Below the pieces are notes generated by a model. That model saw nothing but the letters and a program-made list of their open reading frames with translations, was not told the origin of the DNA and did not search any database. Shown piece by piece: positions 1 to 64,000 of a stretch of 64,000 nucleotides of DNA. Location: the IMG/VR virus record IMGVR_UViG_3300045988_087149, positions 33,102-97,101 of that record. The stretch is one strand, 5' to 3'. The stretch's first letter is position 1, and the number at the start of each line of letters is the position of its first letter. This DNA is from a virus. The position numbers and the translations under genes were made by a program.

Positions 1-1602
1 CGTCTCAGCAAGTCCAATCTGTCCAATAACAATCGTACCATGCTTTAGAGCCGAACGGATGCCTTCTTCTGGTACATATCCATACATGACATTATTCTCA
101 TACATGAATTTAGCCGCTTCTGGGGATTGACTACAAATCCATTCAAATCGCTCTAGTAGCATATCCTTGGCTTCATGGATTTTCTGGTCAAGTAGCTTCA
201 TGAAATGATTGATAAATTCTTCTTTGGAGTGGTACTCGCCATCGCACAAATCTTCTTGTGCTTCCATAGCCAAAGTGGGCATAATGATAGTTACAGGACA
301 AATATTGCCACGACCGTCTTTCATCTGTCCAAATCCGTTAATATCCATACCATTAGCAGTGCGACAACCCATTGTGCTAAAATATGTGCGCGGGTCATTG
401 ACATCATATCCTGCATTATTTGACCAGTCTACGTTGGCATAATTAGGATATAGACGTAGAGACGTGGATTTAAGAGCAAGTCTGAATAGGTCATAGTTTG
501 GTTCGCCCGGATGACGATTTACGCCATTCATACACTGGAAGATGCCACACGGGAAGATACTGGTACGATGTAGCTTTCCAATACCATTGATTGATACGTC
601 AAGCAGTGCCTTGGTAACAAGCCGTCCTTCAGGCAATGTGCAAGTACCGTAGTTGATACTAGTGAAAGGTAGTTGATTCCCTGACCGAGATTGTAGCGTA
701 TTTAGGTTATGATACATGCCTTCAACAGCTTGATAGCATTCCTTAGTAGTCATATCCATCGCATACTGATATGCTCTTGAATCTCTTGACTTATAAAATT
801 CAGACTCGATTGGCTCTTCATTTCCTAATGGAGCATGATAGGTAATTTCTTCACCAACACAATATTTCATGCCATCATACCAGTGTTTAGAAAAGCTCTT
901 TCTCACATAAGGAACCATTGTCCAATCAAGATGTGTAGCGCTTACCCCACCAAACTGCTGTAGGGACTGAAGCTGAAAAATAACTGCTACAAGCTGGAAT
1001 GCAGTGTTAATGCTCTGAGCAGGACGCACATCTGTCTGGCGTGTATTAAACCCATTTGCAAGCAAATCATCAAATGGAATAGACAGACAGTTGTGATTGC
1101 CTACAGCATAGTTGTCTAGGTCATGAATATAGATTTCATTATTTTCATGGTTTGCTCGTGCCATTGGTGAGATAAGATATTCAAGAGCAAACTGCTTCGT
1201 GACAATTCTAGTGGCTTCACCAATGCGCCCACCAAAGCTATGTTCATCTACATTGGCGTTCTGATTCTCAATGTTTTTACCAGACAGCTTTTCGCCAACA
1301 GCATCCATAAGAGCGGCATACTGACTTCGAGCCATTTCATGTAGATGCTTATATTCTACATAAGCTGTAGCCACCTCTTTATACTTGCTTGCCATGAGCT
1401 TTTTAATAACAATATTCTGAATATCCTCAACAGACATATCGCTATTCTTTTCAGCAACATCATCTGCAATACGCTGTGCAAATGAGGTCATTTCGTCTGT
1501 TAAATTATTAGAATATACGCTATTAAATGCTCGGATAACAGCATTTGCGATTTTACTGCTATCAAATTCTACCTTTCTACCATCACGCTTAATTACAAAC
1601 AA
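1..1602 (-). CDS. nrdD: Anaerobic (class III) ribonucleoside-triphosphate reductase, N-terminal ~534 codons; the C-terminus lies beyond the left window edge
   Basis: Absent from the ORF track because it runs off the window. Reverse-strand translation from TTG at 1602-1600 (AAGGAGG upstream) gives LFVIKRDGRKVEFDSSKIANAVIRAF (ATP-cone), NANVDEHSFGGRIGEA, NNEIYIHDLD, LPFTSINYGT, MGCRTANG, and stays open to position 1. Confidence 0.85.
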   Translation of the reverse strand, partial: MFVIKRDGRKVEFDSSKIANAVIRAFNSVYSNNLTDEMTSFAQRIADDVAEKNSDMSVEDIQNIVIKKLMASKYKEVATAYVEYKHLHEMARSQYAALMDAVGEKLSGKNIENQNANVDEHSFGGRIGEATRIVTKQFALEYLISPMARANHENNEIYIHDLDNYAVGNHNCLSIPFDDLLANGFNTRQTDVRPAQSINTAFQLVAVIFQLQSLQQFGGVSATHLDWTMVPYVRKSFSKHWYDGMKYCVGEEITYHAPLGNEEPIESEFYKSRDSRAYQYAMDMTTKECYQAVEGMYHNLNTLQSRSGNQLPFTSINYGTCTLPEGRLVTKALLDVSINGIGKLHRTSIFPCGIFQCMNGVNRHPGEPNYDLFRLALKSTSLRLYPNYANVDWSNNAGYDVNDPRTYFSTMGCRTANGMDINGFGQMKDGRGNICPVTIIMPTLAMEAQEDLCDGEYHSKEEFINHFMKLLDQKIHEAKDMLLERFEWICSQSPEAAKFMYENNVMYGYVPEEGIRSALKHGTIVIGQIGLAET

Positions 1603-1617
1603 TAAATCGTCCTCCTT

Positions 1618-1797
1618 TTAATTCTCCTTAACATGGATAACAATATTTGGCTTATTGGTATCCATATCAATTACTGTGCCAATGTGGTCAACATCATATA
1701 GCTGGTTTCCAATGTGGATGCGCACTCTACTTTCAATGTTACAATGATTCATAAGTGACAGTTCAACCATCGAATCAATAGCATCCATTACAAACAT
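1618..1797 (-). CDS. Small hypothetical protein (59 aa)
   Basis: Below the track cutoff. ATG at 1797-1795 follows AGGAGG by 7 nt. Translates MFVMDAIDSMVELSLMNHCNIESRVRIHIGNQLYDVDHIGTVIDMDTNKPNIVIHVKEN and ends 16 nt before the nrdD start. Confidence 0.35.
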   Translation of the reverse strand: MFVMDAIDSMVELSLMNHCNIESRVRIHIGNQLYDVDHIGTVIDMDTNKPNIVIHVKEN

Positions 1798-1824
1798 TAC
1801 ATTACCTCCTTGTCATATATATTA

Positions 1825-2031
1825 TCACGATTCTGTTGATTTGTCAAGCAATTTCTTTAATCTCTTTAAACATTCTGGACAAAGCCAAAATTTAGCTTTA
1901 CTATCATACGCGATTGCAGAGTTAAACTCATATGCACCGCATACTGAGCATATTCTTGCTGGCGCACCACAAATCTCGCTTACTGGAACAGACGATTTGA
2001 AAGTACATTCTTTTAGTTCATGGTGGTTCAT
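1825..2031 (-). CDS. Small zinc-ribbon-like protein (68 aa)
   Basis: ORF track. Two Cys pairs (CSVCG ... CPEC). 4-nt overlap with the upstream ORF. Confidence 0.5.
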   Translation of the reverse strand: MNHHELKECTFKSSVPVSEICGAPARICSVCGAYEFNSAIAYDSKAKFWLCPECLKRLKKLLDKSTES

Positions 2032-2381
2032 TTTTCATCCTCCTTCTCCATCAATTTATTCACAGCATCAACAAGTTCGTTGATTTTATTCAAAATATCG
2101 TCGCTTACTGTTCGCACAAGATGATTGTCCGATTTGATTGCATTGGCAAAAATATGCCTGTTGCAATCACTGATTGGCTCAATCTTCTTCTTTTCTTTCT
2201 TAGTGAAATCATATGCACCAATACGAACAAAATATCTATCTTCTTGTGGCAAATAATAGCCACAGCTATTATTGTTCTTATCGACAATTACAATATAGTT
2301 ATTATCTTTAATGTCAGAAATCCAACCAACAAAGCCACCTACTGTCTCAACATAATCTCCTACATGAAATTCATAATTCAT
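2028..2381 (-). CDS. Hypothetical protein (117 aa)
   Basis: ORF track. Its ATG directly abuts the stop of the upstream ORF. Confidence 0.5.
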   Translation of the reverse strand: MNYEFHVGDYVETVGGFVGWISDIKDNNYIVIVDKNNNSCGYYLPQEDRYFVRIGAYDFTKKEKKKIEPISDCNRHIFANAIKSDNHLVRTVSDDILNKINELVDAVNKLMEKEDEK

Positions 2382-2702
2382 TTAGTCATCGTCCTCCTTT
2401 TCACATCTTTCACCAAGACCACCTAAAATCATAGCATAAATTTCTAAGAATTTATTGGTAATACCAGTGGTAATATTAGCCATATTAGCCATTGTTCCAT
2501 CATCTTTTGACCAATCCCAACCATGCCATGCACATTCACTCTGCCAGTAATCAAGATAGAAAATCTTGTCATCATATAGCTTTTCGATGATTGGCTTTAG
2601 ATCAAGTAGATTATCTCGCACACCTGTCATAGTAACAGGCTTATAACCATTATCGTCAATCAGCTTGTTAATTTTGTCAGCAGAATAAGCAAATGGGTTC
2701 AT
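2382..2702 (-). CDS. Hypothetical protein (106 aa)
   Basis: ORF track. 4-nt overlap with the helicase ORF stop. Confidence 0.5.
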   Translation of the reverse strand: MNPFAYSADKINKLIDDNGYKPVTMTGVRDNLLDLKPIIEKLYDDKIFYLDYWQSECAWHGWDWSKDDGTMANMANITTGITNKFLEIYAMILGGLGERCEKEDDD

Positions 2703-4852
2703 TTAATTAACATCTCCTTTAATTCAGTTAATCTATTTTTCTCCTCTTGCACCTTTAATCCCTCTTGAATAGCCGCCTCATCTCCAATCAATATTAGTCG
2801 CTCTTGTGCGCGTGATACCGCTGTATAGCACAAATTACGGCTTAGCATCTTCACATGGCTTCTATCAATCACCACAATTACAGCCTTTGCTTGGCTACCT
2901 TGGCAGCTATGAATAGAAATTGCATATGCCAGCAACGTGTTTTTGATATGCGCCTTGTCAACGATGCAATCGCCGCAATCATATCGCACAATCATATATG
3001 GCTCTTTTTCATCAGGCACAATTTCCATCACTGTGCCAATATCACCATTTGCTACAAAAGCCGTATTATCATCAACAAGCGGCATAGCATAGTCATTCTT
3101 TTTATTGATTACCTTATCGCCCACCTTGAAATAGATAGGCGTATCATTGACAGTATGCCCAACCTTGCTTAATTCATTTGAATTGAATTTGGCTTGAATC
3201 GCCGCATTGATAGCCAATGAGCCAACATCGCCCTTATTGAATGGTGATAGAATCAGCACATTATCCTTACTATATCCATCTGCTAATAGCCGCGCATACT
3301 CTTGTTCAATTTGCTTGATTACTAATGTATCAGTTTCAACGAACTTATAATCTGTGAAAGTATCTGTAAGATGGTCATTTACTCCATTTCGTACATCAGT
3401 AGCTATGGTAATAATGCCAGATGTGTTATATCTGAACACCTTAGTCAAGTTACATACAGGAACGATGCCGCTATCAAGCATATCTTCAACAATGTTGCCA
3501 CAAGCAATAGATGCAAGCTGAGATGGGTCGGCTATGAAGATAATCTTTGTGCGATCAGTTACTTGGTCAAATAACATTGATAGCAAATGGACGCTAACCA
3601 TGCCCATCTCATCAATTAGCACATAATCGCCTAGATTATCGCCACAAGTCAAGAACATATGAATCGTGCTTGCTTCACGACCCGTTGCTTCTCTTAGTCT
3701 CTTTGCCGCAATTCCAGTTGGGGATAAGAGGGTATAAGTATAATTATTGGCTTCTAGCATCTCAATGATTGCCTTGGTTGTAGCCGATTTGCCCGACCCG
3801 GCGCTCCCCGTTAACATCATTACATCCTGCTTACAAGCCATCTCAAGAATCTGCGCTTGTTCATCAGTCAGCTCTAAGCCGTCTACATTTGTAAACTTCT
3901 GCCAATCCATAGGATAATAATGTGGATTGGCTATTTTTTTCTTGATAACATCAGCAATATGCTGTTCAGCACTATATGTGGCTTGTAGAGACGTATTTTG
4001 GCTAGACGCGTCATAGTGTACTTGTGCCGCTTTCGTCACAACATCGAGGAGATGATGGACGCATTGAGGGGCTTTGCGCTTGACCATATCAAACAGCATT
4101 TTGGCTTGCATCCTTGTATTGCCGTCTAGCTCATTATGCTTTAGGGCAGATATAGTAGCCGCCTCACATCGTTCATAGCTATCTAGCCATTGACACGTCT
4201 TTTTGGTTATGGCTCTATCAGCCCTATCAAATGACCACTCAAGCAAGTTAATCATAACAGCATATGGATTGGCGTTTATATCCTTGCTAAACCCATATAC
4301 ATTTTTATATGTCGCGGCGATTTTGTTTATGTCCTCATCATGCTCAATGCCCCAAGCATATGTTTCGCCCATAAATTCAACACGCTTATTGATTGTCTTG
4401 ATTTTATCAATATATCGGGGCAATAGCACTTTGCCTACGCCACGAATTTTTTTATAGTCCAGCTTGTCGGCTTCACCATTTAGCACCATACTGACAAAAT
4501 GAGAATATGCGGCATGACATGATTCAGCTTGCCCATTGGTCATTAAGCTGCGTAATGTCTGCAATTCTGCTTTTTCTGTCAGGTTGAATTTTCCATCTTT
4601 AGCTACAAATCCAGCAAAGCCAATGAATTTATAGCTATATTTGTATTTATCATCCACACATGGCTCTATGATACAATCAATAGATTGCCCCATTTTCAGA
4701 TCGGCAATACCAGTTCCTTTTAGGCTGATTGTACCATATTTAGGATGGGTTTCTATTGTTTCGTCCTTAGTGCTGCATGATATAATCGAGAAATTGGATT
4801 CAGGATTATTGAATATCATGCGCATTGGGGTTAATTTTACTGTTTGCATCAA
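2699..4852 (-). CDS. RecD/Dda-like SF1 DNA helicase (717 aa)
   Basis: Walker A LTGSAGSGKSATT, IDEMGMV (Walker B-like), and C-terminal SIHSCQGSQAKAVIVVI ... YTAVSRAQERLILIG, typical of the RecD/TraA helicase family. Confidence 0.8.
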   Translation of the reverse strand: MMQTVKLTPMRMIFNNPESNFSIISCSTKDETIETHPKYGTISLKGTGIADLKMGQSIDCIIEPCVDDKYKYSYKFIGFAGFVAKDGKFNLTEKAELQTLRSLMTNGQAESCHAAYSHFVSMVLNGEADKLDYKKIRGVGKVLLPRYIDKIKTINKRVEFMGETYAWGIEHDEDINKIAATYKNVYGFSKDINANPYAVMINLLEWSFDRADRAITKKTCQWLDSYERCEAATISALKHNELDGNTRMQAKMLFDMVKRKAPQCVHHLLDVVTKAAQVHYDASSQNTSLQATYSAEQHIADVIKKKIANPHYYPMDWQKFTNVDGLELTDEQAQILEMACKQDVMMLTGSAGSGKSATTKAIIEMLEANNYTYTLLSPTGIAAKRLREATGREASTIHMFLTCGDNLGDYVLIDEMGMVSVHLLSMLFDQVTDRTKIIFIADPSQLASIACGNIVEDMLDSGIVPVCNLTKVFRYNTSGIITIATDVRNGVNDHLTDTFTDYKFVETDTLVIKQIEQEYARLLADGYSKDNVLILSPFNKGDVGSLAINAAIQAKFNSNELSKVGHTVNDTPIYFKVGDKVINKKNDYAMPLVDDNTAFVANGDIGTVMEIVPDEKEPYMIVRYDCGDCIVDKAHIKNTLLAYAISIHSCQGSQAKAVIVVIDRSHVKMLSRNLCYTAVSRAQERLILIGDEAAIQEGLKVQEEKNRLTELKEMLIK

Positions 4853-5109
4853 TCCTGTTCCTCAACGAGCAGTTGTTCCCATCTATCAATAATAATCTCT
4901 ATCAGCTTAGTTGCACCAAATGCTGGTTCCCAGCCCTCATTATACATTGCTTCAAACCCAGTGCAATCGACAAATGTAATCCAACGATATTTGCTTGTTG
5001 CCACCTTAAATTCACTACTACCTGTTACGCTTACATTTGCTTTTAGCAAGCTATTACAGATATAACATACAGCATCAAGCCATGCCTCATAGGTCAATAC
5101 GTCTTGCAT
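4849..5109 (-). CDS. Hypothetical protein (86 aa)
   Basis: ORF track. Overlaps or abuts neighbours on the same strand. Confidence 0.5.
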   Translation of the reverse strand: MQDVLTYEAWLDAVCYICNSLLKANVSVTGSSEFKVATSKYRWITFVDCTGFEAMYNEGWEPAFGATKLIEIIIDRWEQLLVEEQD

Positions 5110-5358
5110 TTATGATTCCCTCCAAGCGTCATAGATTTCAATGGCCGGTTCATAGCCTTCAGTGCTGATAATAAGCTCCTGATGAAGGTCGAGACTCAAA
5201 TTGACAAGTTGCTTCAAAGAATTGATATGAATATACGTTCTGATATTTCTGCACTTATCTTGCTTTTCATCCAATTCATATTCATTGAGCACGGGATAAT
5301 TCTTTCTAAGATCATTAAGCGTGGGATAAGATTCAGTTTGATGAATCCAGATTTTCAT
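5110..5358 (-). CDS. Hypothetical protein (82 aa)
   Basis: ORF track. AGGAGG upstream; first gene after the promoter at 5392-5420. Confidence 0.5.
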   Translation of the reverse strand: MKIWIHQTESYPTLNDLRKNYPVLNEYELDEKQDKCRNIRTYIHINSLKQLVNLSLDLHQELIISTEGYEPAIEIYDAWRES

Positions 5359-5391
5359 AATTAAAACAACCTCCTGTTCTTTGATAAATCA

Positions 5392-5420
5392 AGTATATCA
5401 TAGAATTAGGAGGTTGTCAA
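5392..5420 (-). promoter_or_regulatory. Sigma70-type promoter, TTGACA-17-TATACT with TG extended -10
   Basis: Reverse complement reads TTGACAacctcctaattctatgaTATACT. Confidence 0.6.
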
Positions 5421-5440
5421 TACCCTATTTTAATTATTTT

Positions 5441-6259
5441 TTATTTCCAATTCGTGCCAATTTTCCCGTCTGGATGAATGATAATATTTGAATATCCGTC
5501 TCCATATTCGTTGTGTCGTTGTTGCCACATATCACCTAATGTAACCCTTGCGTGTTTTCCATTATAGTCAAATGTTGCATATACAAAGAAATCACCAATG
5601 CGGAACGTATGTATGTCAATATCGTCATCGTTTTGTAAGTCGTTCCAAATCTCTATTGGATAATCTTTCTTTTCCAAGCCACTTAGGAAACGGAATGAGA
5701 AATTATTTGCATCCATTTTCATATATTCTTTGATACTTGTAATTGTTGGGTTGTCCATTATAGTCTGCACTGTGCATCCGGGGAATTTTGATGGGTTGCT
5801 TGACACATAATCATTTCGAGATAGGTTGATATGCGCCAGTCCGTTCAAATCAGCATTAAATCCAGCGGTGTTAATCGAACAAAATGTATTATTGCTATTT
5901 TCGGCATATATTTTTACTACATTTTCAATGTGTTCTGGGTAAAGACCGGGTTCGCCACCAGTTATTGTCAATCTTGCATTGGGATGTTCTGCTAATACTT
6001 GTTTTAGCGCTTCGATTTGCGCATTAAAATCATTGTTCCCAGACATTGGATTTTGTCGCTCTAAACAAAACGGGCAATGGAACGGACATTCTTGCGTTAC
6101 AATCATTTGGACGTTGATTCGATAATATAGCGGGATTCCCAGTAATGTACGCGCAGTTCTAGTTGCAATCCGATATTGTAAATCATCGTTCATTTCAGTT
6201 CTGATGTCATCATAAGAAAATATGCGCGGAATATAGCTTAATTTTCTACTCATATACAA
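5441..6259 (-). CDS. Radical SAM enzyme of unknown specificity (272 aa)
   Basis: CxxxCxxC cluster motif in VTQECPFHCPFCLERQ, followed by LTITGGEPGLYPEH (GGEP SAM-binding block). Confidence 0.75.
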   Translation of the reverse strand: MYMSRKLSYIPRIFSYDDIRTEMNDDLQYRIATRTARTLLGIPLYYRINVQMIVTQECPFHCPFCLERQNPMSGNNDFNAQIEALKQVLAEHPNARLTITGGEPGLYPEHIENVVKIYAENSNNTFCSINTAGFNADLNGLAHINLSRNDYVSSNPSKFPGCTVQTIMDNPTITSIKEYMKMDANNFSFRFLSGLEKKDYPIEIWNDLQNDDDIDIHTFRIGDFFVYATFDYNGKHARVTLGDMWQQRHNEYGDGYSNIIIHPDGKIGTNWK

Positions 6260-6303
6260 TCACCACTTTCATAATTTAGTATTTTCCTCTTGATTGTATT
6301 ATA

Positions 6304-6495
6304 TCACATATTGTTCTGTCTGTCAATCATTTTCTTTAATTCTGCAAACAGCTCTTTACCACAAATAGGGCAAGTAGAATTTATGTCAACTATATATTTT
6401 TCATCTACCATTAAGCCGCAATTTGGGCATTTGACAGGAGCATATTTTAGGGGATGCTCAGTCCGTTTGCGACGATTTCTTTCTGCTCTGCTCAA
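6304..6495 (-). CDS. Small zinc-ribbon protein (63 aa), TTG start
   Basis: ORF track. CPNCG ... CPICG. GGAGAAGGAAG upstream of the TTG. Overlaps the 3' end of the upstream gene by 38 nt. Confidence 0.4.
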   Translation of the reverse strand: MSRAERNRRKRTEHPLKYAPVKCPNCGLMVDEKYIVDINSTCPICGKELFAELKKMIDRQNNM

Positions 6496-7555
6496 TTTCT
6501 TCCTTCTCCTTATATTTTACTCTATATTCATCTCGTTTGGCTTCATCGCCATCATTCCACCATTTGACATTAATATAGTCTAACACTTTAGCCATGCCAA
6601 GTCCTTTATCAGGAATCCACATACCAGAATCATCATATTTGCCACCACGCATACAGTAGTCGTAGAGTTGAGGGTGGGTATGAGCTAATGTTTGAAATTT
6701 GTTAGGCTCTTTTTCAAGGTGACAACCGAACCCACAAAAGATACAACCTGTACGCTTTTGTTTGGTTGTAGTATATACACCATCCTTTTCTACAATATCA
6801 CCATAGATTTCTTTGACATAGGGGATATTATATTTGACGATATAATGTAATATATCTGATTTAGTCCAAAACGATAATGGATTGCTGGTTGGTCTATCCT
6901 TGTCAAATGCGTTACAACCAAACTTGAGCCAATTCGATTCACGTTGAGCGCTCTCGTCTGTCATAGTGCCGATAAATGGATGTAAACCAGTTTCATGCTC
7001 AAATCGTTTTGATGGATTTTTCTTCATTATATCGCAACATTTATCACTTACTGGAATATAACAAGATGGCTCGATAAACTTGAGCCATTTTTTAGAGATT
7101 TTCCCACGGTTATATTTGTTCCCATTAAGCCGAATTTGCTTTAACCGTTCGCTTTTAGCTGTTCTATATTCTTGAATAAATGCAGCTTGCTCTTTACTGA
7201 TAATGGGATAACCATATTTTTCAATGACCTTAGCAAATGATACATGATGCCATATCTTCATTTTTCTATCGTAGAGCGCTGGCTTTAATACAATAACATT
7301 TGGCTTATCCATGATGAAATCGCGTAATTCAGGATATTCAAGCCCTGTATCGCAATAGACATCTGGAACATCTGGATATAATGAATGAACAAGATGACTA
7401 AGGACGGTAGAATCAACACCACCTGAGTTTGAAATATATACATCTCCGTTCCAATGCTCATACCATTCTTTGATTCGTTGTTTAGACGCAATAATCTTTG
7501 CCTCTAGCGGCAATGCTTGCTTTTGTCGCAAATCGCCAATGGTCATTTTACTCAT
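6458..7555 (-). CDS. PAPS reductase / PP-loop ATP pyrophosphatase family protein with a Cys-rich C-terminal part (365 aa)
   Basis: PP-loop SNSGGVDSTVLSHLV. Later CCDIMKK and TGCIFCGFGCH, as in phage PAPS-reductase-like (DndC/IbrA-type) proteins. Confidence 0.75.
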   Translation of the reverse strand: MSKMTIGDLRQKQALPLEAKIIASKQRIKEWYEHWNGDVYISNSGGVDSTVLSHLVHSLYPDVPDVYCDTGLEYPELRDFIMDKPNVIVLKPALYDRKMKIWHHVSFAKVIEKYGYPIISKEQAAFIQEYRTAKSERLKQIRLNGNKYNRGKISKKWLKFIEPSCYIPVSDKCCDIMKKNPSKRFEHETGLHPFIGTMTDESAQRESNWLKFGCNAFDKDRPTSNPLSFWTKSDILHYIVKYNIPYVKEIYGDIVEKDGVYTTTKQKRTGCIFCGFGCHLEKEPNKFQTLAHTHPQLYDYCMRGGKYDDSGMWIPDKGLGMAKVLDYINVKWWNDGDEAKRDEYRVKYKEKEEIEQSRKKSSQTD

Positions 7556-7561
7556 TTAGAC

Positions 7562-7687
7562 TCATCCCCTCCAACCCCAGCCATCCAAACTATTTGCCAT
7601 ACAAGCAATAGCAGCTACTACGAATAGCGCCCATCTGTTGCTATAACCACGCAGAATCAGTGTGTATAGCACAACAGATGTAACCAT
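7562..7687 (-). CDS. Possible small membrane protein (41 aa)
   Basis: Below the track cutoff. MVTSVVLYTLILRGYSNRWALFVVAAIACMANSLDGWGWRG fills the gap between two genes. Confidence 0.3.
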   Translation of the reverse strand: MVTSVVLYTLILRGYSNRWALFVVAAIACMANSLDGWGWRG

Positions 7688-7719
7688 ACTAATCGCTTTA
7701 GTCCATTTTCTCAGATTAC

Positions 7720-9201
7720 TCAATTAAAATATTCGCTCCAATCAATTTCATTTTCTTTCTTATCAATAATCTCATATCGCTCAATAATAGCTTGAGGTTT
7801 AATCTGTCCATTATATTCATTTAATCCAAGTGATACTACCACCTCTATGGATTTACCTTGAGATGATTCAAATTGGCTTGCTTCTTCATTACTAACAAAG
7901 AATTTGATGAACTCAATGCCGTCCTGAATCAGTTTAACAGTAGTTGAGCGATTACGATAAATATAGATTTGAGGGGATGACAGGACTAGATGGAATAACG
8001 GCTTGTTTACATCCTTGCCCCATAGAATATTATTTTCCACACACACATTTGCAAGATTGTGTGTGATATTATTAGGCTCGATTTGAGCCGCTACCTCAAT
8101 ATCTGGCTCTACATCCAAATCAAGCCCATCTAAAAATCGTGCAAATCGCTTGAGGTTTGATTTCTTGACGGTGATACCGGCTGCGGCATCATGCCCTTGG
8201 CATTTAGCCAATCCTGATTCATTGATAATCTCAAGCAAATCAATAGGACTACGCATCGAGCCAGACCATGTTGTGCTGTTTAGCTCTCTCAGCAGGAATG
8301 TGGGCTTATTATATTTACCACAGAATTTATTGGCTACAAGCCCTAAATAGGATTTATTCTCAGGTTCACCAAAACCGATAATGACCTTATGAGACGTGTC
8401 AAGCCCATCTGACAACTTATCTACGACCTTCTTGACCTGATAATCCTGCTTGGACTTTACAGCTTTCATAGCCTTCACAGCGGCTTCTGGCTCAATCTTG
8501 CCAATTAGAGCATCAAAGAATAAGCGCTTAGTGGACTGGTCATCACTACGAGCCAGCGCATTAGCAAGTGGTGCAATGCCAAATGCTACACCTTCTGGAT
8601 TAACGCCGCGATTGCAACAATGCTCTAAGCAGTATTTGATAAATGGATTAGTTGGATTGGTCAAGCCATCATATACATATTTACGATTCTCAGGTGAATG
8701 TAAGCTGCAAATATCAGATATCAAGCTAACAGCTACTAGGTCTTTGAAGGATTGATTTGAGCCAAGCGCACAAGCAAATTTTTCTACAACGCCTGTGCCG
8801 CTAATGTCTGTATTGATATTTGGCGCATTATCAGCTCGATATGGATTGATTACAACAGCGTGTTTATTCTCTTGTTCGATGATGTGATGGTCAAGAACTA
8901 AACAGGTGCATTTATACTGTTCAAGCTCTAAACAAGCGTCGTTCTCGTTAGAGCTTGAATCGGGCAAGATGAGAAAATCAATGTGAGCATCAATAATATC
9001 TTGCATTAAGTCCTGAATCCCGTGTTGTTTTCCAGAATGGAATAGTACAATCGGCTCTTTCTTTTCAAATTCCTTACATAGCAAATATGCGATTGCCGCT
9101 GATAAGTTGCCATCCCCATCAGAATCGGTAACAATACCAATCTGAATATTATCATTAGCATACTTGAACATATCAACAGCTACATCCATATTCTTATACA
9201 T
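7720..9201 (-). CDS. DHH-family phosphoesterase, RecJ-like single-strand DNA exonuclease (493 aa from the first ATG; the frame stays open up to 9330)
   Basis: DHH motifs IVTDSDGDGNLSAA, LVLDHH and GHDAAAG (DHHA1-like). See the finding on the 5' extension. Confidence 0.75.
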   Translation of the reverse strand: MYKNMDVAVDMFKYANDNIQIGIVTDSDGDGNLSAAIAYLLCKEFEKKEPIVLFHSGKQHGIQDLMQDIIDAHIDFLILPDSSSNENDACLELEQYKCTCLVLDHHIIEQENKHAVVINPYRADNAPNINTDISGTGVVEKFACALGSNQSFKDLVAVSLISDICSLHSPENRKYVYDGLTNPTNPFIKYCLEHCCNRGVNPEGVAFGIAPLANALARSDDQSTKRLFFDALIGKIEPEAAVKAMKAVKSKQDYQVKKVVDKLSDGLDTSHKVIIGFGEPENKSYLGLVANKFCGKYNKPTFLLRELNSTTWSGSMRSPIDLLEIINESGLAKCQGHDAAAGITVKKSNLKRFARFLDGLDLDVEPDIEVAAQIEPNNITHNLANVCVENNILWGKDVNKPLFHLVLSSPQIYIYRNRSTTVKLIQDGIEFIKFFVSNEEASQFESSQGKSIEVVVSLGLNEYNGQIKPQAIIERYEIIDKKENEIDWSEYFN

Positions 9202-9325
9202 CTCAGGCGATTGATATTCAATACTCTCAGGATTTAGATATGCGTCAACATCGGCTATGCTACAAGCAGATAAATATTCCCTTAAAAATGTGGCTTCATT
9301 AATGGAGCCAAGTAGTGAATGAATC

Positions 9326-9598
9326 TTAATCTAAATCACCATCCTTTTCTGGCAGATTAAAATAAGCCCACCAATCGTTAGAAAAATATATTGGCCCAAT
9401 GCCGCCATATTTGCTTTGCCAAGATAGTCTTTCTTCTATTTCATCCGTACCTGTACGCGAATCATGAACCGTGACATCAACCTTTACATATCTGCTTTGC
9501 GCAATATAATCTTGCCCACTGCGCGGTTTATATGTAAGTACCCATTCACCTATTGGAGGTAAATCAGATTCATTTACGACTCTATGCCATTCAATCAT
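9326..9598 (-). CDS. Hypothetical protein, DUF551-like N-terminus (90 aa)
   Basis: ORF track. MIEWHRVVNESDLPPIGEWVLTY resembles the W-x-x-x...P...VL pattern of DUF551 phage proteins (from memory, weak). Confidence 0.45.
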   Translation of the reverse strand: MIEWHRVVNESDLPPIGEWVLTYKPRSGQDYIAQSRYVKVDVTVHDSRTGTDEIEERLSWQSKYGGIGPIYFSNDWWAYFNLPEKDGDLD

Positions 9599-9996
9599 TC
9601 TTTCTCTCCTCCAATCTTAAATGGCCTGCCTTTCTTAGCTCTAAGATAACCAGAGCGATATGCTAGAGCAATGGCTTTAATTACCTCGTTCTCTCGATAA
9701 CATCTTACTTTCTCCATACCATCAAATCCCATAATAACGGGCAAATTGAATTTGATACAACCATTAAATACAGAATTATCCAGTTTTGGTTTGAGCATGG
9801 TATAGATTTCATCATCTGAAACATCTGGAAGTTCTTGATATAACGCCAAGCTAACAAGACTAACGACAAAACCACTATCATAATTTGGTGGAATTTTAAC
9901 AAAAGCGCTATTATGTCCGATTGATGCAATACACCCAAAATATACATTTGGCGTATCAACAGGTGCTACTTTATCTCCTACTTTGAATTTACTCAT
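9595..9996 (-). CDS. Hypothetical protein (133 aa)
   Basis: ORF track. AGGAGG upstream; first gene after the promoter at 10030-10058. Confidence 0.5.
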   Translation of the reverse strand: MSKFKVGDKVAPVDTPNVYFGCIASIGHNSAFVKIPPNYDSGFVVSLVSLALYQELPDVSDDEIYTMLKPKLDNSVFNGCIKFNLPVIMGFDGMEKVRCYRENEVIKAIALAYRSGYLRAKKGRPFKIGGEKE

Positions 9997-10029
9997 AATA
10001 AAATCAACCTCCTTATTGTTGATATAGCA

Positions 10030-10058
10030 ATTATATCATAAAGAGGTTGATTTGTCAA
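10030..10058 (-). promoter_or_regulatory. Sigma70-type promoter, TTGACA-17-TATAAT with TG extended -10
   Basis: Reverse complement reads cTTGACAaatcaacctctttatgaTATAAT. Confidence 0.65.
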
Positions 10059-10067
10059 GTATTAAAT

Positions 10068-10382
10068 TTATCTGAATGTCGTGCCATCCCAAGGATTATA
10101 TTCATAACCGCAATGAGGGCAATAATTAGCTTCAACTAATTCATAATGCCAACCACATCTAGCACATGCCCCATACCATGAACCATCTGTATTGCGTTGG
10201 TGCTTCCATTTTAGCTTTGACTCATATAACGGCTTATATGCACTGCATAATTCTCTTCCTTTATCACTACATGCGAATGGTTCTTTTACAGCCCAACATT
10301 CATTGACTGTTATATCTCGCATTTCACCACTTGCCCATCGTCTATATATAACCTCATGTGCATACTTACATGGTGTTCTCAT
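10068..10382 (-). CDS. Cys-rich hypothetical protein (104 aa)
   Basis: ORF track. CARCGWHY ... CPHCGYEY. 4-nt overlap with the primase stop. Confidence 0.5.
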   Translation of the reverse strand: MRTPCKYAHEVIYRRWASGEMRDITVNECWAVKEPFACSDKGRELCSAYKPLYESKLKWKHQRNTDGSWYGACARCGWHYELVEANYCPHCGYEYNPWDGTTFR

Positions 10383-11431
10383 ACTCTCACCCTACTTTCC
10401 CACAATTTCATTGCTTGTTCATATGGTATATCCATCATATTGAATTTATACATATCATAGCCTTGATTGTTATATACTATAGAATAGTTGAAAAAGGGCT
10501 TTAATTTAGCTGCCAACTTCTTCATCTTGACAACAAAGAACTTAAATTCATCATCACCGACTTGCTTATAATCGTTATCCATACACAATACGACATCATT
10601 CACGCCTAACTCTAATAATAGCTGTATATGCTGTCTACTGATGTTAGAGCCAAAGACGGCTAGAGCATTATCTATACCATATTGGGGTGACTTGAGTACG
10701 CTTTTTTCTGATTCAAATAGCACTACTTGACGCGACTTTTCAATAGCGGCTTTATTTTGGTCATAGCCATACATGACTTGTGATGTTGCCAGCTTTAGCA
10801 CTGTCCCATCTAGCGTACATATTGGTCTATACTTGCCCTTGGCCACATCCTGTTCTCTTGTATATCGCCCCCTTACGCCTACTAGCTGTCCATTAAATAG
10901 GACAGGTATGGAAATACACGCTTGCCGTGCATACCAACCTATACCAAATTCATCAAGTATATCCGCTGAAATACCATAATCCAGCCATTCTTGCGGATAT
11001 AAATGGTCAAATAGGGATAATATGGACTTATCATATGTCAAGAGCTTATCTGGCTCTGGCTCGGCATTAGGTAGAAATCGGCGCAATTCAGCCCAATTAT
11101 CAAGTTGCTCATTCTGCTCTATTTGTCCTACTTGTAGATGCAGGACTGAGCAGATATATGACACAGCTTGATTGAAGTCAAGATGCTTGACGTGCTGAAC
11201 TAGAGATATGGCATCGCCTGAAAAGCTGCAACTCCAACAATGGAATGAACCAGATTCTATATAATACCACAATTTGGGCTTATGTTTATCCCAATCAGCA
11301 CCCCAATGACAAATTGAGCCAAATATCAAATTGTTGCTATCAGCCTTCATCAATGGCGCACCTAGAGCATTCATTAACTCTATAATGCGGTCATCGGTTA
11401 GCTGAGATTTGAGAGATGTGATGTCAATCAT
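10379..11431 (-). CDS. DnaG-like DNA primase (350 aa from the ATG at 11431)
   Basis: CHC2-type zinc finger (SICHWG ... FHCWSCSFSGD) and TOPRIM (VVLFESEKSVLK ... VLCMDNDY). I place the start at MIDITSLK because that ATG forms an ATGA overlap with the upstream small ORF. The track start at 11497 lies inside that ORF. Confidence 0.8.
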   Translation of the reverse strand: MIDITSLKSQLTDDRIIELMNALGAPLMKADSNNLIFGSICHWGADWDKHKPKLWYYIESGSFHCWSCSFSGDAISLVQHVKHLDFNQAVSYICSVLHLQVGQIEQNEQLDNWAELRRFLPNAEPEPDKLLTYDKSILSLFDHLYPQEWLDYGISADILDEFGIGWYARQACISIPVLFNGQLVGVRGRYTREQDVAKGKYRPICTLDGTVLKLATSQVMYGYDQNKAAIEKSRQVVLFESEKSVLKSPQYGIDNALAVFGSNISRQHIQLLLELGVNDVVLCMDNDYKQVGDDEFKFFVVKMKKLAAKLKPFFNYSIVYNNQGYDMYKFNMMDIPYEQAMKLWESRVRV

Positions 11432-11601
11432 AAGACAAAAATCAATATCGCGCCGGACATCAAAGTAAACGCCAATAAGCCACAACCAATGCCACATATG
11501 AGCAAATCGCTATATTTGTGAGTTCGCTTATATTCATTTCCTCCAAAAAGAATAGCTAAAAACGATACGCATAACGCCATTCCATAAATCACCCATGTCA
11601 T
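11428..11601 (-). CDS. Small two-helix membrane protein (57 aa)
   Basis: Below the track cutoff. MTWVIYGMALCVSFLAILFGGNEYKRTHKYSDLLICGIGCGLLAFTLMSGAILIFVL. ATGA overlaps with the helicase stop and with the primase start. Confidence 0.45.
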   Translation of the reverse strand: MTWVIYGMALCVSFLAILFGGNEYKRTHKYSDLLICGIGCGLLAFTLMSGAILIFVL

Positions 11602-13070
11602 TTAGCATACACCAACCTTGTCTTAGTTAATTGATAGGGGTTATCAAATTTTGTGGTTACAAAACAATCCTTTGTTCGACCTGTATTTAAATCAAGATTA
11701 AAATAAACCTTAATACCTTGCTCAACCTGCGAAAAGCGCATTTTATAGAGGTGTAGCACGCGATTTGGCTTTACCTTATCAGGATATTTTTCCATCATCA
11801 TATCAGCTATTTCTTGCTCTTTACGGCGCAACGGCATAATTACGCCAGCTACATCGGCCTTGTTCTGAATCGCTCTTGAGCCAGCTGCAACGCCGCTATC
11901 CATAATTTCCTGTGTCGTAGCATTAGCATTGACCTGAGTAAATGTCAAGACGGCTATATTATATTCAACAGCTAAATCCTTGAGCTTACTTGCTATACCA
12001 GATAGCACCTGATCTGAGCGAGTAGATACGCCATTCTTTTTAGCTAAATCGCTTGATACAGATGAGGATTCAACGATATAATCATAACAGAGATAGCCTA
12101 CTTGCTTATTGACCACATAATCTTTTACATATGATTCAATTAAATCAACAGTATAATTAGGCATAGTGACGATATATAGTTTGGATTCATGCAGGATTTT
12201 AATAGCCTCATCTACACGTTCTTCTTCGCCTTCTTCATACCGCCCATTCAAGATACTAAAGCATGGTACGCCGCTAATTGTAGCCACAATCTTAGGCGTG
12301 ATTTCAGTATCACCAGCCATCTCAAATTGGAGATATAAGCCAGCCTTATGCTGATAACATGGATTATCTATATATTGCTCCTTATCTACATCATAGATTC
12401 TAGGACAACATACTTGCACAAGATTAGCCAAGCCAATAGTTGATTTGCCTACACCCGAACCAACTGAATAGATGGATAGTTGCCCCGGAATCCAGCCTCT
12501 AGCCGCTGTGTTTAGATATTCACTAAAGGTCGTTGCGCCAAATAGCGGCTCTGCCTTGAAGCCCTCCTTAACTGCCTCAAATCCATCACCAGCTTTTAGC
12601 TCATCTATATCCTTGTCTTTATAGAATTGCTTCTTTATAGCTATCTGCTGTGCGTCAAAATATTGTACTATATCCTCTATAGTTGCTTTATCATCTTGCT
12701 CAAATTTGTCTACATTGTAGCCAGCATTTTTATATGAACGGAGTAAGGTGGCGCGGCGCGTGTTGTTGTAATAGACCTCAAAATTTCCTACAGTAGCAAG
12801 CTGCTTGACTGTATCAATAAAATCGTCTAGCTGATTTAGCTTGAATATATCCTCTACTTGCTTATTGTTCTTACATAGCATATATAGGTCTAGCGCCGAT
12901 ATGGATTCAGCTCCACGTTTAGCCAGAGCAACACAGCCCTGCCACAATCTGAGGTGAAAATCAACCGTGAAATCGTCACGGCTTAGAGGGTACTTGTCAG
13001 AAATAGCAAGAGAGGGTTTGATTAGCAAACAGCCTAATAGCAACCTAACAGAATTTTGGTCATAGAGCAA
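11598..13070 (-). CDS. DnaB-like replicative DNA helicase (490 aa)
   Basis: DnaB-type N-terminal domain (LLGCLLIKPSL) and RecA-like core with Walker A SVGSGVGKSTIGL. Sits next to the primase. Confidence 0.85.
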   Translation of the reverse strand: MLYDQNSVRLLLGCLLIKPSLAISDKYPLSRDDFTVDFHLRLWQGCVALAKRGAESISALDLYMLCKNNKQVEDIFKLNQLDDFIDTVKQLATVGNFEVYYNNTRRATLLRSYKNAGYNVDKFEQDDKATIEDIVQYFDAQQIAIKKQFYKDKDIDELKAGDGFEAVKEGFKAEPLFGATTFSEYLNTAARGWIPGQLSIYSVGSGVGKSTIGLANLVQVCCPRIYDVDKEQYIDNPCYQHKAGLYLQFEMAGDTEITPKIVATISGVPCFSILNGRYEEGEEERVDEAIKILHESKLYIVTMPNYTVDLIESYVKDYVVNKQVGYLCYDYIVESSSVSSDLAKKNGVSTRSDQVLSGIASKLKDLAVEYNIAVLTFTQVNANATTQEIMDSGVAAGSRAIQNKADVAGVIMPLRRKEQEIADMMMEKYPDKVKPNRVLHLYKMRFSQVEQGIKVYFNLDLNTGRTKDCFVTTKFDNPYQLTKTRLVYAK

Positions 13071-13073
13071 TGG

Positions 13074-13439
13074 TTATTCCTCCGCTATACCCTTAATTTC
13101 TTTTACCTTTTCAATATATTCTTTGAAGCTAAACCATTTGTCTTTTATTAGATGACCAATTTTATCAATCGTGTTATGCTCATCTACATGAACTCGCACA
13201 TATTTATCCTTTAGGGCTTCCCATTTATCAACCTCAAGCGTTTTCATCAGCTCAATGATAGCACCATATCCATCGGATGAGCCATAATGTCCAGCTTCAT
13301 TACACCAATGGTCGAGACAATAGCCACCAATACCACCACCCCAACCAGCACCTTCAACATAGACATAAGCCGTTAGACAACCATGATCTTCGCCCAGCTT
13401 AGTTTCTGTAATTTTAGCGTTCAGTGTTTCATTTCGCAT
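13074..13439 (-). CDS. Hypothetical protein (121 aa)
   Basis: ORF track. AGGAGGAA upstream. Confidence 0.5.
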   Translation of the reverse strand: MRNETLNAKITETKLGEDHGCLTAYVYVEGAGWGGGIGGYCLDHWCNEAGHYGSSDGYGAIIELMKTLEVDKWEALKDKYVRVHVDEHNTIDKIGHLIKDKWFSFKEYIEKVKEIKGIAEE

Positions 13440-13445
13440 ACTACA

Positions 13446-13550
13446 TTATTCCTCCTTGCTCGATTCATCTAATTCACAAAATGTACCTTGCCAATGCGGA
13501 CAGTCTGTATCGGGAGCGGTGCATTTAGCGCCATCTTTATATGGGTACAT
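13446..13550 (-). CDS. Possible mini-protein (34 aa)
   Basis: Below the track cutoff. MYPYKDGAKCTAPDTDCPHWQGTFCELDESSKEE. TAATG overlap with the upstream stop. Confidence 0.3.
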   Translation of the reverse strand: MYPYKDGAKCTAPDTDCPHWQGTFCELDESSKEE

Positions 13551-13813
13551 TACGCATCCTCCCAATCTAACAATTGTCCACAACTTCCGCAATGCGGATA
13601 ATATTTAGTAATTCCATGATGACAAATTGGACAACGATGCCAATATAACATTTTATTACTAATAAGTGTTGGTTCTGGATTCATTGGAATCTGCTTCTCT
13701 AGTGCTCTAACAATAGTGCCCATATATGGCTCAATGTCGCTCGTATCAAGCATACCACTAGTTAGAGCATCAAAAGCCTCGTCGTATTCATTGACATATT
13801 GTTTCATCATCAA
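13550..13813 (-). CDS. Small zinc-ribbon protein (87 aa)
   Basis: ORF track. CPICHHG ... CGSCG. Confidence 0.5.
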   Translation of the reverse strand: MMMKQYVNEYDEAFDALTSGMLDTSDIEPYMGTIVRALEKQIPMNPEPTLISNKMLYWHRCPICHHGITKYYPHCGSCGQLLDWEDA

Positions 13814-14031
13814 TCCTCCGGCAATTCAATATATGTCCAACGGTCAGCCACATCAATAAAGCAACAATCATAATCATTTGCTCCATAAATCCATTTATCA
13901 CCACGTTTATAGCACAGCATTGTTGCTTCTTCATTGTATTGACATTCCATATTCCAATACGCTACAAGTACACGCTTAAATTCTTGTGGAAAATCGTCAT
14001 CAAATATTTTATGCCATTGTATCATCATCAA
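13810..14031 (-). CDS. Hypothetical protein, DUF551-like (73 aa)
   Basis: ORF track. IQWHKIFDDDFPQEFKRVLVAYW ... WTYIELP pattern (weak, from memory). Confidence 0.45.
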   Translation of the reverse strand: MMMIQWHKIFDDDFPQEFKRVLVAYWNMECQYNEEATMLCYKRGDKWIYGANDYDCCFIDVADRWTYIELPED

Positions 14032-14269
14032 TTACCTTTACAACCATATTATCTTCATGTGCTCTAAAACAATGGAAATCAGGGCAACGACCACAGCTTT
14101 CAGCAATATCTTGATGCCGTTCATCCTTATGTAATCCACACCCAACTGGGCCGCCACCAACAATATCTCCTTCTTTATCAAAGAAAAAATCATGGTGAAC
14201 ATAGATGCAGAAATCACAGCAAGCCAATCTCAAACATTCTTCAGAACATCCAATCATTTTATGTTTCAT
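14009..14269 (-). CDS. Cys-rich hypothetical protein (86 aa)
   Basis: ORF track. 12 Cys residues. Overlaps neighbours at both ends. Confidence 0.45.
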   Translation of the reverse strand: MKHKMIGCSEECLRLACCDFCIYVHHDFFFDKEGDIVGGGPVGCGLHKDERHQDIAESCGRCPDFHCFRAHEDNMVVKVIDDDTMA

Positions 14270-14796
14270 CCAATCAAATCCTCCTTCTTGTTAATCCTCT
14301 CAAATACTAACTGAGATGGCAACATTTTGTGGCAGAGATAGCCACTTTGGAATGGTACTGAACTGCTTGAACAATCCGGTCTAATGTAAGATACTCTAGG
14401 ACTTAACCACATCATTTCACAACCATATTTCTCAAACATATCAAATCGTGCCTTATTATCAAAAATACCCTGAAAATTTATAAGCATAGCAAATGATTTT
14501 CCAAGCTCATACAGTCTTTGAAATACCTCTGTTTTTAGAGAATATGGAGGATTAGAGATGATATACTCTGTACCAAATGGTGGTTCGCTCTCAAAGAAAT
14601 CTAACCCCATTGAAATGTGGGAATGTACAACATTGTGTCCAGCTTTATTTAGCACCTGAACGAACTGGCTCTCAGCCGTATCAAATGGACACCAGATATT
14701 GCTATGTGGAGGCAGATATTTAAGAAGTGGTTTAACCGCATATGCCGGTGTGTAATATTCATCATTTTTATTAAATTTATATTGAATCTGTGACAT
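14266..14796 (-). CDS. DNA N6-adenine (or N4-cytosine) methyltransferase, NPPY class (176 aa)
   Basis: Catalytic motif IISNPPYSLK. Upstream WCPFDTAES is a degenerate SAM-binding block. Confidence 0.7.
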   Translation of the reverse strand: MSQIQYKFNKNDEYYTPAYAVKPLLKYLPPHSNIWCPFDTAESQFVQVLNKAGHNVVHSHISMGLDFFESEPPFGTEYIISNPPYSLKTEVFQRLYELGKSFAMLINFQGIFDNKARFDMFEKYGCEMMWLSPRVSYIRPDCSSSSVPFQSGYLCHKMLPSQLVFERINKKEDLIG

Positions 14797-15278
14797 TACC
14801 TAAACACATCCTCCTCATCATTCTTTTTAACAATCGTCTCAACCCCATCTTCAGCTTGCCATTGCTGTATATTCTGTTTTACCTGATTTAGCCAAGTATA
14901 ATATTTTTTACATTCATCATATTTATACTTGATCAGTCCAAGTGGCGATTGAGACACATCCTTTCCAAGCTCTTTATAGATATATCTGATAGTATAAGCA
15001 ATACCACCATATGTCATATCAGGATTATCTTTCATCAACTGAGAAAGCTGGATGCCTACAAGCCGCATATTAGCATCAGGCGCAATTTGGCGTATATAAT
15101 CCAGCAATTTGCGCCTATCATCTTTTAATTCTGCTTTGGGCTTGACAGTGTGAGCATTGATATAATCCTGTTTGCATTGCTCACAACAGAAATAGAATTT
15201 AGGCTTATATTCGATTGCATCTTGCTTTGGCGTTGATTTGCCGCATTGGCGACATTTAATTGTTTTTTCTTTCGTCAT
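14796..15278 (-). CDS. Hypothetical protein with N-terminal zinc finger (160 aa)
   Basis: ORF track. CRQCGKS ... CCEQC. Confidence 0.5.
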   Translation of the reverse strand: MTKEKTIKCRQCGKSTPKQDAIEYKPKFYFCCEQCKQDYINAHTVKPKAELKDDRRKLLDYIRQIAPDANMRLVGIQLSQLMKDNPDMTYGGIAYTIRYIYKELGKDVSQSPLGLIKYKYDECKKYYTWLNQVKQNIQQWQAEDGVETIVKKNDEEDVFR

Positions 15279-15604
15279 CTAGAAAATGCCATCTGACGCA
15301 TATAGCTATAAGGCAACATATATTCACCATGAGTAGGTATCCAATTAAGCCACGCTTCAATATCATCGCCCTTAACATTATAGTAGCCATCATCAAACAG
15401 CATACATCGAGTGCAGCTTGCGTCAAACATAATACTGGTATCATCTGTAAAATTGATATAGCCAGTTTCATCACCAGAGCAAATCCTTACATCAATAGAT
15501 TCAATTTGTTTATCATCTGGAATCTTGATTTCTTTGACTTTATCGTCATAGTCATAGATTTTTACTTTCACTGTGCTCCTCCTGTTCATGATATTTAATT
15601 GCAT
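15275..15604 (-). CDS. Hypothetical protein (109 aa)
   Basis: ORF track. 4-nt overlap with the downstream gene. Confidence 0.5.
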   Translation of the reverse strand: MQLNIMNRRSTVKVKIYDYDDKVKEIKIPDDKQIESIDVRICSGDETGYINFTDDTSIMFDASCTRCMLFDDGYYNVKGDDIEAWLNWIPTHGEYMLPYSYMRQMAFSR

Positions 15605-15609
15605 GTGAC

Positions 15610-16035
15610 TTAGGCATTAGCTTTACCTACAGCCTTAAAATCAACGACTTCACCATCAATCATCTTGTGATAGTATAGCTTATCGCAATAAGAGATGAGC
15701 CGAATACGGATTGCGTTGCGCTGACCAAATTCAGTAGCAGTCTTGCCAAATGCATCGTCTGTAATTACCCAACCATATCTCAGAACATTTCCAGAATTTG
15801 CTTCAGGCATAAGTTCCACATCTGTCTTAAAGCACCACCACATATCATCGCTGGACGTTGTACCGTGCGGCCACTGTACACAGATTTCGCCACCTTCGAC
15901 TTCAAGTACAATACCAAACGTGCCAACAACAGGGTAATAGTAGGGTGCCATTTTATGCGATACATCGCTAGTAAATTTTACATATCTATTAGTCCACACT
16001 TCATTGTTCAACATTGTTTTATTCTCCTTGCTCAC
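15610..16035 (-). CDS. Hypothetical protein (141 aa)
   Basis: ORF track. Same-strand packing. Confidence 0.5.
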   Translation of the reverse strand: MSKENKTMLNNEVWTNRYVKFTSDVSHKMAPYYYPVVGTFGIVLEVEGGEICVQWPHGTTSSDDMWWCFKTDVELMPEANSGNVLRYGWVITDDAFGKTATEFGQRNAIRIRLISYCDKLYYHKMIDGEVVDFKAVGKANA

Positions 16036-16062
16036 AGCAGAAATAGAATTTAGACTTATGTT

Positions 16063-16269
16063 TTACCAAATATAGTCACAAAGAATCTTAACACCAGTTT
16101 CGTAGTCAGACTTGCTCATTGGCATCCAAGCAACATACCATTTTCCATCATTAAAGAATAAGTCCGTCTTAAGTCTAGCTTCAATCATTTCCTTGCGACA
16201 CAACTCAGCAATATCCTTGAATTGAAAAGCAGTATTGATCCATTTCATTTTATTGTCCTCCTGTTTCAT
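16063..16269 (-). CDS. Hypothetical protein (68 aa)
   Basis: ORF track. AGGAGGA upstream; first gene after the promoter at 16281-16309. Confidence 0.5.
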   Translation of the reverse strand: MKQEDNKMKWINTAFQFKDIAELCRKEMIEARLKTDLFFNDGKWYVAWMPMSKSDYETGVKILCDYIW

Positions 16270-16280
16270 TTGTTGGCTTA

Positions 16281-16309
16281 ATTATAGCATATAAATAGGA
16301 GGTTGTCAA
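16281..16309 (-). promoter_or_regulatory. Sigma70-type promoter, TTGACA-17-TATAAT
   Basis: Reverse complement reads cTTGACAacctcctatttatatgcTATAAT. Confidence 0.65.
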
Positions 16310-16317
16310 GAGGAAAT

Positions 16318-17010
16318 TTACAGGTTTTCAATATAACTGCCCCATTGATCTGCCATAGCTTGTGCGATGCCCTCAAATGTCTTGCTTCGATTCTTTGCTC
16401 TATTTGTAGTAAACATACCTCTATGCTTTTCATTATGCTTATGACTATAGCTACCAGATGGACACCAAGTGGCGATTGGGCTTACAGGGTTTACAGGTTG
16501 CAACATCGGGACATTCTTTTCCCATAAACAAGTTCTTTTACTGTATGGATGCCACTCTCCATAATATTCATATGGTTGAATGGTTTGAGTATAGGATGGC
16601 AATTCATATACCTTAGATGGAATTGGGTTTTCAACAACAATATGTTCACACTTGGCATTGATAAACTGCATAAAGAACTCCTTTGCCTCAAGTCCTTTGC
16701 TATATCGCTCTTGATTTAGCACATGATTTTTCCATAGATGACGAGCACCAGCATTACTTAGATAAGTGCAAGGCGGATGACAAATCAGTAAATCCCATTC
16801 TCCCTTAATAATATGATGTTCACCATCAACTGTATCAAATTCACAGTCGCCATTGATTAAAGGTAGCACATCTTATTGAATATGCCACTCAGGATGACCA
16901 CCAGAGCAAGGCTCAATATCACAACTATATGCCTCCCAGCCACGCTCACGAAAAGCAGTACAAACACGCTGAGATTCTTCACAACAAATAAGTAACTTAA
17001 ATTTCTTCAT
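16318..17010 (-). pseudogene. DNA (cytosine-5)-methyltransferase-like gene interrupted by an in-frame TAA at 16873-16875
   Basis: Track ORF 16318..16869 (GTG start) has LLICHPPCTYLSNAG (PC motif IV), VVENPIPS (ENV motif VI) and a C-terminal TFEGIAQAMADQW. The same frame upstream of the TAA encodes MKKFKLLICCEESQRVCTAFRERGWEAYSCDIEPCSGGHPEWHIQ from an ATG at 17010. This matches the N-terminus of the ACEFSG-type small phage C5-MTases as I remember them. Confidence 0.55.
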
Positions 17011-17632
17011 TCACTATACTCCATTCTAACACCCACTTATCAATTTCTTCTTGGCTCATAGCCACATCTGTTCTCTTGCAATCAACCACCCTAAGACCGC
17101 TAGGATGCGTTATGACCCGATTTTGCTCTATGCTATATCCTGCATCATATTCAAGCCGCAATCGGCATATACAGCCATCACAGCCGTCAGAACGCTTGAT
17201 ATTAAATACTCTAGGCGAATCGCCGCATATATTCAAGAATTGGCTCGAATCCAGCCATTGCCCATCCATTTCTATATTCATGCTATCAGCCGCATTATCT
17301 TCAACTATGCGGCAATATTGTACGTTATAATACAATGATTTTTTCCATTCGTTGATATTGCCTGATACCAATAACATAGTAGGCGTATCAGATTTTTTCA
17401 TTGTATAATAATGTTTGTTTTTGACATATATATAGCTATCTATTCGTGGATGGATATATTGCGCCATATTGAGCCATGATTTGATTTGCTCCTCATTCCA
17501 TTTGCGGCTTAATGTTTGGCTCATGGTGAGGCATTGATTATTGGCGATGACACTGAATCTGGCTTTCATATGGGTCTGATATAAGTCAATTCGCAGCTCT
17601 TGTAGTTGAGCTACACATAGAAATCTATTCAA
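16997..17632 (-). CDS. Hypothetical protein (211 aa)
   Basis: ORF track. First gene after the promoter at 17652-17680. Confidence 0.5.
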   Translation of the reverse strand: MNRFLCVAQLQELRIDLYQTHMKARFSVIANNQCLTMSQTLSRKWNEEQIKSWLNMAQYIHPRIDSYIYVKNKHYYTMKKSDTPTMLLVSGNINEWKKSLYYNVQYCRIVEDNAADSMNIEMDGQWLDSSQFLNICGDSPRVFNIKRSDGCDGCICRLRLEYDAGYSIEQNRVITHPSGLRVVDCKRTDVAMSQEEIDKWVLEWSIVNEEI

Positions 17633-17651
17633 GCATCATCACCTCACATCT

Positions 17652-17680
17652 ATTATATAATAAAAAGGCGGGATTGTCAA
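17652..17680 (-). promoter_or_regulatory. Sigma70-type promoter, TTGACA-17-TATAAT, embedded in a terminator hairpin
   Basis: Reverse complement reads cTTGACAatcccgcctttttattaTATAAT. Confidence 0.6.
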
Positions 17681-17691
17681 GCCCCGCCTTT
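17655..17691 (-). terminator. Rho-independent terminator
   Basis: Minus-strand RNA reads AAAGGCGGG-gcuugacaau-CCCGCCUUU followed by UUAUUAUAU. Confidence 0.6.
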
Positions 17692-17698
17692 AATATTT

Positions 17699-17854
17699 TT
17701 AAGTCTCTTCGCCATCGCTTACTTCAATAGAAGTATAGCCTTCTCTGGCTAATTCCATGCCAAGCCGAATTGCGTCTAAATAATCATCGACATTAAACAA
17801 GTCACGATCAATCGTTGCATCCTCAATAAGATTGACGTGTAGAATTTTATCCAT
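17699..17854 (-). CDS. Small acidic hypothetical protein (51 aa)
   Basis: Below the track cutoff. MDKILHVNLIEDATIDRDLFNVDDYLDAIRLGMELAREGYTSIEVSDGEET. GAGG upstream. Confidence 0.4.
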   Translation of the reverse strand: MDKILHVNLIEDATIDRDLFNVDDYLDAIRLGMELAREGYTSIEVSDGEET

Positions 17855-17862
17855 AATTAACC

Positions 17863-18483
17863 TCAACCAAATGGATTCTCGTCAGAATCATCCCAAGGAT
17901 TTTCTGATTCAGCAGGAGTCGATGTATCAGTAGGAGTAGTATTGAACACATCGCCAAAATCAGGAATTGGGTCATTAGCAGGAGCAGTTGTAGTCTTGGT
18001 GGTGGTTAGCTCCTTGAGCGCGGGAATTTCATATTCGCCCTTTTCAATAGTTTCAACAGAGCGAACAGCCGCGACATAGTTACGGACACGAACCTGACCC
18101 TTCTGATTCTGATACTGCTCATCTGCAATGATTAGACCAACGACCTTATTAACAAGCGTCTTTTCGTCAAAATCCCACTTATAGCCCTTATTGGACTTCT
18201 CAACTGCGTTTGTAAAGCCCTTGAACATAGATGCTGCAGAATCCTTATAAGAACGGATGAATGTACCAGCATTGGGCCACTTGCGTTCCTTACGTGTATC
18301 ACCGTCATACTGCTTCTTGAAATAGCCCTTATCGTCGCCCTTTACGATGTCAAAATAAATCTTTAGATATTCTTTCTCAGGATGATCTTCTACCTTGAGA
18401 ATCTTAGCAATATAGCCATTTGGCGTTAGACGCTTAAAAGATGTGCTTTCAACGATAGAGTCCCAATTTTCAATTCTTTTCAA
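17863..18483 (-). CDS. DUF669-like putative single-stranded DNA-binding protein (206 aa)
   Basis: Acidic SSB-like tail PWDDSDENPFG. Sits beside a Sak4/AAA_24-type ATPase, which is the usual DUF669 context (family assignment from memory). Confidence 0.55.
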   Translation of the reverse strand: MKRIENWDSIVESTSFKRLTPNGYIAKILKVEDHPEKEYLKIYFDIVKGDDKGYFKKQYDGDTRKERKWPNAGTFIRSYKDSAASMFKGFTNAVEKSNKGYKWDFDEKTLVNKVVGLIIADEQYQNQKGQVRVRNYVAAVRSVETIEKGEYEIPALKELTTTKTTTAPANDPIPDFGDVFNTTPTDTSTPAESENPWDDSDENPFG

Positions 18484-18493
18484 TTTGATTACC

Positions 18494-19072
18494 TCACTTT
18501 AATGTTTTTGTGTTAAATGCTTTTTCTATAGGCCATTTATATGCCTTTATTCTAGCTCTTAAAGTTGTATATTTTATACCTAATTCAGTTGCCCAATCAG
18601 ATAATATTTGAGATTTCCCATTGTATTCATATAATTCTTCTTCATTATATGTGATAGCTTTTGCAACATCCCAACCATATTTATTTATACGTGCCCAAGA
18701 TGTTGCTGAAGGAACTCCATAAATTTCTTCCCACTCTTTTAATGTTTTTTCTTCGCCATTATATTTATATCTTACGTTATTTCGTCTATTTCTACATTGT
18801 TCAGTCAATGTTATCCACCTACAATTAGCTGGGCAATATCCTCCATTCGTATCAATTCTATCTAATGTCAAATCATCATTATATCCAGCACTGATTGCCC
18901 AATTATAGAAATTTTCGAATGAATCCTTCCATTCCTCACACATTGTTATACCACGTTTGCCATAATATTTATAATTATCATTGCCAACGTAATAACATCT
19001 TGTCTTAACATCACTCCAAATTCGATATATTCTCGTATTTGACATATTATGAGTTTTGTGCATCTTTATCAA
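18494..19072 (-). CDS. Free-standing homing-endonuclease-like / DNA-binding protein (192 aa)
   Basis: IYRIWSDVKTRC ... YYGKRGITMCEEW ... LTLDRIDTNGGYCPANCRWIT ... QCRNRRNN block, usually annotated HNH/AP2-like in phages. Two C-terminal TLxEW...G repeats (helix-turn-helix-like). Confidence 0.5.
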   Translation of the reverse strand: MIKMHKTHNMSNTRIYRIWSDVKTRCYYVGNDNYKYYGKRGITMCEEWKDSFENFYNWAISAGYNDDLTLDRIDTNGGYCPANCRWITLTEQCRNRRNNVRYKYNGEEKTLKEWEEIYGVPSATSWARINKYGWDVAKAITYNEEELYEYNGKSQILSDWATELGIKYTTLRARIKAYKWPIEKAFNTKTLK

Positions 19073-19165
19073 TCTCCCTATATAAGATTTATTTAGAGTA
19101 GAGGGTTGATATAGGCAACCCCCTCAAACTAAGCCAGTTTGCAACCCAGCTTTGACCTCTATTAT

Positions 19166-19194
19166 ATTATATCACATTACCATATATTTGTCAA
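19166..19194 (-). promoter_or_regulatory. Sigma70-type promoter, TTGACA-17-TATAAT with TG extended -10
   Basis: Reverse complement reads cTTGACAaatatatggtaatgtgaTATAAT. Confidence 0.65.
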
Positions 19195-19203
19195 GTATTA
19201 TTT

Positions 19204-19833
19204 TTAATAATCCTTCAATGCGTCAATTACCAACATCACATCGTTTGGAATTTCGTCTGTATCAAACGCACCCTTTGGTGTTTTTGCAGTAGAATTTTTT
19301 GCACGTGTTTCAAACACATATTTACCATCTTCAGCCTTTGCAAGTAGTACAGTAGTCATCTTGCTTTCAAGACAAATCTTATTGAGCTTGCGCCCATTGG
19401 TGAGCATACAAGTAAAGCCATCATCACTGGTCTGAGTATGACCAATAAGAATCACAGTCAAATCATCTCGCATCTTATTCGCATAATCCACAATATTATA
19501 GACACTTGTTGCAAGATCAAGCCACTTGTCATAACCCTTATCCTTACTACGTCTAAACTCATCTGCTACCATGCAGCCATTTAGCGTGTCAATTACAAGA
19601 TACTTAATCTGCTTCTGCTTATCATTGATTTGCTGCATCAGACTATAAATGGAATTAGGGTCATCACAGACAAAATAATTCTTATTTGCTTTATTGTACT
19701 GATTTCGCCATCCCTTCCAGCTTAGTCCCTTACCATCTGCATCAATGTAGAATGTCAACTTTGGGTCAAGATGCTCTAAGCTAGTTGTCTTACCAGAACC
19801 GCTTGGCCCAATAATCATAATTGCTTTACTCAT
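19204..19833 (-). CDS. Sak4-like / AAA_24-type RecA-fold ATPase (209 aa)
   Basis: Walker A IIGPSGSGKTTS and Walker B-like YLVIDTLNG. Size and position fit a phage recombination ATPase. Confidence 0.7.
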   Translation of the reverse strand: MSKAIMIIGPSGSGKTTSLEHLDPKLTFYIDADGKGLSWKGWRNQYNKANKNYFVCDDPNSIYSLMQQINDKQKQIKYLVIDTLNGCMVADEFRRSKDKGYDKWLDLATSVYNIVDYANKMRDDLTVILIGHTQTSDDGFTCMLTNGRKLNKICLESKMTTVLLAKAEDGKYVFETRAKNSTAKTPKGAFDTDEIPNDVMLVIDALKDY

Positions 19834-19857
19834 TTACTTACTTAATCCTCCTTAATC

Positions 19858-20190
19858 TCATTCAATTTCTTTCAGCCAAAAATCACGCTTACATTTATCA
19901 CAATTTCTTTCGCTTCTGACACACTCTGCAACAGCCTTTGTGTCTGCTTGAGATGGGCAGATGACAAGAGTACCATTATACCCAACAGACGCATTAGGAA
20001 ACATCTTCAAAAATTCACTCTGTCTTGTTTTGACAGGATGTTCTTTTGCCCATTGCTCTACAATGGGAACCATCTGTGATATTTTTATAAGAGATGCACA
20101 CCCCATAACTTTATTTGCGAGACATTTATCACAGCTGCCATAATAACTACACATTCTTTCACGTTGCTTTACATATTCAACAGCATCCAT
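19858..20190 (-). CDS. Cys-rich hypothetical protein (110 aa)
   Basis: ORF track. CSYYGSCDKC ... CDKC. Confidence 0.5.
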   Translation of the reverse strand: MDAVEYVKQRERMCSYYGSCDKCLANKVMGCASLIKISQMVPIVEQWAKEHPVKTRQSEFLKMFPNASVGYNGTLVICPSQADTKAVAECVRSERNCDKCKRDFWLKEIE

Positions 20191-20193
20191 TAT

Positions 20194-20406
20194 TTACACC
20201 TCCTTGGGATTACCAAATATTCCACAACAAAAATCTTCATAATCTTTTACAACAGCATCCGCCACATCATTCCAAAATTTGATAAGATATTCAGATGATT
20301 CATTTGGGAAATACAATAGCAGCGTATTTACAACATTATTCCCAGCTGTGAGCCTACCTTGAATCCCATCGAGCAATTTTTCTCGTTTTACTCCAACTTC
20401 TTCCAT
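20194..20406 (-). CDS. Hypothetical protein (about 70 aa from the internal ATG; the track start is 20445)
   Basis: ORF track. I prefer the ATG at 20406 (MEEVGVK...) because it minimises overlap with the Pol III alpha stop. Confidence 0.4.
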   Translation of the reverse strand: MEEVGVKREKLLDGIQGRLTAGNNVVNTLLLYFPNESSEYLIKFWNDVADAVVKDYEDFCCGIFGNPKEV

Positions 20407-23400
20407 ACTTTCATCTCCTGATACGTTTCTGATAATGTTACCCATTCACCATTTTCATCCTTCTTCATTTTATTTTTTTCTTGCAATACCACCCTTGCTA
20501 CATCACCTTTTGATAATTGATGATTCGTCCAGAATTTCTTATTGACTCTATATGTGCGTTCTGCGCCATAACATAGGTTATATAGTGTACAATAAACCGT
20601 ACCATATCCTGTTGTCTTTACATCTAGCACTAGCCAATCATTAGGGTCTGAATTTGGGTCATTTACCGTACAATATCCTAGATACTCAAGCTGCCATTTA
20701 ATGCGATCAACAATAGTAGCTGGCTTAATATTAGCTTGCTTAATTAAAGCCGTTATCAATGCTTTATTGTCAATCTCTCTAAATTGCTTCTCGGTTTCTT
20801 TACCACAACACGGCCTAATTGCATCTATCATTATATCATCAAATGATGATTTTGTCAATACCTTTGCTGAAATATATTTTTGATAAATCTCATATTCAGT
20901 AATGAGCCGATTTGGTTGAGCAAATTTATCAAAATATCCAAGGCAAAATAGGATTTCAATGGCTTTCTTGTTGATTCTAGGGTCGTCCATAAGTGCTTGG
21001 TATAGAGCAGCGCGATTCTTTATATCAGACTTTCCAAGCTCATATAGTGCCTCTGGTGCGCTCTTAGGCATATCCTTGATAGATGCCATAGTCTGTACAA
21101 TACAGTTGTTAGCACGGTCTATATTGAACGCTCTGTTGTCATCTCCAAATTGAATATCCTTGAGCTTATAGCCGCGCTTTAACATTTCCTGCTTAATGAG
21201 CGCAACCTTATCTTTTTCGCCCTTATCGGTAAATCGCTGGAGTACGCACTTATAAAATTCAAGTGGATAATGCGCCTTGAGATAAGCAATCGTTACACTA
21301 TCAATAGCCATACAATAAGCATGGGCTGAATTGAAGCCATATGCGGCGCTATTCTCAATGATTGTCCATACCTTATCAGCAAGCTCATGTGCCTTGTTAT
21401 CATCATCCGTCTCGCCCGTATCAAGAATAGCTTGAGCAAAATTCTTGATAAATTTAGGCTTTGCGTCTTTGATGATATAATCCTTTTTCTTGCTGATTGC
21501 CTTGATAATAGTATATGTTTCAGACATAGGGAAGCCAGCAAAGCCAAGGACTTTCATTAGAGATTCCTGATATAGAATGAATGACGATGAACAGTATTCG
21601 TCTTGAAGCAAGTCATCAAGCGCCTTGATGCCATAATCAAAATGCTGCCGTTGCTCAAATGTCTGATACATAGATTGGAAAGACGGCCTGATTGCAGCTA
21701 TGAACTGGGTCAACTCAGCAATATTCTTTGGCTTATATCGCATTACTTTTTGAGTTGACTTTGGCTGTTCACACTGATTGACGCATTGTGTATAACCATC
21801 GGCGTAAATCTGCCATGTTGCATCATCATGTGCAATTTTTTCAAGAAGCTGGTTGACAGTGAACGGCTCGATTCCAGCCTCTTTATAAATATCATATGTC
21901 AAGCCGATTGAATCAACAATAAGATAATCTTGCTTGAGATAGCCAAAAGCATCAATCGTGCCTGATTCGATATTAGCTACAAGCACCTCTTTACCGGTTG
22001 CTTCGGATTTGCACAGGCTGATGCCAATATCAGATTCAATGTCTCCCTCATAGCATAAGCATCCACAGGGATGACCCTTTGCAGTATCATAAATGCCTAG
22101 ATATTTCTTACATCCATCTACAAGCTCTTGATATTTCGGCTCGATATATTTATGAATATCAACCGTTTCACCATCTTCAGCGTGTTTCTTGGCTGTTTCA
22201 TAGCGGTCAATCTGCTTACTTACTTCATTGGCTGTATCAGGCTTGACATTATATGCTCTTGCATACATCTTCCATGCGGCCTTGAATTTAAGTGTACCAA
22301 GAGCCAATAGGTCATATGTACCAAGTTCGCCTACTAGGTCGCGCTGTGCTTGAATGAATGGCTGACGGTCACTGACGTTGTTATCAATATCAGGCGGCGT
22401 ATGGCTATCTAAGACGCGCTCTTTAGTCAAAAATCGTTCTGAATACATAAGGACGGTGCTATTGACCTTATCAACCTTAGTAAGCCTCAAGAGCTTATTG
22501 AGATACATAGAGACAGCAGAGCCACGCCCTGATGGGGTCAAGATACCGCCATATTTCTCTTGTCCGCGCTTCATTACCATATATGACAAGATGAAATAAT
22601 CCGCCATATTACAAGCCTCTATCTCACCTATATCATGCTTGATCTCTTGATAATACTGTTGCAGTTTATCCTTGTTAATATCGGCTTTTTGCAAGAACCA
22701 TTCATCTTTAAGAATCTGCTCAAAGATATGATTACGTTCTTCTTGTGTCTTATTACGCAGCTCTTTTATAACAGGCACTTTCAATGAGCGGTCGAGCTTT
22801 ATGTCCTCAAATTCAAACAGCACATTGGTATTATTGATAGCGGCTTTAATCTGACTGTCTGTCAATACGCCTTGTTGCTTAAATCGCTCAAATAGCACAT
22901 CATATGTTGGATAGTCCATATACCATCCATCTTCATCTTCATAATGGATATTACCTGATTTGAGCAATTCATCTCTATCAAGCATTTGTGATTCAGTGAT
23001 AACATGACTATCACAACCGGCAATGATCGGTATGCCATAAAATTTAGGTAATAGCAAATGCTCATTTAATTGTTTCTGCGCTAATGTATCATGAGCTTGC
23101 ACTTCAAGATAGAAGTGCGGGAACTTATGTGCCAACTGAATAACAATATCGTCTATGTCATCGTATTTATTCCAGAAGGCGATGCAAGCCGTTGTAATCA
23201 TCACATCATCTATTGGCAACTGGTCAATCAATTCAAGGTCGATACGAGGACGCGCATAATATCCATCCTTGTTTGCAATAGATAGAATTTTATTGATTGC
23301 TTTACGTCCTTTATCAGTTCGCGCTAATAACACAATATGACAGTTGCTTCTATCAGATTCATGTCGGTCTTTTACCCAGTATGCTTCAGCGCCATATATC

Positions 23401-23630
23401 CATCTAATATTTGTGCCGTTCTTCTTATTAAATTTTTCTAGGTCATCATATTGTTTGAAATAATTACCAGCCCATCCATGCTCTACTGTAGTATAGATAC
23501 ACGGTTTATCACCATATCGTGCTTTTAGCTCATTCCAATAATCTATTGGCAAAAGCGGGCTGTCTTTTAACCATTTATTACTTAGAGATGTATGCTTATG
23601 GTAATTTACCCAAATTGGTTCATTCATCAC
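20388..23630 (-). CDS. dnaE: DNA polymerase III alpha subunit, DnaE-like (1080 aa)
   Basis: N-terminal PHP domain (VNYHKHTSLSNKW ... CDSHV). Size and overall layout fit a C-family replicative polymerase. Confidence 0.8.
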   Translation of the reverse strand: MMNEPIWVNYHKHTSLSNKWLKDSPLLPIDYWNELKARYGDKPCIYTTVEHGWAGNYFKQYDDLEKFNKKNGTNIRWIYGAEAYWVKDRHESDRSNCHIVLLARTDKGRKAINKILSIANKDGYYARPRIDLELIDQLPIDDVMITTACIAFWNKYDDIDDIVIQLAHKFPHFYLEVQAHDTLAQKQLNEHLLLPKFYGIPIIAGCDSHVITESQMLDRDELLKSGNIHYEDEDGWYMDYPTYDVLFERFKQQGVLTDSQIKAAINNTNVLFEFEDIKLDRSLKVPVIKELRNKTQEERNHIFEQILKDEWFLQKADINKDKLQQYYQEIKHDIGEIEACNMADYFILSYMVMKRGQEKYGGILTPSGRGSAVSMYLNKLLRLTKVDKVNSTVLMYSERFLTKERVLDSHTPPDIDNNVSDRQPFIQAQRDLVGELGTYDLLALGTLKFKAAWKMYARAYNVKPDTANEVSKQIDRYETAKKHAEDGETVDIHKYIEPKYQELVDGCKKYLGIYDTAKGHPCGCLCYEGDIESDIGISLCKSEATGKEVLVANIESGTIDAFGYLKQDYLIVDSIGLTYDIYKEAGIEPFTVNQLLEKIAHDDATWQIYADGYTQCVNQCEQPKSTQKVMRYKPKNIAELTQFIAAIRPSFQSMYQTFEQRQHFDYGIKALDDLLQDEYCSSSFILYQESLMKVLGFAGFPMSETYTIIKAISKKKDYIIKDAKPKFIKNFAQAILDTGETDDDNKAHELADKVWTIIENSAAYGFNSAHAYCMAIDSVTIAYLKAHYPLEFYKCVLQRFTDKGEKDKVALIKQEMLKRGYKLKDIQFGDDNRAFNIDRANNCIVQTMASIKDMPKSAPEALYELGKSDIKNRAALYQALMDDPRINKKAIEILFCLGYFDKFAQPNRLITEYEIYQKYISAKVLTKSSFDDIMIDAIRPCCGKETEKQFREIDNKALITALIKQANIKPATIVDRIKWQLEYLGYCTVNDPNSDPNDWLVLDVKTTGYGTVYCTLYNLCYGAERTYRVNKKFWTNHQLSKGDVARVVLQEKNKMKKDENGEWVTLSETYQEMKVWKKLE

Positions 23631-23965
23631 TTCATCAACTCAAATACATCTTCTTTTTCTTCATACTGAACAATCTGTCCAAGATAATATTCAACCTCAT
23701 CATTACAAGTATCAAGCCAGCATACAATGATTTTACCTGTATCATTGGATTCTTCGCGGCTTGTCATGGTAATAATATATTCTCCATAATCTCTGTGGTG
23801 TACTTCAAGCCGCATTTTTCCTCCAAATAGCATATCATCAGCAGAGCCTCTAATAGCATCCATTGTTGGAATCTTACTCTTAATCTCAACCTGAAATACA
23901 CCGGCTTCATTCTTGAACTTGATGATGTCTCTAATTTTGTATTCCATCTTTTTATTACTCCTCAT
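23627..23965 (-). CDS. Hypothetical protein (112 aa)
   Basis: ORF track. 4-nt overlap with dnaE. Confidence 0.5.
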   Translation of the reverse strand: MRSNKKMEYKIRDIIKFKNEAGVFQVEIKSKIPTMDAIRGSADDMLFGGKMRLEVHHRDYGEYIITMTSREESNDTGKIIVCWLDTCNDEVEYYLGQIVQYEEKEDVFELMK

Positions 23966-24500
23966 ATTTCTTTTTTAATCTATCAAGTTCCGCTAATTCC
24001 TTCTGTTTTAACGTTTCTGCTTTTCTCGCAGCTTCTCTTGCTCTTTGTGGCGCAGCAAGCATCCAATTAAATTCTTTCTGTGCGTTTTTGGCTGTTTCGC
24101 GCATCTCAAGGTACTGATATAACAAATCTTGGGCAATTTTTTCTGCCTTCTTACGATCAAATCTGTCCTGATTTACCGTTACTTTAATCCATTGCCACCA
24201 ACCACCACAATCAATGTAGTTTGACTGGACATCTCCAGAATATACAGAATATCTATCAGGCTCATTCATCATGTCCCACGAGCCATTGTTATACCTGAAC
24301 ATGACTTCATGGCTGTATAGAGGATGAACATCCGAGACGTCATCTTTTCCGTCAAAACAATTTACAGGTAAAACATATGGTTCATAGTGTTTATCTTTTT
24401 TTAAGATGCACCATTTTTCTGCCTCGTCCTTATTCGTGAAATAACCTAAAATATCCCAATCACTATAATATCCTTGAACTACCAAATAAATTTCGGGCAT
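23955..24500 (-). CDS. Hypothetical protein (181 aa)
   Basis: ORF track. Confidence 0.5.
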   Translation of the reverse strand: MPEIYLVVQGYYSDWDILGYFTNKDEAEKWCILKKDKHYEPYVLPVNCFDGKDDVSDVHPLYSHEVMFRYNNGSWDMMNEPDRYSVYSGDVQSNYIDCGGWWQWIKVTVNQDRFDRKKAEKIAQDLLYQYLEMRETAKNAQKEFNWMLAAPQRAREAARKAETLKQKELAELDRLKKKYEE

Positions 24501-24515
24501 ATTTTTTATTCCTCC

Positions 24516-24776
24516 TTATTCTACTTCCGTACACATCCCAATACATTGTGGTGTTTCATTATATGTTTTGCCATCAAATGTATCGGTGCAAATATAATAC
24601 GTCGGACACCATCCAATACGATTATCATCACATAGATATTTGATACTTAAATCGAATTTATGAATACCCCATTCTCTTGCGACATACTCAAACACGTCTG
24701 TCAATGAATCAAATTCGCGACATTCTTTCATTGATTCTTTAAGTGTGCCTCTATGTGGTCGATATTTCCAAGGCAT
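24516..24776 (-). CDS. Hypothetical protein (86 aa)
   Basis: ORF track. AGGAGGAATAAAAAA upstream. Confidence 0.5.
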   Translation of the reverse strand: MPWKYRPHRGTLKESMKECREFDSLTDVFEYVAREWGIHKFDLSIKYLCDDNRIGWCPTYYICTDTFDGKTYNETPQCIGMCTEVE

Positions 24777-24791
24777 CTTTTTTATTCCTCC

Positions 24792-25433
24792 TTATTTATG
24801 ATACACCGGACATACACACCCATCACCATTTTCAGCCTTCAAATAAATGGGGCTGATTCTATTTGCTGCATACGCCTTACAATCAGGCAGACATTCCATA
24901 GCATTAAGTAGATACTGCGGATTGACCCAAAAATCCAATTCATCATCAAGCAGGTAATCTTCTACTTTCTTAGGATTATTCTTTTCCTTGATTTTATGCG
25001 TCTTGATATAGACCTTTAATTTGTCAATATCAGGCAGGGTAATTTCCTTAGAGTCGTATATTGGTCTAACAATCTGCTCGAGCTGCATTTCCTGTCCATG
25101 CCATTTTTCATCAATCTCAGGCAGAAGCAACTTTTTATTGAATCTAATAGCTACAAAGCCATCACATACACAATACAGCGTTGAGCCATCTTTTGTCTGA
25201 TTGGTAAACATGCCAATCAACACCTCTTTACCAGTGGATTCAGCGTTCTTGATAATGCGATTCGCCGCAGTCATAATCGACTTAGTACCGGATTTCTTTG
25301 ACTGCTCAACAAGCATATCGGCTTCAAGTTGCTTCAGTGTGGTATCCATATCCTTAGCAACTAAATACAGTCCGGCAGTATCGCATGAATCGCGCCATCC
25401 TTTGATAATATCGTACAGTTTTTCAGTAGTCAT
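24792..25433 (-). CDS. Hypothetical protein (213 aa)
   Basis: ORF track. Confidence 0.5.
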   Translation of the reverse strand: MTTEKLYDIIKGWRDSCDTAGLYLVAKDMDTTLKQLEADMLVEQSKKSGTKSIMTAANRIIKNAESTGKEVLIGMFTNQTKDGSTLYCVCDGFVAIRFNKKLLLPEIDEKWHGQEMQLEQIVRPIYDSKEITLPDIDKLKVYIKTHKIKEKNNPKKVEDYLLDDELDFWVNPQYLLNAMECLPDCKAYAANRISPIYLKAENGDGCVCPVYHK

Positions 25434-25435
25434 AA

Positions 25436-25621
25436 TTACTTGCCTTTCACCTTTTTGTCAGTTCTAAAATCTACTGCTCTATTATTAGGGTCAAAATCCT
25501 GTGATGGTTTAGGCATGATTTCATCTATTATATCATTAAACCATTTATAGCTATGCAATCTGTTCCATAAATCTTCAAATTGTTCTTCTGTAAGAATTGG
25601 TAGTTTGAATTTTTCATCCAT
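25436..25621 (-). CDS. Hypothetical protein (61 aa)
   Basis: ORF track. Confidence 0.45.
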   Translation of the reverse strand: MDEKFKLPILTEEQFEDLWNRLHSYKWFNDIIDEIMPKPSQDFDPNNRAVDFRTDKKVKGK

Positions 25622-25627
25622 AATTAT

Positions 25628-25933
25628 TTACTCTCTATAATCATCATAAATTTCAAGCACACAATGCTTCTCGTCTCTCCACTTTCTTGGTGGAGCAATT
25701 ATAACTTCATGTCCAGTTTCATCAATCAATTCTTTTAGTTTAGCCATAGATGAAATATCAATATATGTAATATCCCATTCGCTATTATTGATCTTATTCC
25801 GTACTCGGGTCATATACATCTTATACTTTTCATCCCCAAGACAAGGATACTTTGTAATTGCCCCAGCATAAGATGGATAACCAATCGATGTGATGTTTAA
25901 ACAAAATTTCATAACAACAACCGCCCCTTTCAT
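25628..25933 (-). CDS. Hypothetical protein (101 aa)
   Basis: ORF track. First gene after the promoter at 25945-25973. Confidence 0.5.
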   Translation of the reverse strand: MKGAVVVMKFCLNITSIGYPSYAGAITKYPCLGDEKYKMYMTRVRNKINNSEWDITYIDISSMAKLKELIDETGHEVIIAPPRKWRDEKHCVLEIYDDYRE

Positions 25934-25944
25934 TTGATACTTGG

Positions 25945-25973
25945 ATTATATCATAGATTGGAGCGGTTGTCAA
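25945..25973 (-). promoter_or_regulatory. Sigma70-type promoter, TTGACA-17-TATAAT with TG extended -10
   Basis: Reverse complement reads cTTGACAaccgctccaatctatgaTATAAT. Confidence 0.65.
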
Positions 25974-25983
25974 GATGGTTTAT

Positions 25984-26175
25984 TTAATTTTTCTTTTTTT
26001 CTGGTTCTGTTTTATTGATAGTCCAATATCGTTGGTTTAATATCGGTTCTGTAGTTGTTGTTCCTCTTAAAGAATAGCAATGATAACAATCGCCATCACA
26101 ATAAGCCCATCCTTCTCCGCATTTTCTCATCTGTATATCCATCAGAACCATACCTTCTGATCTTGCTGAGTACAT
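25984..26175 (-). CDS. Cys-rich hypothetical protein (63 aa)
   Basis: ORF track. CGEGWAYCDGDCYHC. Confidence 0.4.
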   Translation of the reverse strand: MYSARSEGMVLMDIQMRKCGEGWAYCDGDCYHCYSLRGTTTTEPILNQRYWTINKTEPEKKKN

Positions 26176-27557
26176 ATAACCCTGCTTGATTTACCTTTTT
26201 TGATTAGATCGTCTTGTAGGGTATTGACAAATTCTACTTTGCTTGAAAATTCACTATGTACTAAGCACAATTTATCATAATTTATATTCTGATAATATTT
26301 CATTAGTTGGTTATAATTAGCATGAGATGAAAATGTATTTAAGCAATATATCTGAGCATTGTTCTGAATCAGCTCACCATCCAGCATGATTTCTTTTGCG
26401 CCATGCTTAATTTCATATGCAAGCGTATTAGGGCTAGCATATCCAGAGAATAGCACAGCATTGCGGCTATTAGGCAGGATGTATTTGAGATGCGCTAAAG
26501 CCCGTCCGGCATTAAGCATACCGCTACTAGCCACTATGATGGCTTGTTCATTTGATTGCTGAATAGCTTGGCTTTCTTCCCATGATTCAATTAGCCGCAA
26601 GTTGAGCTTATCTTCATAATCTAACTGATCTGACCATGCTCTATATATGCGGCAAGCAAGTGGCGAATCAAGATAAACAGGAATCATCTGCCCGTCAATC
26701 TTGTGCTCTGTGGCTCGTGTACGCCATAGAACATCAAGAATATCCTCTACACGCTGTAAGCTAAAAGTTGGCATCAATATGCGATTATATTGGAATATAG
26801 CCGCATTGATAATCTGCTCATCATACCAGCGGTCTTTCTTCATGCTATAACATCTAGTCGGGTCACTATATGTACATTCACCAACCACCACGTTACATCT
26901 TGGCAATGGCTCGATTGGTGGTACAGATACGCTCTTAGCCTCTGTATTGAAATCACCTGTAAAGCCAATTCGCTTGATACTATAACCCTGTTTGATTTCC
27001 AACACAGCTTGAGCTGAATGGATGATATGACCGGCATGATAATATGTCAACTTTGCACCGCCTACAATGGTCGTAGGAACGCCAAACGGCACTTCAACAA
27101 GCCATTGCATTACCTTATCAATATCGGCCTCAGTAGCCAATGGCGGCGCTTTGATACCATGCTTATTCTGCATCTTTAGGCTATCCTGCGCCATAATTTT
27201 AATGCAATCATCCATCATTATCTTGAAGATAGGGATTGAGCCTTGAGGGATATAGATATAGGCTTGCATACCCATAGCAACAGCAGCAAGTAACCCAAGA
27301 CAATGATCGGTGTGTAGGTGGGTAATGACAACACCATGTACCGTCTTTGGCTTGATTTTCTTCATCTGGTCACGATTGGCGCGATAATCAGCCACTAGAT
27401 TATTAGTCTGAATTAGACCCATATCAACCGCTAATTTGATATTGTCGAATCGAACAATCGTACATGAACCAGTTACAGATGCGGCATTACCACCAATAAA
27501 ATGCAAATATGGCTTGGATGTACCAGATGATTTAGCTGGCATTAGTAGCCTCCTCAT
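26142..27557 (-). CDS. Metallo-beta-lactamase / beta-CASP family nuclease (471 aa)
   Basis: HxHxDH motif in VVITHLHTDHCLGL. Size and later His/Asp blocks fit an RNase J / CPSF-type nuclease. Confidence 0.7.
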   Translation of the reverse strand: MRRLLMPAKSSGTSKPYLHFIGGNAASVTGSCTIVRFDNIKLAVDMGLIQTNNLVADYRANRDQMKKIKPKTVHGVVITHLHTDHCLGLLAAVAMGMQAYIYIPQGSIPIFKIMMDDCIKIMAQDSLKMQNKHGIKAPPLATEADIDKVMQWLVEVPFGVPTTIVGGAKLTYYHAGHIIHSAQAVLEIKQGYSIKRIGFTGDFNTEAKSVSVPPIEPLPRCNVVVGECTYSDPTRCYSMKKDRWYDEQIINAAIFQYNRILMPTFSLQRVEDILDVLWRTRATEHKIDGQMIPVYLDSPLACRIYRAWSDQLDYEDKLNLRLIESWEESQAIQQSNEQAIIVASSGMLNAGRALAHLKYILPNSRNAVLFSGYASPNTLAYEIKHGAKEIMLDGELIQNNAQIYCLNTFSSHANYNQLMKYYQNINYDKLCLVHSEFSSKVEFVNTLQDDLIKKGKSSRVICTQQDQKVWF

Positions 27558-27855
27558 CCTTTTTACCAGTTTGCATATACGCCCATGCTACTACATCATC
27601 CCAATCACCCAGATTATCGAGATAATATGAGCTATATCCATCATATCCATCATCTAGCATACAAGTATCTTGCGATACATCACCACTTTTACCCAATACT
27701 AGAATCTCTCTATTCTCATCTGGCAATTCACAGCTAAACATATAAAGAGGATATTCATATTCGGCCAAACCATCTTCAGCAAATCCTTCAATTTCTTCCT
27801 CAGTAGGTGGTCTAATCACAACCTTATGCCATACAATTTTTTCAATCCATTCCAT
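27532..27855 (-). CDS. Hypothetical protein, DUF551-like (107 aa)
   Basis: ORF track. MEWIEKIVWHKVVIRPPTEEE ... ILVLGKSG pattern (weak). Confidence 0.45.
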   Translation of the reverse strand: MEWIEKIVWHKVVIRPPTEEEIEGFAEDGLAEYEYPLYMFSCELPDENREILVLGKSGDVSQDTCMLDDGYDGYSSYYLDNLGDWDDVVAWAYMQTGKKDEEATNAS

Positions 27856-28052
27856 TAAGCCGACTCATCATCCTTCCTCATCTTTAGTACATTTCTCAGC
27901 ACACAATCCATACAATTCAAATCTGCACCATTCCACATTTTATCTCTCTGTGCTGTCATGCGGGGGTCAATTTTTACATATTTATCACAATCAGATTGAT
28001 AATCACAGCGATTACAAGGAATTTCCCAGACATGGGATGGGCGTTTACTCAT
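27855..28052 (-). CDS. Cys-rich hypothetical protein (65 aa from the ATG at 28052)
   Basis: The track ORF extends to 28163, but GAGGAGGA precedes the ATG at 28052 (MSKRPSHVWEIPCNRCDYQSDC...). The longer version overlaps the upstream membrane-protein ORF. Confidence 0.45.
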   Translation of the reverse strand: MSKRPSHVWEIPCNRCDYQSDCDKYVKIDPRMTAQRDKMWNGADLNCMDCVLRNVLKMRKDDESA

Positions 28053-28311
28053 AATCATCCTCCTCATATTCAGGCTCAGACGGTAAGCTAAACACAATAG
28101 CTTGAGTAATAGCAGGGCTAGGTGCAATCTTTTCAGCGGCGGCTTCATGCTCTGCTTTGTCAAGCTCTAGCTCCATCGATATCCGATTAATTTTGACGTT
28201 GATAACTGACTGTACTAAATCCACAATCGAGCCGCACAGAGGCAACAGTGAGCTTACAAACAGGACTGCGCCTCCTGCAATCCATAGCGGTGTTAGACGG
28301 TCTTTATTCAT
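28045..28311 (-). CDS. Small membrane protein (88 aa)
   Basis: ORF track. Hydrophobic helix LWIAGGAVLFVSSLLPLCGSIV and an acidic tail. Confidence 0.45.
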   Translation of the reverse strand: MNKDRLTPLWIAGGAVLFVSSLLPLCGSIVDLVQSVINVKINRISMELELDKAEHEAAAEKIAPSPAITQAIVFSLPSEPEYEEDDYE

Positions 28312-28383
28312 AGGCGATTATCCTTTACTTCATAAAATAATACAAGAATCCATAGAATGAGAAAGATGAATAGAATCAAACCA

Positions 28384-28638
28384 TCATCCATTATCAGCCT
28401 CATTCTCATTGTCTACTGGTGTAGACAATGCTTTCATTCTGTCCATTCTATTATCAGCCTCGCCAACCTTGGCTTTGATTAGGTCTTTAATCGCCTTAGC
28501 CGAGGTTAGAGGTGCAATCTGCTTACTAATTTCATAAATGCAAGCATCCCATCCTGTCATTAGGCCGCGATTGAAATGCTCTTTCAACTTTCCTTCAATA
28601 CTCTCAGCGATAATTTCTTTCAGCTTATCGTCAGACAT
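28384..28638 (-). CDS. Hypothetical protein (84 aa)
   Basis: ORF track. Confidence 0.5.
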   Translation of the reverse strand: MSDDKLKEIIAESIEGKLKEHFNRGLMTGWDACIYEISKQIAPLTSAKAIKDLIKAKVGEADNRMDRMKALSTPVDNENEADNG

Positions 28639-28924
28639 AATTCCCTCCTACTCTAATGTCGCATTTTGGGCAATACACTTCTGTAACTGGTTCATAACAT
28701 GGCGGATCATCTACTTCACTATGATAAACCAGATGTGTGTATAATTCTAGCTTAGAGCCACATTCAGGGCATCTATTCATTGCTTCTAGCTCTCTAGTTG
28801 CTGCATATGCTAGGCGCATATCCTTGAGTGATGCTAGATATAATAGGCAATCCACGGCAATATCTTGGTTGCTATCATAATAACCTAGAACAGCCTCTAC
28901 AACCTCATCGTGCATATCAGTCAT
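28631..28924 (-). CDS. Zinc-ribbon hypothetical protein (97 aa)
   Basis: ORF track. CPECG ... CPKC. Confidence 0.5.
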   Translation of the reverse strand: MTDMHDEVVEAVLGYYDSNQDIAVDCLLYLASLKDMRLAYAATRELEAMNRCPECGSKLELYTHLVYHSEVDDPPCYEPVTEVYCPKCDIRVGGNYV

Positions 28925-29478
28925 TCTACTAGCTCCAGATTATCGTAGTCAACAACATACGCACATAATGTGATGTTGCTCTTAATCAAAGTACACTTCT
29001 TACTACTATTAGCGGATAAATTCCCAACATACAAAACTTGATATTTATTATAGATAGACGGACGCCCCATGCCAGAACTGGACTGAACAGCACAAACAAT
29101 ATGCTCTACAGGGATATTGTTTTCTTTAAAAAAGCTCGTTGCCTCCATACTATTGCATTGCTGGCTCGTCTTTACCTTAACAATGTCTCCAACCTTAATT
29201 TCTCTTGGCTTCTTTGCTTCAGACATTCTTTCCTTCAGCTCATCAATGCCAACCTGTAGCCGCCAATCATCGTCAGGATGGCATCGAGCCTCAACCTTCT
29301 TGCCGTCCTTGCTTGTCATCACTATGCGATTACCCTCAATATGCAGGTCATAATCGCCCTCTAGCCACTTAGGTGCTACATTCTTTTCGTAGAATTTGTA
29401 TTCTAGCTTCATGTCTTTCTTTTCCCTTTCTTTCATAATTTCATCATATAGACTATTAAATACATCGTCCCACATCAT
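28921..29478 (-). CDS. Hypothetical protein (185 aa)
   Basis: ORF track. Confidence 0.5.
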   Translation of the reverse strand: MMWDDVFNSLYDEIMKEREKKDMKLEYKFYEKNVAPKWLEGDYDLHIEGNRIVMTSKDGKKVEARCHPDDDWRLQVGIDELKERMSEAKKPREIKVGDIVKVKTSQQCNSMEATSFFKENNIPVEHIVCAVQSSSGMGRPSIYNKYQVLYVGNLSANSSKKCTLIKSNITLCAYVVDYDNLELVE

Positions 29479-29495
29479 TATTTTGTCCTCCTCAA

Positions 29496-30335
29496 TTAAA
29501 AATTAACAACGCTCATTGCATTTACTGCACGCTGCTCAGTGCGCTTGATATATCTATTTGCTGTGATAGCAACTGAGCTATGCCCCATTGCCTTACTAAT
29601 GACCTCAATAGGCACATCGGCTTCAGACATCATAGTAGCAAATGTACGGCGCATGGTATGATTACTGATATGCAATTCCTCCCAATTCTCAATACCGGCT
29701 TTTCTCGCACATACTTTGAGCATTGCACTGGTATTCTTGCCATCCATTTTATTGCCACGATTGCCAACAAACAGATATTCACAGCCATCTTTGCGCTCAT
29801 TGGCAATATAGCTATCAATCAGCTTAATTGTCTCATCAGCCAAACCAACCAATCTATCCTTATCGCCCTTACCGCGAATGACCAGAACATTATTGCTACG
29901 AGATTCGTACTGTTCAAGCGTAATATTGGCAAGCTCATGGATACGCAAGCCAGTCTGAGCAAGCATCATAATGATCGCCTTATTACGCTTATTAGTAGCC
30001 GCATTGACCATTGCCCTGACCTGTTCGCCATTAAGAGCCGATTGCTCACGATTCTTAATCTGTGGCGCTTCAAGCATCTCAGCCGGATTGCGGCTAATGA
30101 ACTCGTTCCTATAAAGGAATTTGAAATATTCACGAACCGCAGACGTTCTCTGAGCAACAGATGCAGAGCTAAGATTACTCATGCTGGACTGCCACAGCTC
30201 AAGGTCAATCGGCTTGATTTCGATTTCAGGTTTATTGACATATGTCATGCAATTCTCAATCGCCTTAGTGTATTCTCTAATCGTTCCCTCACTACGGTGC
30301 TTTGCCTTGAGGCTCATAACAAACAGTTCATTCAT
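29496..30335 (-). CDS. Tyrosine recombinase / phage integrase family (279 aa)
   Basis: Catalytic blocks LAQTGLRIHELANI (Arg), HTMRRTFATMM (H-x-x-R) and GHSSVAITANRYI (His ... Tyr). Confidence 0.85.
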   Translation of the reverse strand: MNELFVMSLKAKHRSEGTIREYTKAIENCMTYVNKPEIEIKPIDLELWQSSMSNLSSASVAQRTSAVREYFKFLYRNEFISRNPAEMLEAPQIKNREQSALNGEQVRAMVNAATNKRNKAIIMMLAQTGLRIHELANITLEQYESRSNNVLVIRGKGDKDRLVGLADETIKLIDSYIANERKDGCEYLFVGNRGNKMDGKNTSAMLKVCARKAGIENWEELHISNHTMRRTFATMMSEADVPIEVISKAMGHSSVAITANRYIKRTEQRAVNAMSVVNF

Positions 30336-30337
30336 GT

Positions 30338-30571
30338 TTACACCTCCTCAACAACGCCCTTGTAACCATAACTGGTTTCAAATGAAGCCCAAGACTTGCA
30401 ATTGCTTCTCGTGTACCAATGCGGCGTATAAACAAAATCTTCATCAGCATCAACGAGCTTACGAAGTGCGTCTCTGAGACAAGTCGCCTTAACAGTGTAC
30501 CACAAACCACGAATTTTGAAGTTTCTCATAATATTCAGCTCCTTCATTTGATGATTTAAGTATAGCACCAT
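30338..30571 (-). CDS. Hypothetical protein (77 aa; start uncertain)
   Basis: ORF track. The -10 of the promoter at 30559-30587 lies inside the annotated 5' end, so an internal Met (e.g. MKELNIM or MRNFKIR) is more likely the start. Confidence 0.4.
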   Translation of the reverse strand: MVLYLNHQMKELNIMRNFKIRGLWYTVKATCLRDALRKLVDADEDFVYTPHWYTRSNCKSWASFETSYGYKGVVEEV

Positions 30572-30587
30572 AGCGGCGATTTGTCAA
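30559..30587 (-). promoter_or_regulatory. Sigma70-type promoter, TTGACA-17-TATACT
   Basis: Reverse complement reads cTTGACAaatcgccgctatggtgcTATACT. Confidence 0.6.
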
Positions 30588-30649
30588 GAGTTATTTTTAG
30601 AAAAATCCCTATAATCTTTCGACCATAGGGATTTTAACAGGAGGATTAT

Positions 30650-30925
30650 TTACTCATTGATTTCTGCCTTTAGTGTGCTTGTCGGCTTAAACGTCAGAGC
30701 ATACTTAGCAGGAACTTCAATGGTTTCACCGGTCTGTGGATTACGAGCCGTTCTTGCATCACGCATCTTGGTTGTGAACTTGCCAAAGCCATGAATCACC
30801 ACATCTTCATGCTGAACTAGGCTATGTCTGATATAGTCAATGAACGTATCTACGATCTCAGTTGTATCCTTGACCGTATTTTCTGTGCTGTCTGCAACAA
30901 ACTTGACGATTTCTTTCTTGGTCAT
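30650..30925 (-). CDS. hup: HU/IHF-family DNA-binding protein (91 aa)
   Basis: IHGFGKFTTKMRDARTARNPQTGETIEVPAKYALTFKPTSTLK is the canonical DNABII arm signature (R-N-P-x-T). Confidence 0.85.
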   Translation of the reverse strand: MTKKEIVKFVADSTENTVKDTTEIVDTFIDYIRHSLVQHEDVVIHGFGKFTTKMRDARTARNPQTGETIEVPAKYALTFKPTSTLKAEINE

Positions 30926-30989
30926 AAATTCCTTTTAGTTTCCTTTCAATTTCTAATAAAATTTTATTAAAACAAGTCGCAATGTTCAT

Positions 30990-31538
30990 GCGCATATTGA
31001 CTTGATATATAGGGTTATTGTTCCACTATCAACTACTTACAGGGTCCTCTTACCCAAGCCTTATATTGTTTAGTGGGTTTACAGCCGCTACATCACTAAA
31101 CTAATTTTTTTTGCGTCGAACTCGACACGTCATTTATCCTTGGACTTAATGACGATTTCAGTAATGCGCGGAATAGGCAATCACCGCGCTATGAGTCTGT
31201 AGCCGACTACTCTTTGTGCTTTCTACTTTGAAGCCCGTCAACCTTGAACATTCCGGACTATTCAAGGATTTTTAGAATTTCTACACTCCCTACAAATTCA
31301 TGTTAAATTGAATTTACAGTTGCGCAACCATCTTAAAATCAAGAGTGTGGCGGCGTTGCCTTATAGTATCAGGTGGTCAACCGTCAGCTATTCAGCAACT
31401 AGCATTACAACCCATAAACTAGACCATTTGCAAGCGACCAACTCTTGGCCTTGGCCTTACAAAGCTAGGATTTTCAGCTTTTCCTCCAGACGTCTATCAA
31501 GTGTGCTTACAATGCTAGTAGAGGCATGATAGACGTTT
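30990..31538 (-). ncRNA. ORF-free transcribed segment between tRNA(CAU) and the HU gene; candidate structured RNA
   Basis: No credible minus-strand ORF. I found no promoter or terminator between it and the promoter at 32257-32285. By eye, base composition is less AT-rich than other intergenic DNA here. Confidence 0.3.
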
Positions 31539-31609
31539 TGACCGAGGCGGGACTTGAACCTGCATTCATCTGCTATGAACAGCTCGCTTACCAGTTAGCT
31601 GACTCAGTC
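31539..31609 (-). tRNA. tRNA with anticodon CAU (Met or lysidine-modified Ile2), 71 nt, no encoded CCA
   Basis: Hand-folded. Acceptor GACTGAG/CTCGGTC (one G-U). U8, A14, G18G19. Anticodon loop TTCATAG. T arm GCAGG-TTCAAGT-CCCGC. Three stem mismatches lower confidence. Confidence 0.6.
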
Positions 31610-31703
31610 ATATGGAAATGGGCTTTAAGCATCAACCCATTAGAAGCGTTGGATTCCTATTCAGTTTATTAAGTCGTATGTATCCAACAACCAGTGGACT
31701 TAA

Positions 31704-31780
31704 TGGTAGCTCAGGTGGAATTCGAATCCACACTTTACGGATTTTGAATCCGCTCCCTCTGCCGATTGGGGTACTGAGCC
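31704..31780 (-). tRNA. tRNA with anticodon CAA (UUG), class I (5-nt variable loop), CCA encoded
   Basis: Hand-folded. Acceptor GGCTCAG/CTGAGCT (G1-U72), A73, CCA. Anticodon arm GCGGA-TTCAAAA-TCCGT. T arm GTGGA-TTCGAAT-TCCAC. Confidence 0.75.
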
Positions 31781-32250
31781 ATATTATCTCAAGCCGACTT
31801 CCTACCTCATAGCTATTTCTAGCATCGACTCGTGAATGATGTTTACATAATATCCTTATATCACCTTTGCCGTTATGTTTTTGCCCTCATGCTAACGGAA
31901 CACGCTCAGGCGCGACCCCAATTCTCTAGTCTGTATCTGCCGCTTCTCAAACTCTGCGCAGACCCGCTTCACAGGCGTGATATAGATTTGACGGTTATCT
32001 TCAAATCCGGTCGGATATTATATTATTTGTCAATCTCAATCCCTTTCATTATGCCGAACAGATTGGCCGGTGCGCCCTACTTGGCATCACGGTCTTTCGC
32101 ACGACTGCGACCCGCTTTCATGCTTATCTCATTTGTCTTACGCACGTTCCCTATATAATGATGGCTGTTCCTCAAACTCCACTTAGCTGTTTCGTAACGC
32201 CCATCTGAACCATGTCAGGACTCAGCGATTTCAGCACCATCATCTTTACC
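31781..32250 (-). ncRNA. ORF-free leader of about 470 nt between the promoter and tRNA(CAA); candidate structured RNA
   Basis: Lies directly downstream of a perfect TTGACA-17-TATAAT promoter. No minus-strand ORF. Repeated GAAGCGGGTC-like blocks and many short complementary segments. Confidence 0.35.
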
Positions 32251-32256
32251 TTCTCA

Positions 32257-32285
32257 ATTATACCATATTTGATTTTATTTGTCAA
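32257..32285 (-). promoter_or_regulatory. Sigma70-type promoter, TTGACA-17-TATAAT
   Basis: Reverse complement reads cTTGACAaataaaatcaaatatggTATAAT. Confidence 0.7.
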
Positions 32286-32422
32286 GCATTATTTTTGCAA
32301 TCAACATCCCAACTGCAATACCAGCCGCAAATGAACCTAGACAAGATAGTATAATAATCATACACTAATAATCAATAAATTCTCCTAAACTCTTTACCCT
32401 ACAACTTACCCTACTTAATCAA

Positions 32423-32662
32423 CTAATCTGAATTTTCTTCATTATTAATCAATGATTTTTTTGCCATACGAGCTGATTTGAGCCGTTCTGCCGCAGCTTG
32501 TTTCTGTTCATCGGTCATTGAGCGGGTACGGAATGGATTGTTGCCTAGGCGAAATGGGTACAGATTGCAATCATGGATAACACAATTCTTTACTTCATAA
32601 GCTGAGCCACAACTACATTCCAAACAATGCTGGCGAATGGCTTTTAATGGAGATTTTTCCAT
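32423..32662 (-). CDS. Small Cys-rich protein (79 aa), TAG stop
   Basis: ORF track. AIRQHCLECSCGS ... CVIHDCNLYPFRLG, a small family common on phages and plasmids (from memory). Confidence 0.5.
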   Translation of the reverse strand: MEKSPLKAIRQHCLECSCGSAYEVKNCVIHDCNLYPFRLGNNPFRTRSMTDEQKQAAAERLKSARMAKKSLINNEENSD

Positions 32663-32680
32663 ATTATCACCTCATTCTCA

Positions 32681-32938
32681 TCAAGCATTATAGCTTGAAC
32701 ATACGATGTATGGCTTATCTACGTTAAGATTTACTTCTTCAATATGAATTTCACCTTGAAAATCCTCAAAATCAATACGATCTTCATAATTATTATTTCC
32801 ACCCACATCAACGACACGACAGTTATACTCATCGATGCTAATACGATTTCTGATTTCATCTTCGCTGTTTGCTACACACACAAATGAATCATAAGTGCCA
32901 TAATCACATTTGTCTACCCATACTTTGAATACTTTCAT
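32681..32938 (-). CDS. Hypothetical protein (85 aa)
   Basis: ORF track. Confidence 0.5.
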   Translation of the reverse strand: MKVFKVWVDKCDYGTYDSFVCVANSEDEIRNRISIDEYNCRVVDVGGNNNYEDRIDFEDFQGEIHIEEVNLNVDKPYIVCSSYNA

Positions 32939-32969
32939 ATTATCACCTCGTTATATTTAGATTTTATCA

Positions 32970-33062
32970 TGGTAGCGGCGCAGAGGGTCGAACTCTGATT
33001 TTGCCCCAATCTAGAGCTAAACTGGGTATAGGCCAGCTGGCTTACCATTAACCGACACCGCC
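32970..33062 (-). tRNA. Class II (long variable arm) tRNA, 93 nt, CCA encoded; anticodon loop CCUAUAC (formal anticodon UAU)
   Basis: Hand-folded. Acceptor GGCGGTG/CGCCGCT (G1-U72, U6-G67), A73, CCA. D arm GGTT-AATGGTA-AGCC. Anticodon arm GCTGG-CCTATAC-CCAGT. 23-nt variable region. T arm CAGAG-TTCGACC-CTCTG. Confidence 0.7.
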
Positions 33063-33164
33063 ATTTTCGTTTGAGCCTTTTATCGTCATGCTCAGGACTA
33101 TATTCTAGGAGGTTCACAATGAAGAACTGTAATTGAGATTACCCAATCTCTCAACCACATCTGT

Positions 33165-33193
33165 ATTATACCATAAGATTTGCTGTTTGTCAA
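33165..33193 (-). promoter_or_regulatory. Sigma70-type promoter, TTGACA-17-TATAAT
   Basis: Reverse complement reads cTTGACAaacagcaaatcttatggTATAAT. Positioned to drive the class II tRNA. Confidence 0.7.
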
Positions 33194-33630
33194 GAATTAT
33201 TTTTCAACTTTTTTAATGCTTCATCAAGCACGGCATTTTCATATCCATAACCAACCATCTCTGGTTTAATTTTAGTAATGGAATTTACACTCATTAAGTA
33301 TGATAAAATTTCAGCGTCTTTTTGTTTTTTATCATCTAGTTCTTTACATTTTTTCAAATATTCTTGATAATATTGCTCTTTTACTTCATTTGAAGCATCA
33401 ATTCTCTTTTTGACTCTTGCTTTAAGATAGCTTAATACAGACCTATCTAGATGACTGTAGCATTCGGCGCAAACCCAATCATACACAAGTCCAGCCGGTT
33501 CATCTGGTTCCCATTCAATTTCGTCATATACTTCCATATATCCATGATGCCGTTCAACAGTCTTTCTTTTCATTTTAATCGGCTTACCACATAACGCACA
33601 ATCGCAATACCCCTTATATACAAAGCTCAT
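33190..33630 (-). CDS. Hypothetical zinc-finger protein (146 aa)
   Basis: ORF track. CDCALCG ... CAEC. Confidence 0.5.
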   Translation of the reverse strand: MSFVYKGYCDCALCGKPIKMKRKTVERHHGYMEVYDEIEWEPDEPAGLVYDWVCAECYSHLDRSVLSYLKARVKKRIDASNEVKEQYYQEYLKKCKELDDKKQKDAEILSYLMSVNSITKIKPEMVGYGYENAVLDEALKKLKNNS

Positions 33631-33642
33631 ATTGCACCTCCA

Positions 33643-33671
33643 ATTATATAATAATTTATTTGATTTGTCAA
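33643..33671 (-). promoter_or_regulatory. Sigma70-type promoter, TTGACA-17-TATAAT
   Basis: Reverse complement reads cTTGACAaatcaaataaattattaTATAAT. Confidence 0.65.
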
Positions 33672-33674
33672 GAA

Positions 33675-33887
33675 TTATTTTTCAAGCAATTGATAAAATT
33701 TTTCTTTCCATTCACTATTCCATAAATCAATTGCATCTCGCTCTTCTGTTTGCATATAGTCATATATACAAGCCCCAACGCAATTTGCAATATACAAATA
33801 GATATCAAACGAATCTTTTGACAGTTCAGCTTGTTCGTACATTATTTTTATAAAGTAGATTAACGCATTGTTCATATTATACCTCAA
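33675..33887 (-). CDS. Hypothetical protein (70 aa; start uncertain)
   Basis: ORF track. A further promoter-like element (33876-33904) overlaps the annotated start. Confidence 0.4.
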   Translation of the reverse strand: MRYNMNNALIYFIKIMYEQAELSKDSFDIYLYIANCVGACIYDYMQTEERDAIDLWNSEWKEKFYQLLEK

Positions 33888-33900
33888 AAATCGTTATTTG

Positions 33901-34056
33901 TCAAGAACAAATTTTATTCATTTCAATAAATTTTTCACAAGTCCAGCCATTGAGAACTGGGATTTCATCACAGCTATAGCCCCATAGTCCAGTTTCTCGG
34001 TCATAGCGGTCAACGTGACAAATGAAATCCCCAATTTTGAAATAAGTATTTAGCAT
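33901..34056 (-). CDS. Small hypothetical protein (51 aa)
   Basis: Below the track cutoff. GGTGAGGA upstream. MLNTYFKIGDFICHVDRYDRETGLWGYSCDEIPVLNGWTCEKFIEMNKICS. Confidence 0.4.
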   Translation of the reverse strand: MLNTYFKIGDFICHVDRYDRETGLWGYSCDEIPVLNGWTCEKFIEMNKICS

Positions 34057-34066
34057 ATCTCTATCC

Positions 34067-34408
34067 TCACCAATCTGCATTGATTACAATTTTATCTCCA
34101 TCAATACGAGCCGATTGTATCAGCCATGAGACTTGATCCATTTGCCATAAACCCTCAAAATCAGGACGATTTACAAATTTGAACAACTCATCGACCTGGT
34201 CATCACTCAGCCATAAATCCTTACCATACATAGGCTGTGAATACGGCTGTCCTTCTACGTATGGCTTATAGTAATCAATAGATTCGAGAAATTCATACCA
34301 ACTTGAGCCGTCACCATCGACTGTATCAACAGCTCGATATGTAACCAATTCACCGTAATGTGGGCAATAGATTGGCTTGGCACGACTAATTCTAATATCT
34401 AATCCCAT
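34067..34408 (-). CDS. Hypothetical protein (113 aa)
   Basis: ORF track. First gene after the promoter at 34440-34468. Confidence 0.5.
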   Translation of the reverse strand: MGLDIRISRAKPIYCPHYGELVTYRAVDTVDGDGSSWYEFLESIDYYKPYVEGQPYSQPMYGKDLWLSDDQVDELFKFVNRPDFEGLWQMDQVSWLIQSARIDGDKIVINADW

Positions 34409-34439
34409 ATATTATCATCCCCATTCATTTGATAATTGG

Positions 34440-34468
34440 ATTATACTATATAAAATTGGATTTGTCAA
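34440..34468 (-). promoter_or_regulatory. Sigma70-type promoter, TTGACA-17-TATAAT
   Basis: Reverse complement reads cTTGACAaatccaattttatatagTATAAT. Confidence 0.65.
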
Positions 34469-34890
34469 GCACCTTTTTCAAATTTATTTTTAATATCTAT
34501 CCATTTTTTAATCTGGTCATCTACACGCACCCATTCGCCATAATGCAGGTCTGGGTCAAACCACCAAAGCCCATAATAGTTTGGATTCTCCTTGTCTTCA
34601 ATAGAGCGAAATGGATTTCCATAGCCATGCCATTCAAAGAAATCAATGACAAATTTGACATCACTATCATTGCCAACAATAAATGCTGTGTTATTATCAA
34701 AATCAGCCCATACAAATGCGGCATCGTCGAACTTGATTTCTGTACCATCATCTTTATAGAATCTTAGACTACTGCCATCTCGCTTTCTAGTATCATTATA
34801 TCTACATATCCATTCATGGCAATTTGCCTCATACTCATCATCAAATTCTGCACCGCAATATTCACATTTATAAATTCTTGTTTCAATCAT
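34465..34890 (-). CDS. Hypothetical protein with N-terminal zinc finger (141 aa)
   Basis: ORF track. CEYCGAEF ... CHEWIC. Confidence 0.5.
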   Translation of the reverse strand: MIETRIYKCEYCGAEFDDEYEANCHEWICRYNDTRKRDGSSLRFYKDDGTEIKFDDAAFVWADFDNNTAFIVGNDSDVKFVIDFFEWHGYGNPFRSIEDKENPNYYGLWWFDPDLHYGEWVRVDDQIKKWIDIKNKFEKGA

Positions 34891-34988
34891 TTGAACAATT
34901 CCTCCATATTATTTCAAAGGTAAAAATGGTAATAGACAAAGCAATGCCCCTCCAATGATTAGAATTGCACCTAGAATATCTGCAATAT

Positions 34989-35567
34989 TCATTCAAACAG
35001 CTCCTCCATTTCTCTAACATGATATTGTCTATCTTTCAGATCGTCTACTCTAGTTCTAACCAATTCCCAATTCGAACCAGCAAAGCCGCTTTTCATCACA
35101 TCAGCTATAATTTGTTCATCTTTATATTTGCGCCGTTCGAGCCGTAAATCATGTAGCAGTTTATACATCTTATATCCATCTCTAGCATTGTATGAATTGA
35201 ACTCAATAGCATGAAGCACGTCTTGAATTTTATTCTCTACCTCTTGCAGTTTGTATTCAACCCATGTTGCCCTTGCTACAAGCTGGTCATGCAGGTCACA
35301 GAATGAGCCAATTTGCGCCAATGCTGAATCATAATCGACAAATTCTAATTCTGAATTAAACTGGTCGAAATCGACGGGTTTAGATGGTGCATCAACCTGT
35401 TGCACAAAATAGCCCAGATTGCGCATTTGCTTTGGCAGATTAGAAAGCGCATTTTCAGCTTTGGTTTTATCAGTGAATTGAAATGACTCGTTCAATTCTG
35501 GTGTTGGTGTCCATTGCCCTATAGCATTGTGCATAAGATAGTATTTTTGATTATATAGTACATACAT
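34989..35567 (-). CDS. Hypothetical protein (192 aa)
   Basis: ORF track. Confidence 0.5.
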   Translation of the reverse strand: MYVLYNQKYYLMHNAIGQWTPTPELNESFQFTDKTKAENALSNLPKQMRNLGYFVQQVDAPSKPVDFDQFNSELEFVDYDSALAQIGSFCDLHDQLVARATWVEYKLQEVENKIQDVLHAIEFNSYNARDGYKMYKLLHDLRLERRKYKDEQIIADVMKSGFAGSNWELVRTRVDDLKDRQYHVREMEELFE

Positions 35568-35577
35568 ACATCATCAC

Positions 35578-36258
35578 CTACGGTTCAATTATACCATATT
35601 CATTTACATTTGTCAACAGAATCTTTGTCCATTCTGCATTTTCATCTTCAGTCAAATAGAAAAATTTATGGCCACCAATCGTCATCGCATAATTCTGCGA
35701 TTCATGCCATGGACTATCGCACCATCTTGGTGCATAGAAAAACAGAATCGGCTTTTCGGTCACAAATTGCCCCATATCAAAAATATCATGCACAGCGTCC
35801 ATGACTTCAATATACATTTTTCTATCCTGCTTGTCCAAATCTGGATTCCAACCAGCGTACTGGTAGACCTCTTTGACTTCACGAGCCGTCAAGCCGCCTT
35901 TAATCATTGCATCAAAATAGCACTGAGCAACAGCCAGCTTGCCTTTATACGGCTCGTAAGCACATTCACCAGCCATTACAGATTCAATAAACCAACGATC
36001 ATCCTCTGTCAGATTGATGGGCGATTTATAACGTTCAATTTTAGATTCCTGTTCTACAATCTGTGGCTCGACATAGACATACTGCGGCTCAACAGATTCA
36101 AATTTTGATTCCTCAATCGGTTTGGTCTTAACGGTATATTGTACAGATTGCACGTTATGACTCGATTCGAATGGACTCAGGATAATTCCCATACATCCAG
36201 CCAATCCAAATAATGAAAGTCCAATTCCTGCAATAGCATATCTAGTTGTACGCTTCAT
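35578..36258 (-). CDS. Lipoprotein with SleB/CwlJ-like cell-wall hydrolase domain (226 aa)
   Basis: Signal peptide with lipobox (GLSLFGLAGC). C-terminal MAGECAYEPYKGKLAVAQCYFDAM ... resembles Hydrolase_2 (SleB) domains (from memory). Confidence 0.55.
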   Translation of the reverse strand: MKRTTRYAIAGIGLSLFGLAGCMGIILSPFESSHNVQSVQYTVKTKPIEESKFESVEPQYVYVEPQIVEQESKIERYKSPINLTEDDRWFIESVMAGECAYEPYKGKLAVAQCYFDAMIKGGLTAREVKEVYQYAGWNPDLDKQDRKMYIEVMDAVHDIFDMGQFVTEKPILFFYAPRWCDSPWHESQNYAMTIGGHKFFYLTEDENAEWTKILLTNVNEYGIIEP

Positions 36259-36307
36259 TTTAATTTACCTCCTTGATATTCATTCTTCATTTTGTGGCTC
36301 GTATATA

Positions 36308-36336
36308 TGTATATCACATTTGATTCTATTTGTCAA
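36308..36336 (-). promoter_or_regulatory. Sigma70-type promoter, TTGACA-17-TATACA (weaker -10)
   Basis: Reverse complement reads cTTGACAaatagaatcaaatgtgaTATACA. Confidence 0.5.
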
Positions 36337-36399
36337 GTACAATTTTCAATTTTCATTTTGGAATTGTAAATATAAATTCTGATTTTAGAATTTCGATTT

Positions 36400-36725
36400 C
36401 CACATATATTTACAATCTCGAAAGTCATTTTTCATTTTCCAACTCGTGCATATATAGATATCTATATACATGCACATATACAATAACAATAATCATTATC
36501 ATTTTTCATATCCATCTGCACATACATATATCGGCCAACCAATACATTAGCATATTCATCTACATATACATTTACATATTTATATGCAGATACATCTACA
36601 TCATCATTCATATAAATGATGCAGATAGCAATACGCATGATATAGATAGATGTATTTATAGACAATACGCAGCTTTGTATCTATACATAGAAACATTACT
36701 TTCATGCACATATCACGATTTATAT
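36400..36725. repeat. Low-complexity CATATA/TACATA-rich tract
   Basis: Degenerate (C/T)ATA(C/T)AT units run throughout. Both track ORFs here translate to IYIYIY-type nonsense. Confidence 0.7.
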
Positions 36726-36925
36726 TAGCATCAAAGTCAACATCATTCACATTTTTCATATGAATATTCGCTCACCCATCACATTTTTCGTAGGAGATTT
36801 GTGTACATTCACACATTTTTCCATCGTAAAATAATGTGCGATTGTTGGTTAGCAATTTTTCTATATGATATAATATACGCAAGCTGTGAGCGCAAATTTC
36901 ACCATAGCCATGTCGTGCCAACTGT

Positions 36926-36986
36926 GCCGATTTGAGCCGAGTTTGCGCTTATCCTAAGCAAGATATGCCTACAGCCGATTTGAGCC
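36926..36986. repeat. Two 13-nt direct repeats, GCCGATTTGAGCC
   Basis: Identical copies at 36926-36938 and 36974-36986. Confidence 0.8.
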
Positions 36987-37296
36987 ATCACACCCGTCCT
37001 GAGCCGCAACGCACCACCAAGATTATATATAGGCACATATTACTGGGGAAAATTCGCTTGACCTAATCCGTACACGCACACATAAGAAAATCCGGCTCGA
37101 TTTTTTTGCGCTGAGCCATTATATGTACTGTATATTGCTGGGAAAAATGTAAAAAATTGTAAGGTGCGATCATGCTCATGCCCGCTCGACCCCTCGATTT
37201 TTTACTTCATTTGAGTAAAGCATGATGGGAAAATATGATAATTAAAGCCGTCTAACCAGATTTGTAAAAAAATGGAAATGGCCTGAAAAGTTGAAA

Positions 37297-37315
37297 TTTG
37301 TGCAGATTGCACAAA
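37297..37315. promoter_or_regulatory. Perfect inverted repeat TTTGTGCA-gat-TGCACAAA (operator-like)
   Basis: Read directly. The half-site TTGCACAAA recurs at 39983, 40204 and 40688, each near a promoter. Confidence 0.45.
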
Positions 37316-37384
37316 CATGAGTTAAATGCATTTAACCGATGGTCGACCTTCCCCTCCTCATAGGTGCTTCCCTAGGTCATTTTG

Positions 37385-37413
37385 ATTATAGCAGATCGTG
37401 CGCCATATGTCAA
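37385..37413 (-). promoter_or_regulatory. Sigma70-type promoter, TTGACA-17-TATAAT, facing a non-coding stretch
   Basis: Reverse complement reads TTGACAtatggcgcacgatctgcTATAAT. Confidence 0.65.
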
Positions 37414-37583
37414 CGAAAAAATTGCATAAAAATAAGCCGTCCATTTTGGGCATATTGTACAATACCATTTTGGCGGCTTTGACGGCTTTACACGGCGCGA
37501 ACTATGCTAGAGCTATAGAAACATAGGGAAGCAAAGAAAAGCCCGTAGCATTCAAGCTACAGGCTTTAGGGCTGTTATTCAGT

Positions 37584-37892
37584 TCACGGCAGTAAATCAT
37601 ATCTATCATATCGGGCCGATACAATCATGTCATCGTGTACGTCTTGCGTTCCCATATCGCAGAAGATACAAGTGATATCGTCTCCCACTTCATAGTCTCC
37701 CGCGTCCGTATCGAATGCATAGACCATGCCACCCGAATTTTGAACGGAAACGCGCTCCGTGTCCTTGTCTACGGTCTCAACTGCAATACAGCGGCTTGCA
37801 TCGGCATAGATTCCATATTTTAGGATATTCTTTTCCTTCGTAGCGGAAAACAGCGAAGAAATCAGCATTGCAATAGTAATAATGGCCTTCAT
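37584..37892 (-). CDS. Small secreted protein (102 aa)
   Basis: ORF track. N-terminal signal-like MKAIITIAMLISSLFSA. Confidence 0.5.
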   Translation of the reverse strand: MKAIITIAMLISSLFSATKEKNILKYGIYADASRCIAVETVDKDTERVSVQNSGGMVYAFDTDAGDYEVGDDITCIFCDMGTQDVHDDMIVSARYDRYDLLP

Positions 37893-38171
37893 TTTATATT
37901 CATTCCTTTCTTATCGATATATTTTTATCGTTTTACAATTACAAGCGGTACAACATCCGGCGAAAAAGTAATTTCATACCATCCGGAAATATCGCCGTTG
38001 TATTGCATAAATTGACTGTTTTTCAAATACTCGATATAGTACACTTGTTTTACCTCTTTTCTCACGCCTTCAGCGCCTTGCTACAGGCTTTTTAGCGCGT
38101 CGGCATATAGTTTTATATTTTTTCTGTTTGCGGCGTGTCGGGCTTGCTAGGCCGTCTCACCAAGCAATCAC

Positions 38172-38378
38172 TTACAATTTTTTTACACTTTGTACCCGCT
38201 CGACCACCTTGTAAAAAAGTGGCAGAATCTCGACGGGTGCGGGCTTGCTTCTTGACGCTGGCAACAATTTACAAATTTGTAAATAGTCTTCGTCACTGTC
38301 AATGTGATAACTGATAGAATCTGCCAGTTTCTGAAGCTGGTATAATTTTGAATCCCAGTATTTTACAGTATGTTTCAC
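38172..38378 (-). CDS. Hypothetical protein (68 aa)
   Basis: ORF track. 4-nt overlap with the upstream ORF. Confidence 0.45.
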   Translation of the reverse strand: MKHTVKYWDSKLYQLQKLADSISYHIDSDEDYLQICKLLPASRSKPAPVEILPLFYKVVERVQSVKKL

Positions 38379-38557
38379 ATTATGCCTTCTTTCTGCATGA
38401 TTCTATAAATATTTTCCGCGCTTTCTATAGTTTCGATAACGATATTTCCTTCTTTATCCTTCCACCATATCAATTTGTTATTATTTATCAAATGCGGGAA
38501 ATCGTCAGGAAATACCGCTGATTTTTTGTTTTTAAGTTGCGGATTTATAATAAACAT
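38375..38557 (-). CDS. Hypothetical protein (60 aa)
   Basis: ORF track. Confidence 0.45.
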   Translation of the reverse strand: MFIINPQLKNKKSAVFPDDFPHLINNNKLIWWKDKEGNIVIETIESAENIYRIMQKEGIM

Positions 38558-38560
38558 ATT

Positions 38561-38683
38561 TTAACCCCCTAAAATTTTCTCGATTAAATACGGAATGAAA
38601 AACAGACTTCCAATAGCTACTAGACCGCCCAGAAAGTGGAAAATCCAGTAAATGGGATTCAAGCGACGCTTACGTCTTTTCAT
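38561..38683 (-). CDS. Small membrane protein (40 aa)
   Basis: Below the track cutoff. MKRRKRRLNPIYWIFHFLGGLVAIGSLFFIPYLIEKILGG. ATGA overlap with the upstream stop. Confidence 0.4.
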   Translation of the reverse strand: MKRRKRRLNPIYWIFHFLGGLVAIGSLFFIPYLIEKILGG

Positions 38684-38883
38684 ATAGAATAAACTCCATT
38701 CTTATTTTCTGATTTTAATTTACAGATTGTGACAAAAGTAGTATCAAAATATTTGATAGCTTTTTCTTTTGCTTCATCTTCGTTATCTGCTAAAATAATC
38801 AATGGATCAAAATTTTCTGTATATATTTTATATGCGACAAAAATATGTTTTGCAATGGTGCAATATGCATCTTCTTTAGTCAT
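38680..38883 (-). CDS. Hypothetical protein (67 aa)
   Basis: ORF track. Confidence 0.45.
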   Translation of the reverse strand: MTKEDAYCTIAKHIFVAYKIYTENFDPLIILADNEDEAKEKAIKYFDTTFVTICKLKSENKNGVYSI

Positions 38884-38886
38884 ATT

Positions 38887-39099
38887 TTAAGCCTCCTTCA
38901 TCATTGGCGTGATTTCGTAGACATTTAACCACAAACCGCCGATAACATAACCAGTGTGATACACTTTTCCGTCTTCTCCGTCAACGTACATCTTTTCGGC
39001 GTGACTGCATCCGATTTTTTCCATCAAATCTTTGCGCGGGTGCTCCAAGTTTTGCCAAATCTGCCCATATTGATCGATTGCAATATACTGTTTTTTCAT
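38887..39099 (-). CDS. Hypothetical protein (70 aa)
   Basis: ORF track. GGAGGAAATTTACA upstream of the ATG. Confidence 0.5.
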   Translation of the reverse strand: MKKQYIAIDQYGQIWQNLEHPRKDLMEKIGCSHAEKMYVDGEDGKVYHTGYVIGGLWLNVYEITPMMKEA

Positions 39100-39181
39100 T
39101 GTAAATTTCCTCCAAATTCTAAAAAATGTTCATGGAATAGGGCTTTTTGAGCGGAAACCCTTTAGAAACCGCGTGAAAATG

Positions 39182-39430
39182 TTATTCTTCTTCTCCGTCC
39201 TGTTCTTTAATAATATCCTCGAAAGAATCATATCCAAGCCACTCCGCAATCGTGTCTTCTTCAAACCAGAACAAATCATTAATTGCGGTTTCATCCATGC
39301 CTTCCGGGTTGCATTCTTCAAGAATGGATTCAATCTGATCAAGTTCACACGGAGTTAGATACTTAACGGTGTCTTTGGCTCCGCTCCAAAATTCAAAATC
39401 GCGCAAGCTTTTTTCAGTGTAAATCTTCAT
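39182..39430 (-). CDS. Highly acidic small protein (82 aa)
   Basis: ORF track. AGGAGGAACAAAAAAATG start region. About 30 percent D+E, with C-terminal DGEEE. Confidence 0.55.
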   Translation of the reverse strand: MKIYTEKSLRDFEFWSGAKDTVKYLTPCELDQIESILEECNPEGMDETAINDLFWFEEDTIAEWLGYDSFEDIIKEQDGEEE

Positions 39431-39453
39431 TTTTTTGTTCCTCCTAAAATATA

Positions 39454-39666
39454 TTATTTTTCAAACTGTTTACGGAATTCTTTCTGATGGCGCGTTGTGG
39501 TATTGCTCCATTTTCCGAGCTCTTCTACTTTGCCGTTAACACAACGAGAAACAATTGTATTGTAACTCTGGAGTTCAAGCGTTCCGTTTTCGTAGTCGAT
39601 AACGTGTGCTTTGCCGTAAAAGCTCTTGCGTGCGTCGAATTGGGCCTCAAGTTCATAAATTCTCAT
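39454..39666 (-). CDS. Hypothetical protein (70 aa)
   Basis: ORF track. AGGAGGAAACAAAAACAATG start region. ...SYNTIVS...WSNTTTRHQKEF resembles a small family I associate with Firmicutes conjugative elements (from memory). Confidence 0.5.
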   Translation of the reverse strand: MRIYELEAQFDARKSFYGKAHVIDYENGTLELQSYNTIVSRCVNGKVEELGKWSNTTTRHQKEFRKQFEK

Positions 39667-39752
39667 TGTTTTTGTTTCCTCCTGTTTTGTTTAGATTTTA
39701 TCCCGACGCCCGGAGGCGTTTCGTCTTACTCTGCCAAGACTCATCAGGGGAT

Positions 39753-39911
39753 TTACAATTTAATTCCATGTGAACAAATTTTTTCAAGTTCATCTTTACT
39801 TAGAGTATTATAAACGCCGTCGTAAAGATTCCCATTTTTCAAATATCTATCCGGAAGCCGCTTGATAAGTGTTACTACGGTATAAAGATCTTTTGCGGAA
39901 ATAAGGTACAT
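39753..39911 (-). CDS. Hypothetical protein (52 aa from the ATG at 39911)
   Basis: The track ORF extends to 39974, but GGAGGAACAAAAAAATG precedes 39911 and the promoter at 39946-39974 lies inside the longer version. Confidence 0.45.
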   Translation of the reverse strand: MYLISAKDLYTVVTLIKRLPDRYLKNGNLYDGVYNTLSKDELEKICSHGIKL

Positions 39912-39945
39912 TTTTTTGTTCCTCCATGTTTGATTTTGTGTCTTT

Positions 39946-39974
39946 ATTATAGCGTTGATTTTTCTTTTTGTCAA
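39946..39974 (-). promoter_or_regulatory. Sigma70-type promoter, TTGACA-17-TATAAT
   Basis: Reverse complement reads TTGACAaaaagaaaaatcaacgcTATAAT. A TTGCACAAA half-site lies just upstream. Confidence 0.65.
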
Positions 39975-40052
39975 TCGGCAGATTGCACAAAATTTATGAA
40001 ATGTTTTTGTTTATTTTAGCGGTCAGCCGGATATTTCACCGGCTTTCCCGCG

Positions 40053-40130
40053 TCACTGCTTAGATATAATTTCTAGCAGCTCCGCGATTCTTTCAAGCGC
40101 GTTTGCTATGCGCTCCAGAATCGCTTTCAT
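40053..40130 (-). CDS. Possible 25-aa helical mini-protein
   Basis: GGGAGGTGAAAACATG start region downstream of the promoter at 40156-40184. MKAILERIANALERIAELLEIISKQ. Confidence 0.35.
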   Translation of the reverse strand: MKAILERIANALERIAELLEIISKQ

Positions 40131-40155
40131 GTTTTCACCTCCCTTGCATGGTTAT

Positions 40156-40184
40156 ATGATATCGCAGAATGCCGGAAAAGTCAA
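40156..40184 (-). promoter_or_regulatory. Sigma70-type promoter, TTGACT-17-TATCAT
   Basis: Reverse complement reads TTGACTtttccggcattctgcgaTATCAT. Confidence 0.5.
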
Positions 40185-40297
40185 TAGCTCTGTTATAAAA
40201 ATATTGCACAAAAAAGAGCGGCTGATTTTATACAAATTGACGAAACGGATATAGGTATAAAAATCCCGGCCAGCTATGACAGCCAGCCGGGAAAATA

Positions 40298-40603
40298 TCA
40301 CATAATTTTAAACCATTCAGCAAATGGCGCTTTATAATATCCGACAACGTGTTTGACGTCTGTTTTTGTCCAATGCGTTCTACGCTCAAGTTTTGCGCGG
40401 TATGCAGTGCGTTTAATATCGGACTCCACTTTTTCGGCCTTGCCGTCCTTTACCATGATGCGCATAAGATATATTGTATCTGGGTTATACTGTTTATCAG
40501 CTTCGAGCATTGCGTCACTAAGCGTCTTTGCCTCAAGTTTGCGATACTCACTTGCAAGTGGTTTGTAGTTCGCGCGATAATCAATATAAAGTACGTATTT
40601 CAT
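40298..40603 (-). CDS. Hypothetical protein (101 aa)
   Basis: ORF track. GAAAGGAAGC upstream. Confidence 0.5.
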   Translation of the reverse strand: MKYVLYIDYRANYKPLASEYRKLEAKTLSDAMLEADKQYNPDTIYLMRIMVKDGKAEKVESDIKRTAYRAKLERRTHWTKTDVKHVVGYYKAPFAEWFKIM

Positions 40604-40869
40604 TGTAATAGCTTCCTTTCAAAATGTTTTTTATTTCATTTGATGCCAAGATAATATCATATCGAACCGTCTTTGTCTATTGACATTTTGCACAAAAGTT
40701 ATATTCTTGAATTGTATAAAATGACAATAGGTTATTTTGTCCAGATACCGAAAAAGCTATGAAGCCGCTCAGAGGCTCTAGAAGCCCCGTAGCGCCGTTT
40801 TTAGGCCAAGACGTGAAATCATACGGCAAAGAAAAGTATTCCGTTATACGCTTTTCATGCAATTTTATT

Positions 40870-41340
40870 ATTCACTGTTTTGATAGTAAATAACTATAAT
40901 ATACAAGTAAAAAGTTAGAATATACTAGAATTGATTGAATTATTGTATATATATGATATGAATATACTGCATGATTATTCATTCATTGCTTATTAGTACA
41001 ATATCTTAATAGTTATATAAATATAATTATATCGATATTGATTATTGTATGTTTTTATCGATAGATTATATTGGTATAAGTAGCTATATATTGTACTGAT
41101 TATAATAGTTACAATATGTTGCATAGTGGTAACAGTATTTGAATATCGATATAATAGTATTTAATATGATATCTTGTGTAGTGTATTAGATGGTATAGTA
41201 TGGTATAGTAGTTTGTATAATATAGATAGTTGAGTAAATGGGGTTTACTGGTAAGTGTAAATATGGTTTACCAAAAAGCGCATAATGTGTAATGTGTATG
41301 CGCGTATGAACTGTATTAGTTCGATTGATACAGTTGGAAA
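40870..41340. repeat. Very AT-rich tract packed with TATAAT/GTATAG/ATTGTA-like words, including the tandem TGGTATAGTA x2 (41191-41210)
   Basis: Read directly. No ORF. Confidence 0.6.
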
Positions 41341-41817
41341 AATTTTACTCTACAATTGTAGAATAAGATTGACTCGCATAATCATGCGATAAATATCGCA
41401 TTTTCATATGAAACAGTGGGAAAGTGCTATTTTCAGGCGTTTTTACTACTGGCAGTATTTTACAGTACCGGGGCATGGTTATGGATGAGAATGGTAGAAA
41501 TGGGAGAAAATGGCACTTAGCACAACAAATCACATAACATGTAATACATCATCTATTTTAACAAACTATATACTACGCAATTCGCAATCCAAACTATGCA
41601 CCTTATAAATATTTAAGAACAGCACAATTAAAAAAATCAATCCAATAATTTTAATTAAACTTAATGATCTAACATATAATTAAACCAAGTTTTAATTATT
41701 CATAATTTACAATTTGTTAACAAATAACAAATAAAAATATGGTATAATTAGATAATGATAAAAAGTTGTACAATCGATGATACTAATATAATACGCTAGT
41801 ATTATTATAGTGTCACG

Positions 41818-41851
41818 CAATGTACAAAAATTTTACATCAATGTACAAAAA
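41818..41851 (+). promoter_or_regulatory. Two 13-nt direct repeats CAATGTACAAAAA spaced 21 bp apart (operator-like) in the leader of the 41870 gene
   Basis: Copies at 41818-41830 and 41839-41851. Confidence 0.45.
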
Positions 41852-41869
41852 AATAGAAAGGAAGAAAAT

Positions 41870-42910
41870 ATGACAAGTAAACCAAAATATCTGCCATCCA
41901 ATGAAGACAATAAGCTAATTGACGCTCTTATTAAAATAGAAGGGCGCGAATTGAAATATCCAGAATTATGCCGCGCATTAGACATCCCAACCAAATCTGG
42001 AAACACTAAGATTTCCCAACTAGATAAAGTTCGAAATTATTGTCAACTAGATACTCTAGAACATCCAACCCGTTATATTGTCCAAGAGGTCTATCCTGAA
42101 GCAGATGCCCTTATCAATGAGCTAGATAAAGACTCATACCAAGCCGCATTTGAAGCTGCTCTTTATCAAATATTTCTAAAGACAAACTGCGCTACCATAT
42201 ATGCGTCAACCAGCAATCTGTTGAGAATGTTCCAAGAGGTCAATGATAATTTCAGCTATACATATAGCCAAGCCGTAGAAAATTCAGAGCATTATGGCTA
42301 TATGAGTTTGGTCAATGGTGTTGTGTATAATATTCTTGCTCAATGGACTAGGCGCAAATTACTAACCATGAAGAACCGTTATGTTATTGATCTGAATAGA
42401 GGCTATAGACTCTATAAGCAACGATACAACCCAGAGGGAAAAGAAACATGGCTCGAAACATATGATGTACCAGAAGATAGCGCAGATCATCAAACCTGCC
42501 TGTCCATCTATTCTAAAGCCGTCAATGAGATAATGCCGCCAAATTGGGGCAAAGTCATAGACAATAGGGTCTACAAGCCATATGTGTCCATAGAGCAATA
42601 TAAGGCGTTTGAGGCGCGGCTTACTCAATTAACCCAAGAGGCATTTGGCGGCGAATATGTTAAAGTTAAAGAGGTTTATATCATCAAGCCAGCCACAAAG
42701 GAATGGATAGCTAACCGGCTATTAGATGTATATGAGCATTATCCCAGTTTTGAGAAAATCAATAAAGAGGCATGTACTAAGATTATTCAGACCAGCCAGC
42801 TTAGTTGTATTACTGGCAAACAGCGGCGCGAATTTATTGACATCAATATGAACAATAAGCAGAGTGACAAGCTCAAGGATTTAGTCGCTAGTGAAAAGTG
42901 TAATCAATAA
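41870..42910 (+). CDS. Hypothetical protein (346 aa from the ATG at 41870), possible N-terminal DNA-binding domain
   Basis: The track ORF starts at a GTG at 41810, but AAAGGAAGAAAATATG gives a proper RBS for 41870 (MTSKPKYLPS...). Confidence 0.55.
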   Translation: MTSKPKYLPSNEDNKLIDALIKIEGRELKYPELCRALDIPTKSGNTKISQLDKVRNYCQLDTLEHPTRYIVQEVYPEADALINELDKDSYQAAFEAALYQIFLKTNCATIYASTSNLLRMFQEVNDNFSYTYSQAVENSEHYGYMSLVNGVVYNILAQWTRRKLLTMKNRYVIDLNRGYRLYKQRYNPEGKETWLETYDVPEDSADHQTCLSIYSKAVNEIMPPNWGKVIDNRVYKPYVSIEQYKAFEARLTQLTQEAFGGEYVKVKEVYIIKPATKEWIANRLLDVYEHYPSFEKINKEACTKIIQTSQLSCITGKQRREFIDINMNNKQSDKLKDLVASEKCNQ

Positions 42911-42911
42911 A

Positions 42912-42961
42912 AAATCTGCCCCAATTTATTCCCTACATATATAGGGTCTTTGGGCAGATTT
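42912..42961. terminator. Bidirectional terminator between convergent genes
   Basis: AAATCTGCCC ... GGGCAGATTT 10-bp stem enclosing an inner CCCTA/TAGGG hairpin. A-run on the left, T-rich on the right. Confidence 0.6.
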
Positions 42962-42965
42962 CATT

Positions 42966-43271
42966 TTATTCAGTTGTATTACAAGTTGAGCCTTCATTAT
43001 AAATAAATGGCGGATCACCTGTATTCACATACGTTTCTCCATTCCACACGTATTTTTGACCAGTGGAAATTTCGGCGCTTCTCCAATTTGTCACAAATTG
43101 CTTATATTTGCATCCTAGCGTCGCTTCTACACATTCGGGCCAATTCGAATTTTCTCTCAGTTGTTTATATTCTGCTTCAGCTCGTTTCACATCTTCACTA
43201 AATTTGCAGATACGCCAATTCGAGCATCCATCGCATACCGATACCTCATTTGTGTTCATTGTAATTTTCAT
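42966..43271 (-). CDS. Cys-rich hypothetical protein (101 aa)
   Basis: ORF track. Confidence 0.5.
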   Translation of the reverse strand: MKITMNTNEVSVCDGCSNWRICKFSEDVKRAEAEYKQLRENSNWPECVEATLGCKYKQFVTNWRSAEISTGQKYVWNGETYVNTGDPPFIYNEGSTCNTTE

Positions 43272-43579
43272 CCTTGTCTCACCACCATCAATGTTCCGCG
43301 CAAAATTCCATCATCTCCATATTCATATTTTATATAATCACCCATTGCAAGATGTCTAAATATTTGTTGTTCTACATCTGTTTTAGCCATTGGTTGACTA
43401 TTTGTATAATCATAAGCTATATATTTGTATCGATTCATGTCAACACATTCTTCGATTTTTTCAATAGGTTTTTGTGTCTGAATGATAGTTTGAGTATATT
43501 TAGCACAATTACTACATGGCGCAACATAACCGCCCAATTTTCTAATCAACCAATGTTTGAATTTAGTCCACATTATCAT
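43268..43579 (-). CDS. Hypothetical protein (103 aa)
   Basis: ORF track. 4-nt overlaps at both ends. Confidence 0.5.
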   Translation of the reverse strand: MIMWTKFKHWLIRKLGGYVAPCSNCAKYTQTIIQTQKPIEKIEECVDMNRYKYIAYDYTNSQPMAKTDVEQQIFRHLAMGDYIKYEYGDDGILRGTLMVVRQG

Positions 43580-43779
43580 TTATCAACACCCCTGTTCCAT
43601 GCCTCGACCGCTTCAAGGTATGCGTTCATATTCCATGCCGTTTTCAGTGCAACGGATGTCCCGCATTTCCTACACTTTACTTTAAGAACCATAATATTCT
43701 TCCCGAAATTACACGATCCGCCTGTTTCTTCGACTTCTCCTCCGCAGAATGGGTACGGTTTTAATTCAACCATTGCCAT
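43576..43779 (-). CDS. Lar-family restriction-alleviation-like protein (67 aa)
   Basis: LKPYPFCGGE ... CRKCG ... AVEAWNRG matches the Lar family pattern (CPFCG ... WN-R). Confidence 0.6.
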   Translation of the reverse strand: MAMVELKPYPFCGGEVEETGGSCNFGKNIMVLKVKCRKCGTSVALKTAWNMNAYLEAVEAWNRGVDK

Positions 43780-44059
43780 CCCTCCTATTCCATGCCTCTA
43801 TTACATCGATTTTTCTAAAATAGAACTGTGTCTCTACGTTACAATTTGAGCATTTAGCATGATACGTTTCGCCACTATCCCAAAATGAATCTTTTATTCT
43901 AATAATGTCAATCGATTTACAGCCGCAGAATGGACATGACTTCAGCTTAGTTATTCTTCTTGTCCTCCTTGGTCGGCTTAAGCCATTCTTTGATTTGCAT
44001 CGCGCAGGAGCAGCAAAGCTCAATATCAGGGGATTCCTCATGGAACGCGCTTCGTACAT
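43766..44059 (-). CDS. Second Lar-family-like protein (core about 60 aa; start uncertain)
   Basis: LKSCPFCGCKS ... CSNCN ... VIEAWNRR. The track N-terminus overlaps ORF 43947..44162 by 113 nt. I found no canonical start closer to the core. Confidence 0.45.
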   Translation of the reverse strand: MYEARSMRNPLILSFAAPARCKSKNGLSRPRRTRRITKLKSCPFCGCKSIDIIRIKDSFWDSGETYHAKCSNCNVETQFYFRKIDVIEAWNRRDGNG

Positions 44060-44162
44060 TTACATACGTCGCAGAACTTGTGGGGTTTATCTCCGCCCCG
44101 CAGCGATCACATACTCGTTTTGTTGCCATCCTACTTTCCTCCATTTCAATCTTCTTTTTCAA
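43947..44162 (-). CDS. Zinc-finger hypothetical protein (71 aa)
   Basis: ORF track. CDRCG ... CCSC. Confidence 0.45.
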   Translation of the reverse strand: MKKKIEMEESRMATKRVCDRCGAEINPTSSATYVNVRSAFHEESPDIELCCSCAMQIKEWLKPTKEDKKNN

Positions 44163-44328
44163 GTTTGTTTATGTAATTTTCAATAATTTTATTAGATTGA
44201 TTTATCATATTAACTAATCCACCAAGCCCAACAACGATGTTCCATTCGTCTGTACCAATTTGGTAATAGTCACATCCAGCACATTCGATTGGCTTGATTT
44301 CTATATAATCTTGAGTGATATATCTCAT
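44146..44328 (-). CDS. Hypothetical protein (60 aa)
   Basis: ORF track. Confidence 0.4.
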   Translation of the reverse strand: MRYITQDYIEIKPIECAGCDYYQIGTDEWNIVVGLGGLVNMINQSNKIIENYINKLEKED

Positions 44329-44778
44329 TTAATCAATCCTTTCTTCAGCAATTCCATCAGCCGTACTATAGCAGATATGCTTAATTCCCAATTCTTTTAT
44401 ATATTTCATACAAGCAGGACATGGGCGCGCCATTGCTTTGTTCCCATTTGCATATTCACGATATACATATAGTGTCGATTTGCTAAAATCAATGTCCAGA
44501 TATTTTACTTTGTTCAATGCCCTGATTTCAGCATGAAGCGAATTTACCACGCCACTCTGATTGGGGTCAAATTCACGCTCTGCATTAAGCCGCTTCTGCA
44601 ACGGGCTTGTTTTAGTGCTATTGCATCCTGTAGCAAGTAATACACCCTTATAATACAGAGCTGCGCCAAGATGGTATCTGGGAAATTCAGATTCTTTGCT
44701 TGCTCTACAAGCTGATTCAATGCCGCGCTTAGTTCTCTGATTCATTTGATTCTTTATGTTCTTCATCAAGCCAATCAA
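44329..44778 (-). CDS. dCMP/cytidine deaminase family protein (149 aa; possible ATG start at 44766)
   Basis: Zinc-binding motifs HAEIRAL and PCPACMKYI. Confidence 0.8.
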   Translation of the reverse strand: MIGLMKNIKNQMNQRTKRGIESACRASKESEFPRYHLGAALYYKGVLLATGCNSTKTSPLQKRLNAEREFDPNQSGVVNSLHAEIRALNKVKYLDIDFSKSTLYVYREYANGNKAMARPCPACMKYIKELGIKHICYSTADGIAEERID

Positions 44779-44897
44779 TCCAGCATTCCGTACATGATTT
44801 GAGAATGTTGGGGCAATGATGATGAGGACATGGCTTTGACATATTTGTAATAATTTGTTCTCTAGGCTGGTTCATCAACCATTCACGATTAGTCATT

Positions 44898-45080
44898 CTA
44901 CACCTCGCCTTTAATTAAGTATTTGTGACATTTACAGATAATATCAATAGCTCTTTCGGCTGGAAAGAAATTAGCAAATCTCTCGTCAAAAATACCGTAT
45001 TTCACAAAATCTGCTTTATCATCTACTTCAGCTTGCTTAAACATCTCTACCGCATCATTAAGTCTGATATAAACAGCCAT
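44898..45080 (-). CDS. Hypothetical protein (60 aa), TAG stop
   Basis: ORF track. Confidence 0.4.
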   Translation of the reverse strand: MAVYIRLNDAVEMFKQAEVDDKADFVKYGIFDERFANFFPAERAIDIICKCHKYLIKGEV

Positions 45081-45622
45081 TATTCATCCACCTCATATCC
45101 CAATTCAATCAACGTCATAATAGCATAATTAGCCATATCAAGCAACGTGTCCTCAATCTTTTCGTCTTTGACTTGAGCATCATATGATACAGCAAGTGAC
45201 ATGAGCCGATTCATCTTATCACTAAGACGGGTCACAGCGCTGATAATGCCGAGCTTTTTGTATGTATCGCCAAACGAATCACCATAATCATGATTCTTTG
45301 CTTTATACACCTGATTGAGCTTCTGACAGATTGCGTAATGCTGCGCTACCTTGGGTTCGATATTCGACTTGAAATCATCGGGTTCTTTGTTGCAACATTC
45401 AGCTTCAGCATTTTCACAAGCTGCTGAGTCTAGTTCTTTATACCAGTTATAACACTTATTGAGCATATCATCGCTCATTCCATCAAATGCGCATCCACGC
45501 TCATTTGTAAAAAGATTTACTTCTTCGTCGTACAAATTTTTTAATTCACAATTATCACATTTTTCATATATGCCACAATACCATTCAAGTGTATTAACTT
45601 TTTCTGCTCTTGTCATACTCAT
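45080..45622 (-). CDS. DUF1599-like protein with Cys-rich N-terminal extension (180 aa)
   Basis: KNHDYGDSFGDTYKKLGIISAVTRLSDKMNRLMSL resembles the DUF1599 core (from memory). Confidence 0.45.
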   Translation of the reverse strand: MSMTRAEKVNTLEWYCGIYEKCDNCELKNLYDEEVNLFTNERGCAFDGMSDDMLNKCYNWYKELDSAACENAEAECCNKEPDDFKSNIEPKVAQHYAICQKLNQVYKAKNHDYGDSFGDTYKKLGIISAVTRLSDKMNRLMSLAVSYDAQVKDEKIEDTLLDMANYAIMTLIELGYEVDE

Positions 45623-45640
45623 TTATCCTCCGTAAATTAT

Positions 45641-45856
45641 TCAGTCATTCAACATGACATTTTCAATATTTTCATACATTGTCCAATCTTCATCGAGTTT
45701 GGCTTTAACTGACTCAAATGGGCGATATTCAATGCCGTCTTTTTCTTCATACCGCCAGTCACAATCTAGGCAAGCCCATACATCAATAGGCGGCAATGTG
45801 CAAATACAAGTATGGTAAATATCGCCACCACATTTAGGACAAGTATAGATAATCAT
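45641..45856 (-). CDS. Zinc-ribbon hypothetical protein (71 aa)
   Basis: ORF track. CPKCGG ... CLDC. Confidence 0.5.
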   Translation of the reverse strand: MIIYTCPKCGGDIYHTCICTLPPIDVWACLDCDWRYEEKDGIEYRPFESVKAKLDEDWTMYENIENVMLND

Positions 45857-45860
45857 TTAT

Positions 45861-46157
45861 TCATCCTCCATTTCTTTTTTTTGTCATTCTGACAATATTT
45901 GCGGCTTCTTCTTTTGTCAGGTTATCGTCAAAAGCACAACCCACATTTGAGATAACTAAATCGATGCCATATCCTCCATCCAACGGGTCGACATAAATAT
46001 TATCCGCATAATACCTTAGAAATTCTTCAAATGTATCAAATGAACCAATTTCATAATCACTATCGCCACATTGCTCACAATATAATTCATCAAATGGAAT
46101 ATAATCATCTGATGTATAAAGCCCTCCAAGATGATTTTCATACACATACACACTCAT
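45861..46157 (-). CDS. Hypothetical protein (98 aa)
   Basis: ORF track. Confidence 0.5.
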   Translation of the reverse strand: MSVYVYENHLGGLYTSDDYIPFDELYCEQCGDSDYEIGSFDTFEEFLRYYADNIYVDPLDGGYGIDLVISNVGCAFDDNLTKEEAANIVRMTKKRNGG

Positions 46158-47339
46158 TTATTCATTCTCCTCATTTTCATCACAATCTTCATCTACAAAA
46201 TGGACATCTACGTTAAAAAATTCTTTTAGTACATCAATAGCCTCTTTTGGCTCGATGCGGAAAAATTCTCTATCAGGGTTGACCCGCTCTTTGTCAAAAT
46301 ATTTATGGATATTATTTTCTAGCTCAAAACAGTCATCGCTAAATACGAAGCAATGAGCGTGGTACGGTTCTGGCAAGCTGCTTGAGCTAAGTTCGCGCAC
46401 TCTCAATGCAGGATTCAATCTTCTAGTACAACCGAGCTTCACCAATCCGGGTAGACTAGGTGAACTAATGACATATAGCCAACCAGCCTTACTATGCGAC
46501 TCACGATAAGCAATAGAATCAAGCCGCTTATCAATACTAGCTAATTGAGATTTAATCCTATTGCGCTCATCATCTGTTAACGCCTTATCAAACGCAATAT
46601 TCATTGCTTTCTTTTCTTCTAGCAACTTGGCGCGTTCTCTAGCAATATCAGCAAGCAACTGTTCTTGCTCTCTCAATCTGCGCTTTTCTTCACGGATTCG
46701 CGCTTTTTCTTCTTTCTGCTTGACTTTGATAGCCAAGTTAATATCGAGCATATCAAGCCGCGCCTTTACATATTCAGCATTAAGCGCCAATCCGACCTTA
46801 TTTGCTTTAGACTGATAAGAATTAAATTTATTCTTAATCAATTCTTTGCTCTTAGCAATATTGCCTGTTGTTACAGATTTTTCTTTGCTGTCAATATATC
46901 CTGACATAGCATAGCACAATCCGCGCCCATATACATCCTGCATTTCTTTTCCACGTCTGTCTGAGCCGTTTAGCGTATATCCTTGCTCAATGCGATACAA
47001 GCCAGTGTTCGCAGCAGATTCAATTTTGCTTTGCAGCTCATAACGCTTATGCTCAAGTTCATCTAGCGAATCCTGATAATATGGAATATTATAATCCTGC
47101 ATTTCTTCAATGGCATGGATTTTACCATTTAGAGCATCAAGAACGGATTGAGCCGTTTTTGCAGATCGCATGGTGTTTTCATATTGATGCGCAGCAATTT
47201 GACGATGTTCATCATAGTTATCAATTTCTGCTTGCATACTAGAAATATCTGCTTTGAGTTGAGCAATCTGCTCTTCAAGCTCTTTCTTCTTCTTGTTCAG
47301 CTTGAAAGTCTCGAACATGCTTAGCCGCCTCCTTGCCAA
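46158..47339 (-). CDS. Coiled-coil (DUF4041-like) protein with C-terminal T5orf172 / GIY-YIG-like domain (393 aa)
   Basis: Long heptad-rich N-terminus. C-terminal GWLYVISSPSLPGLVKLGCTRRLNPALRVRELSSS ... EFFRI matches the T5orf172 (MUG113) pattern. Confidence 0.6.
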   Translation of the reverse strand: MARRRLSMFETFKLNKKKKELEEQIAQLKADISSMQAEIDNYDEHRQIAAHQYENTMRSAKTAQSVLDALNGKIHAIEEMQDYNIPYYQDSLDELEHKRYELQSKIESAANTGLYRIEQGYTLNGSDRRGKEMQDVYGRGLCYAMSGYIDSKEKSVTTGNIAKSKELIKNKFNSYQSKANKVGLALNAEYVKARLDMLDINLAIKVKQKEEKARIREEKRRLREQEQLLADIARERAKLLEEKKAMNIAFDKALTDDERNRIKSQLASIDKRLDSIAYRESHSKAGWLYVISSPSLPGLVKLGCTRRLNPALRVRELSSSSLPEPYHAHCFVFSDDCFELENNIHKYFDKERVNPDREFFRIEPKEAIDVLKEFFNVDVHFVDEDCDENEENE

Positions 47340-47505
47340 AAATCTTGTCTATATGCTTATCAAAATCCAACGGATTATTGCTTTTTGCTAAAATCTGCTT
47401 AGTGCTGGTATTATATAGCTCGAATTGACCATTGCCGCAATTATTGATAATCCAGCCAGTATCGCCATATTGGACTATGGCGTTAATTTTCTTTGTTCTT
47501 GGCAT
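47275..47505 (-). CDS. Hypothetical protein (76 aa)
   Basis: ORF track. First gene after the promoter at 47526-47554. Confidence 0.5.
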   Translation of the reverse strand: MPRTKKINAIVQYGDTGWIINNCGNGQFELYNTSTKQILAKSNNPLDFDKHIDKIFGKEAAKHVRDFQAEQEEERA

Positions 47506-47525
47506 TTATTTCACCTTATACTATG

Positions 47526-47554
47526 ATTATATCACATCAATTTGCACTTGTCAA
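47526..47554 (-). promoter_or_regulatory. Sigma70-type promoter, TTGACA-17-TATAAT with TG extended -10
   Basis: Reverse complement reads cTTGACAagtgcaaattgatgtgaTATAAT. Confidence 0.65.
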
Positions 47555-47586
47555 GTATAATTTTTGACAAATTGATTTTTCACATC

Positions 47587-47632
47587 AATTTAACTATTAT
47601 CTACGAATTTATGAGTAGATAATAGTTAAATT
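47587..47632. repeat. Perfect 18-bp inverted repeat with a 10-nt spacer
   Basis: AATTTAACTATTATCTAC-gaatttatga-GTAGATAATAGTTAAATT. Confidence 0.85.
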
Positions 47633-47729
47633 GTAATTATATATTATTATATATACTAATAGATATTATAGCATATAGATATTACAGTATTATGAACTAT
47701 ATGTTAATAAATTATGAATAAATTAGCTA

Positions 47730-47758
47730 TTGACAAATACTGTAATATATGGTATAAT
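47730..47758 (+). promoter_or_regulatory. Sigma70-type promoter, TTGACA-17-TATAAT
   Basis: TTGACAaatactgtaatatatggTATAAT. Confidence 0.7.
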
Positions 47759-47778
47759 ATATTTATAATATATAAGAA

Positions 47779-47807
47779 ATTATACCATATCAATCAATTT
47801 TTGTCAA
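47779..47807 (-). promoter_or_regulatory. Sigma70-type promoter, TTGACA-17-TATAAT, antisense to the flanking rightward promoters
   Basis: Reverse complement reads cTTGACAaaaattgattgatatggTATAAT. Confidence 0.6.
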
Positions 47808-47822
47808 GTAGAAATTTTAGCA

Positions 47823-47851
47823 TTGACAAATAATCAATTATATGATATAAT
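47823..47851 (+). promoter_or_regulatory. Sigma70-type promoter, TTGACA-17-TATAAT with TG extended -10
   Basis: TTGACAaataatcaattatatgaTATAAT. Confidence 0.7.
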
Positions 47852-47880
47852 AGCATTAAGCTCAAGGAGGTGGTAAGAAA

Positions 47881-48024
47881 TTGTGGAGCGAAATGAGCTA
47901 TAACTGGTATGTATCGAAAGATACGGAGCCAGAAGTATGGGATGATGAATATGAGCCAACTGAGCGTGATTGGGCGCTTTGGATATATGGTAGTTCAGAG
48001 AATGAATTAGAGGTGATTTTTTGA
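47881..48024 (+). CDS. Small acidic Trp-rich protein (47 aa), TTG start
   Basis: Below the track cutoff. AAGGAGGTGG lies 7 nt upstream. (M)WSEMSYNWYVSKDTEPEVWDDEYEPTERDWALWIYGSSENELEVIF. TTGA overlap with the RNAP start. Confidence 0.45.
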   Translation: MWSEMSYNWYVSKDTEPEVWDDEYEPTERDWALWIYGSSENELEVIF

Positions 48025-49622
48025 GCCTACAGACGCAAATTTATTTGCATTCAGTGGACACGTCATGTTTTTATGACGACAACGAAATGGCACTACATAG
48101 ACGGCTTGTTCGGTTATATTCGTTGCGCAAGCGATGGAAGGATGATGGTAAACCAGATTGGCACATCAAGTCTGTAAATCGTTTGCTTAAAAAAGAAAAG
48201 GCGCGACTATCTGAATTGCTTGATAATGCTGTGAGTCGAAATGTAACTAGAGAATTGCGTCAAGATGCTGTGACCGATAAGACGGTTGTTAATTTATTTG
48301 AATCTGATCTAACGCGAAGCTTAGGGCTTGAGCCATTCAAGTTGACCGATGAACTATTCATCATTAACGTGTTTTTCTTTCAAGTATTTAACAATCTAGT
48401 TCATCAAGGATTTATCTACAATGGTGAAAAATATTTGTTCCTTACAGCATCAGCAGGACAGATAAGGACGAAACGAGCAGTATTCGTTAAAGAATCGTCG
48501 TTTAAGCGCATTGAGCAAAAATTGATGTGCGGCTTGACCATAGACGAAATCAATGAGCGGGGAGGCATGAATCAGAATAAATTCCTTGCTTATTTGGCGC
48601 TTATGAACTCTGCTACAGATGTTTGGCAAGATTTTGACATTGACAAATCAGTTGTAGTAGATGATTGGGAAACAGCTGTTCCGGGATTGGTTGACCACAT
48701 TGATGGCGTATCGTATGAGATTCGGCGCGAAATGACAGAGACAATGATTCCTCATATGGACGGATGCGGCATCATGCTTAATGAAACAACAAGAATGGTG
48801 CGTATGCCATGGGTAAAGGGATTACTTGTTACATTTCCATTTGACAAGTTTATCAAAGAGAAATGCGGAGGTGAAGCGACTGTAATAGATATTTATGGCT
48901 ATGAGCATAAAATCATAGAGGAAGATATACGGTATATATTTACAAAGAGCCAATTCAAGCTATGGAAATTTTATGATTCGTGGGATTGCTATAAGGCGCG
49001 ATTCAAAAATTTTGGATGTAATGCCTGTTATTGCAATATAGAAGAGCCTTATATTCCAAAGAGCCGCATCAACTATCAGATGCTTCAAACATTGAGCGAT
49101 ATGACTGATAATGAGATCGACCGCATCGTTTCTAAGACTGCACAAGAGATTGATGATGTTGGCAAAGATTATCAAGTTACTATGCGGCTACTTGGCGCAA
49201 CAGAGAACAACCGTTATAAGTCGGCCATGCAAGAGGCGTTGTTGATATATCCTGAGTTGTTTAAGGATTCATATAATCGAGAAATTCTGAAGCAGACTAA
49301 AAAGAGTTTAGTAAAGCAAGCTAAGGGCGGGCGGCTTAGAGTAAATGGTAAATACCTTTTTTTAGCGCCTGACCTATATGCGTTTTGTGAATGGTTGTTC
49401 CTAGGCGAACAAAACCCGCAAGGATTGCTTGCAGATGGTGATGTATATACAAACCAATATCGAGATGAAGAAACGTTGGCTTGTTTGCGTTCGCCGCATC
49501 TATATCGAGAATGGGCAATCAGGACAAATCGACGCAGCTTAGAGCTTGATTATTGGTTTGGTGGAACTAAGTGTATATATACTAGCTGTCATGATTTAAT
49601 CAGTAGATACTTAATGTTCGAT
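48021..49622 (+). CDS. YonO/RdRP-like single-subunit RNA polymerase, exon 1 (534 codons)
   Basis: FLTASAGQIRTKRAVF and CLRSPHLYREW blocks. Ends ...RYLMFD at the 5' splice site. The TAG at 49623 is intronic. Confidence 0.7.
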
Positions 49623-50589
49623 TAGTTAGTCGCAGTCGAACCCTATGGAAACATAGGGATATAAAACGGTGTGAAGGCGTAAATGCGCCATGTCAGAAAT
49701 GGCAACGGGGAAAGTGAGTGCAACCCCGTAGGAAATAGAATGAATGAATTATTAAACTATAAGGAGGTGGAAAAATGTATAAAGAAGGAATTTATTGCCG
49801 TTGTGCATATCGAGTAAATGAAAATGGAGATTGTTATACACAAAATGGCAAATTTGAGTGGGTACATAGAGAGTGGCGATATAACAGTGATGGGTATGCT
49901 GTTGTATCAGCTTGTGGTCTAAAGCCAGACGGTACTAAGACATTCCGCTCACTTCATGTTCATGTATTAGTTGCGAGAGAATTTGTTGATGGATGGTTTG
50001 AAGGCGCAGAAGTAAATCATAAAGATTTTAACCGTGCTAATCCTGCTTGGTGGAATCTTGAGTGGTTAAGTCATAAAGATAATATTGCTTATTCGCATAA
50101 CGCTGGTAATTATAAAGGGCGGTTTGGTGAGGACAATCCAAACTATGGTAATGACACGCTACACAAGAGATACGTCGCCGAGCCTGAATTTGCCAAAGAA
50201 AAGCAGTCTCGGCCAAGAGGACAAAATGGACGTTCTGTGAAATGCTTATTATATTGTCATCAAAATATGTGTTTTGAGCATTGGTTTGATTGCCAGCGCG
50301 ACGCAGTTGATTTTCTTATTGACTATAATGTCGTAAAATCAACTTGTAATAAAGAGAGTATAATTAGCAAGCTGAAACAAGAAGATGGATATAAGGGCTG
50401 GCATCTTATTCAAGATAAATAATTCATTCATTTAAAACCTCTATCGACTATCGAAAGGATATAAATCAACCGTGTGGGTTGATTTAGAATAACTGAGTAG
50501 AGTAGGAAATGGGTGAAATTCCCATCTCCGAAGCGCACCGAGCCTAAACGGGAAACCGCATGGTTATGATATAGTCAGTAACTCCTACG
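49623..50589 (+). mobile_element. Group I self-splicing intron (967 nt) carrying an HNH homing endonuclease ORF
   Basis: P1: exon GTTCGAT (49616-49622) pairs with intron GTCGAAC (49635-49641), with U-G at the cleavage site. P10: GTCGCA (49629-49634) is the complement of exon-2 TGCGAC (50590-50595). Terminal G at 50589. GAAA-capped hairpins are present. Splicing restores the reading frame and the DxDGD motif. Confidence 0.85.
49775..50422 (+). CDS. HNH homing endonuclease (215 aa), intron-encoded
   Basis: VNHKDFNRANPAWWNLEWLSHKDN (HNH_3 / I-HmuI-like). Own AAGGAGG RBS. Confidence 0.8.
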   Translation: MYKEGIYCRCAYRVNENGDCYTQNGKFEWVHREWRYNSDGYAVVSACGLKPDGTKTFRSLHVHVLVAREFVDGWFEGAEVNHKDFNRANPAWWNLEWLSHKDNIAYSHNAGNYKGRFGEDNPNYGNDTLHKRYVAEPEFAKEKQSRPRGQNGRSVKCLLYCHQNMCFEHWFDCQRDAVDFLIDYNVVKSTCNKESIISKLKQEDGYKGWHLIQDK

Positions 50590-51561
50590 TGCGACGGAGA
50601 TAAGGCGCTTGTAGTCAAAGACCGTACTTTGTCTACAGTTGCCAAACGCAATATGCAAGATATAGTTCCTTTAGCATACGATCTCAAAAAAGCTAAGGGC
50701 GGCTTGTTAAATCCAGACAGTATGTATAATGGAATGGTAAATGCTTATACTAAGGGAAATATCGGGCCGGTTAGTAATAATATTACAAAAATATGGAATA
50801 GTGGTGAAATTACACAAGAAGAACTAGATGTAGTAAAATGGCTTTGTTTTGAGAATAACGCTGTTATAGATTGCGCTAAAACGCAATGGCTACCAGAACG
50901 ACCGAAACAAATTAATAACACAATCAAGAAATATACAAAAGCTCGTGTTCCCAATTTCTTTCAATATGCCAAAGACAAAGACCCAGATACCCAAGTAGAA
51001 CCGTCCAACAATTCCACGATGAATCGTATATCAGCCAAAATTCCTGCTTCCAGAATCCGCTATAATAGCAAGATTGGGAAATTCGACTGGACGATGCTGA
51101 TAAATAAATCAGTTGATTATACCACTAGAGAAAATTCACCAATCGTCGAACGGTATAATTGGTGGATGTGGAATCAGCGCCGATTTGATTATGGCGATGA
51201 CCCGCATATCAATGAGGACGATTTATATAAATATCGCTGCATTGCACAAGATATAGTGGAATATAGCAATAAGCCGCTAGATGTTGTTGTTAATAGCTTA
51301 GTTGCTTATTTATATACGGTCAAAAAATCAAGCAATAAGAAAATGCTGTGGGCTTGTTTTGGTTGGACGATTGTAGAGAATTTGAGAATCAATACGGCGC
51401 AACTTAATCCAATCTGCCTCATTTGCGGTAAGCGGTTTAAGCCGCGTGATGTATGCCAACATTATTGCTCTGAGGAATGCTACAAGAAAGCAGATAATCA
51501 GCGGCGCACTGAATCGCGCGAAGCTTCACCTGTCCGCACGGGGGATATGTTAAAACAGTAG
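50590..51561 (+). CDS. YonO/RdRP-like RNA polymerase, exon 2 (323 codons plus a TAG stop)
   Basis: Begins CDGDKALVVKDRT and continues in frame into track ORF 50629..51561. C-terminal CLICGKRF ... CSEEC zinc ribbon. Confidence 0.7.
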   Translation, partial: CDGDKALVVKDRTLSTVAKRNMQDIVPLAYDLKKAKGGLLNPDSMYNGMVNAYTKGNIGPVSNNITKIWNSGEITQEELDVVKWLCFENNAVIDCAKTQWLPERPKQINNTIKKYTKARVPNFFQYAKDKDPDTQVEPSNNSTMNRISAKIPASRIRYNSKIGKFDWTMLINKSVDYTTRENSPIVERYNWWMWNQRRFDYGDDPHINEDDLYKYRCIAQDIVEYSNKPLDVVVNSLVAYLYTVKKSSNKKMLWACFGWTIVENLRINTAQLNPICLICGKRFKPRDVCQHYCSEECYKKADNQRRTESREASPVRTGDMLKQ

Positions 51562-51630
51562 GAAATATATGGACAAAATGAACCCACCACAATATATTGT
51601 GGTAGACTAATAGGGAAAGGAACGATATAA

Positions 51631-52050
51631 TTGCATAAAAATAAATATCCTCGGCTAGGCAAAGCCGACATGAGTAAAGAGTTGCGGCGGCGCACAGGTG
51701 TTGATTCTAAAATCATTGAACTAGTATTAAGAAATTATCATGATATCATCCGCGAGACACTACAGCATGGTGTAGAATATTCTTTGCCAGATATTGGTGT
51801 TATTACATTTCGTGACCATCCACCAAAGCCAGCTGGTGAATATTGGAACGGATTCCAAAAGCGGCGTATGTATTACCCTGACAGACAAGGATATTATCGG
51901 CTAGAATTTAAGGCTGAGAAACATATGGCTAGTGCTGTTAAAGGTGGTACATTGTATGGGAAAGGCGCAACTAAAGAGGAATATGATGCTTGGGTATTAG
52001 AGAATTATCCAGATAACCCCAAGTTTATGAAGGAAGAAGAAGATGGCTGA
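51631..52050 (+). CDS. Divergent HU/IHF-like DNA-binding protein (139 aa; start may be the ATG at 51670)
   Basis: MSKELRRRTGVDSKIIELVLRNYHDIIRETLQHG ... DIGVITFRD ... follows the DNABII helix-helix-arm layout. Confidence 0.45.
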   Translation: MHKNKYPRLGKADMSKELRRRTGVDSKIIELVLRNYHDIIRETLQHGVEYSLPDIGVITFRDHPPKPAGEYWNGFQKRRMYYPDRQGYYRLEFKAEKHMASAVKGGTLYGKGATKEEYDAWVLENYPDNPKFMKEEEDG

Positions 52051-52606
52051 ACATAATAAGCTGAATCAAGAATTTTATGCTTATGCTGGTGGATTGCTCA
52101 ATGTATCGCCCCAGACTGCCAAGAAATACTGGATGGGGTTTGTTGATACTATTATTCATATTCTTCATTTTGATGGTAAATGCCAAATGCCAAGCATAGG
52201 CACATTTACACTGGAAGAATTGCCTGAGCGCAAAGTAATGGCTAAGAACGAGCAGGGTGAACTTGTTGAACAAATTAACCCAGCTTGGTTTAAGATATTA
52301 TATAAGTACAACGAGGATTTTCTTAATAATGTTAATGGGCGCGGCGTTACAAAGAAATATCGTAGGCGCGTCCGCGAACGTAAGTTGACACCAAATGATC
52401 TCAAGCTGATAACTCAAGCTGAAATGGAACGAACGGCAAAGCGAACATTGAAGCAGATGCAAGATGACCGTATTGAGCAAGCAAAGCAACAGAGTTATGA
52501 TGATTTTATCAATGTAATCAACAAGAAAAAAGAAGATTATGAACGGAAAAAGAAGGAAAAGGAACAGAAATTGAATGAATCTACAGAAGATACGACAAGC
52601 GACTGA
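52043..52606 (+). CDS. Divergent HU/IHF-like N-terminal domain with a basic/coiled C-terminal tail (187 aa)
   Basis: SPQTAKKYWMGFVDTIIHIL ... MPSIGTFTLEELPER ... follows the DNABII-like layout. Confidence 0.4.
   Translation: MAEHNKLNQEFYAYAGGLLNVSPQTAKKYWMGFVDTIIHILHFDGKCQMPSIGTFTLEELPERKVMAKNEQGELVEQINPAWFKILYKYNEDFLNNVNGRGVTKKYRRRVRERKLTPNDLKLITQAEMERTAKRTLKQMQDDRIEQAKQQSYDDFINVINKKKEDYERKKKEKEQKLNESTEDTTSD

Positions 52607-64000: not shown

Follow-up and report, generated by a model that had tools for sequence, protein, structure and literature searches.

A cassette-like locus of conserved, putatively structured RNA domains and optional tRNAs between a strong promoter and the HU gene of uncultured gut phages

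An uncultured human-gut phage of ~90 kb carries an ORF-free stretch of 1.35 kb between a strong promoter and the gene for an HU-family DNA-binding protein. Across ~50 related ~90-kb gut-phage contigs, this stretch is composed of separable modules that are swapped like cassettes. Covariation supports domains B and D as conserved structured RNA, and modules A, C and E are assigned to this category more tentatively. Judged by sequence comparison, A, B, C, D and E would be RNA families not described before, arranged in an unusual, cassette-like way; the IMG/VR catalogue of candidate structured RNAs (csRNAs) was compared by description only. We propose that the locus is accessory and transcribed early, and that it is an array of structured RNAs which act independently and in trans; tRNAs or tRNA-like elements would be carried optionally and probably mark sites of processing. 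We assign this reading a probability of about 0.55.

Methods

The window (the whole stretch of 64,000 nt that was analysed) was scanned with 4227 Rfam families at the gathering threshold. Positions 30400-33300 were scanned at E<=10 with permissive filters, and the islands of related phages, i.e. their versions of the promoter-to-HU unit, were scanned as well. tRNAs were predicted with ARAGORN and the Rfam tRNA model. Domain B was aligned with plain MAFFT, without fitting to the structure. For domain D, RNAalifold missed swapped hairpins, as plain MAFFT had aligned their stems one column out of register; the structure of D was drawn by hand, after which a covariance model was built.

Results

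Layout of the promoter-to-HU unit

The island belongs to the early/replication gene region and is flanked by the HU gene and a small zinc-ribbon-like gene; all features of the unit described below lie on the minus strand. A consensus sigma-70 promoter (32257..32285) combines TTGACA, a 17-nt spacer with TG extension and TATAAT, and transcription would start near 32250. Promoters of the same type are also present at 33904, 33671 and 33193. The GC content of the unit is 0.42-0.48 vs 0.29-0.39 upstream.

A sequence-only reading of this DNA had listed a promoter, two tRNAs, a spacer stem and the HU gene, all of which were found where it had placed them. Its description of a promoter-driven, ORF-free unit also holds: the promoter matches the consensus at 12/12 positions, and the longest ORFs on the transcribed strand are 37, 35, 33, 32 and 26 aa. 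An antisense GTG-initiated ORF of 108 aa (31832-32158) was rejected, as relatives break its frame via hairpin swaps of 27, 13, 41 and 21 nt. The further statement that no promoter or terminator intervenes before HU is upheld by a scan that found no terminator-like site inside the unit and promoter-like matches of 9/12 at best. A caveat concerns the sequence immediately before HU, where UUUU follows a weak hairpin of -7.1 kcal/mol (31004-30965) and a promoter-like site with 9/12 matches occurs (30988-30961). HU is hence likely, though not certain, to be transcribed together with the rest of the unit.

The HU gene itself (30650..30925) encodes 91 aa (Pfam Bac_DNA_binding, E=1.6e-30) and is followed by an intrinsic terminator (30602..30636; a 15-bp hairpin of -19.3 kcal/mol, then UUUUU). 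Downstream of the island, a tyrosine recombinase gene (29496-30335) is found, which lies on the same strand and has a promoter of its own. A Pfam search of 30 neighbouring proteins for RNA-handling partners retrieved a single candidate, a beta-CASP/RMMBL nuclease-like protein (26142-27557).

Modules upstream of the tRNAs

The transcribed region opens with a variable 5' segment, leader L1 (32155..32250), of which the full version occurs in 3 units only and alternative leaders elsewhere. Module A (32027..32154), present in 41/52 islands, has a highly conserved core made up of stems P1 (GUGCGU/GCGCAC) and P2 (GCAU/AUGC) and a long 3' hairpin (GUCAAUCUGUUC/GGAUUGGGAUUGAC). Its peripheral hairpin exists in four unrelated versions at one site, differing in length.

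Domain B (31851..32017; 46/52 islands) is a closed multi-helix junction of seven helices with UAUCC/GGAUA and AUAUCAC/GUGAUAU as closing stems. Compensatory changes occur in 12 of its 37 pairs, and 99.5% of the cells are paired over 36 distinct sequences. None of 500 shuffles equalled 12 compensatory pairs, and slid registers gave 1-4. Two GC-rich words, described earlier as repeated, occur once each (32119-32105 and 31970-31954); each merely forms the tip of a variable hairpin, the first in A and the second in B, and they do not constitute a repeat system.

Hairpin C (31790..31832, within a module spanning 31848-31781) is found in 51/52 islands and ends ~10 nt ahead of the first tRNA. Its inner stem is capped by GAAA, its asymmetric internal loop of 13 nt (UAUGAGGUAGGAA) is invariant, and 3 compensatory pairs occur among 37 distinct sequences. 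RNase P-like motifs in module C (GAGG..GGAAGUC..GGCUU) were considered and dropped, as they gave no model match.

tRNA slots and spacer

Slot 1 is occupied by a 77-nt tRNA-Leu(CAA) (31704..31780) with a short variable arm and an encoded CCA, detected by ARAGORN and scoring 56.6 bits with Rfam. In relatives, this slot contains an 85-nt Leu(CAA/UAA), Phe(GAA) or Gly(UCC) tRNA, or is empty. Slot 2 (31538..31610) holds a weak tRNA or tRNA-like element with anticodon CAU (ARAGORN; 33.5 bits vs a gathering score of 29), which has mismatches in the anticodon and T stems. The slot-2 elements of some relatives possess an 'anticodon' loop of only 3 nt, or U33C, with the acceptor and T arms kept; such elements cannot decode, and the loss of a usable anticodon loop fits a possible role as processing signal.

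The spacer between both slots (31611..31703) measures 93 nt and not 94 nt as reported before; its 7-bp stem, GTTGGAT (31688-31682)/ATCCAAC (31654-31648), is present as described. Single-sequence minimum free energy (MFE) folding favours a rival stem, UUAAGUC/GACUUAA, over this one. The 3' hairpin of the spacer (AAUGGGUU...AGCCCAUU) is conserved and kept in many relatives. A third tRNA, tRNA-Ile, is encoded nearby (33062-32970). The possibility that the long segments are additional degenerate tRNA genes can be set aside: neither ARAGORN nor the Rfam tRNA model (E<=10) detects a tRNA in 32250-31781 or 31537-30926.

Modules downstream of the tRNAs

In domain D (31352..31539), three hairpins (H1, which has an outer and an inner stem, H2 and H3) are combined with a core helix that harbours a tandem G·A internal loop. 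H1 begins 3-4 nt past the 3' end of tRNA(CAU). Covariance model R1 scores 218.9 bits here and yields one match per related phage. In the alignment fitted to the model, compensatory changes are observed in 23/41 pairs (251 cells vs 16-50 when slid) and 91.4% of the cells are paired (30-40% when slid), counts that reflect ~3-5 haplotype classes, and thus few independent events per helix, with cell numbers inflated by recombination among relatives. Up to 4-5 pair types per position occur in H1. Two candidate long-range loop pairings (AGCAUUG:UAAUGCU and UGGUCR:UGACCA) are paired in 99.3% of the cells and display wobble changes only, with no double changes; as pseudoknots of domain D they are consistent with the data and unproven. 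Hammerhead-like CUGAUG words in D had no model match and were rejected.

Module D2 (31272..31351) is a small multi-hairpin element closed by CCACACUC/GAGUGU(R)GG and present in 25 units, showing one-sided changes only in an automatic alignment. Unrelated modules N16 and N23 alternate at this position in relatives, and N10, N06 and N24 likewise alternate at the position of module E (31165..31271), which has three predicted hairpins and 3 compensatory pairs among 5 distinct sequences. Modules E2, F1 and F2 constitute the HU-proximal leader (30926..31164). F2 (31007-30926) carries the weak hairpin with its U-tract, the 9/12 promoter-like site and the HU ribosome-binding site, and is retained even by relatives that have no island.

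Conservation, strand and stability

The ratio of G·U to A·C is 100:4 in domain B and 130:35 in domain D; with G·U this far above A·C, the folded strand is the transcribed strand. Modules are 80-99% identical to the window, vs 45-84% for the fourfold-degenerate sites of HU. In relatives L024 and L025, where the fourfold sites are 45-48% identical, B retains 88-89% and C 93-95% identity. Compensatory changes together with conservation above the silent-site level point to selection on both RNA structure and sequence. The proposal that the long segments are structured non-coding RNA and not AT-rich filler is thus borne out by covariation, by strand-specific G·U pairs and by conservation above the HU fourfold sites, and comparison with relatives yields the compensatory pairs it called for in both B and D. 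Folding energy gave a divided answer: compared with shuffled controls, the trailing segment has a more favourable MFE (z=-2.63), but the leader has no extra stability (z=+0.25). Thermodynamic stability by itself is equivocal.

Distribution and known RNA families

The locus is shared by 26 IMG/VR contigs and ~42 metagenome contigs. Across relatives, the unit ranges from 428 to 2363 nt, and the pan-locus contains >10 ORF-free modules. Apart from promoter look-alikes, no module copies were found elsewhere in the window. An IMG/VR search for the modules outside the clade returned the same contigs and nothing else, and among 185,579 GTDB species genomes D had 0 matches and C had 2, which is chance level. 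With blastn against INPHARED phages, tRNA-Leu alone was matched, hence no cultured relative is indicated. The pol III alpha protein shares <=39% identity with an uncultured human-fecal phage record and ~36% with the nearest cultured phages, which infect Bacillus and Geobacillus.

No Rfam family matched the long segments of the unit at E<=10, and in the islands of relatives tRNAs and, in L022, RAGATH-33 were the only families detected. RNase P RNA gave no match in 30400-33300 at the same threshold. A tmRNA is not detected by ARAGORN, and the permuted tmRNA model stays at 13.2 bits (E=9.4), below its gathering score of 47. Hammerhead, twister, pistol, hatchet and group I intron models had no match in 30400-33300 at E<=10 or in the islands of L167 and L022 at E<=1. 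RAGATH-33 is missing from the window (gathering threshold, and 30400-33300 at E<=10). In L022, a relative, it does occur at the same locus, where it scores 139.9 bits (gathering score 120.4) and separates the leader from module A; the module concerned, N14, is also present in L023. No paper naming RAGATH-33 was found in the literature. Elsewhere in the window, Rfam detects a DUF3800-VIII RNA at 54236, which is unrelated.

Discussion

Proposed mode of action and alternatives

According to the reading that we favour, the strong promoter probably gives rise to one precursor RNA in which A, B and C would be followed by optional tRNA or tRNA-like cargo and then by D, D2 and E. The single promoter, the lack of a strict terminator and the common strand make co-transcription with the tRNAs, and release by RNase P and RNase Z, plausible. 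Host RNase P would cut at the 5' ends of the tRNAs, and RNase Z or exonucleases would act on their 3' ends. The expected products are an A-B-C RNA of ~470 nt, the tRNAs, the spacer and a D-E-F-HU RNA, in which the stable H1 hairpin of D would cap the 5' end at a distance of 3-4 nt. The freed domains may then work in trans, as stable RNAs, on a host or phage factor. Such action in trans would fit the strong early expression that is predicted, the dispensability and the cassette-like turnover, all of which are typical of host-takeover or counter-defence loci. Release by tRNA punctuation cannot be the general mechanism, since 9 islands of relatives contain the RNA domains and no ARAGORN-detectable tRNA.

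The segments could instead act in cis only, by protecting the precursor, aiding tRNA maturation or controlling the stability or translation of the HU mRNA; they might, for example, form a long regulatory 5' UTR or, once the tRNA 3' end has been processed, a 5' stabiliser hairpin that stops a 5'-to-3' exonuclease. The close spacing of C and H1 to the tRNAs, the absence of a strict terminator between promoter and HU, and the universal retention of F2 with the HU ribosome-binding site are in line with this idea. However, the whole island is missing in L007, L008 and L019, which nevertheless have a (putatively expressed) HU gene, and elsewhere domains are gained and lost singly with the downstream gene unchanged. 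A, B and C persist where an island has no tRNA, and the conserved loops and candidate pseudoknots of D, like the invariant internal loop of C, exceed the needs of a simple stabiliser. We therefore regard an exclusive role in cis as rather unlikely.

We are more doubtful still about a more specific proposal, namely that the locus is a recombining RNA 'cassette library' under one early promoter, from which interchangeable structured domains and tRNA-like elements are expressed in fixed order. The domains would inhibit host defences that target or sense RNA, or serve as decoys for them, and the slot-2 anticodon would be under diversifying selection. Should it prove true, domain D with its pseudoknots would represent a new functional RNA class with a specific molecular target.

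The extreme mosaicism of the locus and the dispensability of the whole island could also mean that the modules are selfish or residual. They would then bring the phage no advantage, being either cassettes spread by homing endonucleases or recombination hot spots or what is left of a decaying tRNA array. In L004 and L173, tRNA-Leu is followed by an inserted HNH homing-endonuclease ORF; tRNA cargo varies among relatives, and some slot-2 elements are degenerate. Yet the compensatory changes and the conservation above silent sites denote selection, and no tRNA signal was obtained from the window's long segments at E<=10. Moreover, module order is identical in all 52 islands, unlike what is expected of independently mobile cassettes, and decomposition of these islands into modules revealed no common boundary repeat. 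An integron-like cassette array was rejected on the same two grounds and because the recombinase is located behind its own promoter. Altogether, a selfish or residual origin is decidedly improbable.

A single large ornate RNA of the GOLLD/ROOL type, or a divergent member, that embeds the tRNAs and assembles into a multimeric particle has precedent in the literature (PMC5737381 and, reportedly, PMC12286853), and the locus resembles it in that it is borne by a phage, has no ORF, neighbours tRNAs and shows rich structure that includes GNRA loops and candidate long-range pairings. ROOL, GOLLD and group I introns had been put forward as possible classes, but the Rfam scan of 30400-33300 gave no match to any of them at E<=10; for both ROOL and GOLLD, matches were likewise absent from the window at the gathering threshold and from the relatives. 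The idea of single RNAs of ~470 and ~550 nt likewise gave way to strings of ~45-190-nt domains (A, B, C; D, D2, E, F) that are independently present or absent: among the 52 islands, 6 have A without B, 11 have B without A, 7 miss D and 1 misses C, so no large fold is obligate. One ornate RNA is accordingly very improbable.

Equally far-fetched are hairpins that work as DNA, in the form of single-stranded structures or protein sites in a replication origin, packaging signal or recombination site with transcription being incidental or serving primer or R-loop formation, since the early/replication context, the HU and tyrosine recombinase genes downstream, the strong promoter reading in and the tolerance of single-stranded DNA for G·T pairs are outweighed by the lack of the island in three relatives and its length of 428 nt in others (no essential origin or packaging site), by the lack of iterons and an AT-rich unwinding element, by the tRNAs embedded on the same strand and by a fixed module order that speaks against integron-like cassette insertion.

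Independent structured RNAs acting in trans thus remain our preferred reading. The functions of GOLLD, ROOL and the RAGATH motifs are unexplained, and the locus makes the function of such RNAs more testable, as the presence/absence variants across ~50 close relatives form a ready-made natural deletion series. In addition, RAGATH-33 gains a defined transcriptional context, and tRNA-like elements without usable anticodons may represent processing punctuation in a DNA phage.

Comparison with known systems

Fremin and Bhatt (2023) predicted candidate structured RNAs from IMG/VR; their catalogue of 8,495 models contains many tRNA-like and short structured motifs, some of which are highly expressed in gut small-RNA-seq (PMC10690425). 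Although the source data, gut phage contigs of IMG/VR, are the same, the catalogue, compared by description, lists isolated short motifs and not a multi-domain mosaic locus. In phages, GOLLD and ROOL RNAs have tRNAs as neighbours, with which they may share a transcript (PMC5737381). Like the island, they are borne by phages or prophages, ORF-free and endowed with complex conserved folds, often beside tRNA genes. Whereas GOLLD and ROOL each adopt one fold of 500-800 nt, the island strings together separable domains of 45-190 nt, each of which is dispensable by itself, and it is seen in one clade of gut phages only.

RAGATH-33 is reportedly a candidate structured RNA of Rfam, said to originate from Weinberg et al. 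in 2017. At the promoter-to-HU locus it is one cassette, that of L022, from which modules A-E of the window differ in sequence and fold. tRNA-punctuated processing is known from mitochondrial transcripts and from MALAT1/mascRNA with its tRNA-like 3' ends. There, as in the island, tRNA or tRNA-like folds lie between RNA segments; unlike in those precursors, punctuation is not universal, as illustrated by the 9 islands without a detectable tRNA. The tRNA operon of phage T4 encodes eight tRNAs and two small stable RNAs (species 1 and 2, rnaC/rnaD) at a fixed locus, and these non-tRNA RNAs are co-transcribed with the phage tRNAs and freed by the tRNA-processing machinery. Both systems place non-tRNA RNAs beside phage tRNAs, with co-transcription and release being predictions in the case of the island. 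In contrast to T4, structured non-tRNA RNA dominates the island (>1 kb, vs 150 nt for tRNA), tRNAs are an optional part of it, and close relatives are hypervariable in what it contains.

A promoter-driven, ORF-free unit upstream of the HU gene

An extended sigma-70 promoter that matches the consensus perfectly (TTGACA, a 17-nt spacing containing TG, TATAAT; 32285-32257) lies on the minus strand of the window. Downstream of it come, in order, a leader segment of about 470 nt, a tRNA-Leu(CAA) (31780-31704), a spacer of 93 nt, a weak tRNA(CAU) (31610-31538), a trailing segment of about 610 nt and the gene of an HU-family DNA-binding protein (30925-30650; Pfam Bac_DNA_binding, E=1.6e-30), 3' of which lies a strong intrinsic terminator (30636-30602; -19.3 kcal/mol). 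Neither the leader nor the trailing segment has a credible ORF. The promoter, the ARAGORN and Rfam tRNAs, the ORF scan and Pfam confirm the unit proposed in the sequence-only reading. Its 7-bp spacer stem and both of its GC-rich words are also present at the positions it gave; its spacer length (94 nt) was one nucleotide too long. As it had claimed, no terminator-like site was found inside the unit; the claimed lack of a promoter holds for strong ones only, as weak sites with 9/12 matches are present. A weak hairpin followed by U4 (31004-30965) and a 9/12 promoter-like site (30988-30961), both upstream of HU, leave the extent of transcription into HU in some doubt. The longest ORF on the transcribed strand has 37 aa, and an antisense ORF of 108 aa (31832-32158) does not survive in relatives, where swapped hairpins (27, 13, 41 and 21 nt) disrupt it. 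The GC content of this interval, hereafter the island, is 0.42-0.48, above that of the upstream genes.

Four perfect 12/12 consensus promoters (33904, 33671, 33193 and 32285) and one 11/12 promoter (30587) occur within 3.4 kb on the minus strand (30559-33904), a cluster that appears to mark an early region of strong transcription; promoter look-alikes lie near 35600, 36320 and 41730 as well. The promoter at 33165-33193 belongs to a 93-nt tRNA-Ile(UAU) (32970-33062) with an extra arm of roughly 20 nt, the counterparts of which in relatives measure 76 or 90-95 nt.

Searches against known RNA classes

The region 30400-33300 was scanned with Infernal against all 4227 Rfam families (E<=10, permissive filters), yielding three tRNAs and noise. 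The ROOL, GOLLD and group I intron classes suggested earlier were not matched, nor were ribozymes, RNase P or tmRNA; the permuted tmRNA model reached 13.2 bits (gathering score 47). ARAGORN detected no further tRNA or tmRNA, which speaks against the long segments being additional degenerate tRNAs. The island belongs to no Rfam family. Folding of the single sequence against shuffled controls was equivocal (leader, z=+0.25; trailing segment, z=-2.63).

Relatives and modular organization

With HU and the 79-aa protein encoded upstream of it serving as anchors, 26 related contigs of 47-101 kb were collected from IMG/VR. About 42 further relatives, most of them from human gut and most about 85-98 kb long, came from a scan of metagenomes for exact patterns. 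No shared region was found in cultured phages. The polymerase III alpha subunit shares at most 39% identity with the record of an uncultured phage from human feces, and some 36% with its counterparts in Bacillus and Geobacillus phages. Signatures of domains C and D did not occur above chance in 185,579 species-representative genomes, and within IMG/VR they are restricted to this phage clade.

The promoter-to-HU interval of 51 distinct relatives, 428 to 2363 nt long, was split into modules by BLAST decomposition. Module order is identical throughout: promoter, leader (several alternatives), A, B, an optional 290-nt module, C, the first tRNA position (slot 1), the spacer or a 347-nt module, the second tRNA position (slot 2), D, D2 or alternatives, E or alternatives, F and HU. 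Modules A, B, C and D occur in 41, 46, 51 and 45 of 52 islands, respectively, with A lacking B in six and B lacking A in 11. Three relatives (L007, L008 and L019) have no island, HU lying directly 3' of the 79-aa gene. Since nine of the 52 islands contain no ARAGORN-detectable tRNA, the structured domains are regarded as its core component and the tRNAs as cargo.

Between leader and A, contig L022 carries RAGATH-33 (2123-2235; 139.9 bits, gathering score 120.4) within the 375-nt module N14, which L023 shares; RAGATH-33 is therefore one cassette of this locus in relatives. Module N08 of L004 and L173 holds a 185-aa HNH/NUMOD-like homing-endonuclease ORF directly downstream of an 85-nt tRNA-Leu. 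The other alternative modules examined have no transcribed-strand ORF of at least 45 aa, save one of 46 aa in N01, and several show compensatory changes of their own.

Slot 1 contains Leu CAA (77 nt), Leu CAA/UAA (85 nt), Phe GAA, Gly UCC or nothing. The tRNA predicted as Leu(CAA) in the window (31704-31780) has 77 nt, a G1·U72 pair, an encoded CCA and a short variable arm instead of the long one typical of bacterial leucine tRNAs; relatives can have an 85-nt long-arm Leu(CAA/UAA) in this slot. Slot 2 holds a tRNA, a tRNA-like element or nothing. Some of its elements in relatives keep the acceptor and T arms but have U33C or a 3-nt 'anticodon' loop; those of L021, L167, L162 and L024 have a continuous-stem anticodon arm, a 3-nt loop and no anticodon, and score up to 41 bits with the Rfam tRNA model. 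Such anticodon-defective elements would fit processing signals rather than decoders. Among close relatives (L005, L009, L010, L153, L147 and L155; window 31538-31610), the slot-2 scaffold is constant while the triplet varies: UAU, UAC, UGU or AAU on one scaffold and CAU, UAG or AGU on another. L005 and L010 differ at six of 1138 positions, one being slot-2 anticodon position 36. U33C, two mismatches beside the loop or a 3-nt loop are seen in other versions. Either diversifying selection on the anticodon or a lost decoding function may explain this variation.

Covariation and conservation of the modules

In a plain MAFFT alignment (36 distinct sequences), domain B (32017-31851, minus strand) forms a seven-helix junction that is 99.5% paired. 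Changes on both sides occur in 12 of its 37 pairs, a count reached in none of 500 shuffles, with one to four such pairs in shifted registers. For domain D (31539-31352, minus strand), MAFFT aligned swapped stems out of register; the structure was therefore drawn on the window sequence, a covariance model was built from 13 near-identical sequences and all relatives were aligned to it. The model has exactly one match per phage (55 full-length at 115-236 bits, two truncated at 75-84). Across 44 distinct sequences, 91.4% of cells are paired (30-40% when slid) and 23 of 41 pairs show compensatory changes (251 cells, against 16-50 when slid), counts that lean towards structure because the alignment was fitted to the model, a caveat from which domain B is free. 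The first hairpin of D, H1, occurs in five or more versions of unrelated sequence, every one of which folds into the same two-tier hairpin enclosing the conserved loop AGCAUUGUAA. Two pairings between loop and core, AGCAUUG:UAAUGCU and UGGUCR:UGACCA, reach 99.3% paired cells with only wobble-compatible substitutions and zero double changes, and are candidate pseudoknots only.

Module C combines a GAAA-loop hairpin with an invariant 13-nt internal loop and has three compensatory pairs, as does module E (five sequences); module A has a near-invariant core with four different hairpins at one position. As G·U outnumbers A·C in both B (100:4) and D (130:35), the folded strand is the promoter-transcribed one. 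Modules B, C and D are 71-96%, 86-99% and 80-93% identical to the window, values that generally exceed the 45-84% of fourfold-degenerate sites in HU. The difference is most evident in L024 and L025, the relatives at the greatest distance (fourfold sites 45-48%, B 88-89%, C 93-95%). These comparisons indicate that the modules are structured RNAs under selection.

Other features of the window

A DUF3800-VIII RNA (54236-54303, plus strand; 46.0 bits, gathering score 40.2) is a further catalogued candidate structured RNA in this phage. A 471-aa protein (26142-27557, minus strand) with Beta-Casp and RMMBL (RNA-specificity) domains resembles RNase J or CPSF-type nucleases and is possibly a phage-encoded RNA-processing enzyme. 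Further stretches of 0.9-1.4 kb without an ORF of at least 70 aa on either strand (443-1840, 36729-38886 and 40655-41809) have no Rfam match at gathering threshold; small genes or additional non-coding RNA could lie in them.

Discussion

The unit has a strong promoter, lies on one strand and has no strict terminator. The comparisons among relatives show independent, conserved, strand-specific RNA folds, together with dispensability and cassette-like turnover. RNase P and RNase Z probably cut the precursor at the tRNAs or tRNA-like elements, which would free an A-B-C RNA of ~470 nt and leave a D-E-F-HU RNA, the new 5' end of which would be closed by H1. We favour the modules being stable trans-acting RNAs that act on a host or phage target, because the predicted strong early expression, the dispensability and the fast exchange of modules are reminiscent of host-takeover or counter-defence loci. 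Less likely rival explanations are that the structured segments are purely cis-acting leaders, that they are selfish or residual sequence, that the region is a single GOLLD- or ROOL-like giant RNA, and that it is a DNA-level element.

The 8,495 unnamed candidate RNAs from IMG/VR in PMC10690425 may already include parts of the locus. The locus appears to offer RNA folds that are new and a multi-domain arrangement that is unusual in being cassette-like with a fixed order, of interest to RNA and phage biologists, within a narrow phylogenetic range. The island resembles the T4 tRNA operon, which carries two stable RNAs. It would also work like GOLLD and ROOL, which are tRNA-adjacent phage RNAs (PMC5737381).

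Follow-up and report, generated by a model that had tools for sequence, protein, structure and literature searches.

The window, the 64,000-nucleotide stretch of viral DNA analysed here, possesses two long open reading frames (48021..49625 and 50629..51561) with a predicted endonuclease gene between them, which raises the question of whether both frames belong to one gene and what kind of element separates them. An earlier note, made from the sequence alone, had taken them for the halves of a phage RNA polymerase gene interrupted by a group I intron. Our analysis leads to the same answer, and every coordinate given in the note was confirmed. Positions 48021-51561 very probably represent a single gene for a single-subunit, two-barrel DNA-dependent RNA polymerase of the YonO type, split between the first and second aspartate codons of the D-x-D-G-D motif by a mobile, IA-like group I intron (49623-50589). 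The features of the locus are listed in Table 1.

Table 1. Features of the split polymerase gene and its intron (positions of the window)
Feature	Position	Strand	Remarks
Promoter-like site TTGACA-17-TATAAT with TG	47823..47851	+	consensus scan, 12/12; putative function
Exon 1 of YonO-type RNA polymerase gene	48021..49622	+	534 codons; TTG start after GAGGTG; ends ...MFD
P1 and internal guide sequence	49616..49641	+	exon GTTCGAT 49616-49622 / GTCGAAC 49635-49641; U49622.G49635 wobble at splice site
Group I intron	49623..50589	+	967 nt; opens with in-frame TAG, closes with G50589
P2 hairpin CCCTATG-GAAA-CATAGGG	49641..49658	+	4/7 positions compensatory, 42/42 cells paired; in minimum-free-energy fold
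P3 5' strand CGGTGTG	49667..49673	+	pairs with 50534-50540; in minimum-free-energy fold
Extra hairpins between P3 and J3/4-P4	49676..49703	+	P3.1 49676-49689, P3.2 49692-49703 (GAAA loop); names provisional
P4 CGGGG 49706-49710 / CCCCG 49724-49728	49706..49728	+	encloses A-rich J4/5 and minimal P5; 2/5 positions compensatory
P6 5' strand and P6a 5' arm	49730..49750	+	AGG 49730-49732; GAATGAATGAATT 49738-49750
HNH homing endonuclease gene, intron-encoded (predicted)	49775..50422	+	215 aa; in P6a loop; frame differs from exons
P6a 3' arm and P6 3' strand	50421..50440	+	arm 50421-50433; CCT 50438-50440
P7 5' strand GACTAT	50446..50451	+	in R-like element AACGACTAT; pairs with 50571-50576
P7.1 and P7.2 hairpins	50463..50529	+	50463-50485 and 50505-50529; peripheral pair typical of subgroup IA
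P3 3' strand CGCACCG	50534..50540	+	directly 5' of P8
P8 AGCC/GGTT, inner hairpin CGG-GAAA-CCG	50541..50565	+	7/7 pairs doubly changed
J8/7 and P7 3' strand ATGAT-ATAGTC	50566..50576	+	S-like element
3' tail	50577..50589	+	13 nt; ends at terminal G50589
Exon 2	50590..51561	+	323 codons and stop; opens TGCGAC GGA GAT = CDGD
Site B, second intron insertion point of the gene family	50871..50872	+	...NNAVID|CAKT...; empty in window

The profile phrog_8308 spans both frames contiguously, with positions 2-550 in exon 1 (E = 1.8e-180) followed by 551-845 in exon 2 (E = 1.3e-56), and the two are therefore halves of one gene. The upstream frame (534 aa) ends in RYLMFD directly before a TAG stop, its last codon being that of the first aspartate of the catalytic triad, and the sequence from 50590 onward translates as CDGDKALVVKD. 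With 49622 joined to 50590, the two exons span 2574 nt and encode 857 aa with FD|CDGD in frame, as had been proposed. The alignment places FD|CDGD opposite FDNDGD of YonO, and the triad is complete only in the joined exons; we read it as the aspartate triad that is essential in YonO (PMC5467207). The predicted membership in the YonO family is also borne out, since the spliced product and SPBc2 YonO share 44% identity over 96% of the length of YonO (tblastn match of residues 3-827, E = 0), and the Pfam RdRP profile PF05183 scores 30.4 bits (cutoff 23.8). The sequence blocks FLTASAGQIRTKRAVF and CLRSPHLYREW, to which the earlier note had drawn attention, were found in exon 1, and both align to conserved YonO blocks. 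An HU-like gene (phrog_379) is located downstream of the polymerase gene, with the same synteny as in yonO-yonN. YonO transcribes the late genes of SPbeta (PMC5467207), and by analogy the polymerase of the window may participate in late transcription. The promoter-like site at 47823..47851 precedes the polymerase gene and a small ORF, and a second perfect match was found at 47730-47758.

Uninterrupted alleles were present in seven viral contigs (L005/6/7/8/9/19/24), with 93-96% amino acid identity to the window polymerase. Their junction reads ...TTCGAT|GTAGACGG..., at the same base as in the window, and excision at 49622/50590 restores this conserved reading frame. Inserts at the exact site of the window (site A) were found in at least eight contigs (carriers L020, L021, L028, L030, L040, L042, L045, L070 and L092) and range from 283 to 979 nt, with 960-979 nt where an HNH gene is present and 283-388 nt where it is not.

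The locus could instead be a gene in pieces, in which a free-standing HNH cassette separates polypeptides of 534 and 310 aa that assemble without splicing. A precedent is the mobE insertion in nrdA of phage Aeh1, and an endonuclease gene with its own ribosome-binding site between two long frames fits this reading, as do the names yonO_1 and yonO_2 under which GenBank lists the analogous genes of Bacillus phages. However, an in-frame stop at 50572 is followed by no start codon until TTG 50629, past the CDGD codons, and the sequence ahead of 50629 has no ribosome-binding site. The pieces would thus lose two of the three catalytic aspartates of a triad that is essential in YonO. Furthermore, the 283-nt inserts at site A lack the endonuclease gene and still contain stops, and the non-coding flanks of the endonuclease gene form a covarying RNA structure of group I topology. 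We consider separate functional polypeptides very unlikely.

Three other kinds of intervening element, namely inteins, group II introns and translational bypass (recoding) sites, would likewise interrupt a conserved motif, but nothing more speaks for them. The in-frame TAG at the start of the insert and the different frame of the HNH ORF exclude an intein. No reverse transcriptase ORF was found, and the lone group II match, on a homolog, scored 14.5 bits, which is chance level. The 967 nt of the insert far exceed any known bypass. These three readings are effectively excluded by the sequence.

The strands of the intron follow the order P3-P4-P5-P4'-P6-P6'-P7-(P7.1,P7.2)-P3'-P8-P7', which is the topology of the group I core. 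In the 5' half, the 7-bp P1 of the earlier note is present in the window, but only six base pairs are conserved in relatives, the seventh being specific to the window lineage. The P10 pairing was found as proposed: the guide GTCGCA (49629-49634), located in the P1 loop, is complementary to TGCGAC (50590-50595), the exon strand of P10, and three of the six positions are compensatory across homologs (for example GTCCAT/GTGGAC in L030). Both GAAA-capped hairpins expected at 49641-49658 and 50549-50558 were also found in the sequence. Four of the seven positions of P3 are compensatory, the site-B intron of phage phi3T included, and 49/49 cells are paired. The hairpins P3.1 (5/5 positions compensatory) and P3.2 (2/4) are confined to yonO introns, at both sites, whereas canonical relatives lack them, with an uninterrupted P3-AA-P4 in L083 and L063. 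We take the P4 segment (49706..49728) to resemble the P and Q consensus elements of group I introns. P6 covaries at all three positions, with AGG/CCT compared to GCT/AGC in L040. P10, P2, P3, P3.1, P3.2, P4 and P6 are 100% paired, with 2-5 compensatory positions each. Once the ORF is deleted, the minimum-free-energy fold of the intron recovers the nested helices (z-score -6.7).

A covariance model built on the 3' halves of introns retrieved 79 homologs. In this half 96.2% of cells are paired, compared to 67.8% in shuffles, and 26 of the 31 pairs are doubly changed, a large count that comes from an alignment fitted to the model structure. None of the 500 shuffles matched the observed values, and slid controls reached 31-41%. 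All 18 pairs of P7.1 and P7.2 are doubly changed (85-99% of cells paired), and the linker between both hairpins holds an invariant GTAGAGT (50497-50503). P7 is paired in 99.8% of cells over 68 distinct sequences, with a single pair doubly changed (U-A to C-G). Covariation is uninformative for P1, whose base pairs do not differ among all site-A homologs, and for P7, since both are invariant apart from that one pair. The ATGAT-ATAGTC segment presumably represents the S element, given its resemblance to the consensus AAGAUAUAGUCC. The last intron base is a G, as stated before (G50589). A P9 hairpin after P7' is absent in the window intron, which has only the 13-nt tail, and is present in site-B relatives and jumbo-phage relatives. 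The tail motif ACTC(C)TAC could form base pairs with GTAGAGT of the linker; 55 of 56 cells from eight site-A introns are paired, with one-sided changes only. The bnrdF intron of SPbeta could form an equivalent tail pairing.

The search with the Rfam model RF00028, one of the checks suggested beforehand, gave a negative result, as the window intron was unmatched at the gathering score, and a threshold of E<=10 for the 1.1-kb region gave no match either. RF00028 also misses the 283-nt ORF-less homolog and the introns of phi3T and Goe14. The controls were positive, with 92 bits for SPbeta bnrdE and 42 and 37 bits for bnrdF. Introns of L083, L063, L089 and L077, which have the 3' core in common, scored 58-71 bits with our own model and 51-93 bits with RF00028, above its gathering score. 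The miss is likely due to the two hairpins between P3 and P4 together with the lack of a P9 hairpin, and a published analysis reports that phage introns can escape the RF00028 and GISSD models (PMC11878797). The group I assignment therefore rests on comparative structure and not on a curated model. It is upheld by the exact boundaries, by compensatory changes in nearly all helices, by the ORF-less versions at the same site, and by P10, the terminal G and the U.G wobble of P1 at the end of exon 1. Group I introns with an HNH gene are a common type of phage element, and this one is well supported. Catalytic self-splicing of the window intron is predicted from these sequence features.

The element could also be derived from a group I intron and have lost self-splicing, either because it needs a protein cofactor (host factor or maturase) or because it is decaying and inactivates the polymerase gene. 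The insertion in J3/4, the missing P9, the very small P5 and the lack of an RF00028 match would agree with such a loss. Nonetheless, lineages whose host genes share only ~44% identity retain the architecture with compensatory changes, at two sites and in cultured phages such as phi3T, which indicates that the RNA is under selection. The exons are still intact ORFs with conserved catalytic residues, and a similarly short 3' tail is found in SPbeta bnrdF, an annotated intron in SPBc2 that reportedly splices. We regard the loss of self-splicing as unlikely.

The group I intron of the window also carries a predicted homing endonuclease gene. As had been described, the HNH ORF possesses its own ribosome-binding site (AAGGAGGTG, 49761-49769) and sits in a loop closed by a 13-bp stem (49738-49750 / 50421-50433). 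The encoded protein matches phrog_59 (5e-18), with Pfam HNH_3 just under the cutoff (23.2 bits, cutoff 24.8). Its closest solved structure is I-HmuI (PDB 1U3E, E 6e-7, residues 12-111), which the endonuclease resembles in sequence, with the ..NHKD..N..N.. motif aligned. Four lineages retain an intact ORF, L092 has a degenerate one, and L070, L040, L042 and L045 have none. The lineages show different stages of its decay. Intron-plus and intron-minus alleles coexist among near-identical genes. The nucleotide identity to the intronless alleles is 90-100% except in the two 60-nt bins next to the junction, where it drops to 67-82%, as expected for a co-conversion tract after homing. From the sequence, the specificity of the endonuclease would be directed to intronless alleles, with ATGTTCGATGTAGACGGGGAT as an example of a candidate substrate.

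In the proposed mechanism, the host RNA polymerase would transcribe the gene from upstream sigma-70-like promoters. U49622, the last exon base, would pair with G49635 in P1 of the pre-mRNA, and an exogenous guanosine bound in P7 would attack the 5' splice site. Alignment of the 3' splice site would rely on P10 (49629-34 with 50590-95) and on the terminal G50589. Ligation at the junction ATGTTCGAT|TGCGACGGAGAT would produce an mRNA for the 857-aa polymerase with the whole aspartate triad. Unspliced RNA would yield only the 534-aa fragment, ended by TAG 49623, and no second fragment with the DGD residues; active polymerase would therefore depend on splicing, and so would late transcription if the enzyme acts like SPbeta YonO. 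The HNH endonuclease presumably nicks or cuts intronless alleles of co-infecting relatives, and repair would copy the intron together with flanking exon sequence, resulting in homing.

The second insertion point of the gene family, site B, is filled in L010, L011, L021, L027 and L042, and in the Bacillus phages phi3T, SPR, Goe11/14 and BUCT083. The split yonO genes deposited in GenBank for phi3T, SPR, Goe11, Goe14, BUCT083 and SPbetaL3-7 belong to the same gene family as the window polymerase, and their introns are a related ribozyme, P3.1 and P3.2 included (25-26 bits with our own 3' model). Ligation of their exons would recreate the ..NNFTID|FAKT.. of the intact SPbeta YonO. Unlike in the window, the insertion is ~94 codons further downstream, a P9 hairpin is present, and the inserts are ORF-less or carry a GIY-YIG ORF instead of HNH. 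GenBank annotates these genes only as two ORFs, and the literature search found no paper on yonO introns. The earlier note was not aware of an intron described in this RNA polymerase class. Its suggestion of novelty has to be qualified, since split yonO genes at the other site were already in GenBank, and a polymerase intron of phage PhiPA3 has been published.

Similar to the window intron, the bnrdE and bnrdF introns of SPbeta are of group I and interrupt an essential gene of a phage, and the HNH gene of bnrdF, yosQ, is located in an internal loop. The 3' half of bnrdF has in common with the window AACGACUAUCG (P7), the GGGUGAxAxCCC hairpin, CGAA-P3', P8 and AUGAUAUAGUC, and both introns end in a short tail with ..CUCCUUACG. 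In bnrdF, however, P3 is followed directly by UAA-P4, whereas the window intron has two hairpins between, and the host gene is a ribonucleotide reductase instead of a polymerase. The T4 introns of td, nrdB and sunY (subgroup IA2) possess P7.1/P7.2 between P7 and P3', an ORF in a peripheral loop, an early stop codon in the intron, and insertions at conserved catalytic sites. They differ from the window intron in their P9-P9.2 extensions and in the lack of hairpins between P3 and P4. The DNA polymerase intron of SPO1/SP82 with I-HmuI is another case of an intron-encoded phage endonuclease, but the host gene is different and the identity of I-HmuI to the window endonuclease is low. In PhiPA3, the phage-encoded RNA polymerase gene gp210 is interrupted by a putative group I intron, whose HNH (nicking) endonuclease is directed at the intronless allele found in a related phage (PMC11620839; Birkholz et al., Science 2024). 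As in the window, the gp210 intron adjoins conserved aspartates. The host gene in PhiPA3 encodes a beta-like subunit of the multisubunit polymerase of a Pseudomonas jumbo phage, whereas the window encodes a single-chain YonO-type enzyme, with the insertion inside the beta'-like DxDGD metal-binding triad.

At 48021-51561, the two ORFs on either side of an endonuclease ORF very probably form one YonO-type RNA polymerase gene interrupted by a mobile group I intron. Joining 49622 to 50590 yields a 2574-nt frame coding for 857 aa. In PHROG family 8308 (847 profile positions) exon 1 covers positions 2-550 and exon 2 positions 551-845; these are contiguous, so the match is seamless over the junction. 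The search with tblastn against isolated phages revealed 44% identity between YonO of SPBc2/SPbeta and the spliced product (residues 3-827), and further homologs in Bacillus, Psychrobacillus, and Clostridium phages. Both results bear out the claim of the earlier note that the two halves belong to one gene. Exon 1 also matched the Pfam family RdRP (PF05183) over its cutoff. YonO has been characterised as a DNA-dependent RNA polymerase; it transcribes the late operon of SPbeta and loses its activity when the Asp triad is changed to Asn (PMC5467207). The 44% identity to this biochemically characterised enzyme settles the predicted family membership of the polymerase.

Features of the window around the polymerase gene, and inserts at the same position (site A, 49622/50590) in related loci (L-numbers designate loci in the viral contigs and phages compared)
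Feature	Position	Strand	Remarks
tRNA gene	31539-31609	-	33.5 bits, weak unusual match
tRNA gene	31707-31780	-	56.6 bits
393-aa ORF, upstream	46158-47339	-	coiled-coil N-terminal part
ORF 1, exon 1 side	48021..49625	+	534 aa, TTG start
P1 helix	49616-22/49635-41		with U.G pair
P10 helix	49629-34/50590-95
ORF 2, endonuclease	49775..50422	+	215 aa
Terminal intron G	50589
ORF 3, exon 2 side	50629..51561	+	310 aa
Identity dip around intron site	49542-49722 and 50590-50650 (CDS 1542-1661)		against L005, L006, L019, L024
Rfam DUF3800-VIII RNA	54236-54303	+	46.0 bits, gathering score 40.2 bits; located downstream of the polymerase gene (about 2.7 kb)
Site-A insert, L020			967 nt, essentially the intron of the window
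Site-A insert, L021			969 nt
Site-A insert, L028			964 nt
Site-A insert, L030			960 nt
Site-A inserts, L040/L042/L045			283 nt, without ORF; host gene only about 44% identical
Site-A insert, L092			979 nt, added by DNA-pattern search
Site-A insert, L070			388 nt, added by DNA-pattern search

Two perfect sigma-70-like promoter matches are present upstream of the polymerase gene, and the RBS GAGGTG precedes its TTG start. Similar to yonO-yonN in SPbeta, a gene for an HU-like DNA-binding protein follows next downstream. The search with megablast against isolated phages gave no match for the gene, and NCBIfam gave no matches. The spliced polymerase had no meaningful match among PDB sequences, and thus no solved close relative. 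Genome contigs scanned for a host or prophage contained only relatives of up to 60% identity (Paenibacillus, Clostridia, and Treponema MAGs). Pfam analysis of six other large ORFs of the window gave no matches. The C-terminal domain of the upstream 393-aa ORF matches phrog_1847 and phrog_681, including an 'endonuclease' family.

The scan of viral contigs detected relatives of the polymerase gene at 41 loci, which were compared with the spliced protein by tblastn. Loci L005, L006, L007, L008, L009, L019, and L024 possess uninterrupted genes with 93-96% amino acid identity. The insert of intron-bearing relatives lies between codons 534 and 535. The DNA of intronless alleles reads ...ATGTTCGAT|GTAGACGGGGAT..., and that of intron-bearing alleles ...TTCGAT|intron...G|TGCGACGGAGAT...; the intronless junction of L006 is ATGTTCGATGTAGACGGGGAT, the intron-plus exon junction is ATGTTCGATTGCGACGGAGAT, and the predicted ligated junction of the window is ...TTAATGTTCGAT|TGCGACGGAGATAAG.... 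The comparison of intronless and intron-bearing DNA therefore fixes the insertion point at single-base precision: the intron separates the first Asp codon of the triad from the second. Exon 1 of the yonO homologs in L021 (3001-4701) and L032 (3001-5667) is about 96-99 nt longer than that of the window, as if a further segment had been added in frame.

An in-frame TAG codon begins the intron, straight after the exon 1 C-terminus ...RYLMFD. The frame of exon 2 reads CDGDKALVVKD... from 50590, and FD|CDGD at the junction aligns with FDNDGD of YonO; the DxDGD loop is restored in frame, as had been claimed. In the exon-2 frame a stop is located at 50572, and the first possible start, TTG at 50629, lies past the CDGD codons. 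Hence, without splicing no polypeptide would hold all three aspartates. An active enzyme is thus predicted to need splicing, and the phage's own transcriptase would require a ribozyme step. An intein was excluded, as the endonuclease is encoded in another frame, and simple insertion of an endonuclease cassette was excluded by the existence of ORF-less versions of 283 nt.

All the pairings proposed earlier from sequence inspection were found at their coordinates, including both GAAA hairpins and the stem of 13 bp that encloses the ORF. A covariance model covering P7, P7.1, P7.2, and P8 was built from the aligned 3' halves of eight site-A introns, and searching 53 sources with it gave 79 matches. 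Its sole match in the window is 50441-50589, with 178.7 bits. Standard pairs occupy 96.2% of the cells of this alignment, a figure somewhat inflated by fitting the alignment to the model, against 67.8% after shuffling, and both-sided changes occur in 26 of 31 pairs. None of 500 shuffles reached the observed pairing values, and sliding the partner strand left only 31-41% pairing. P7 (GACUAU/AUAGUC) is almost invariant. Since MAFFT misaligned the variable hairpins, both with whole ORF-deleted introns and with 5' halves, the 5' half and the long-range helices were parsed by hand, in the phi3T intron and in six distinct introns of site A. Compensatory changes were found at three of six positions of P10, four of seven of P2, four of seven of P3 (49667-73/50534-40), two of five of P4, and all three of P6, as well as at 5/5 and 2/4 positions of two extra hairpins. 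All cells are paired in these hand-parsed helices. In the RNAfold structure of the ORF-deleted intron every nested helix is recovered, the long-range P3 among them; its free energy is -101 kcal/mol, and shuffles gave -66 +/- 5 (z = -6.7).

From 5' to 3', the strands follow each other as P1-P2-P3-(two hairpins)-P4-P5-P4'-P6-P6a(ORF)-P6'-P7-P7.1-P7.2-P3'-P8-J8/7-P7'-tail-G. Except for the insertion in parentheses and the absent P9, this is the order of subgroup IA group I introns (Michel-Westhof). The elements AACGGGGAAAG / AACCCCGUAGG, AACGACUAU, and AUGAUAUAGUC are similar to the classical consensus blocks called P, Q, R, and S. Site-A introns stop 13 nt past P7, without a P9 hairpin. This 13-nt tail can pair with the invariant GUAGAGU of the P7.1-P7.2 linker (55 of 56 cells, with one-sided changes only). 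Another register of the 3' tail (GTAGGA/TCCTAC) was rejected, as it overlaps the base of P7.2. The distal part of P7 has a competitor in the small, nearly invariant hairpin TATC-GAAAG-GATA (50449-50461).

The Infernal search suggested in the earlier note was negative with the Rfam group I intron model RF00028, which gave no group I match in the window at the gathering score, and none at E<=10 on 49550-50650. RF00028 also misses the 283-nt ORF-less homolog L040 and the yonO inserts of Bacillus phage loci L001-3 (Goe14, phi3T, BUCT083). RF00028 is not blind to phage introns in general, as the positive controls from SPbeta were detected (bnrdE 92 bits; bnrdF 42 and 37 bits). RF00028 further detects introns of L083, L063, L089, and L077 with 51-93 bits, and their 3' halves score 58-71 bits with our model; the 3' core of the window's intron thus belongs to a family whose canonical members the curated model recognises as group I introns. 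In canonical relatives P3 is followed by AA or UAA and then directly by P4 (e.g. CACGUG-AA-UUGCUGG), whereas the order in yonO introns is P3-AA-hairpin-hairpin-(U)AA-P4. We read the RF00028 miss in the light of the positive controls and of this non-canonical insertion in J3/4. The bnrdF intron of SPbeta allows the same pairing of tail and GUAGAGU. The search with blastn of the intron gave just short endonuclease or core matches. 'P3.1' has been listed as an optional peripheral element of group I introns (PMC3873408), and therefore the insertion is not claimed as unprecedented. According to a recent survey, Rfam and GISSD models miss or half-match phage introns (PMC11878797).

A second insertion point of the same gene family, site B, is located about 94 codons downstream (...NNxxID|), at 50871/50872 of the window, where it is empty. 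Site B is occupied in L010, L011, L027, L021, and L042, with L021 and L042 carrying both introns. Among cultured Bacillus phages it is occupied in phi3T, SPR, Goe11, Goe14, BUCT083, and SPbetaL3-L7. The inserts are related ribozymes which share the two extra hairpins, and carry GIY-YIG, other ORFs, or none. The predicted ligated site-B junction of phi3T/Goe14 is ...ACTATCGAT|TTCGCAAAAACC.... The exon context GAT|TGCG is common to site A (TTCGAT|TGCGAC; 49617-49622/50590-50593) and empty site B (ATAGAT|TGCGCT; 50866-50875), which could mean that the guide sequences are related or that spread from one site to the other was ectopic. As phi3T is a genetically tractable B. subtilis phage, splicing and competition of its site-B intron are directly testable.

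The yonO introns (site A, and site B in phi3T and relatives) might constitute a distinct IA-like subclass missed by curated models, although we regard this as rather unlikely. Such a subclass would combine the two-hairpin insertion splitting J3/4, at site A the lack of P9 and a 3' tail docked in the P7.1-P7.2 linker, and repeated colonisation of two YonO-type core sites in Bacillus phages and uncultured viral contigs. If so, the endonucleases could be weapons between co-infecting phages, as in PhiPA3; alternatively, the change to late transcription could be timed or checked by the splicing step.

The 3' core motif of the ribozyme was also found ten times in contig IMGVR_UViG_3300045988_176405 (249 kb; L050, L051, L061, L064, L071, L072, L082, L088) and five times in contig _176431 (254 kb; L049, L055, L058, L068), and our model detected further core copies in the loci of these jumbo-phage-sized contigs, which appear unusually intron-rich. 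L063 (776-1744) and L089 (4621-6722) show three to five RF00028 matches above the gathering score within 1-2 kb, and these clustered group I introns may lie in a single gene. In L077 (9942-10523) a tRNA match (10201-10285, 54.8 bits) separates the 5' and 3' halves of the RF00028 match; the tRNA gene may be nested in an intron loop.

The 215-aa ORF within the intron possesses its own strong RBS. It scored just under the cutoff of HNH_3 and matches PHROG HNH families. Its only match among solved structures was I-HmuI (E 6e-7), the enzyme with nicking activity from the DNA-polymerase intron of SPO1. The ORF is intact in the window, L021, L028, and L030 (60-96% identity), degenerate in L092, and deleted in L070, L040, L042, and L045. 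Together with the empty alleles, these forms represent the stages of a homing cycle. The spliced gene of the window is 90-100% identical in nucleotides to the intronless alleles in most 60-nt bins, but in the two bins flanking the junction it is only 73-82% and 67-70%. Against L027, which carries only the site-B intron, a second dip occurs at site B. Such dips are the footprint that co-conversion is expected to leave when an intron homes from a divergent donor. By analogy, the target of the endonuclease would be an essential gene of relatives, an arrangement shown for interference competition in PhiPA3.

Full-text searches, including papers on SPbeta-like phages, found no description of a yonO intron; the coverage is incomplete and the result not absolute. 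The earlier note was not aware of any intron described in this RNAP class, which agrees with these searches, but split yonO genes were already deposited in GenBank, where the records of site-B genes give nothing more than two ORFs (yonO_1/yonO_2 or hypothetical proteins). Annotators record such genes as two ORFs or truncated 'hypothetical proteins', as with yonO_1/yonO_2 in Goe11 and Goe14, and consequently surveys of the polymerase family and of phage late-transcription systems will under-count intact enzymes. The case documents a ribozyme variant missed by the curated model, and as the intron family escapes the Rfam group I model, it is a useful test case for phage intron detection.

Essential phage genes with HNH- or GIY-YIG-carrying group I introns at conserved sites are classical, such as T4 td/nrdB/sunY, the SPO1 polymerase, and the ribonucleotide reductase genes of SPbeta. 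The SPbeta introns, treated by Lazarevic in 1998 and 2001, reportedly splice, which the SPBc2 annotation and a review also support. The present finding adds the YonO-type RNA polymerase genes of phages to the targets of introns, with two recurrent sites, one of them inside the catalytic Asp triad. Overall, it is no surprise, and extends familiar phage intron biology in a way that was to be expected. For PhiPA3, an HNH-bearing putative group I intron has been published in a phage RNA polymerase gene, adjoining conserved aspartates, and its endonuclease is used in competition between phages. With the present gene, this arrangement is extended to polymerases of the single-chain YonO class, and the interrupted site is the Asp triad itself.
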